Shown here in pieces: positions 1-64,000 of a stretch of 64,000 bases of DNA; positions within the stretch are counted from its first letter, which is position 1, and the number at the start of each line of letters is the position of its first letter. The position numbers and the translations under genes were made by a program. Under the pieces are notes generated by a model, which did not search any database, had not been told where the DNA came from, and saw only the letters and a list, made by a program, of their open reading frames with translations. This DNA comes from Piromyces finnis finn. Taxonomy: Eukaryota > Fungi > Neocallimastigomycota. The stretch spans positions 1,488,001-1,552,000 of the forward strand of contig MCFH01000003.1 in assembly GCA_002104945.1 (NCBI GenBank), written 5' to 3'.

Positions 1-376
1 TAATTAATATTGTTATAAATGTTTTGTTTTGTTTTTCTATTTACTTTTTTTTTTGAATTTTGAATTTTGTATTAACCATAATTATTTCTTTTTATGATGA
101 TGATGATGATGATGATTTTATTTATTCTTTAATGAAAAAAATACCTATAATTTTATGGTTCTAAATAAAATTTTATATTTAAATAGCTTTGATTTAAAAA
201 AAAAAAAAAAAAAATTTAATTTAAATTACAATTATAAATAATTAATGATAACTTCATAAATATAATTAGTTTTTAATGAATTATTCTCAACATAAAACAT
301 AAAATAGAATATGAAAAAAATAAAAAAAAAAAAAAAAGAGAATAAATTTATTGAAGAAATATTAAATATTTAATGT

Positions 377-2607
<2,231 letters not shown>

Positions 2608-3527
2608 TGTTTCTTTTACTTAAAAATGACTAAATAAAAAAATAATAATTTTATAAAATGATTAATAATTTTTAATCCTTCAATTTTCTTTAATATTATT
2701 AATTTTTTTATATATTAATCCTCATCATTGTTATCTTCAATAGGAATATATGGATCTTGTAAATATGATTGGTTTATCAAATCCGTTGATAATATATTGA
2801 TTATATTGGAGAATATAATTTATTTTAATGAAAATCAATGTATTTAAATTGTGATTTTCGTACATTCTATTACAATTTAAAAAATAAAACTAAAAATAAA
2901 AAAAAAAGAAACGATACAATGCTTTATCACGTACACCACATACACACACAAAACTCTTTTTTTTTTTAGACAGCAGACATAAACAACAATAAAGGGAAGG
3001 TTTAATTAATCACTAGGAATGATGATGACATTTTAATTTATTTTTTTTTTTTTAATTTTTTTGTTTTGGTTACTTACTTAATTTCTTGGTTTTTTTTTTT
3101 TTTTTTTTAAAAAAAAAACTTTTTTTCAAAAGGAAATAGTTTATTTTTTCCTTTTTTAAATATTTATAATGCTTAACCGTTAATTCAAAAATAAAATTCT
3201 TTTTTTTTTTTTATTTTAATAATTTATTGTTTTGCTTTTATTCTTTATTAATAATTATTAATAATATTAATTTATAATTATTTTAAGATAAAAAAAATAA
3301 AAAATGACATATTTATAATATAGGTGTGTGGAATGTAATTTAAAGAAAAAAAGTATTCTTTCTTTCTTCTTTTTTTTTTTTTTATTTTAATTGTAGTATA
3401 AAACAAAAAAACATTATATAATGAAAATGATTAAATGTTAAAAAAAATTCAATATATATATTTAATAAAAATACAATATATAGTTTTATTAATAGGTTTT
3501 ATAATAATAAATTATTAAATTAATGCT

Positions 3528-6500
3528 CTAATAATTGTTCTTTCTTTGGTTATTTCTTTGGTTGCGTTCGTTTTTATTTTGATTATAATTACGGTTAGCT
3601 CTATTATTTTGGTTTCTGTTGTTGTGGTTTTGGTAACCCTTTTGGTCCTTTTCATTACGCTTGTTGTTATCTTGAGTTCTTTGGTCAGCTAAGCTTTCAT
3701 TATTTTCAACAAACTTGGTAAGCTATTTTTTTAGAAAAATAAATTGATTTAGTTAATGTTTAATCATACCCAAAATATATTTATTATTCTATTTTTTTCT
3801 TTAAATTTTACCTTTTCATAGTATTGTTGAGCTAAGAAGTGTAACTTGTTTTCTTCAGATTTAGACATAACAACTATTGAAGCAGATTCATCGATAGAAG
3901 CTGATAATTCTTCCTTAATAATCATTCTACAAATAATGCTATGGACATCAGAAACTGGTAAATCAAACATCTTAGCTAATTGTTCTAAGCTAATGCTGTC
4001 ATAGTGGTTTCTGCAGGTAAATATCCAGGTTCTAAGACCTTCTTCTTGGATTTTTCTATTAATATAAAATAAAAATAGTTAATAAACAAATGTCCTAAAA
4101 TGTTATTTATTTCGTAAAATATTAAATTGTTTAAGGGCCTACCTAGTTAACATCTTCTTGATTTCTTCAGTATTTGGCATTAAGTCCCAAATCTTTATAG
4201 CACAAATTAAATCTCTACATCTTTCCCATTCACCACTAGCTAAAGCCTTAGAAGCTCCCATAATGTGTTCACGAGTATTTTCTGGTGGACCTAATAAAGT
4301 TTGACGTTCACTGCTATCTAATAACTTTCTAAAGTTCTTACTTATAATCTTCTTACGAACATTGTATACATTTTCAGCCATATTCGGTATTTCTAATAAC
4401 ATACTACAAGTTAAGTAAATGCATTCTAATAATTCTATATTAATGTGCATATGGAATGGTAATTGTCTTTGTTTTTCTAATTTTTCTTGTTCTGGAGTCT
4501 TATCACCGTAACGAGATTGAACACCTTGAGCTAATAATTCCTTAACCTTTTGACCGTTTTGGATTTCTTGTAAACATTGGTTAGATTCACGAATCATACC
4601 ACAACGGAAGGCACAAAGACCTAATTGAACAATGGCACGGTTGTAAATGATTTGAGTATTAACATCAGTAGAGTTAACGTGTTCTTGAATGTGAGACATT
4701 AAGAGTAAGTCACGAGCACTAGTGTATCTGTCATGTAAAGCATCGTGATATATATGATATAATAAAGCACGAGAACGTAAACGTTCATCGCTTTGCTTGT
4801 AAATCTTAACACATAATTGGTAAACAAGCTTTTCTGTATCGATCTTTTCTGTCTTGGCAATAACTTCATTAGCTCTGACATTTTCTTCAAGAATACTAAT
4901 AACATTAACTGGCTTGTAGTAAATGTGTTCAATTCTTCTGATAATAATTGATGGAATCTTTTCAGTTAATTGAATTCTTTCTAAGTAAATTTGAGCTCTA
5001 ACAATTAATTCGTAAAGTAATTGTTCATCCTTCATTCTTTCAATATATTCAGTAGTGTGTGGATCAATATTTTGAAGTGAGCGGGTGAATTCTTCATCAA
5101 TTCTATCAATGAATGAGGTAACACTACCAGAAACAATTACTTCCTTACCTTCAGCAATAAGTTCTTCAATTTCTTGAGCATCCTTTTCTTCTGCTACAGT
5201 TTCCTTAACAATAATTTGTTGGTTGTTTTCTAATAATTCTAATAATTGCTTAATGTAATTGGTAACAGTAGCCCAAATTTCATTATTTAATGAATTACCA
5301 ATACCAGAAACGTAATCGAATTGGAATGGAATTAAAACTAATAAAACCTTAATCTTTTGGTATGGAGTCTTGCAAATCTTTAACATCTTAACTAAAATGT
5401 TACTTTGTTCATTCTTGTTAGTACCCTATTTTTTTATTATCATAATATTCACAAGAATTGCAGTGTTACTACCAATTATATAAACACTATTTATTTTTTA
5501 ATTAATAAAAATTTTCTTTTCTTACCTTCTTACCACGAGTGTTAACAATTTCAGCTAATTTTTCGAAAAGGTTTTCAGCATTAATTTGAATTTCCTTTCC
5601 ACCCTTACCAATAATAGTGAAGGATTCAGTTTCATCTAAAGCCTTAACTTCCTTTGACTTTTCTTGTGGTTTCTATTTAAAATTTTATTAATATAAAAAA
5701 TTAATACTATTTTCTATTTCTTCAATTTACAATATCAAAATCCCAACTTACATCTTCCTTTTCAGCTTGAGCTTTAAGAGCACCCTTTTTCAATTAATAA
5801 ATTACAATATTATTAATTATTTGAAAAAATACCATTAAATTTTTAATTAATCATTTACTTACAGATCTGTATTTTTGAATTTCTGATTGGAATTGTTTGC
5901 TGAATTTCTTAATACCTTGCTTAAGAGCATTGAATGATCTAGCATTTAATTTGTTCATCTTCTTAACTTCTTGATTAGTAACTGATTTAATCTTGTCATC
6001 TAATAAAACAAGAGTTGAAGTAAGGAAGACTGGAACACCTTCTCTTCTAATAATATTGTTACCCTTTTGAACAGCCTTGGTTAATTTATCATATTCTATT
6101 TTTCATTATTTTTTATTGTTTTGAAAAAAAAATATAGTATATATATATAGTAAAAATATGATGGTTAAAAAGCTGTTTTTTAAGATTGTTTTGATTTTTA
6201 ATGATTTATAAAATGATTTCATCTTTCAATTTAATTCTTTCTTTTAATCCAAATTTGTTGTGTCATATTTTAATTCCATCTTTATTTTAATCTAATTTTC
6301 CAAAGGTTCAATTCCATTTAACTTTTTTTAAATCATTTTTAAAGCACATATAATATTATAGTTTATATAAAATTTATTTAATTTGTTGCTTTGTTTACCA
6401 GTTTGAACACCATTCCAATTGTTGTTTTCTAAACATAATTTAATGTTATCAGTGTGAGTTTGAATTTCATCAAACTTCTTATCCTTAACTGACTTAACAA

Positions 6501-6858
6501 CCTTTCTTTCTTCATCTTCAGAAGAGGAATCGTCTGAAGAATCACCACCTCTCATGAAACGATTGGCTGGTCTTCTTTCTTCTTCAGATTCACTTTCAGA
6601 TTCACTATCACTTTCAGATTCACTATCACTATCACTTTCGCTTTCGCTTTCACTTTCACTTTCACTTTCTGATTCAGAAGATGATTCTTCTTCAGAGGAG
6701 CTTTCTTCTTCAGAAGAGGTTTCTTCTTCAGAGGAGCTTTCTTCAGTAGAAGAGTATTCAGATTCTTGGGATGATTCTTCGCTGGAAGAAACGATGGAAT
6801 CGTCATCAGAATCAGAATCAGAATCCTTTCCTTTACGACGGAAAAATCTTGAAGACAT
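3528..6858 (-). CDS. EIF3C: Eukaryotic translation initiation factor 3 subunit C (Nip1), multi-exon
   Basis: MSSRFF start, acidic S/E-rich N-terminus, KVVKSVKDKKFDE, QIIYNRAIVQLGLCAFRCG, QLPFHMHINIELLECIYLTCSMLLEIP, GPPENTREHIMGASKAL and PCI-domain C-terminus. Ends in an N/Q/R-rich tail with TAG at 3528-3530. Confidence 0.96.
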
Positions 6859-7157
6859 ATTGAAAATATTAGTATTCACTTAATAAATTCCCTGATTAAA
6901 TAACTTTTAAATTATAGAAAATATAATAATTTTCTAAAATTTATAAATAAAAAAATGAAATTAAATATAATAAAATAAATAATAAACTATTATTAATTAT
7001 AATTATTTAGTTAATAATATATTTATTATAAAATATATTTAATTGTGAGCAATATTAAAAAAAAAAAAATAAATAAATAATTTTTATAATATTTTTCTAA
7101 TATCCAATAATATTACATGATTTCAATTCAATTTTTTGTAATTAAAAAAAAACTATA

Positions 7158-7174
7158 TATACAAGTCACGTGTA
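7158..7174. promoter_or_regulatory. Extended E-box (GTCACGTG, Cbf1/USF-type bHLH site) upstream of eIF3c
   Basis: TATACAAGTCACGTGTA about 300 bp upstream of the eIF3c ATG. Its exact reverse complement is at 15566-15582. Confidence 0.5.
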
Positions 7175-7463
7175 CATTTTTGCAAGCCATTCAATTAAAA
7201 TCCAATCATATTTTAAATCAGTTTATTGAAATCTTTCTCAATATATATTATACTCTTACATTTTCAATTCATGTACAATTTCACAAAAAAAAAAAAAAGA
7301 ATATAAATATATTATTAAATCTCTTTATTTTTTTTTTTTTTTGAAAAATATAAAACTATTAAATTTTTATATATGCAGTGGCATATAGTTATAGTATAGT
7401 TTAATATATATAATAGATTTGTTTTAATAAAATAAAGTTTTTTCTATTTATAAATAGTAAACA

Positions 7464-7465
<2 letters not shown>

Positions 7466-7546
<81 letters not shown>
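7466..7546. repeat. (AAT)n/(ATT)n head-to-head microsatellite forming a perfect 68-bp palindrome (7466-7533)
   Basis: (TAA)11T directly followed by (ATT)n, centred on AATATT at 7497-7502. Confidence 0.9.
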
Positions 7547-8072
7547 GATAGATCCTTTTTTTTATGATTGTTAATTATAATAAAAATTAATAGTCCAAAT
7601 GATGGTAGAATATACAATAAATATAGATTCAATTTATTAATATAAAACTATTAATGGAGGAATGAAAAGATCCATTATCCATAAATTATTAAAGTTAAGA
7701 AAATTTTAAAAGTTTTTTTTATTATATTTTATAGGTTTTATTTTATTTGATAAGTTGTTGTTGTTGTTATTGTTGTTTCTTTTTATGCTTTTTTTTTTTT
7801 TAATTATTTAAAAATAAATTGAAGTGTTTATTATTATTATAATTATATAATTTTTATTATTTTTATACAATTAAAAATAGTTTTATAATAAAAAAAAAAC
7901 ATAGCAAAAATAAAAAATGGATTATTTAACAAAAATGATTTTAAAAAAAGTGTAGAATTTGAATAAATTAATAGATATAAAAAAGAGGAATAAATAATTT
8001 ATTGAAAAAAAAAAAAAGAGAGAGAGAGAATCATATTATAAATCTTATATTCTTTTAAAAAAAATATAAAGA

Positions 8073-11000
8073 TTAAGATAAATGGAATGATCCTCTTCCT
8101 TCCTTGATAGCGGTAGTTAATCTTTCTTTAAGAATTTCTTTTGTTTTATAATCTGGTAATTTAAGATAATTAGCACAAGTCATAACACTTGGTAAGAAAT
8201 CATCTGGATTTTCATCAGAACTAGTAGTCTTACATACAACAGTAAATGGTGGGTTTAAATTCTTAAAACCACCTAATGGTAATCTAGAAGTTCCTGTAAT
8301 AAATTCTAAGAATTCTTTCTTTTCATCCTTGTTCATTTCTGACATAACCTCGATCAAGTTAATAACAGATTGACTCTTCATTGAATAGCCATGATCAGCC
8401 TTTATAGTCTTCATTAAAGTTTCTTTAGTCCAATCTTCTTCACTATTAGAAATCATTTGAAGAATTTCTTTGACTTCAAAGATTTGTAAATCTGTAATTA
8501 AAAAGACCTTATTAAAACCTTCTCTGAAGGCCTTAACTTGCTTTGATATACCACTGCATAATGTAAAGTCTATAATCTTGACTATATAATCTTCTAAATT
8601 ATTTATGGTTACAGAAACATTTTCACCATCTGGTATTAATTCAATTTCTGGATAACCTGGTAAAACAAAGTCAAAACATAAATCATCTACCTTGGCACCA
8701 TCAACTTCAATTGACTTGATTTCTTCTTCGGATTTTCCTTCTTCTATATATTGATCCTTGATTTGAATGAATTTTTCTAAATATCTTAAAGATTTTGCTA
8801 AATCTGGGTCAACCATATCAATAATAAATATTCCAACATCTCTCCATTTCTTTAGCAACTTTGGATGCTTATGATTTCTTCCAATAAGATACTTATTTAA
8901 TAATGGATAGTTAACAACAAGATATAAGAATACTGGATTGAAAGCAATATTAATGATTCTGGAATCTAATAATGCTTTTCCTACAAAACTACCAAGCATA
9001 CTAAAGTATTTACAACACTTCTTAACCTTGGCCTCTGGAGCATTAACACCTAATGGTTTTGGGAAAAGACCTGTCTTTGGACTTAAGTAGCATTCTTCAC
9101 CAGAATTGCTTTCAAATCCATTATCTCTCCAAATATTAAGAGACTTCTTACAAATTTCTTTACATACAAGGTTATAGAATTCAAGAGTTGGACCAAGACC
9201 AGTACCAACTTCATCATAAAATTCAATTTCTAATAAAGCTTGACTACTACAATACATATTCATTACAATGCTTAAACTTTCAATGATTTTATCACGATGA
9301 ACACGAACCTTCTTTCTTTGAATTCTACCAATAACAGAACTATCCATTCTACCATTATTATTTTGGTTTTGTTGTTGCCAGCGATTAATGCTTCTACTAT
9401 AACCAAAACTAGTACTTTGTAAATAAATAGATTTACTATCGAAATTAACTAAAAAGTTAAAATCTTTAGTTATCATAGTACACCATGATGGTAATACATG
9501 ACTAGCAACTATTAAAGGTTCATTTAATTGTCGATTAAGTTTTGCTGTAATCTTTGCATTATGGAAACTTTCACTTGATATAAATTCTAATGATATATTA
9601 TTAGATTCTAAATCTTTTCTAAAGGATTGATTAAATAATATACTCCAGTTTGAATTAAGAGTATAGAATATCTTTAATAAATATAATATTTTATGTTCAA
9701 TAGCCTTAAAGTTTTCTAAACTCTTTGCCTTGTAGGTTAAATATGACCAGAATTTGTATAATGTCAACTTATGCTTCTTTTCATTCTTTTTCTTTAAAGA
9801 ATCTTTTGATTTCTTCATTGATAAAGTAGATTCCTTAGATTTCAAAGATTTTTTGTGATTATCTTGATTATTATTAACTTCACTCTTTAATACTTTCTTT
9901 AATTTAACAATGTATTCACTATTCCAAACATTAATATGTGAATTATCATCAGACTTTAATTGACTCTTTTCGAAATTCCAGCAAGAAGCAAATATGGTAT
10001 CGTTAGATTGAACCTTTACTAAATTATTTTTATCCTTTCCTAAATAAAATTCGAAAACATAATCACTAATAGAATGTTTCTTTTTCTCGGTAGATTCTTC
10101 TTGTTTAGCTTTAGATTCATCTTCCTTACTTGAGGAGGACGCTTCTTTTTTATTGGATGTTTCATCACTAGCATTATCCTTTTTCTTATTACTAGCAGTA
10201 GCTTCTTCTTGTTTAACACTATCGTTTATATCAACAATTTCATTTTCCATTGAATTTATTGAATTTTCATGGCTTACACCGGTCCTGTTCTTTCTTGAAG
10301 TTTCTTCAGTGGTTAATAATAAATCAGAGAAATTCATAATCTAAAAATAATAGTTTAAATAATAATTAATATAAAATATTGTAAAAATGTATATTTTAGT
10401 TAATAGGGTTTTTTTTTTTTTTTTTCTATTTTCATTTTTATATTTCAAATACTTACGCCTTCATCATCATTATATAATCCTTCGTCCATCATTATATCAT
10501 CATAACCTTCTTGATCAAAGCTATCATCATAATTTTCTTCCTCATCACTCATTAAATCACTTTCATTATAACCATCTTCATCTTCTATAAATCCATCCAT
10601 ATTATCATCGTCCATATCTTCATTGTTATCACCTTCATCTTCTTCAATTTCTTCATCATCGATTTCCTTTATTGATTCACCATCTTCATTTTCCATTTCA
10701 TTTTCTTCGTTAAATTCACCTTCCATTATAATTCTTTCCTTTAAATAGTCTTCTAAAACCTGGAAATTTGTAATAGCATGAATAGAAACTGTTAAATTAT
10801 CAAAACTCTTTGGTATTTCTGTTTCTTCTTCAATATTATCTAAATAAAGTCTAAGATTAATTTTCTTTGTTAATTGTAAAGCAGTATTATCAACATCATT
10901 TCCTTTAGAAATACTAGAAGAGCCATTGTAACCATTAAATCTTGCAAACAAACTCTCAATAGATTCAATAACATTTGGTCTGCTAACATTAGATAATGCA

Positions 11001-14000
11001 TGAACAATTTCCATCTTCTCTTCACGACCTAATACATCTTGAAGACACTTTACAACGCTCTTTAAAGCGCCCAATACATAATAATTATTAGTAATACTAT
11101 CCTTTAATTTTAATGGCATTGGACCGTTTAAGAATACATGTAAAAGGGCTTCCATTCTGAAATTCAAGGCTTCGTCATCAACCTTCTTTCTTGATTCAGA
11201 AAAGTAATCTACTAATCCTTCAATAATACCACTTTCTTTTATTTCATAACTTGTAATATCTTCTTTAGCAAATAATGAAGCTAATTTATGAATAAACTTT
11301 AAATGATTAACATAGTCTTCTTGTTCTTCTAATAAAACTGGTTTTTTAAGGGTAACGTTAATATCTTTTAATGTATTTAATATACTGCTGCCAGAAGTTG
11401 ATGAATTTTCTTCCAAAATTTTCATATTATTATTTGAGGCATTGAATATCCATTGAACAATAGTATTATAACTATACGAGACTTCATTTAAGAAAGTAAT
11501 ATTTTTGTCCTTTCTGGATTCTTTTGGTTTAGAGGATACTGCCTTACTATTAAATACCTTAAAGATACTAAATAATGGATTCATTGATTCGAGTTCATTA
11601 TTAGCTTTATTTTTCTTATTACTATTTTCTTCTTTCTCTTCTTTTTCTTCTAGTTCCTTTAAGGCAACAAGGGATTGTTTAAAGCTTTCTTCATGAGTTA
11701 ATATTTCTTGAATTTCTTTATTTAATCCATCTCTAATAAAATACTTTGTGAAATAAACTGGATCTTGTAATAAAGTAATAGCAACTAATTGTAATCCTGA
11801 ACTTAAGAATATTAATTCATTTTTTTGTTCTGGTTCAACCTTTGCGTGTACATTTGATACATCTTTTAATACATTAGTATATTGTTGGAATAAGTCACAA
11901 ACAAACTTTCTATAAATTGGGGTTTTGGTTAAAATATCAACAAGATAGCTAGTATCAGCAACGTTTCTTTCAACTTCAGATATAAGCCAAACGATTTTTA
12001 ACATACATTTAATAATTGTTTTTCTAATTCCATTATTGACAGTAGAATTAAATAATTCAATTAATAATGGAATCATTTTATTTCCAAATTCAGTTAAAAC
12101 TTCTGGTTTATTAACTAAATTATTTTTTCTTTCTTCTTGATCCTCCTTATTATCACTCTTATCATCTTCAGATTTCTTAGAACTTTCATTTTCTTCTTCT
12201 TCCATGAATTCATGTTCTTCGGTGCCTTCTTCCTTTCCTTTTACATCTTCTATATCCTTATTAAATGGATTTGAAGATAAATCCCAGTAATTTGTTTTTG
12301 GTAATTTTGGTAAAAGATAGCTAATTAAATCAAAAACATCTTGTAAAGTATTAGCTTGACATTTAGACATAGCTTCGGTTAAGTCTTCACTTGGAACATT
12401 TAATACATTATCTTCAAAAACAATATTGATTCCTAATATACCTTCGATAATACCAATGATATCATTATTTTCTATTAATTCCATGGAACGTGATGGAGAT
12501 GATTGAACAATGTAATATAATGTTTTTACTAAATTACTATAAACAGCATTTGAACTAATTTTACTTGATTCATTAGAATTGTTTGATGGTATTAAATAGC
12601 TTAAAATTGTTTTCATTACATCCTTTGAAAATATTTCTTCAGACTTCTTTCTAGAATTGCATAACCATTTTGAAATATTAGAATAACATACTGTACAGCT
12701 TTCAACTAATCTTTCATCTGAATAGGTAAGGATTCTTTCAATGGTAGACATTGCTTCCTTAATAGTTGAGTATGTTTTTTCATTTCCATATTGTACTAAA
12801 CCACCACAACCATTTTTCACAATATTCATAATATAACGTTGAACATGTAAATTATAGAAATCAAAATATTTTAAAACAGTGGAAATTACATCATCTTTCA
12901 ATACAACCTTTGGGAAATCAGATGATATTTTTTCTAATACACTCATAATTTGTTCAGCTAAATCAATATACTCAATATTCTTAATTTTATCGGTTAATAT
13001 TTTTATACCATCAAATCTAACAATAGCAGAAGTTGAAGATGGGAGAGCTTCAATTAAATTACAGAAACATCTGCATGCCATCATCATAATATTAATACTT
13101 TCTTCACTATTTCCAAAATTATCATATTCAGTAGAAGGTTCATAAAATTCATCTTGATCACCCTTAAGAATATCTAATAATGCCTTTACATATTCACTTA
13201 AACTAAATCCTTCTAAGTCAGGTGGTCCATTACCAAGGAACATATCTTCAGTGGTAACACATAATATATCTGCTAATCTTTCTAATGCTTCCAATTGTTC
13301 AGATGGATCACTTTTATTTTTTATTTTTTTTAACAATTTGCTAGCATTGGAATTATTATTTGAACGAGATGATGAAGAAGGTTTTTGAATATCAATAATA
13401 CCTAAATTCAAAAGGGTTTGTAAATCCATTCTGAAAATATCTTCAATTGGATTTTTTAATTTGAATTCTTTGATGTTTTCACCCATTTCATGGGATACTT
13501 CTTCATCCTTTCCCTTTTTACTTTGATCATCATTATTATTTCTGCTATAATTTTGATCAGAACTTGATGCTTGAGGGTTATTGTTATCCATTTTTTTTGA
13601 ATGCTTTGATTTTTTCTTTTTATGTAAAACTTTATTAGATTCTTCTAAACTCTTTTGGTTCTTCTTATTGCTGTTTTTATTTGGTAAATTGTTGTTTTTG
13701 TTATGTCTTTTACGTTTATTACCACTATGATCTTTTTTATCGATATTTAAAAGTATTGAATCAAAATTATCAGAAGTGGAAGAATTTAAATTTTTATTTT
13801 TTTTATTATTGTATTGAGAATTATTTTCTTCCAAATTTCTATTTTAAGATGGAATGATATGGTCAAAAAAAGTGTTTTACAAATAATTTCTTTTAATTGA
13901 TTTATAAATATTTATTATTAAGAAAATATAAAAATACATACAATTCAAGGGTAGCTTTTTTTATTTCCTTTTTTAAATTATTTTTTTTTATCTTTTTTGT

Positions 14001-14366
14001 ATTATGTTCTTTGTCTGATTCGTCAAGTAATTTACGTTTTTGATTCTTTTTGGAACTATTTTAAATTAAGGTTAGAAATGTTTATTAATGAGAATAAATT
14101 TATTTGTAAAAGTTTATATTTTACATTTTATCAAAACAAATATAGATTTATTACTGTTTTTGATCAGCTATTAAAACTTTATCCTTTTTAACTTCGTTTA
14201 AATTTATAGTATCAATTTTTTCAAGCTTTGAAGAAGTATGTTCTTTCAAAATATTGTTTGAATTGGATGATTTCTTATTATTTTGATTCGATTTTTTTCC
14301 TTTTTTATTAATATTTTTTTTTAAATTTTTTCCTTGATTTTTATTTTTATTCTTTGTTGTATCCAT
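8073..14366 (-). CDS. UFD4: HECT E3 ubiquitin ligase, Ufd4/TRIP12/UPL3 family (ARM repeats plus HECT), 4 exons
   Basis: Inferred exons 14366-14155, 14055-13942, 13838-10457, 10340-8073 are phase-compatible. ARM region has ACRCFCNLIEALP and IEYIDLAEQ. HECT has RIQRKKVRVHR, LEIEFYDEVGTGLGPTLEFY, FLEFITGTSRLPLGGF and LPSVMTCANYLKLPDY (catalytic Cys), ending GSFHLS. Confidence 0.95.
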
Positions 14367-15565
14367 AAGAAATATTTATGTTACCTTTTTTTTTTTTTGT
14401 AAAAAAAAATATAAATATTTATAAATTTAATTAGTAATACTATTAAATTAATTTTATTAAATAAAATATGAATATACCTATATAATGAAAAATAAAATCT
14501 ATCTAAATTTTTATAAATATGAATATGTAACTAATATATATTTTAATATATTCTATTATTTAAATTATAAAAGATTATCTAGATATAACCGATTTTTCTA
14601 TCACTACTACTATAGTATTTATCTAAAATCAAAAATTGCTTATTACTATTAAATATGAAAATTTTTAAATTCTATGTTAACTAAAATAAAAAGTATATTT
14701 AATGTTAAACTAATTTTCTTTTATGAAATTTGTTTATTTTACTATTATAGTTGATGATAATATCAAATTATAAGTTTTTCTATGTATTATCAATTATAAA
14801 ATTCTTCTAAACTTTAATTGAAAAATTAGCTCAACAATAAAAATAGTTATAAAATTGTTACAGAAGAAAAAGAAAAAAAAAAGATAAATAAACTTTTTGC
14901 TAATAATATGCCAACAATTTCTATTTATGATATGTTATCCTTTATAATTATATCGATGGCTTTATTTTTTTTTAATTATATTTAAATTGTAAATTGTTTT
15001 CTATTATTAAAATGAACTTTATTAAAATAACTAGAATGAAAAAATTATTTACTGTAATATTTGTAATATATTGATATAATAAACGATTGAATAGATAGAT
15101 TGAATTATAATAAAATAAAATAATAATTACTTTTATTAAAAGTATACTATATATTTTCTTTTATTGTTAATATTATTAAATATGATGTAAATAAAAAAAT
15201 ATTTTTTTTTAATATTTCTTGATCAGTTTATTTATCCCTTTGTTACTCTTTATATATTCTTTTTTCTAAAATCATAATAATAATATTATTAAATAAAATA
15301 TATATATATATATATTTTTTAATAAATATTTTCTTTTGATATTTTATGTTGAAAAAAGGAAAAAAAAAAAAAATTCTTATTATTTTTTTTTATCTTTGGT
15401 GTTCTTTGCCTGACGATTGTTTTTTTTTTTTTTTACTACTTCGTTCATATATTACTATATATTTTATTTTATATATTCAATTTAATTTAATTTAACTAAT
15501 ATATGTTATAACATGCAATTAATATATTTTCGAAGGTTCATTTTATCTAAATTCCATTTCATTAA

Positions 15566-15582
15566 TACACGTGACTTGTATA
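15566..15582. promoter_or_regulatory. Extended E-box (CACGTGAC) upstream of the HECT ligase gene
   Basis: TACACGTGACTTGTATA, the exact reverse complement of 7158-7174. Confidence 0.45.
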
Positions 15583-15709
15583 AAATCATTTTATTTATTA
15601 ATAAAAAAAATTTGGTGGAAAAAAAAGACCGAATATTTAAATTTATTAAATAATAATTCCAATATTTAAATTTTCATTCTATTATTATTAATATTGGAGT
15701 GGACTATTA

Positions 15710-15743
<34 letters not shown>

Positions 15744-16085
15744 CCTTTCATTAAAAAATAAAATGAACTTATTTTTAAACAAATAATAAAATATGGATTT
15801 CATTATATAATATTAAAAATAGAGGATAAAAAAATGAAAATACCTTTTATCGTTTCACATTAAAATAATTATATAAATAATTAAAAATAACCAAAATAGT
15901 TATATTAAATTTACAAATCAAATATTAATTAAAAATTTTTCTGTATTTTAATTATATTTTCATAAATAATAATTTATTTAGCTTATGGTTGTAGGATTAT
16001 GTTTTATCAACTAAAGAAAAAAAAAACATTCCTAAAAGGTTTTAAAATATTTATACATAATATCAATTGTTTTTTAAAGAGTTAT

Positions 16086-16974
16086 TTACTTGCTTCCCTT
16101 AAAATTAATTGGGATTTTTTCATTAACAAGATGTTGCTTATCTATTAAAATTCAGAATATATATATATATGAATAATTTAAAATAGTAGAAATGTAATAA
16201 TTAATTAAATTACTTACCATAGGAAGTAAGAACTAAATACTTTTCACCAGCAACAAAATTATCAAGTTCTGTAACTTGTTTCATATTCTTATCTAAAATG
16301 ATTTTACTTTTTCCAGTTGGAATCATAGAGGTAGTAAAGTCATTAACCTTTTTAGGATAACACAATATATAATTAAATTATTAATTATTTTTGAATAATT
16401 CCATAGTCTTAATAATTGGAACTAATGTATGAATATAAATATATACTTGTTTCATCGTTGGATATTTTTGTTTAGTTAAAACAATCATTTCACCAGAATG
16501 ATTCTTATTAGCATATTCAAAAAATGTAACCTTCTTTGCTGTAACACCATAATTGTCTACTTTATGAACGACTGGCTTACTCTTTGGCTTTTATAATATA
16601 GAGTGTGTATAAATAATAATATTTAATTATTTATATATATAATAGATAATAAATTTTAATGGAAAATAATATTAAAATAAAATATTTACTCTTGGTTCAA
16701 CTGAATTATCAATAGTATGATTTCTACTTTTAGAACTAGTGTTACCATCATTAATGCATAAATCTTCTCTACCAGCTAAACCTCTTCCTTTTCCATTGGC
16801 ATCAAATCTTTCCCTGTGGGAACCCTATTAATAATATCAAATAAACTATTAAATTACTGGTACTTTGAAAATTCTACTTTTAATAATTTCTTATATATAT
16901 ATATATTTATTGAATATTACAGTATACTTCGATGGATCAGTTAATCTTTCTGTGACAGATTGCTTTGGTGGCAT
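16086..16974 (-). CDS. Apicortin (partial p25alpha/TPPP domain plus DCX domain), 5 small exons, absent from ORF track
   Basis: Spliced: MPPKQSVTERLTDPSKYT|GSHRERFDANGKGRGLAGREDL..EPR|PKSKPVVHKVDNYGVTAKKVTFFEYANKNHSGEMIVLTKQKYPTMKQ|VNDFTTSMIPTGKSKIILDKNMKQVTELDNFVAGEKYLVLTSY|DKQHLVNEKIPINFKGSK*. RLTDPSKYTGSH-ERFD-GKG-G-GR is the p25alpha C-terminal motif; the remainder has DCX-like spacing. Confidence 0.82.
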
Positions 16975-17632
16975 TTTATTATTACCAATATTAATTAGTT
17001 ATTGATTTTTATAATAAAAAAAAATTGAATTTGGAAAAAAAAATCTTTTTTTATATATATTTTAATATTTTATCAATATCTATCATTTTCTAAAGTATAA
17101 AGTTTTAAATATAAAAAATAAAATTTCATCTTTGTTTCAATAAAGTTTATATAAATATAGATTTTTTTTTTTTTTTTAATCCCATTTGAACTTTATTATT
17201 ATAATATTTATAACAATATATATTTTTATTTTTAGTTATGGATATAAAACATATAAAGAGTATCGCCTAGTTGATTATGTATGGATAAAATAATAGATAA
17301 TTATCATTAAAAATCATTTTTATTCAAAGTATTAAAGAAAAAAATATCTATATAAATATTCAAATATGTTTATTAGGTTATGGTGAAGAAAATAATATAG
17401 ATAATTATAAATAAATATTAATGGAACTTATTAAAAAAAAAACATATTTATTTATTATATAAATATCTTCATCAATTTATATATACGGATTATATATATA
17501 TCTCAAATGAAAATAGTATTCTTTTTTTTTTTTTTGTAATATTATGTAGGATTAAAAAAATGATGTTTTATAATTCTAAAGGGTTAAGTTTTTAAATAAA
17601 TATAATCCAATTCATAATATAACATAACCACA

Positions 17633-17639
17633 CACGTGA
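17633..17639. promoter_or_regulatory. E-box CACGTGA in the divergent apicortin/ESS2 intergenic region
   Basis: CACGTGA about 110 bp upstream of the ESS2 ATG. CpG-containing hexamers are rare in this background. Confidence 0.35.
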
Positions 17640-17744
17640 AATTACCATTATCATAAAATTATGAAAATAATTTATCATTCTATGATTAACTTAAAAATAA
17701 TTTAAAGAAAAGTTTAATAATAATTTAATTTTAGAGGATATAAT

Positions 17745-19863
17745 ATGGAAATCACAAAGAATACTACGGATAAAAAAGACTTAATAATAAAGAATTCTGA
17801 AAGAAATGTAAGAGTAGAGAAGAAAAAAATTGTTTTAGAAGAAGATGAATATATTGAAGGTTTAAGTAAGGTTATTAAGCGAGACTATTTTCCAGACAAT
17901 GATAAAATGAAAATTCAAAATGAATTATTAGATGCACTTCAAGAACAAGATTCGTTTAGAGCAAGGAATTTATCAAAGCAATTATTAAATTATGATGCTG
18001 ATAAAAGTAAAGGTAATTTAACAAACGTTAATAATAATATATAATATATATAGTATAATGGAGTATAATTGAATAATTTTATATTTTAAATAAATATATA
18101 AACATTTTCAATTTATTATATGATAATTCATTTTCAATTCATTGGCATGTGAAATTAGAAAATTTACAAAAAAACGAAAATGGAATAGATACGTCATTGT
18201 CAGTTGATGCTTATCAGAGTAAATATACAAGCGAAGATAATGATTCTTTTAATGAAATTATAGCAAAAAATAATGAAATGAAGAAAATGAGAAATGAAAA
18301 ACTTTATGGACAAGAAAAAACAAAATTATTAATGAGTAGTAATGCTCAAAATGCATCCGATGTTGGAAAAACAGTTGAAACTAAACAAATTGAGACATGG
18401 AAATATAAAGTAAAAAAGTAATAATTTTTAAATAATAGGATATTAAAAGATTATTTAAATTAACAATATTTTATATTTCACATTTCGTTATTTCTTATTG
18501 AATTTTTTATTATATGAAATTTCAAATCCTTGCATTTTTGTAACCATTTAAAATTAATTCGAAATTAGACACAGAATACACTCATGTTTATCCCTGATAG
18601 TAATCATTTACTCAAGGAAAGTGAAGAAGTAAAACGTCAAGCACCAAAACAAATTTCACATAGTAATACTCGTTTTGATACTACACCTTCTATACAGGAA
18701 ATTAAAGAACAGGTATTCATTATATTCATTTATTGATATTTTGAAATTTAATTATTGTAATTAATTGGTTATTAATTAAAATAAATGAATATAAATTATA
18801 AAACTTTTAATACTTTTTATTTAATAAAATAATTATGAAGGAACGTATAAAAACACAGGAAGTTTGGAAAACCATGATAAATTCAACCCCTGGCCTATTT
18901 AAAAATGGTAAAAAAAAAAAAATTTTTAAGAAATAATTATAAATAATGTAAGAGAATTAAATTATTTATTAAAATTATTTTATTGTCAATTATTTCGTCT
19001 ATAAAAAGAAATGTTAGAATTACAATCTGAAGGTACAGACGGTTATAAAATGGTAGCTTCTACCCCATCACCCAATCCAAATAGAATTGATCAATCCGAT
19101 ATGTTTACTTGGGGTAGTATTGAAGGAACACCATTATTAATTAATTCTGGTGGAGCTAGTAGTGGTAATGCTTTAGTAATCAGTGCATTATTTTAATTAA
19201 ACAAGTATTATAGTTGTTGAGTTCATTTTTTAATTTTATATATAAAAATATATTTGTATTTTTGTATAGGACCTGTATTCAAAATACCAGAAACTCCAAG
19301 AAGAGAATTAATAGGAATGAAACTTTCAGAAAAAGCATCTTCTAATATGAGAAAAAGATTAGGAAAAACGCCAAAGTCTTCTTTATCTCATTTAACACCA
19401 AAGCAACGTCTAACTTCACCTTTGCTTTCAAGAGCAAATGCACTTTCACCTGCTGCTAAAAATTTATTACAAAGAAGTCTTAAATCACCTGGTGGTAAGG
19501 CATTAATGAAAGGACTTTCTTCGGATTATAAATTAAAGAAAAGTTATAATAGTCCATTATTATGTATTGTATCATGTATCATTATTCTGTTTTATTCTGT
19601 TTTATTATAAGAAGTTTAAAATATCTTATTATGATGGTTTTCTAATTATTTTATTTATTTTAATATTTTATATATACACCCTATTATTTATAGATAATTC
19701 ACCATCCCTTCATCGTTCATCTAAATTATCTACAGGAATTGTTCGTAAATCATCGTCTCTAAGAAAACAAGTCGCTACCCCATCAACGTCATCAATAATA
19801 AAAAATACACCAAATCAATCATCATCATCATTAACTGATGATTTATTGAACTTTAAAGAATAA
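17745..19863 (+). CDS. ESS2: Splicing factor ESS2/DGCR14 (Es2) homolog, multi-exon
   Basis: Motifs VLEEDEYIEGLSKVIKRDYFPD, SVDAYQSKYTSEDNDSFNEI, WKYK-TQNTLMFIP, SPNPNRIDQSDMFTWGSIEGTP, GPVFKIPETPRRELIG, ending in an S/T/P-rich tail LTDDLLNFKE*. Confidence 0.9.
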
Positions 19864-20186
19864 ACTAGGTTTATTAAAATTATAAAATTATCAACACTTT
19901 TCTATTCCATTAATCTATTTATTTAATTTGACATACTTGTAAAAATCTTGTAATTTCTTCCCATTATTTATTTAACATTATAAAAAAAAAAAAAAATAAT
20001 AATCAATCCTCATAGTAAAATAAAAAATTCATTTAATCTAATCCTTTAATCAGAAAAATTTTAGTGTTTTTTAATTATTAAATAAATTAAAATATTTAAT
20101 TTCTTTTATTTTTTTTTTAATTAAAATTATGATTAATTAAAAATAAAAATTCAAAAAATGTAAAACCCTTTGGATTAATAGATGTT

Positions 20187-20889
20187 ATGTTATTTATACA
20201 AATTGGTCAATGTGGAATTCAATGTGGGCAAGAAATAATACAAAAAATAAACAAAAAGTAATATATAAAGGTGTTATAAAATGCGGTATTTAATATTTAA
20301 AAGTGTATTAATTTTTATTGTATAAATTACATATATAAAATTAATATAAAAGTAATGAATTAGGAAATTCAATAAAGGAATTAGTCATAGATACAGAATC
20401 AAAAGTTATTAATAAATATAAATGTAAAAATAACAAAGAATATTTATATAAAAAGTATTTTCAAATTGGAAAAGATGGTTCAGGAAATAATTGGTCTTTT
20501 GGATATTGTAAAGTTAATGAAGAACTAATTCATTCGGTCATGGATAATTTTAATCAACTTTTAGAGTCCATTGATTTACATAAAGGATTAAATGTAATTT
20601 CTTTATTTTTTAAAATAATAAATTAAATATAAGAGTGTTTTAAAATTTGATAACAATTATACTATTGTCATTATGTAATATTATAATTAATTCAGTATAT
20701 TAATTGAAAAAAAAAAAAAATAGATTGTTCATAGTATAGCAGGTGGAACTGGTTCAGGCATATTTTCAAAAATTATTGAGGAAATTAGAGATAGATATCC
20801 AAAATCTTGCATAAGTACATATTCGTATGTATTTAATAATGCTATAATTATATTAATGGAAAATTTATTTCATATTATCAAACAAAATG

Positions 20890-20927
<38 letters not shown>

Positions 20928-22027
20928 TGGTATATAGCATTTTTCCATTTGAATCTGGTGAAAATACATTACAATATTATAATTCTGTTTTTTCCTTGTC
21001 TTGGGTACAAAAATATTCAGATATTGCTTATTGTTTTTCAAATAAAGAAATATTAGATATATTGTGTAAAGAAAAAAAGACAAAGAACTATTCTTTGAAT
21101 GATATTAATGAATATATTTCTAATTGTGTTTCAAGCTTGTATCCCTATGGGAATAAAATGTAATTTTTTATTATATTTTTTTTCTAAAAAATATAATATA
21201 TAGGACATAATAAATAGTAGTAATAGTAGTAATAGTAATAGTAATAGTAATAATATATAATACATTATGAAATAATTATTAATACTCTATTATGCAACAA
21301 TAATGTCACTAATTATTATTTATTAATAATAATAATGTATGATAAAATAATATTTTAGACAATATATAAATAACTGGGATATAATATATAATATATGTCC
21401 TATTCCATCAATGAAATTATTAAAGGTCTATTCAGATTCTTCACTGGATAACTTGGTAAAAAATATTCCAAGTAATTATAATAATAGCAAGTAAGAATTG
21501 ATGAGTATAAATTATTTTATTTATTATAATATATATAAAAAAGGTTAAAATTCCATTATATTTATTATTAAAATTAACTACTATGGAAATTATCAAAAAG
21601 ATTAATTAGTGGTAGATTAAATCTGGTTAGTAATGATGATATGGACGAAAGAACATTAACTAAGCTATATAAGAAAATTGGAATTTTATCTAATCCGGAA
21701 TGTCTTTCCATAAACTATTTAAGATCGAAATCAGTAAAAAAAAGTTATAGTCAGCCTCGAATCAATTCATTAAAGGAAGATGAAAGTCGCCCATCACATT
21801 TACCTACTATAAATCCAAAATCCCGGATATCTTTACTTAAAAATTCAACAGATATTCTTCCGTCTCTTAATTATTTTTTAAACAAGTCAATATATATGTA
21901 TAAAAATGGAGCCTATTGGAATTATTTTAAAAAATATAATGATAATATTGATGATTTATTTATAGAATCCTATAATACTTTGTATGATTGTAGAAACGCT
22001 TATATGGAATGGCACGATGATATATAA
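20187..22027 (+). CDS. Divergent tubulin of the delta/zeta class, most similar to zeta (cryptic) tubulin; about 6 exons
   Basis: Spliced: [130 protein letters not shown]. All junctions are GT-AG and phase-consistent. Tubulin identity is secure; the subfamily comes from recalled motifs. Confidence 0.8.
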
Positions 22028-22240
22028 CCCTCTATTTTTTTGTTATTATTATATATATATTAATCGAAATTTTCAATACATTACTACTATTATTATTATC
22101 ATCGTATTATTAAAATCAAACAATACTATATTTATTTAACACAAAAATTTATTATTAATAATACCATTTATCTATTGCTATTATTATATATATTATAAAT
22201 TTTATTATTATTTATCCAAAATTTTATTATTTTATTTTAT

Positions 22241-22280
<40 letters not shown>

Positions 22281-22340
22281 ACTATTATCAAAATTATTTT
22301 TAATAAAATAAAAAGTTTTAATGATAAAGAAATACAAATC

Positions 22341-23113
22341 TTATTTACTATTCGTATAGTTCAATAAAAATTGTAAAAACAATTTTAAATCTTTTTCTAA
22401 TTCAATAGAATCAATTTTGATATTGGAATTAAAATAATTTTCCAAAGCTTCTATACAGTTGGTTAATTTAATTTTAACTGTATCATCACTAATATAATTA
22501 AAGGGTAATAAATAGATGTAGAAAAAAAAAAAAAAGTAGCCTTAGTATAAATGCTAAAAATTATTTTAATCTATTTGAAAAAAAAAACAACAACTACATA
22601 CCATGGTATTTTTTTATCTGTAATAGCATATTTTAAAACCATTAATTTTGTTGGTATATCGTATGATAAATAGGATTCATGAAAAATTTCTTCCAAAGTT
22701 TTTTCTAACAATAATTCACAGGCACATATCAATTGTAAACATATAAAAGAGTAATTAGAATTACTATTTATGGAATTAGGTGATATAGATATATTTTTGG
22801 TTTTCTCTATGGAAAGGGTGTTTATATTAATTTTTCGATAGAGTATTTTTTTCCTTTTTTTAGAAGAATTTAAATCTTTCTTTTTTAAAGGTGTATTTGA
22901 CACTATTCCATTATATTCCTTTTTTTTCCCTATGAAACTATCTGAATTCTTTTGTTTGGATATTATTGAAGTAACATAGGATGTATAAATATTTTCTTTA
23001 TTCTATTTATTATGTTAATTTTAAAATTATTATTTGTTATTAATATCATTAAATATTATATATATTTAATATATTATATATAAATATATATATTTTTTAA
23101 TTTATTAGTAATG

Positions 23114-23149
<36 letters not shown>

Positions 23150-23544
23150 TTATATTTTAAAATATTTACGTTTAAATTATCTCTAATCTTCATATTTTCT
23201 AATGAATTTGAATGGAATTTATGTAAATGTTTTTGAAAAGCGATATGTGATAAACTTCTTCCATTTTCGTTGGAACAATGAGCACAATTATATCTCAACG
23301 ATGATATACAATCAATTCCATTATCAGATACGGAACATTTATGTTTAAAATTATCTGGTTGGTCCCCATGAATAGGACAAAAACATTTTATATAATTATT
23401 TGCGGGTAAATTTTTAATTAAAGGTTGAATAGATTCTGAAGTATAATAATAAGAACCATTTGGAATTATATTTTTAAAGTTGGAAACATTACTTAATAAT
23501 GTATTATTGAAGTTTGAATAATTATTACTAAGCGTTTGAACCAT
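22341..23544 (-). CDS. Hypothetical protein with a possible Cys/His zinc-binding N-terminal region (about 3 exons)
   Basis: ORF 23143..23544 (CFCPIH..C..CAHC-x14-H-x3-H), ORF 22571..22903 and a final exon ending ..LNYTNSK* at 22341. The second junction (CCA TG|gtatgt..ttag|T GAT) is phase-consistent; the first junction is not resolved. Confidence 0.5.
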
Positions 23545-23608
23545 TTTCTATTGTTGTATTATTATATGATATGCAAATGTAAATATAAATATATATAATG
23601 GCGTCGTG

Positions 23609-23639
<31 letters not shown>

Positions 23640-24897
23640 AAGAAAAAGTATTAAAAAATACTACTATTAAATTATTAATAAAAATATAAATTTAAACTAT
23701 TGAAACATTTATAGCTAATAAAAGATAGAAGCAATGTTAGTATTTAAAACAATGCTATGTATATGTTACAATTTATTTTTTTTATGTTTATTTTAAATAT
23801 AACATATATTATTAATGAATTAATGGTTACTATTAATTTTTTATTAAAAAAAAAAAAAAAACAATAAATATTTAATAGAATAAAAAAAAAAGAAAAGTTT
23901 TTCTTTCTCCCTTTCCTCTTTCTATTAAACTTTTTTTTTTTTTTTTTAAATCTTTAAAGTTTCTTGTAAAAATCGCAAAAAAAAAAAAAAAAAAAAAAAT
24001 TTTTATTTTTATTTTTTTTTAAATTAAAATTAAAATTTACGGACAATGGACAATGAAATTTTTTTTTTTTTTGTGATTTTCTAAAAACATCAAAACAAAA
24101 AATTTTAATTAAACATTTAAATTAAAAAAATTTAATTAAGAATTTTTCATTTTTAGTGGGTTCAAAAGAACTTTTTAATACTTTTTAATAATTAAGTCAA
24201 AAGAAACTATCATTACCACTACTTTTTCAATACTATATAAATCTGTATCTATATACCATAGAATTAATAGCATTTTTAAACTATTTTTTTTATGTATATG
24301 ATACATTTTTTAATATTATTGTAAAAACAAACTTTGTAATACTTTCTTGCAATATATATATAAAGAGAGCATTATTTAATAAAAGTTAACGTCATTTTGA
24401 GTAGATAATAACTCTTTATATAAAAATTAATTTTTTTTTTTAAATAGATTTAAATTATATATTTATTCTTGTTTATTATATATAAAATATACATTATTAT
24501 ATTATTATTATATTAAAAACTAATAATAAGAAAAAAAATTGATTGAAAGGTAAAGTGTATTTGTTATGTTTTGTGGTTTATGATTTTTAGTATTAATGAA
24601 ATACAATGCTAAACTAATATTATAATTTTTTTTTGATTTTGGTTGCAATTTTTATTAATAAATTAATATTATTTGTATAAAAATAATAAAAAATGGAATT
24701 GATTTTGTATATATATATTTTTTGAAATATAAATAATTAATAATTGAATATTATATTAATTGCAATTATTAAAAAAAAATTTATATATATTTAATATTAT
24801 TTAAATTGGTAATATTATGTTATGCTTTTTTAAGAGTTATAATGAGAAGGTGATGCTTATAGGTATTAGATCTGGTTTATCGTAAATTAATTTTTTT

Positions 24898-25498
24898 TTA
24901 GTCCATACCTTCCATATCATTACAATCATTACATCCACATAAACAACATCTACAACAACCTAAACAACATGTGAACATTGTTGTACTATAATATAGAGAA
25001 TAATAAAGTATTAGCGAGATACAAGTGAAATTTTATAATATTTATGTATATTTATAGATAGTATTGATAAAGTATTTAACATTACCATAAAGTGAGACCA
25101 CAACATAGAGAACATAAGGATGAGGTAGCATCTCTATCTCCATTAGTTCTGAAACAACCACTAGCTCCGAATCCAGGATCAATATTATCATCATTATTAG
25201 TATTATTATTTACTGGGTAGGTATTAGCATTAGTATATTGGGTAGTAGTAGCGTAAGTATTAGTATTATTGTTGTTAGTGGTAGTAGTTGTAGTTGGTTC
25301 TTCTTCTTCGTAATCATCCGAAGGTGAATATTTATATCCTGTTCTATCAGGATTAGTTGGTGTTTGATAAGCACCAGTGGATTGTTGATCAGCATAAGGA
25401 CTTACCATAGCATCTGTTGCTCTATAAGTTTTAGTGGTATAAGCGGCTTCTGGAGCTTCAACTTCTTCAGATGGATAAATTTTTTCGTCTTTTGCCAT
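24898..25498 (-). CDS. Small protein (about 166 aa) with a Cys-rich C-terminal tail (CYSTM-like), 2 exons
   Basis: Exon 1 25498-25086 and exon 2 24985-24898 splice to ..LCSLCCGLTLCTTMFTCCLGCCRCCLCGCNDCNDMEGMD*. The N-terminus is Y/T/P/N-rich and hydrophilic. Confidence 0.75.
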
Positions 25499-27089
25499 TT
25501 TTGATATATTTTCTAATTTTCTTTTTTTTTCTTTTTTTTTTTTTTTTATTAAATTAATTATATAAATTTTGTTTTATCTTTTTTTTTTTTTTTTTTGCTG
25601 TTATTTTTAAAAACTATTTAAAAAATATTTTTTATGAAGAAAAAATAAAATAAAAAAAATAAATAAAAAAATAAGAATTGACTAAAATAATATGTAGGAG
25701 AATAAAATAAAATAAAATAACAAATAAAAATGACCGAATTAAAAAAAACAAAAAAACGGAAAATGATTAAAAGTATATAAATATATAAAAGTATAAAAAT
25801 GCCAATAACAAAAAATCAAATATCGAATAAAATTTATATACTTTTAAAATATATAATATTTGAATTTAGTAAAAAAAAAAAAAAAAGTGTTATAAAAATT
25901 GCTATCATTTATAATCTTTATACTATACACTTTTAATATATAGCGTACTAATATAAAATTCTTGTTCAATAATACAAAATATCATAAAGTAGAAATTGTA
26001 ATTATTATTAAAGTATAATGATTATAAAAAGAATGATGAATTTTAAATATTTTGTATATTTAAAATTTATTTTTCATTTTTTAATAAATCCATTTCATCA
26101 TTAAAACTTTGACATGTTTATCAAAAACAACAAAGCTTATTCATTACTAAACTTCTTTTCATTTTAAATGTTCCGAATTTTTTAAAATGATTTTAATTAT
26201 TAATTTTACTTTTTTTTTTTTTTTTTGATCTAAATTTTATAAAGAGAATACTTTAAAATTTTGAATAGAAAAATATATATACATTTTTTTTCTTATTCCC
26301 TCTACCTAAAAAAAAAAAAAGTTTTAAACTTATTAATAATAACATGCTATATATATTGAGTAAATACTTTTTTTCTTTTATAAACTATCATTCCATTACT
26401 AGAGTTAAAGGATCGAGTTATTGACATAAACATTTGGTAACAGATTTTAATAATTATGATAATCTTAAAGTTTAAAAAATATTAAATATTAAAGTTTTAA
26501 ATATTCTTGACGATTTATAGTTTATATTCCATAAAAAAAAAAAAAAAGGTAAAAAAGTTGTCAATAGCCATTATTCTTTAAAACTCTTTAATATTAAAGA
26601 TATATGGATAAGGAATATTATAATTGAATATTGAATTAGAAAAATACCAACACACACATTTTTTTTTTTTTTTTTTTATTTAAATTATATTTATTTACTT
26701 ATTATTTGATTTTATAATAAAAATTATGATAATAATAATAATAATAAAAAAAGGTGTATAAAAGAATATGTATATACTTTTATATGCTTATTTTTATTAT
26801 TATAATTGTATTTTATATATTTATCTATTTTTTTTATCTTTTCTATTTTTCTTTTTTAATTTATTTGATTATACTTTGTTATATATTTTAGTTTTATTTT
26901 ATTATTATTATTATTATTATTTAGTTTTATTTTATTTTTAGTTTTAGTTTTATTTTTTTATTTTATTTTATTTTTTTTTTTTTGAATTAGTTTTTCTTTT
27001 CTTTTCTTTTCTTTATTTTTTTTTTTTTTTTTTTTTTTAATCATCATTATTATTATTTTTTAAAGATAATTAAAAGTATTACGACTTTA

Positions 27090-29094
27090 TTAAAAGTTTT
27101 TAATTTCTAATGAGGCAATAATAATTTGAATCTTATTGCCAAAATCTTCTTTCATAAGATTCTCTTCTGAACAACGAACTCTAACTGATGCTTTTAAATC
27201 TTCTAATATATTATCCAATATTCTTAAAAATAAAAATTATTATATATTTAAATTAATTTTATTAATTTTTATTTAAATAAAAATATATATATTTATTATG
27301 TTTTAAATAATAAAAATATTTAAATACTTTGTATCTTCTACAAATTCCCATAATAAAGCTTTTATTACTTCAGTATCCAATTGAATTTGGTAATAATCCT
27401 CTTTAGTAAAAGAAAATAGTCTTACATATTCTATAATACCCTATTTATTAATAACCAAAATAATTTGATATTAACATGAATATCTTGAAATTATATATAT
27501 ATATGTATTTTTTTTCTTAATTTTATTCCTTTACTTACCTTTAATAATATATTAATGATATTTGATTTTATATTAATTCTACTTAAATTTACATTGTTAT
27601 AATATTCAATTCTTTCGGTGAATAAACGATCAATATTTGTCATTAAATTTTGATCATTGCTAATGTAGGGATTATTAAAAGAAAAATTGGAAGAACTAGC
27701 TTGAGAATTTTGTAATAAATATGGATTATTAAATGGGGTTGGGGTAGCTAATCTACTTCTTATTGGTGAAGATTCAGCTATATATATATTTTTTTTCATT
27801 TATTATTTATAATAGGTTAAAAAAAAAAAAAAGAAAAATTAACCATTTTATTATTTTTTATTTTTATTATAGACTTTAAGTATTATATATTCACCAGAAA
27901 TGGAATCTGTATGTTTAGAAATATTGGTATAAATAACTTTAGTAATATCGATACAATATTTTTCGAGTTGTTGTAACACTGGTATCCAAAAATCGGAAAT
28001 CTTATCGTTTTCAGTGTATAGTTTTTCTGGGAATTCTTTTTTGGCTATGTAAATCAAATGATTTCCGGCAACTTGTGCATAACGATTTAATAAAGTCTAT
28101 GTATACAATTAACCGTTTTGTTAATTATAATAATATAATATATAATAGTATATTAAATTAAATTATTATGATATATATATATATATATATTTATTCATTT
28201 GATTTATTATAATAATATATATATATTTTCAAAATCATTATTATTTTACCTTTCTTAATTTTTGGCATTCACTAATACAAGAAGAAAGATCATCCAAGGC
28301 TTCCTTTTCTTTATTAAAAATATCTCCAGAAGTTGGTGAAGCTGATTCCTTTTCCATCATTTTTTCTTTATTTTCTTCTTCTTCTTCTTCTTCTTCTTCT
28401 TTTTCTTTATCCATTTTATATATTTCTTTGATATAAATATTATAAAGAGAATCAATTGTACCAATACTTAAACAATCACAAAATTGAACATAAAGTAAAA
28501 GTTTTGGTGAAACTTTAGTACGATACGAAAGACTTGATGAATATTTCTAATAAATGAAAAATATTTACAGTTAAAAATAAAATTAGAATATCGAATATAT
28601 ATATATATATATACTATTCTATATGTGTGTGCATGTATATGTATGTTTAAGTAAATAGTAATACTTACAGTCATTTTATTAAACATATTAATCCAAAAGT
28701 TTTTAAGACATTTGTTAATATTGGTATAAATAAGAACTTCATTATCCGATAAAAGATCTAATTCCTTAATATTTTCTTTCGTTATTTTCTATACATTTTA
28801 ATGGATAAAATTTAAAAAAAAAAATATTTATATTAAATATATAAGGATAGTAATAATAATAATAATAATATAAAATTTATGACAGTTATTATCTTTTTTT
28901 TTTTTTTATATTTTTTTGTTTGTATATTACATTAAGTTTTGGTATAATGGTATTAGTAAATTCATTTATAATATATTTTTCACTTTTATTTATATGAATC
29001 TCGAAATTATCTGTAAGACTGTTGTCAATTTCTTTATAATATGTATCTAAAAAAGGATTAACATTTATATATTAATAAATCTATAAAATAGGAT

Positions 29095-29137
<43 letters not shown>

Positions 29138-31469
29138 ATACTATTTTATTATATACTGTAAATAATAATCAAAAATCAAAAAGTTATGTTCTTTACCAAA
29201 TAATTTATCTTCACAACATTGGAATAAATCTTCTACTACATCAATTATCCAGTCTACTGTAATATTCAATACTTTTTCCTTTAAGGAGGTTAATTTTTGA
29301 AGGGCTTCCAATTTATTTATTTGAGAATGGGATGATTTTATTAAAACGTGAGATTGAGCATAAACTTCTTCTTTAGTATTGTTATTCTTATATTGATATA
29401 ATAGTTAATTAGTATATAAAATTTTTAATTTATTATCCTTATTATATATCGTTTTAATGCTATAGATCAGTGATGATTATTTTACCTTTTGGGAAGTTTT
29501 TAATTCTTCTGATAAAATTTTCAAATAATCATTACATAATTCATTTATAATCTCTTTAAATTTATGGGTAGCATCCATTCTTTCCTATTTATTTCATATT
29601 TTGGTGATGATGATTATATTAATAAAAAAAAAAAAATTAAGAAATAAAAATAATTTATGTATCTTCATTATTTATATATCTTAAAAAACTACTACTTCCT
29701 GATATCTTACATCATCATTTAAATTTGCATAGTATAATACATTTGTTAAAGCATCCTTATCTTGCTCAAGAAAGTAGTTTGAATAGGATACAATAAAAAG
29801 ATTTAATTCACTAAGGAAGCTATCATTTAACTTATCCATATTTTGTAATTGTTCTTCATTAGATTCTGAAGTTTCTTCACGACTTGCTATTAAAATATTT
29901 TTTAAATGTATTGAAGCACTATAATAAATTCATTTTTAATAATTAACACTTTTTAATATTTTATATAACATACATATATATGTATACATATATATATTTT
30001 ATGAAATTAAAGTTGCTTACTAGGATGAATATTCTTTATAAAGTTGGGTTGGTGGAAAGTTTAAGCCAATTAATAAACCAACATTCATTGAACTTTCTTT
30101 CATTGGCATCTATGAATCATCAATTTTTTTTTTTTTTTTTTTTTTTTGAAATTTTTATTAAATATAACTGTTAGGTAAACTTTTCGATTTAGTATTAATA
30201 AATATTTATTGTATTTGCTTACTTTAGTATTATTTATCTTTAACTTTTTAGATATTTTTTGTATTATTTCTTGACATTCTTCATCAATTTTATTAAAGCC
30301 AGATATATCCTTATATTTTTTTAATAATTTTTCGGTTTTTGAGTAATAAAAGACCGCTTGTGAATACTGTGGTGGGTTTTGATTTAAACAGTAATTTAAT
30401 CTTGCAGGTAATTCAAGGATAAATTGTAACTAGATACATTTTAAAATGAAAATATATAATATCACATAAATTAGGAATACTATCATAATTTTATGATGAC
30501 AATTGGAATTTGAAATTTCTCATTGAATAACTACCTTTTTTAATAATAAATTGACACTATTTAATTTATGAATTTTTTCACGACTTGTTTCGAGAGAATT
30601 ATTTATTTCACTTGAAGTTTTTGTAATGTTTTTAACTTTATCAAATAAATTACTCATTTCTGTATCAATATTTTCAATTTCTTTTCTCATCTTGATAATA
30701 TATATATAAATATAAACATATTAATCGCTATAATATATATATATATATACATATATATATTTCTGAAAAAAAAAAAGTAATATTTTGACATTTTTTTAAA
30801 ATTTTATTCTATATAAAATTTCATTTACATTTTGAATAGAGTCATTGGCATTAATGAATTTTCTATAATTGTCATAAATTAAGCCTTTCATTTCACTATC
30901 CAAGAGTTTCATTTCTATTAATTATTGTTTTTTAGTTTATATTATTATTAAATAAAATTTAATTTTTTCAATTTTTTTATATTTTAATTTTTTATTTTTA
31001 TTTTATTTTATTTTTTGACTAACCTGCTGATAATTTATTATTTTCTCTCAATAAAGATTTCATATTATATTCCTTTTTAACCTTTTTGATATATTCATTA
31101 GAATCAAAAGCTATTGAATCTATTACATATATTTAATACGAGTGAATAAATTGTATTTATAAATAGTTTTTTCATGTAACAATTATCTTTTATTTATGAT
31201 TTGGGCAAGTGAAATGTTTAATTACTTATGTCACTAGGATTTCTTGGTATTTTTTTAACATTTGATTTTTCTTTTATTCCATAATAACCTATATATATAT
31301 GGAATTTTATTCATTTATTGATATATATCAAAACAAATTTTAATTTTGGTTAATTACAAGTATATATATACAAATATAAAAAAAAATATTTTTTCATTTA
31401 TTAACTTTTTAAAAGTCCTCTGGCTTTTTCTTTATTTGTTCTATTCATTATTCTTTTATCATTTTCCAT
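27090..31469 (-). CDS. VPS51: GARP complex subunit Vps51/Ang2, many exons
   Basis: Spliced motifs KARGLLKSYYGI, DSIAFDSNEY, DSEMKGLIYDNYRKFINANDSI, REKIHKLNSVNLLLKK|LQFILELPARL, QYSQAVFYYSK and C-terminal FTKEDYYQIQLD..LEDLKASVRVRC; TAA at 27090. Confidence 0.88.
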
Positions 31470-31667
31470 GTTTTTATTTTATTATATATTTTTATTTATT
31501 TATTTTTCTAAAAAAAAAAAAAAAAAAAAGGAAAAAGAATTTATATTTTTAATTTTTATGTATTAGAAATTCGAAATTGAATTTCAATTATTATTATTTT
31601 AAAATTAAAAAAAAATATATAGTTTAAAATTTAATAGAATATAAATAAAAAGTATAAAAATAAACAA

Positions 31668-31694
31668 AAATAAATAAATAAATAAATAGAAAAA

Positions 31695-31781
<87 letters not shown>

Positions 31782-31830
31782 ACAAATAAATAAATAAATA
31801 GAAAAATAAATAAATAAATAAATAGAAAAA

Positions 31831-31889
<59 letters not shown>

Positions 31890-31892
31890 ATA
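31668..31892. repeat. (TAAA)n tetranucleotide microsatellite, about 220 bp with few interruptions
   Basis: Directly visible tandem TAAA array between the VPS51 start and the 3' end of the next gene. Confidence 0.95.
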
Positions 31893-32108
31893 CTTTTTTA
31901 GAAAAAATTAATTTTTATAGACTACAACTGTTCAGAAAAAAAAAAAAAAAATAAACTATATTCAAATAGTTAAATAATTTCATTTTTAATAGTTTCATTT
32001 TTTTTCCTTTTTTTTTTTTTTAGGTTTTATTAGTAATTTTAAAATGAAATAAATAATTTAAAAATAGTATTTACATTTAAAACATACAAAAATGAATTGA
32101 ATATTCAT

Positions 32109-35026
32109 TTAAAATGAATTTGCGATAGAATTTTGGAAATAATTATTCCAACCCATAGGTGGCCATATTACATTTTTTTTGTTATCAAAAGTGTCATTCT
32201 TTGTTTCAAAACTAGTAATGAAGGCATTCACTAAGGAATCTTCTTTCTTTTTAATAAGATTTTTTTTCATTAAATCGTAATCATCATTAATACTAGTATT
32301 CATTCCATTATTATTATTATTATTATAGTTTGATGGACGAAAAGAATGCTTTATTTCTTGACAATCATAGATACTGATGGGTTTTGGATGATTAATTCCT
32401 CGTTTATTACAATTAGGATTATGATAATTTAAAACATTTTTCTTTTCACACGTTAAAGTATATACAAGAGGTTTTATGTAATTTATTTTTTCTATTGATA
32501 ATCTATCTTGACGATTTCTTATACGAACTTTACTATTTGTAGATTTAGCTTTATGGAAATCATGATACTGATCTTTTTTTGGCTCGGTAATCTTTGTAAT
32601 AATAGAATTGTATTCATTACATTTAATAGGGGAATCAACTTTTTGATTTTTATCATTAGTTTGTGATGCAAATAGGGATAAAAGAGATACTTGTTTTTTT
32701 TGCTTTTTATTTGATGTTGATTTATGAAATAACGATGTTTTTGGTTTTGATTTTTCATTAGATTCAAATTTTAATAATACATTGTTTAATTGATTATTTT
32801 CATTATGCTTATCAGCTATTATTTTTTCTTCCAATTTTTGTTTTTTACTTATGATAAAAGGATTTTTTACGATTTTATCTTCTTCATAGGTTCGTTTATT
32901 ACCCTTGGAAATATTATAAAATAACGGACTTTCCTTTTCAATTAAACCACCATTTGACGTTTTAGCATTGGATGACTTTGGTAAATTTATTGTTGTAGAT
33001 GTGGAAGAAGATGGTAATTCCTTAAAATAAAAATCTAATTTGGTTTTTCTTGGATGAGAACGGGTTAGTGATAGTGATTTTTTCTCTTTATTTGAAGAGT
33101 TAAATATATTCATATCTAATGTATTATTCACTTTAACTTTGTTTCCCTTTGATAATTTCTTTTCTTCTTCATCTTCAGACATAAACAAATTAATTAAGGC
33201 ATCCTTTTTTGATTTTTTCCTATTGATCAATTCTTTAATGGATGCCTGTTTATAATATTTCTTTTGCTGTTCATCGAAGAAATCATCATCTCTTTCATAG
33301 TTCATTTCATTGTCTATTTCATCATTATCAAAAAGCTGAATTAATTTACTTTCTATTTCAGCCTTTTCTTTTTCTTTGCTATCAACAAAATCGAAATTAC
33401 AAATGACATTATCATCATTATCATCATCATTGGCATCAGTATCATCACTGTTACCCTTCATATTATTACTACTATCTAATATCATTTTATCTTTATTATT
33501 TTTTGTAATACTATTATTGGTATAGAGATCCTTAACCTTAATCTTATTCCCATTTCCATTATTTGAGGACATTATAAACTCACCATCACTCTCAATGTCT
33601 GATGAGTCTTTAATATCATTTGAAAATAAATTTAAAAGGTCGTCTAAATCATCGTTGTTATCTGACATCAAAATTACATTATCATTATTATTATTTGATG
33701 ACGTTCCTTTATTATCAAATTTTTCTTTTTGTTTTTTATTAGTATCTACAGTACTTGATTTTCCTTTGCTTTTTGAAAAATTAATTGACAATTTATGATT
33801 TGAAGCATCGTTTATACTATTTGAAAATAAGATTGATATAGGTTGACCTACTTTATCAGAAAAATCATCTTTAGGTTTATTATCGTGCTTTTGATTTTCT
33901 AATGATACATCGTCAAATAAATTATCATTAATATTGGAAAATTTGTTAATAGTATTATTCTTTTTTTTAATTCCAAGTAAATTTTCATCGATAGTAAATT
34001 CATCATTTATTTTAATTAGATTAGGTATTTTTATATTTTTTGGATCTAATTCACTTTTTTGATTTTGAACCTCTTGACTGGATATTAAATCTACAAAATC
34101 ATTTGAAAATAAATTTAAAGGATCACTTTGGCTATTTTTCAAAGTATCAACAGTTTTTTTATTATTTTTTTCTTTTAATGCTTTATTTCTGTTACTTAAT
34201 GAATTTTTACTATTCAAGTTATCACTATAGTTTTTACTTTTTTCTAAATCATTTTTATTTTTTTTTGGGGTAGAATAATTACTGAATAATTTATCCATAC
34301 ATGTATCTATAGAAGGCAATACTGGTGAAGAAGAAAACATTTCTAAATCATTAAACATATCATTATTATTTTTATTTACATCATTATTTTTATCGTTACT
34401 GAAATTGTTATTACTATTAATTAATATAATATTGTCATTATTATATTCATCTTCTTTGCCTTCGTTTTCAAAACTACTTTCATTGTCATTATTTTCTTCA
34501 CTATCATAACTATTTTCTAAAATGACATTTTTTCTCTTTTTTTTATTTCTTTTTTGAATAACACTTTCTTGACTGTAAGAGTTATTTAATAACTGTTCCT
34601 GATATTTTATTTCATCGTCCTTTTTATTATTAAAATATTGATCTTGACTGCTATCAATAATTACTTCTTCAATATTTTGTGTGTTATTTAAACTATCCTC
34701 ATATTCATTATCTGAAACACAAAAATCATCATGTGCATATGTATTGCCTTTTGATCTTAAACCTCTAATATATATATGCAAATATTTAAATAATAAAATA
34801 ATACTATTAGTCTATCATTTCAATAGAACCTACAACAATTACAAAGTACTTACGCATAATTATAAGAATTATAAAATGGAATAATTTTTTTTGCAATTTC
34901 ACAATTTGAAATATGTTCTTTTTTCCTAATAATGATATAAATATAAAAAAAGTTTAATAGGAATGATTATTTTTTTTATAGAACTAATAAAGTCATTATT
35001 TGAACACTTTTTTTTTTTTACCTCAT
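32109..35026 (-). CDS. Hypothetical low-complexity N/D/K/S-rich protein (about 890 aa), one very long exon plus a putative 5-nt first coding exon
   Basis: A 2.67-kb uninterrupted ORF cannot be chance at this AT content. Acceptor near 34765; candidate ATGAG|gtaaaa at 35026-35022 gives MRGLRSKGNTY. No domain recognised. The 5' end is uncertain. Confidence 0.7.
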
Positions 35027-36244
35027 ATTATATATCAATTCATCTTCGAATTTTATTAATTTTTATTTCAAAATAAAAAAATAAAATTAATAATAATTTG
35101 TAATTTTTTTTTTTTTTACTATATTAAATATTAAATTTTATTTTATAATTAATTTAAAATTTTAAAAAAACAAAAAACAATAACAAAAATAATGTACATT
35201 ATGCATTACATTTTCATTAATGTATTAATATGTATTAAAGGTTTTTATGTTAAATAATCCACTATAAAAAATTCTTCTAGTTAGAATCAATATATATCCA
35301 TCCAATCAAATCTAAATAAAATATATGTTAATATAATAATAACAATATAAAATTTCGACGATTGCCAATCAACGATGAAAAACAATATAACTATCATATA
35401 TTAGAATATATACATATATATTATTAATACAAAGATGTATTAAACATTGAAGAACATTTTTTTGTATTTTCACATATATAAAAAGTATAATATATGAATA
35501 AATTAAATAATATATATAAAACAAATAATTAATATAAAAAGTAAAATATATTTTGTATATTGTTATATATTATCATTAATTTAATTATAGATTTTAATAA
35601 TATAAAAAAAATAATTAATATGATATCATAATTTATGAAGAAATGGATTGATATATAAGCTATTTACTATTATTATATATATAGAAATTTATCCAATTTA
35701 TATTAGAATGATTAAAAAAAAAAAAAAATTTATGCCATTTTTAATGCTTATTAAATTAATTTTAATTAATAATAGAAACTACTAATATAAGTTTATATTA
35801 AAAAAAAAAAAACTTTTTATATTTTACTTTTTTTTTTTTTTTAAACTATAACAAAATTTAAATTTATATCTATTCAATATAAATTTATATTTTTTTATAA
35901 AGATTTTATAATTTAAAAAAGTATTTCTAAAAGGTAAATAAACATTATATAATGATAGAAACATATAATATTGAAAAGAAAAGAAAAGTATTAATGGAAA
36001 AATATATTTTATTATTATATATATAATTATATATAATCTTTTTTTATTTTCATTTAAATTTCGAATGATTTTCAACAACTCATTGGATTAATTAAAAACA
36101 TTGTGCAAAATGATATATAAAATGATATATTTAAAAAACAATTTTTAACAACAACGATAATATACATTTAACCAAACTATTTATTACGGTAAAATAAAAC
36201 AAAAATTAATTTTGAAAATAATTTAAAGTATAAAATAGAGAATT

Positions 36245-38663
36245 ATGGATAGAGGTAAATCAGAACATCGTATTGGTCAATACAAAAGTCGTGGTCTTCT
36301 TCAAACCGATGAATTAAGACGTCGTCGTGAAGATGCTGCTGTTGAAATTAGAAAACAAAAAAGAGAAGAAAATTTATCAAAGAGAAGAAACTTCCTTAAT
36401 CAAACCTTCTCTGATGATGATAGCGATGATGATGATTATGAATTTGAAACTCCATATGCTGAAGAAGTAAATATATATATATATTTTCGAGGAATATTGA
36501 TTATTATTATTTTTAAAGTAACAATTATGAATCTTGAAAATTAAACTATAAAATTAATTTATATATGATAAATTTTTTCATGCGTATTATAATTCAAATA
36601 TTATTTAATTATCAATCACCAAATATATTACTAAATGAAATATAGCTTCAACAATTACCAGAAATGATCAATAAAATATACTCTAACGAAGTCGATGATC
36701 AATTAGATGCTACAACTAGATTCAGAAAAATTCTTTCCAAAGAACGTAATCCACCAATTGAAGAAATTATCAACTGTGGTGTTATTCCAAGATTAATTGA
36801 ATTTTTAAAATCTCAACACACTCTTTTACAAGTATATATTGTGTTTAAATTACATTACAATAATAAAAAAAAGTTCAGGAAGTTGTAATTAAATCTTATA
36901 TTTAAATTTTTTATAATTAGTTTGAAGCTGCTTGGGCTTTAACTAATATTGCTTCAGGTACCACAGATCAAACTCAAGTTATTATAGACCATGGTGCTGT
37001 ACCAATCTTTATTTCTTTATTATATTCACCAGTTTCAGATGTCAAGGAACAAGTATGTTGTTAATACAGTAAAATTAATATGGAATAAGAATATATATTT
37101 TCTAATATATAGTATTTAAAAATTAAAAATATTTATTCTAAAAATAAAAATAAATAGGCTGTTTGGGCTCTCGGTAACATTGCTGGTGATAATCCAGCTT
37201 GTAGAGACTACGTTTTAAGTAACAATGCTTTAACTCCAATCTTAAATATCTTAAACGATCATACCAATAAAGTTTCTATGTTACGTAATGCTACCTGGGC
37301 TTTATCTAACCTCTGTAGAGGAAAGAATCCACAACCAGATTGGGAAATTGTAAAATTCAACTATTTATATATATATAATTTAATTAGATTTTTTTTGTAT
37401 ATTAATGAGTTTATATTTGTATACTATAAATATTATAAATATGAAATTCAAAAAATTTTTATTAAAAGATTAAGCAATGCCTTCCAGTTTTAGCCAAATT
37501 AATTTATGCTCAAGATCCAGAAGTTTTAACTGATGCCTGTTGGGCTCTTTCATATTTATCTGATGGTTCTAACCAAAAGATTCAAGCTGTTATTGAATCT
37601 GGTGTATGCCGTCGTTTAGTTGAACTTTTAATGTACCCACAATACAGTGTTCAAACTCCAGCTCTTCGTACTATTGGTAACATTGTTACTGGTGATGATG
37701 TTCAAACTCAAGTAAATATTATAACTATTATTATACATAAAATTATTATTACTTAGTAAGCGATGTTAATGAAGTAATCCATTTTTTTTATCAAATTATT
37801 TTTAATATAGGTTATTGTAAATTCTAATGCTTTACCATCTCTCTTATCATTACTTAACAGTCCAAGAGAAGGTATTAAGAAGGAAGCTTGTTGGACCATT
37901 TCTAATATTACTGCTGGTAATACTTCTCAAATTCAAGTAAGTCCTTGGTTAAAATATCTATGTTGAAATATTTTTTTTAAAATATAATATTAATTCAAAA
38001 ATAAAATTTAAATAATAATAATAATAATAATAATAAACATTTAGGATGTTATTGATGCTAATATTATTCCAGTTTTAATTGATGTTCTCAAGACTGGTGA
38101 CTTCAAGACAAAGAAGGAAGCTTGTTGGGCTATTTCTAACGCCACTTCTGGTGGTTTACAAAACCCAGAACAAATCAGGTAAATAAATAATTAAAAACTT
38201 AAATTTATTGATAGAACACAGTAGTAAAGAATAAAAATTAAATATTCCATTATAATTTTGATTATTTTGAAATAAAATAAAAAGATATTTAGTTCAACAA
38301 GGATGTATTACTCCACTTTGTGATCTTCTTACTTGTAAGGATAATAGAATTATTCAAGTTGCTTTAGATGGTTTAGAAAACATACTAAAGGTTGGTGAAC
38401 AAGATAGAAGTTTGAACGAAGACAACTTAAACCAAATGGCTTTATACATTGAAGAATGCGGTGGTATGGATAAGATTCACAACTTACAAGCTCACAAGAA
38501 TGTTGAAATTTACAACAAGGCATACAATATTATTGATAAATACTTCAATGATGATGAAGAAGAAACCGGTTTAGAAGCTGAAGTTGATAATACTGGTGCT
38601 TTCAACTTTTCTGCTGATAACAGACAATTTGTTCCAAACGGTGGTTTCCACTTTGGTCATTAA
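36245..38663 (+). CDS. SRP1: Importin alpha (karyopherin alpha, Srp1), about 8 exons
   Basis: IBB domain [25 protein letters not shown]; ARM repeats [56 protein letters not shown]; C-terminal [21 protein letters not shown]. Confidence 0.97.
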
Positions 38664-39172
38664 ATATTTTAAGCGAAATCGACATAATATTAAACGTTTA
38701 TTTATTCTTTTCATATTTTTTTTAATTCTAATCAAAAAAAAAAAAATTCTATTTATTAGTTTAAATATCTTTTTTTTTTTTTTACATTCTATATCTTAGT
38801 ATTATAATTAGAAATATAGTTTATCAACAACAATATAAATTATTATTACAGTATAAAAGTTTCATTATTTTTAATTATTATCGATGAATACTAAGTTTTT
38901 TTCTAAAAAAAAAAAAATTTGCGTATATAAATAAAAATTTAAATAAAAAAAAAATAAAAAATTATAAAAATAAAAAAAATTCAATTTTAAATTATTTTTT
39001 TTTGGGATAATTAAAAAAATTATTTTATAATTAAATGGTGTGTAACATTTAATTTAAAAATACTTTAAACTTTAATTTTTTTTTTTTTTTTAAATAGAAC
39101 TTTTTAATAAAGATTGACATTTTCTTTTAGAATTTTCAAATTTTAACGAATAAAAGTAAAAAAAAAAAAAAA

Positions 39173-40110
39173 ATGGATAAATATGAATTATTAGAAGTTA
39201 TTGGTTCTGGAAGTTTTGGAATGATAAGAAAAATTAGAAGAAAAAAGGATAATAAGGTAGAGTATTATTGTAGAATTGAATCATTAATTAAAATATAAAA
39301 TTATTATTATTATTCCTATGGTATATTCATGGGTACCACATAAATGATAATGGAAAAAAAAAACAAAAAAAAAAAACTCTTTCCTCTTTATATAATTGAC
39401 ATATTATCAACACTATAATAAAGATATTAGTAAGGAAAGAAATTGATTTTCGAAAAATGAATGAAAAAGAAAGAAAACAACTTGTAACAGAAGTTAATAT
39501 ACTAAGAGATTTACATCACCCTAATATAGTTAAATATTATGAAAGAATAATAGATAAAGAAAATTATTTAATTTATATAATTATGGAATATTGCGAAGGA
39601 GGTAGATATTTTCTATTTATTTTTTCAATAGCTTTTCAGAATTTAAATTATAAAAATTTTTAAAATTTTAAAATAAATTTTATAATAATACTATCATAAT
39701 TTGTATATAGGTGATTTGGCAGTATTAATCCAAAAATGTCGTAAAGAAAAGTAATTACAAAGTTTAAAAATAGTTTTAAATATATAGAAAAAAAAAAAAA
39801 AAAACAATTTAGAATTCATACCCATATTTATTTTCAATTTGAATAGAACAATGATTCCTGAAAGATTTATATGGTTGGTTTTTTCACAATTAATACTTGC
39901 ATTACATGAATGTCATTATGGTTCAAAAGGGGATAATTCTCAAAGACCAGCAATTTTACACAGGTACTTTTTTTATTTATTATTTTTTTTTAATAAATAT
40001 ATATTTTAATGTATCAATCATTTAATATAAATATACTTTTATATTTAATATTTAAAATTTTGTTAAATTTTTTGTTGTAATTCAATTATAATAATATTGC
40101 TTTTCATTTT

Positions 40111-40150
<40 letters not shown>

Positions 40151-41081
40151 AGAGATTTAAAACCAGATAACGGTAATTTTTTTTAAACTTTTTGTTATTA
40201 ATACTTTTTTTTTATAAAAGAAATTTATTAATTTTTTTTTTTTTAAATTGAATACAATACTTTTTTTTTTTTCTTTTCAAATTTAACTATTATTATATTA
40301 GTATTTCTTTCGAGTAATGTAATCAATTCTTATACGCATGTGAAATTAGGTGATTTTGGTTTAGCAAGGGTAATAGATAATCCAGAAAAAGATTTTGCAC
40401 AAACCTATGTTGGGTAGATATTAAATATATAAATTTTCTAAAATTATGCATTAATGTATAAAATGTTACTCATTTTTTTTAATAAAGAACGCCGTATTAT
40501 ATGTCACCCGAATTGATAAATGAGCAAGCATATAATAACAAATCTGATATTTGGTCATTAGGTATTTTAGTAATTAGATAGGATCATTATATCTAGGTAT
40601 TACTATTCTTATTAATTAAATATATTAACTATAAAAATTATTATAGGTTGCTTAATATATGAATTATGTACATTAGAGTAAGTATTGTTCTTATTATTTA
40701 TACAAAGTATAGGCGTTATTATGTATAAATGCCATCTCTAATACTTATATTCATTTTTATGAATAATTTAAAATATTAAAAAAATTAGACCACCTTTTCA
40801 AGCAAGAACTCAAATATTATTAGCAAAAAAAATTAAAGAAGGAAAAATTCTTGATATACCTAAAGAGGTTAGTTGCAATCTTTATAACATTAATTTTGAA
40901 ATATAAATATATACACAGGTTAAATATTCAATGCATATTATACTAAATTATAAATAGTATTCACAGGATATGAGATTACTCATTAAATCAATGTTAAATG
41001 TTTCAGTAAGAATAATTAATATTATTAGTATTTAATCAATAAAATTCTAAGAATAATAATTAAATAGTAATGATTTAAATA

Positions 41082-41124
<43 letters not shown>

Positions 41125-41802
41125 CAATCAAAAAGACCATCAACCATAGATTTTTTAAAAAATGAAAAAGTTAGATTTTGTATATATGAAATAAATTTAG
41201 AAGAAAAGTAATAAGCGTTTTTTTTTTTTTTTTTTTTTTTTACATAAAAAATATAAAATATAATAAAAAGGATTAAATGTATGGATATCTAAATCTTTTA
41301 ATATAAATACTCTATAATATTAATATCATAGGGAAATAAAACTAAGGAAATATGAAAGTGAATTGAAACAGTATGAAAAAAAACTTAAAAATAAAGAAAA
41401 AGAACTATTATTAAAGGAAAAAGAACTAAATCGACGAGAAATAATAATAAAAGATAAAGAAAAAGTGTCAAAACGACAAGAAGAAAAAACACATAGAGAA
41501 AACAAAGAAAATATTTTATGTAAATGTTTATATAACATTCTTTCAAATACTATATTTTGTATTATTATTAATACTTTTTTATTTTATAAATAATTTTTTT
41601 TCAACTTTAAAAAGTTATGGAATATGAAAGGGTTTTAAAGGAAACGAATTTGTTAAATAATGGTAAATTCATTTTAGTATAAAAATTATAGATAGATATA
41701 TAAAAACAACGTTTTTTATTAATTCATTTTCTAATAATTAATGATTATTACAGAGGAGAAAATAATATTATTTTAAATAATAAAATGAAGATTATTAAAT
41801 AG
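39173..41802 (+). CDS. NEK2: NIMA/NEK2-like Ser/Thr kinase with C-terminal coiled coil, many small exons
   Basis: [109 protein letters not shown], then a K/E coiled coil. The 3' end at 41802 is tentative. Confidence 0.9.
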
Positions 41803-42219
41803 AACACATTTTTTTTTAGTAGTTACCAAAATAATTATATGTAGAATACAATTATTCAAGTGTACTTTTTTTTTTTTAAAAAAATATAATTTTATATACC
41901 ATAATATTGTAGCAATTTACCAAGTCATTTAATATATAATATTTATAGTAAAATTTATAAAGATATATTATAATACTTTATATAATCTATTTTAAATCCT
42001 ATAATATTTAAAAGATATCGTTATTTAAATTAAATTTCTATTTAAAAGTAGTATTGCATATGACGTTATCAACATTGAATTAATATAATTTTATTGTAGT
42101 AAACAAATTGTTTAATAATTAATGAAATTCATAAAGCCATTAATATAGATAAAAAAAAATCAAATAAATAAATAAATAAATAAATAAATATGACTATTCT
42201 TCATAAGGTTTATTAATGT

Positions 42220-42813
42220 CTATTTTCTTGAACGTGCTCTTGCACGTCCTCTTCCTCTAAAAAATCCTCTTGCAAAGAAATTTCTTCTTGCTAAATTTCT
42301 GGAACGTGAAGTTTGATTTTCATTATTAAGATTTTCGACATTACTGTTATTATTAGCTCTTCTTCTACCTCTACTACTTTTATTCACATTATTATTATTG
42401 CCTCCTGGTATGATATTAGTAAAAATATTAGTGAGATTGGGTAAAAAATTGTCGATCGGAATTTGTGTAAATTGGGTATTGTTTAACAATGAATTAGTTT
42501 TACTTCTTGTTCTAGTACTAACACTTCCTTGAATATAGGAATAATTTTGGTCATTATCATCATCTATTACAACTACGGTTCCTGGTGTCACAGGATTACT
42601 AGGGATTACAGGAATAGCATTAGATGTTTTTTTTTTCTTTTTAGAATTAATTTGGTTAATAGAAATCCAAGAGGGGTATACTGTCTGTTTATTCTCTTGA
42701 CATTCTTTAAAAAATTCATCTAATTCTTCACAGCGTGTGTTATTAATGAAACGACAATGATTTAACTTTTCTTTAGTTTTGACTTGTTGAACTAAATTAT
42801 TTAACAAACTCAT
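42220..42813 (-). CDS. Hypothetical intronless 197-aa protein with an Arg/Gly-rich C-terminus
   Basis: ATG-initiated 594-nt ORF with coding-like GC content, ending RRNFFARGFFRGRGRARARSRK. No family recognised. Confidence 0.7.
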   Translation of the reverse strand: MSLLNNLVQQVKTKEKLNHCRFINNTRCEELDEFFKECQENKQTVYPSWISINQINSKKKKKTSNAIPVIPSNPVTPGTVVVIDDDNDQNYSYIQGSVSTRTRSKTNSLLNNTQFTQIPIDNFLPNLTNIFTNIIPGGNNNNVNKSSRGRRRANNNSNVENLNNENQTSRSRNLARRNFFARGFFRGRGRARARSRK

Positions 42814-43379
42814 TTTATCATTTTTATAGAAAATATATATAAAAAATATTTTTTATTATTATTATTATTATTTTTTTTATTACTTTTATTCTTTCATATA
42901 ATCAATTATAATTATAATGAAAAAAAAAAAAACGATTATATATTATATATTTTTCATGATTTCAGATTAAAAATGCAAAGTTTTTTTTTTAAAGTAGGAT
43001 AAATAAAAAATCGTTGATTTTATTTATTATATTGACAGAATAAATTAAAATTATATAAAATTATATATATTAAAATATATTTATTTTTATATATTAAAGT
43101 TAATAGATTATTAATTCAAAAATGTCATATAGTAGTAATAAATAGATATTTTTTTTTTCTTCTTCTTTACAGAAACAGTTTGTTATAAAACATCCTTTTT
43201 TTTTAAATACATTAATACCACTAAATATAATATGATATATAAATACTATTGTACTATAATCTATATTATTTATATTAAAAGATTATAACTTGACTTTATA
43301 AATTATTATTTTTTTTATTGGTATATATATATAATAAACTATCTTAGCTTTGTAGCTTTGTGGAAAGATATATTATCAT

Positions 43380-46300
43380 TTAGGCTATATTTTTCTTTAA
43401 AATATCAATGCCCTTGAAACTTATAGTCATTGTTCCCATTTCAATGGTTTGATTTGGATCATATAATATTATATTCTTATTTTGAACATCATTTCCATTT
43501 TGTATTATACTATTCCAATCCCATTCAGCAAAGGCTAATTCATTAGAAATGCCTGATTCATCTGGTGGCCTAAATATACTAATTTGGAAGTCATTTTCAT
43601 TCACCATATTCTTTAAAAGATCAATCTTTTCTTTATTCGATTTATCGATATTGAATTCTATTTAAATTTATAAAAAATTTACAAGTTAATCATTATGGAA
43701 ATCAATTTTATTATTATTTTAGGAAATAGCGATAAAATCTACAACAAATAATAATAATAAAATAATATTTAATGTATAATAAATTACTTTTAGAAAAGTG
43801 GAATATCATTTTATTATCATCCAATATAGAATAATCTGATGTTAAATCTTGAGGTTCATAGTTTAAGAATTCATAAGCAATGAAACATTCCTTAACGTCC
43901 TTTAACATGTTGGTGACTTCATTATTGTTTTTAAAAGTAGCTGATTCAATTATTATTTCAATAGAATCCTAATAAAAGGATAAAAAAATTTTTATATAGA
44001 TATTTATTATAAAATTTATTATTCTTTATGAATAAAAATAAAAATAGTTGTTAATATTAAATAATATTTATATTTACGTTATTATTATTATTTGAAATGA
44101 TTGAATTTTCTTCTTTTTTTGTCTTATTCATCGATTCCTTATTATTTTCAATTTCTTCTTCATCTTCAAATTCATCAATTAAATAGTCTTCTTCAATATC
44201 TTCTTCAATGTCTTCTTCTACATTTTCTTCTATATCTGTTCCTGTATTTGGTGGTGGTGTCTTTGGGTTTTCATTGGTTTCTTTTGTTTCACTGTCGATT
44301 TTTATTATTTTCATTTTTGGTACGGAAATTTCACTTTCAGATTTTTTCTCTGACATTGATTTTTTTTCTGTACTGCTTTCCTCATTTATTATGGAAAGTT
44401 CTCTTTCATCATCACTTCCGAAACTCATTATGTCACTGTCTTCTTCTTTTTCATCCGTTTCTGTAATACTATCTAATGGAGTTTGTTTGTTGTTATCATT
44501 ATTTATTTCGAATTTATCATTTTCAGCATTTAATACGATGGGTATAATTTCTGTTTTTATTTCTTCTTTATCCTTTTCAGTCTTTTTAAAAGTAGAAACA
44601 GAAGAAGATGCTGATGAAAATTCTTTTGATTTACCGTCTGTTAATTCCGAATTTCCTTTCTCTATAGATGATGATATCGTGCTATCATTTTTAACACTTG
44701 GTAATGATTTTTGAATTTCAGATATGCTACCATTCATTTTTACATTATTATTTATATTTTCGTTGCTACCGCTACTACTACTTATACTTGGAAGGGATGT
44801 TTTTGATTTTGAATTACTCTTTTTACTTTTTATACTACTATTTGATGACTTTAATTTATCTTTACTAGATTGTTTTCCCTGTTCTGCTGTTTCATTCAAT
44901 TGTTTTGATTTATTAGATTTATTAGAATGACTCGATTTATGTGAATGACTTGATTTACTAGAATGACTTGAATGACTAGAATGATGTGATTTATTTGATT
45001 TATTTGATTTACTTGATTTAGATGATTTACTTGATTTACTTGATATTAAGCTTAGTACTGAACTATCATCAGAGTCATCATTTTCTGCAATATTTAATTT
45101 AATATCACTGTGTGATAATATACAATTTATATAAAAATGTTATTAATATTATTTTATTGTATTTTTTTTATTATTATTAATAATTATATATAATATTATA
45201 ATTTATTATTTAAATATTACTTTTTAATAATGACTAACTGTACTGATTCATCTTCACTAATATTATATATAAAAGTATATATACATTATTGATTAGATTT
45301 ATTAGATATATTTGCTTAATATTATTAATATTATTCATATTTTTTTTATGGGATTACCTTTTAGAACCGGAATGTGAACTGTTTAGGGATTTTACAGATT
45401 CAACGTCAGTAGAATTTTGTTTATTTAATGAAGATTTTGATGTGCTTGTTAGTATATCCAATTTTTCTTTTGATTTAGATATTGATATATTTTCTGAGGT
45501 ACTTTTAGAGCTAGAATGGGATAGTGACTTTTTAGAGGGTGAACTTTTAGAATTAACAGTGGAAGAAGAGGATACTTTATTGATTGAATTCTTTGAAGGT
45601 AGGGATGAAGATGATTCTTTAGATTGAGGACTTTTAATGCTTGATTTTGATGATTTTTTGGATGTAGATGATTTTGACGAGGTAGTTTTTGAACTCTTTG
45701 AATTTGTTGAAGAATGTGATGTAGATGTTTTTGAAGATGATAGAGAATTGGAACTTTTTGATTTTGAATTTTTAGAATTGGATTTATAGGAACTTTTTGA
45801 TTCTGTTTCACTTGAAGAACTAATAGATTATACCAATTATTTTATTATATATATATGTTAGAATATTATATAAGTAATGTAATTTTAATATATAATACTA
45901 TAATATTATTAAATGATAATTGAAAACGTACCTAGAATTTGAATCACTTTAATAATAAAATATAATTTTAAAAATAATTTTTTTCATTAGTAATTATTAA
46001 GTATAAATTAAAATAAATAATTTTATTTATTTTAATTTATATAAAATTTACCTTTCTTTTAGGTATTTTTTAGTTGTTATCTTACTTATCTTTGGCTTAT
46101 TATTCAATTCTTTTTTAATTGAATAATCATCATATTTTGATATCAACTTTTTTTTTTTTAATAATTATTAAAAATAATTTAATGATATAAAAAAAAATTA
46201 TATCCTATATTATAATCATTTTTTATAATACTTACTGGAATTGGTTCTACAGTATATTCTTTATCCCATTTAATATCTATTATCATATCACCAACCTTTT

Positions 46301-49300
46301 TCTTATTATCATCCTAGAGTTATTGAAAAATAATATTAATATATGAATATATTATTATTTAATGAATGAATATTTTTGAATTGATATTATCAATCAATAT
46401 ATTATATATTTTTAGTAAGGGATTACTAACAAGGATATCAAATGATCCTTCAATACTTTTATTATTTGCTAATTCACTTAAGTTAACATTAGCAACACCA
46501 TAAATATAATTTTCTTCTGTTTTATCATCATTGAATACAGCAATGGATAGCTATTCAATATTATTAAAAAAAATGTTTGATAAAATATATTAATATAAAT
46601 AAAATGTAATGTAATCATTATTTTATGAGAAGATCAATTTTTACACTTGAAGTTCTTAAATAACGATCCAAACTTGGAGTCATAGCAAGCATTACTTTAT
46701 TAATATTATTGAATTTAGGTGATAAATTATTCCAAACAGTATCCTAAGGATTATTAATTATATGGTTTTATGTTGTTAAAATAATAATAGCAACAAAACA
46801 AATATATATTTTTATAAACTTACTGTAATAACTTCATCATATATATAAAATTTATAGGCAATGAATGGATTTTTATATTTTTCACTATCTTTAGATATCA
46901 AATTTTGACATTCAATAACATTAATTATTAATTCATTGTATTGTTGTCTTGTATTTTCTGATATTCTATTATAATGAAACATAATGATTATATTATAAAT
47001 TAAGATTTAATTAATAAATAGATATGTATGTAATTTTTTTTTTAATCCATAATAGGTATAAGTAAATTTAAATTCATACGGTGGTTCTATAGCTGAAGAT
47101 GATGAAGTATTTGATAAAAGATTTAAGGCTATTGATCGATCTTTATAAGCTTTAATTGCTTGATTCATTGGTATATATGTCTTAATAGTATATTCTATAT
47201 TACCAATAACAGTTTTCTAGGAAGAGTAAAAAAATAAAATAAAATAAAATAAAAATAGGTCATCAATTAATATAAATAAAAATAGGATTATTAAATATTT
47301 CTTTTTATGTAATAAATTAAAAAATTTTTTTATATATTTTTATTTTTACTTTATCACTTGTACTGATAAGATCGTTGTAATATTTAAGACATTCATTATT
47401 ATTTGTTAAACTTGGATCAAGTATATCCTTAAAGGATACATTACTAAATAATATAAAAATGATATATAAATAGTGGTATACGAAAACTATTTTTTATCCT
47501 ATTATATATATTATTTATAAAAATATTTACCATGTTGCAAAGTTTATGTATTCCACACCATTTGTACGATACATTTCCAATGACATTGTTTTATTTTGAA
47601 TATGGTATAAGAAGAAGTCATCAATAAATACTTTGTATCTTTTTTTATAAAATTTTAGAAATGAATAAAGAAATATATATTATATATGAATAATGTTAGA
47701 AATAAATAAAGATAAATATTATATTATATTATAGATAAAAAATTTTTTTAACTAAGTTTTTGATTTAATAAAACGTAACAAGTTTTATTGAAAAAGAAAA
47801 TTTTTTAAATTTCGTTGATATAGACGATATTTACTTTGATATAGAATTATATCTTGGATTAATACCAAGTCCAAGAGGTGTAGATTGCGATTCAAAGCCA
47901 TAAAAGTCATAAGAGATACATGTTGTCATTGAATCAGTATTATCATTAAATCCTAATTCATTTAATATACGTAAACCATCACTATTAATATTAGCACATT
48001 TAATATTAAACTCAATAAGATTTTGTCCATTTTCAAGTTCAACATTTTGAACAATTTCCTTGTCTTCCTTAATTTTTTGTGGAACTAAAAAATATGAAAA
48101 AAAAATAAAATTTTTTTTAAAGTATTAGTTATTTTTTCTTTTAATTATTATTATTTATTACAAATCATAAAAAAATATAATAAATAATAGTATACCTTTT
48201 GTTGTTCCATAAATAATATTTTTAAGTTGAGCTTCTAAATAAGCTATTTTATTTGAACGTAAATCCAATATTCTTGAATCTTCTTCCAATCTCATTTCTA
48301 TTACAATAATAATATTTATAATAATAATAATAATTAACGAATCTATCCTTTAAAAAATGTATATATAAATCTATTATTCTATCAAGATGTTTTCCCATCA
48401 TTATTATCCAATTATTTATCCATTACTTTACCATACTCATTTTTTATTTGTTCAATTTTTTTCTTTAAATCTTCATTTTCTAATTTATATTCATTATTAA
48501 TTTTTTCTTCCATTTCCAACAACTTTTGATATTTATCTAAATCTCTCACACAATCAGCATATTGAATTTGTAATTCCTGTAATAATTTTTTATTTTCAAG
48601 CGAATTTTCAACATTTATTAAATTCTCTTCCGTTATACCTTTCTTTTTACGAAGATTTACAATAGCTAGAGATTCTTCAATATCCTTCCATTCAATACCA
48701 TCTTTTAAAATTGAATCTATTTTTTCTTTTAATTCTTCATAATTTTGTTGTATTTCAAGTTTAGAAGAATTTGATATTGATAAATCTGCTTGACTTTTTT
48801 TTAAATCATCTAGAATAATTTTTTTTGTTTTAATAATTTAATTTCATTATTATTGAAATAATGTTTTTTTAATAAAAGAATATTATTTATATAGTAATAA
48901 AAAAAAAGAAAGATTAAAAAAAAATTACTATTTAATTCTCCATTTTCTTTCAATAATTCAGCTTTTTCTTTTATAATTTCTTTTATTTTTTGATTTAATT
49001 TTTCTTCATTCTGAATATATTTTTTAATTTCTTCTTCATGTTTTTTATTTAACATCTCATTTCCATTCATAGTATCTGATACTAATTTATCTATATCATT
49101 AGTAAGTAATTCATTTTCTGCTCTTAAATCAGCAATAATTGTTTCCAACTTTTTTTTTTTATTATTATTAAAAAATGAATAATCAAATAATAAATTTTAT
49201 ATGATGGTTAATGATTTAAAACAAGATATAAAATTTAATTTTAGAGTTAGAAATATATATTTACTTCTGCACAACTTTTTTCATTTACTGACATATTTTT

Positions 49301-51306
49301 TATTTTTTCTTCAGCTTCAATTCTTTTTTTTCTTTCCTTTTTTTTTTTAAAGATAAAAAGTATTATAAAATATAAATATAAATAATAATATTTTATAATA
49401 TTTTATATAGATTAAATAAATTATATAGATTAATGATGATTTTTTTTAATGCAATTATATTTTATTTTTCATAATTGGTATCTTAATCGTAATCATAATA
49501 ATACTTAGGTATGTGCATGTACCTCTTTATAATCATTATTTATTTTTTCGATTTCTTTGGAAGCTTCTTCAAAAGCTTCATTCATTGATTCATATTTTCC
49601 GTTTAATTCCTCATTTTTTCTTTTAATTTCCAAAATTTTTTTATTTTTATCTGCAATATCTTTTTGCATTGATATTCTTTCAATATCCTCTTTTAATAAC
49701 TCGCTATAATATATATATGAATTTAAATATCAATAAAATATTTTAAAAAAATATTTATTTTGAGACTGGCTTTTTTTTTTTTTTTTTTTTACTTTTATTA
49801 TTTCTACCTTTCATGATTTTCCATTAATCTTGCTTTATCACCTTTTTCTTTTTCTATTTCTAATTCTAATTTTTCTATTTTATTTCTATATGTATTTGCT
49901 AATGTTTGTCTAGTTAAGAAAAAAAAAATCAAATTTTGAAAAAAAGGAATTAATAAGATCAATTTTTTCTTTTTTATTTTAAATTAATATAAAGGTTCTT
50001 ACAATTGTTCTTTTTCTTCATCATGATAATCACTATATAAAAGTGAATGTATATATTTATGTATTTTAATAAGAATTCTATTAAAAAAAGAAAGATAATT
50101 TAAATAATATTATATATCTAAAAAAAAAAAATTCATACTCTTCACAAGTTTCAGTTGCTACCGAAGCAAATGTTTTTTTAGGAATTTCTTCTATACTACT
50201 TTCACTAGTAATACTTTCAGTTTCATCACTAATAATACTCATACTATCATTTTCCATTCCTTTATATCGTTGTTGCTGTTTGTTTCCTATTAAAACCGTT
50301 GGTACCAACCTTTTAGTTGTAGAATATCTTAATGTTGAATTCTATCATTTAATAATTCATTTTCACATAATAATTATATATATTTATTTAATATATATAA
50401 TCAATTAAATTTAATATTTTTTTTTTTCGCTATATCTATATTTATATATTATTTTATTTTAATTTAATTTACAATTGATGGATTTCTATAATTATAACTT
50501 GATTTATTTCGCTTCTTTTTTTGAGCATCTTGTAATGTTTGCAATGTGATAACCTAAAGAAGTAGTATTAATATAAAGATTATTAATTAGAATTCACAAA
50601 ACATTTTAATTTAAAAAAAAAAAAAACATTTTGTTTCATATTATTTATATATTATCATTGATGTTTACTTTTGAGTTTAATTTATTATTTGCTTTTGTTA
50701 AATCCTGTACTCTTTTTCGTAAATCTTTAATTAAATCTTCAGTTTCAATATCTCTCTTTTTCGCTAATTCTTATAATTTGAAAAGAAAAAGTTAAAAATT
50801 TTATACATAACATCTAATATATTATTATCATCATCTTTCCATAAATATGATTTTTTTCTTTTAATAAAAAAAAAAAATTCGAATGTAAACATGATTTACC
50901 TCTAGCACTAATTCCTTTATTAGGCATTAATAATTCTTTATTTTTCTTAATATCTTCTGAAAGTTTTTGAACCTTTGTCATTAATCTTTAATTATTTTTT
51001 TTTTAAAAAAAAAAGATGAATTATTAATTTTTCTTTGATATGTATAAATTAATCATTAATATATTACATTTTTGATCTTTCTCTTTCATCATTTAGTTGT
51101 TTTTTTAACATAATATTTGTATCCTTTATGGAATAGATTTCATCAGCCAAATCCATTGACTGATTATCTATTAATTATTATTTTTATATAATTGTTAATA
51201 TCTAATGAAGTTTTAATGTCTTATCTATGTATATATATTATATATTGATTATTATATAGCTGTAAAAGTTACCTTTATAATCCATAGCCAAACGACGAGT
51301 CATCAT
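43380..51306 (-). CDS. RPGRIP1L: RPGRIP1L/MKS5/NPHP8 ciliary transition-zone scaffold (coiled coil, C2, C2, RPGR-interacting C2), more than 20 exons
   Basis: N-terminal LADEIYSIKDTNIMLKKQLNDEREKIK-LMTKVQKL; LQIQYADCVRDLDKYQKLL..RLEEDSRILDLRSNKIAYLEAQLKNIIYGT; first C2 ENGQNLIEF..CISYDFYGFESQSTP..DDFFLYHIQ; second C2 NELIINVIECQNL..PFIAYKFY; C-terminal FIAYEFLNY..FHFSK..MGTMTISFKGIDIL. Confidence 0.9.
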
Positions 51307-52657
51307 CTTGGCTAAGATTTAATGATTATTTAATAAAAAATATATGAACTATTTTTGGTTTTTGAATATAACTTTAATGCAACAAGAAAATTTTATAAAA
51401 TAAAAAGTATGAGAAAAAAAAAAAGTATAAAATAAAAAAAAAATTTTAAAAGATAATAATAATGGATAAATTTAAATAGAATTGTATTAAAAAAAAAAAT
51501 GCTACGCAATTACTTTATTATACATTATAGAAAAAAATGTTTATGAATATTATTGATTATAAAAAAATTCTTTTCAAACTTTAACTCTAATTAATCATAT
51601 GACAGGTATAAACATTATAAATAATAAAACTTTTAACTCTTTAAAGTTGATATTAATTAAAATTTAATAAATAATATTTAAAAAATTGGAATTTTTTTTT
51701 ATTATACATATCAATAGAAATATTATTTACACAAAGATGAATCATTATAAAATAGTAATAATAAAAAGGAACATAAATCAAATTGGCATAATAAAGCTAT
51801 AGGTTATATTTATTTAAAAGGATATTATCTCTAGATGATTTCTTATTTTTTTTTTTAAAAAAAAAGTTAATTATAATGTAAAATAATAATTTATTTCAAT
51901 ATGTTTTTATTTTACCATTACTATTTAAAAGTTGTTCCCTTTAAAAATATAAATATTTTATTTGTGAATTCAAAGAACAAATTAATGATTATTATTACTA
52001 ATATTAATATTAAATTAATAGGTTAAATAATTAATAATTTTATCTGTAAAAAAAAGAGAGTATGAAATTAGAAAAAGTATAATAATTCGTTAATATTATA
52101 ATAATTAATTCATTATATCATTTATTATAGTAAAGTTATTAGTTTTTTTTTTATGTAACATGTAACTGTGGTAGTTTATATTTTAAAAATCTTCCATTAA
52201 AAAATCAGTTAAAAAATAAAAGGAAAAAAAAAATTATTGGATAAAATTAATAAAATGGATGGTTCAACTATTTAATTTTTAAATGAAAAAAAAAAAAAAA
52301 AGAATTAATTAAATGTTTTTTTTTTTTACTTTTTTTTTATTTAAAAAGGAATCGTTTTTTTTAAGAAAGAGTAAAAGAATAACAAATTTAACTTGTAAAA
52401 AATAAAAAAATATTCTCTTTTTTTTTTTTTTTTTCTTCTTTTTTTTTGGGGGTTTAAGAAAACTTTTTTTAATCAAACCAAACTAAAAATATTTTTTTTA
52501 AAAAAAAAATTTAAAATACAAAAAAAAAAAAAAAAAAAACTTTAAAATTTAATAATATTTTTATTATTTTAAAAATAAAATCAGATTTCAAATTAAATAA
52601 TCGTTAGAATCATTTTGAAATTTATTTTTCATTTTATTTTTTACAATTATAAAAAAA

Positions 52658-55831
<3,174 letters not shown>

Positions 55832-56430
55832 TTTTAATAATTACAACAACGATAATATATATTTAATTTCATTTTAATATCATTAAAATATTTAAAGGCA
55901 TAAATAAAAAAAAAAAAAAAAAAAAAAGGGAAATAAACAAGCAAACAAGCAAGCAAAAAAAAAAAAAAAAAAAAAAGATCTTAATACTACTACTAAAAAT
56001 AAAACATGTATAATAATAATTCATAAAATAATATTAAATAAAACCATCCATTTTATAAAAAATAAAAACCAACAATTTTGAATTTTAAAATTGAATAAAA
56101 TAAAATATTTTATTTTTTTTATTTATTTATTTATTTATTATTGTTATTTTGTTGATGTTTCTTTTATCATTTTTTCGTTAAATATAAAAATTATAAATTA
56201 TTAATAATAAATTAGAAGAATTAAATAATATATATATATAAAGCATATAGTTTTTGAATTCTTTTTTTTTTTTAAAAAAAAAAAAAGATTTATGTATATA
56301 TATATATAGTTCAGAAGGGAAGTGTATTTCACAGTGATAAATTAAATCTTTTTTAAAGTATTTCTCTATTCTATAATTCTATTGAATAAAAGATAAATAT
56401 AATTTTTTTTTTTTTTTAAAAAAAAATTAT

Positions 56431-60534
<4,104 letters not shown>

Positions 60535-61686
60535 TTTTTTTTTTTTTTACTTTTATAATAAATTTAATTAATTTATATATATTTATTAGAAATGCTTTTT
60601 TTTTTTTTTTTTTTAATTGATATTATTAAATTATAATGGTATAATGAATGAAAAATATAATACAATTTATATATAAAAATGTTAATAGATTTATATATAA
60701 AAAAAAATAAACCAAAATATAAAACCAATTCATTACTTTTTATTTATTACTTTTATTAATAATAATTCTTCTTTTCCCTTCTTTTTTATTATTAATATTA
60801 ATGTTATATTTATTTTTTATTTTTTTTTTTTCGCAAAGAAGTAAACCTCTTCAGCCTTTTTTTTTCCCTACTAGTAGTAATGAAAAAAAAAAATTATTAA
60901 TAAAAAAAAATAGTTACATTAAAATTGATTGGATAAAAAACAATTATTTTTCAAAGTTTTATTATGAATTAAAGTTAAAAAATGTTACACAAAATTAAGT
61001 GGATAATATCCCGCAAAAAGAAAAAAGTTTTCTTTACCACCTTTATTTTACAATAAAAATGGAAAGTCAACTTTTTTTAAAAAGGTTAAAGAAGAAAGTA
61101 TAGCAATGGCATAAATGTTTACTTTTCTGTTTTTTTTTTTTTAAATCTATACGGATATCAAAAAATAATTATTCTTATATTTAATATTAATTATGTATGT
61201 TGTAAATTTAGTTTCTTTTATTTAAGTGTATTATCAATAGAAAAAAAAAAAAAAAAAAAGCTTTTGTAGGGCTACTAATGCTAATAATACATGTGCCATA
61301 AAAAAAGGATATTTCATAAAGTAAAATTAAAAAGAAGAATAATCCCAAAAATCCTTTTAAAACAAAACAAAAAAAAAGAGTTTAAATTAATTTTCATTAT
61401 TATAAACATTTGTAACTAGCAACAATAAGCACTAATTTTAATAATAACAGTACATATTTCTTTTTAAAAAAAATTAAATAAATGTTATAAAGGGTAATAA
61501 TAATAATTCTATTTATATTTCCAATTTTTTACATTCAATTTTATTATGGAATAAGTAAAAAAGAGGTTTTTAAAAATAACTAACAAATATTTTATTATAA
61601 AGATAATACGTCTGCTTCAACGAATTATGGAAGTTTTTTTATAAAAAATTTCAGATAAAAATGTAACTTTAATAAAATATATTTCC

Positions 61687-62054
61687 TATACCTGTACAAT
61701 ATGTTCTAGTTATTCCTATAAATATGAATCGTGTAGATCCCAAAAATGCAATGATGACTGTGAATATATATCTAATACCTATTTTAAATAAGGAAATAAT
61801 CATAGCTCATTATGGTGATGATATCCACACACCTTCTACGCTTTTTAAAAGTAGTGGTTCTTATATACATTATAGTAAACTATGTAATAATAATAATAAA
61901 TGTTCTTTTAAAAAATGTATTGAAGGAATTTGTTTATAAGTAAACGGATGGTCCTTCTAATACAGAAACTTTCTCCACCACTCAAAGCATTAGCTTAATG
62001 ATTCCAGCTGTAGCCTTTATTTTATTGATTATCCTTTGTTGGTATAAACGTTAA
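61687..62054 (+). pseudogene. Degraded remnant of a Cys-rich single-pass membrane protein gene
   Basis: Three reading frames give contiguous pieces: YTCTICSS..ESCRSQKCNDDCEY (stop), then HYGDDIHTPSTLFKSSGSYIHY..CNNNNKCSFKKCIEGICL* (61937), then after a frameshift TDGPSNTETFS..MIPAVAFILLIILCWYKR*. It resembles, from memory, an expanded gut-fungal Cys-rich/TM family. Confidence 0.45.
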
Positions 62055-63023
62055 AAAAAAAATAGAAATATTTTTCATATATCATATATCATGTATGAAT
62101 AATATGTATGAATAATGATAAAAAAAAAAGGAAAATATTATATAATAATAATTTTTAAAATTATTTTAATTATATATATATGTGATTATATATGATTATG
62201 CTTTAGTGTTCTATTCCATACAACATATACAACATGAACATAATTATTTCGATAAATATAAAATATTATAAATATTAAATTTTTGAGAAAATGAATAAAA
62301 TAATTGATGTTTTTTTTTTTTTTTTTTTAATTTTTTGAAGGTGTAAGCCTTATTAATAACAATAGTTCTACCAAAGTTTAATAGACAATTAAAATATAAA
62401 AATGTTGTATACATATAAATTATAAATTATTTAATTTCCTTTACTTTTTAATATGTTAGAAAAAAAAAAAAAAAGAGCATTTATAATTATTCAATATCAA
62501 ATGAAAATGCTTTTTTACATTCCTGTAATATATATTATTATACATATAAATACTAATGAAAGTGAATCATTAATAAAAGGACAAAAAAAAAAAAAGATGA
62601 AAAAGAATTTTATAATGTTTTAAATGCTTTATATTTTTTTTTTATTTTGTTTTTGTTTTTGTTTTTTTTAAATATAAATAAATAAATAAATAAATAAATA
62701 TTTTTTTTTTTAATTACAATAAATTATAAAATTTGAAATGTTTAAAAATTACCATTGAATAAAAAACTGCACATGGAAAAGTAATCAACTTTTCGATTGT
62801 TGCTTTAATTGTTATGGCAATTTAAAAAATTTAGTATTATTATTATTTTTTATTCTTTTTTTTTTTCTTTTATAAATATATATAAAAAAAAATATGTCTA
62901 ATAATAATAATAAATTTAAAATATTATATATATAGCTATACAGAATAAATTTATTTACTACAAAAGAAAATAAAAAAAAAAAACAATCAACTTTATTACA
63001 AATAAAATAAAAAGAAAGAAATA

Positions 63024-63045
63024 GTGTGTGTGTGTGTGTGTGTGT
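63024..63045. repeat. (GT)11 microsatellite
   Basis: Directly visible. Confidence 0.9.
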
Positions 63046-63381
63046 AAATACTATATCTATATAGCTATAAAGAAAGAAAAAAAAAAAAGAAAATATATAT
63101 ATATTATATAAATATATATAATTTATATATATATCAAAAGGTTAACTATTTATATTTTAAAATTTAAATAGTTTTATCAAATTATATTAAAATAAATTGA
63201 CTTTTGTGTGGTATAATTTAATAAATGAAATAAAAAAAAATAAATAAAAATTAAAAGTATAGTAAAAAGAATAAAAAAAAAAAAAAAGAAAACGTAATGC
63301 ATTTATATATTACAATGGCTATACGATAAATTATATTGGCAGTTATCCGAATGATTTTATTATTATTGTTAGTATTATTGT

Positions 63382-64000
63382 CTAAAATGCCGTGGTAGAC
63401 CAAAGCATTGAATTTAACGGTTGAGAAGTTTGATAAAATTCATTTTGGGAAGGAATTTCTGGAGAATCAGTTGTTACTTGGAAATGAGGTGAAAATAATC
63501 CTGAGGAGACCGTTAATTCTGTTAAGGTATCAGTAGAAACAGTACTTAAATTGGTTGGTGTTAATGGAGTTGGAGTGGCAAATGTTGTTTGAGAAAAGGT
63601 GGTGGTTGGGGTATTAAAAATAGTTGGTGTAAAAGTAGTAGAGGTGGTGAAAGAAGTTGGATTAAACGTGGTTGGGGTATATTGGCCTAAGAGAGCACTA
63701 GTTTCCGTTTCTGTTGATGAATTATCCGAGAATTGAAGAGAAGCGTTTAAAGCAACTGGATCAATTGTAGCACTTAAACCACCATCAAGTGGAGTTTCAT
63801 CCTCTTGCCATTTTGAAACCCTTAAATAAAAAGATTTTTCTAATTTATATGAAGAATCACCGTGATAGTAACTTGCAATGACAGTAATTTCACAATCCTC
63901 AGCGGTTTCATCTGGAATACCAGATAAAACATTATTTTCCCAAGATAACCAACTTGGAAGCCATGGTGAATGAAACACGACTTTGGGTGATCTAATTTGT
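63382..64000 (-). CDS. 3' exon of a gene that starts beyond the window; CADG/He_PIG-like Ig module followed by a Thr/Ser/Pro-rich tail
   Basis: Acceptor near 63992, then SPKVVFHSPWLPSWLSWENNVLSGIPDETAEDCEITVIASY (LPSWL..LSG-P pattern of cadherin-like/He_PIG domains) and a T/P/F-rich low-complexity tail. Confidence 0.6.
   Translation of the reverse strand, partial: QIRSPKVVFHSPWLPSWLSWENNVLSGIPDETAEDCEITVIASYYHGDSSYKLEKSFYLRVSKWQEDETPLDGGLSATIDPVALNASLQFSDNSSTETETSALLGQYTPTTFNPTSFTTSTTFTPTIFNTPTTTFSQTTFATPTPLTPTNLSTVSTDTLTELTVSSGLFSPHFQVTTDSPEIPSQNEFYQTSQPLNSMLWSTTAF

Follow-up and report, generated by a model that had tools for sequence, protein, structure and literature searches.

Positions 20187-22027 on the forward strand of a 64,000-nucleotide stretch of the Piromyces finnis genome (G000:C156:1488001-1552000, hereafter the window; strongly AT-rich) hold a six-exon gene with, by three-frame reading, a 397-residue tubulin-like product. 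We consider this gene to be the zeta-tubulin of P. finnis, complete, expressed and orthologous to the zeta-type tubulin of chytrids, with a role that is most likely at the basal body rather than in the microtubule wall, and assign this reading a probability of about 0.85.

The coding sequence begins with an ATG at 20187 and ends with a TAA at 22025-22027. Each of the introns, five in number, is bounded by GT..AG, and a codon is split at four of the five junctions. Exon 1 (20187-20257) encodes the initiator methionine, strand S1 and the T1 loop GQCGIQ, matches positions 3-22 of the Pfam Tubulin profile (PF00091) and ends in a split codon at its GT..AG joint with exon 2 (20257>20353). Exon 2 (20353-20593; PF00091 positions 46-110, E 7e-10) contains the short H1-S2 region, strand S2 (VIDTE) and the T3 loop GSGNNW, and its joint with exon 3 (20593>20724) was seen in four sequencing runs. 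The T4 signature AGGTGSG lies in exon 3 (20724-20824; PF00091 positions 114-144), which the contigs of runs X1-X4 join directly to exon 4, while exon 4 (20938-21159; PF00091 positions 148-189) extends from the T5 region through helix H7 (NDINEYIS). The two remaining joints, 21159>21359 and 21490>21601, are again GT..AG and enclose exon 5 (21359-21490), which covers the T7/H8 region and a zeta-type motif. As judged from the translation and the confidence of the structural model, exon 6 (21601-22027) comprises lineage-specific low-confidence loops, the C-terminal helices H11-H12 and the TAA stop. The initial annotation had proposed about six exons; six were found, now with exact coordinates, and the motifs it quoted, including GQCGIQ, GSGNNW, AGGTGSG and CPIPSMKLL, all occur in the exon translations.

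Transcript contigs show that the gene is intact and that it is both spliced and expressed. A 1428-nt contig of run X1 (record 2) extends from position 20142 to 22216, lacks each of the five introns and matches the window without a single mismatch, and contigs of runs X2, X3 and X4 have these junctions over part of the gene, so that the four runs, from three studies, agree on the splicing. The X1 contig also gives a minimum extent for the 5' untranslated part (20142-20186, forward strand), as such contigs cannot fix the true start, and for the 3' untranslated part (22028-22216, forward strand). Of the words sampled from the 2-kb region, the four public runs contain 20-56%, approximately the expectation for exons only. 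The type of these runs was guessed as RNA; even so, the precise splicing of the contigs indicates that the gene is transcribed. The lack of spliced transcripts that was named beforehand as a sign of a pseudogene is thus not observed.

All six exon translations are contained, in order and unchanged, in the public model ORX59330.1 (P0023; UniProt A0A1Y1VLI7, 397 aa), named 'tubulin nucleotide-binding domain-like protein'. Exon 2 as a query against the protein representatives led to P0001, a 396-residue protein of Neocallimastix with 71% identity across this exon, and a word search with P0001 returned P0023. Exons were searched singly, and the whole-protein analyses below were run on P0023. Upstream, at window positions 17745-19863 on the forward strand, lies a multi-exon gene for the nuclear protein Es2 (PF09751), of which three ORF pieces fit profile positions 2-61, 118-185 and 351-416.

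The match of P0023 to PF00091 spans 3-188 of the 190 profile positions and scores 143.6 bits (E 1.1e-41), with exons 1-4 each matching consecutive segments, and the T1, T3 and T4 motifs of the protein line up with their counterparts in alpha-, gamma-, delta- and zeta-tubulins. No match to the Pfam Tubulin_C profile was obtained for P0023. An AlphaFold2 model based on a 50-sequence alignment reached a mean pLDDT of 83.4 and a pTM of 0.86; pLDDT falls below 50 only at residues 271-291 and 304-322 and is high from about residue 331. In a Foldseek search this model retrieved beta-tubulin chains at TMq 0.75-0.78 (E ~1e-22), and the ESM Atlas model of the sequence (pTM 0.83) aligned over residues 1-397. 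P0023 is thus a member of the tubulin superfamily with a complete predicted three-domain tubulin fold. For the class of the protein these resources were uninformative: the ESM Atlas clusters are named 'Tubulin delta chain' only, without class information here or for an exon of the epsilon-like gene described below, and every match to exon 2, exon 6 or the full-length protein in the PDB was an alpha-, beta-, gamma- or Asgard tubulin, with no delta, epsilon or zeta structure among these matches by which to name it. P0023 shares 70% identity with its Neocallimastix and 74% with its Anaeromyces orthologue and 29-33% with its chytrid relatives, and the stem branch of the Neocallimastigomycota has a length of 1.64 changes per site in the maximum likelihood (ML) tree. 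The gene had been called highly divergent, and these values bear that description out.

The class was addressed with a careful ML tree of 64 proteins and 465 alignment columns under the LG+C20+F+G4 model, with alpha-, beta- and gamma-tubulins as outgroups. Its sequences came from three word searches with the Neocallimastix orthologue, Batrachochytrium dendrobatidis P0015 and Priapulus P0152 as queries; the P. finnis delta, gamma and epsilon-like loci, which were assessed one exon at a time, were left out of the tree. Delta- and zeta-tubulins form a supergroup (support 100/97; 100* in the quick tree) that splits into two clades. Clade A (100/98) comprises the 'tubulin delta chain' of ray-finned fish, green-algal delta-tubulins and many invertebrate proteins. 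Clade B (100/97) comprises 'delta chain-like' proteins of frogs and coelacanth, a second set of invertebrate proteins, oomycetes, a ciliate, Andalucia and the fungi; one of its oomycete proteins bears the name 'cryptic tubulin'. Six animals (Lottia, Lineus, Babylonia, Glandiceps, Tubulanus and Brachionus) contribute one protein to each clade, and A and B therefore appear to be two old paralogues. Database names were rejected as evidence of class, as 'tubulin delta chain' or 'delta chain-like' occurs in both clades, the vertebrate delta chain of fish being the sole exception. Because this vertebrate delta chain falls in clade A, we take clade A to be delta. The vertebrates of clade B are frogs and coelacanth only among the matches listed, and no mammals. 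Placental mammals lack zeta (PMC5653238), and chytrids are reported to have zeta and epsilon (PMC12659703) and to lack delta (PMC4202323). Taken together, the vertebrate distribution and the presence of zeta without delta in chytrids support the designation of clade B as zeta, a label reached through indirect anchors, with no database-named zeta among its sequences.

Within clade B, the proteins of the three gut fungi group together (100/100) and have twelve chytrid proteins (99/96) as their sister group, and the resulting fungal clade (100/99) adjoins the animal zeta proteins, as the species tree predicts. Forcing the gut-fungus proteins into delta cost 38.6 lnL units and was rejected by the AU test (p=0.011) and by the KH and SH tests (both p=0.017), which were run with the simple model LG+F+G4 and fast searches. 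With the chytrids removed, the gut-fungus proteins still fell on the zeta side (SH-aLRT 95.7), now as sister to the whole of clade B and not nested within it. All three gut-fungus sequences failed the composition test, reflecting a biased amino-acid make-up, which together with the long stem invites long-branch artefacts. Among the matches listed, the best database relatives beyond the gut fungi were chytrid and oomycete members of clade B. The tree thus favours the preference for zeta over delta expressed from sequence motifs in the initial annotation, and by the sequence comparison the P. finnis gene is orthologous to the one delta/zeta-type tubulin that chytrids possess.

The other tubulin loci of the genome agree with this assignment. 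In a Pfam scan of the whole assembly (56.46 Mb, 232 contigs), a beta gene was found at C156:1286k, an alpha gene at C154:148k, a further strong match to Pfam Tubulin at C167:1221k and a beta-tubulin with a giant tail at C167:442k. A gamma gene on the reverse strand at C1:349k (within C1:345000-353000, L043) has at least nine exons and matches P0039 best, with HSPs up to 94% identical and a sum of 668 bits. Three divergent tubulin loci were present in the scan, the zeta-type gene included. One of the other two is a multi-exon delta gene on the reverse strand of C156 (~1293.8-1296.3 kb; L042:2831-5266), 213 kb upstream of the zeta-type gene, in which clade A was the best match in every exon. The median sum of bits at this locus was 212 for delta, 102 for zeta and 43.5 for chytrid proteins, and its top match was a fish 'Tubulin delta chain' (299 bits, residues 1-446). 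The delta query P0152 matched the delta locus and gave no match to the zeta-type gene at E<=0.01; reciprocally, the chytrid query P0015 matched the zeta-type gene and not the delta locus. A grouping with delta combined with the lack of any other delta copy had been named as the outcome that would make the gene an ordinary divergent delta; the gene instead lies on the zeta side, and the genome carries a separate delta.

The third divergent locus, on the reverse strand of C165 (~430.0-432.9 kb; L044:2033-4938), scored equally and moderately against beta and gamma and contains a long repeat of Asn codons. Its peptides (WRFWDLALKEH..., DDDVITSPYN, NEISMNLVPFP) resemble human epsilon-tubulin, and we take the locus to be a putative epsilon-like tubulin gene.

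Zeta-tubulin (TUBZ1; the 'eta' or 'cryptic' tubulin of protists) is said to have been defined by Findeisen and colleagues in 2014 and Turk and colleagues in 2015. Besides its place in the same clade, the P. finnis protein shares with this class a short H1-S2 region, the motifs LQxYN and PxPSMK and an AY..Y.KY pattern in H11/H12, and its gene occurs, in an organism with flagella, together with genes for delta and for an epsilon-like tubulin. In the P. finnis protein the first motif reads LQYYN where delta has VQNYN (in TGEVIVQNYN), and the second PIPSMK where delta has HPEFK (in ..HPEFKLL). Three of four zeta-typical traits, namely the short H1-S2 region, LQxYN and PxPSMK, are therefore present, while the fourth, GRGNNW, is replaced by GSGNNW. 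The protein differs from other zeta-tubulins in being shorter (397 aa versus a median of ~422-432), in carrying Ile for Asn in T1 and Ser for Arg in T3, in its lineage-specific low-confidence loops (residues 271-291 and 304-322) and in its very fast evolution. The chytrid zeta-type proteins, represented by B. dendrobatidis BATDEDRAFT_89091 (the cluster of P0015), are its sister group and have in common with it GQCGIQ, the pattern WD(L/I)I..P(M/I)PSMK and LF.ES(F/Y) near the C-terminus. They are distinguished from it, apart from the low identity, by a retained GRGNNW and longer loops after S7, and at the level of the genome by the reported lack of delta (PMC4202323), which P. finnis has. Delta-tubulin (TUBD1; UNI3 of Chlamydomonas) belongs to the same supergroup and shares GSGNNW, but falls in the other clade and has an insert of ~25-30 residues in H1-S2 that the P. 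finnis protein lacks.

Two of these characters had been read as hints of altered GTP handling. The first, the replacement of the conserved T1 Asn by Ile, is real; GQCGIQ is found in 3/3 gut fungi, 9/12 chytrid zeta-tubulins, 0/19 other zeta-tubulins and 0/23 delta-tubulins, and two of the remaining chytrids have GQCGVQ or GQAGIQ. On the sequences compared it is a shared trait of fungal zeta and not a quirk of the P. finnis gene. Alpha-tubulin has Val in this column (GQAGVQ), and since alpha-tubulin binds GTP, a hydrophobic residue in T1 is compatible with GTP binding; the proposed change in GTP handling is thus poorly supported. The second, the very short H1-S2 region, was likewise confirmed as a feature but not as one specific to this gene: the median T1-to-T3 spacing is 59-60 in gut fungi, 66 in chytrid zeta, 67 in other zeta and 92.5 in delta, which makes it a trait of the zeta class that appears slightly exaggerated in P. 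finnis. The description of the T3 loop as delta-like was accurate, as GSGNNW occurs in 3/3 gut fungi and 20/23 delta-tubulins, whereas 11/12 chytrids have GRGNNW, also the most frequent form in other zeta-tubulins; it is the sole delta-like feature of the P. finnis gene. Besides T1 and T3, the nucleotide-contact columns are kept (T4 signature, Asn173 and Asn195), and the nucleotide pocket of P0023 is predicted to be largely intact.

GQCGIQ was also seen in P0129, a 475-residue protein filed under Nothophytophthora sp., and in the unnamed metagenome proteins P0038, P0078 and P0079. Its occurrence in the oomycete-filed P0129 may reflect convergence, contamination or a mislabelled contig.

That the gene is simply a fast-evolving delta-tubulin is very improbable. 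The T3 loop would suit such an origin, the relatives in Anaeromyces and B. dendrobatidis are entered in UniRef as 'Tubulin delta chain', and a survey lists one delta and no zeta for the fungi (PMC4202323). Yet the tree places the gene in the other clade with support of 100/97 and 100/99, the AU test rejects its joining delta, and the long H1-S2 insert of delta is missing. The delta gene of P. finnis is moreover a different locus, with a median of 212 bits for delta versus 102 for zeta, and it is the chytrid query and not the delta query that finds the gene in the window. We regard the delta reading as largely refuted. Slightly more credible, though still improbable, is a lineage-specific divergent tubulin that is neither delta nor zeta and is drawn to the chytrids by a long-branch or compositional artefact. 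The stem of 1.64, the failed composition tests and the position outside clade B proper once the chytrids are removed would all be expected of it. The rare T1 Ile and several motifs held in common with chytrid zeta argue against it independently of the tree; the placement mirrors the species tree, with fungi beside animals and gut fungi beside chytrids; the best relatives outside the gut fungi, among the matches listed, belong to the chytrids and oomycetes of clade B; and the tree was built under a site-heterogeneous model, the kind that suffers least from such artefacts.

Least credible of the alternatives is a gene copy that is decaying or has lost its function. It would be in line with the strong divergence, the missing Tubulin_C match, the two poorly modelled loops and a second copy with broken frames on C147. 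This 11.6-kb contig is collinear with window positions 14397-23851 at ~98.9% identity (L019, C147:1-10000), and over the six tubulin exons it differs by nine single-base indels and no substitution. Such indel-only differences are the pattern of an unpolished redundant contig, and a true paralogue or pseudogene was rejected for this copy; C147 is probably an assembly duplicate, which explains the odd truncated public model of 243 aa (P0025). The copy in the window, on the other hand, has a frame of 397 codons open over six exons and spliced exactly in transcripts, retains 70-74% identity in two other genera, keeps all nucleotide-binding signatures and yields a confidently modelled fold.

The preferred reading thus remains a functional zeta-tubulin. 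A more specific version of it, in which the zeta-tubulins of Chytridiomycota and Neocallimastigomycota would constitute a subclass whose nucleotide pocket has been remodelled, carrying an Ile akin to the residue of alpha-tubulin and in the gut fungi an additional Arg-to-Ser change in T3, is speculative and on balance unlikely. The GTP of alpha-tubulin is neither exchanged nor hydrolysed. If the remodelled pocket were that of a permanently GTP-loaded structural zeta, it would give new insight into the workings of centriolar tubulins.

Zeta, epsilon and delta are the three centriole-linked tubulins and constitute the ZED module; the established work on zeta/eta and on this module is that of Turk et al. 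2015, to which PMC5653238 and PMC12659703 both refer. By analogy with zeta/eta of Xenopus, Paramecium and Trypanosoma, the P. finnis protein is most likely not part of the microtubule wall. It probably acts instead at the basal body (kinetosome) of the zoospore and its appendages, during zoospore formation, and would work together with the delta and epsilon-like tubulins that the genome encodes separately. Piromyces and Anaeromyces are uniflagellate and Neocallimastix is polyflagellate. A link to multiflagellate zoospores, as suggested in the initial annotation, is unsupported, since orthologues occur in these three genera of anaerobic gut fungi alike.

The gene model was already public, and zeta in zoosporic fungi had already been reported: a 2025 paper describes three of four clades of zoosporic fungi as having zeta, epsilon and delta together (PMC12659703), and a figure legend in its preprint gives the Neocallimastigomycetes as one of the four. 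An earlier survey, from 2014, had recorded no zeta and one delta in fungi and an absence of epsilon from the Neocallimastigomycota (PMC4202323). The occurrence of zeta, delta and an epsilon-like gene in one genome agrees with the 2025 statement that the ZED module is complete in most clades of zoosporic fungi, and corrects the 2014 survey with respect to fungal zeta and, as far as the putative epsilon-like locus holds, to epsilon in the Neocallimastigomycota. For the annotation, the generically named ORX59330.1 (A0A1Y1VLI7) can be settled as P. finnis zeta-tubulin. It is otherwise an ordinary member of a known family and a useful marker for the basal-body biology of gut-fungus zoospores.
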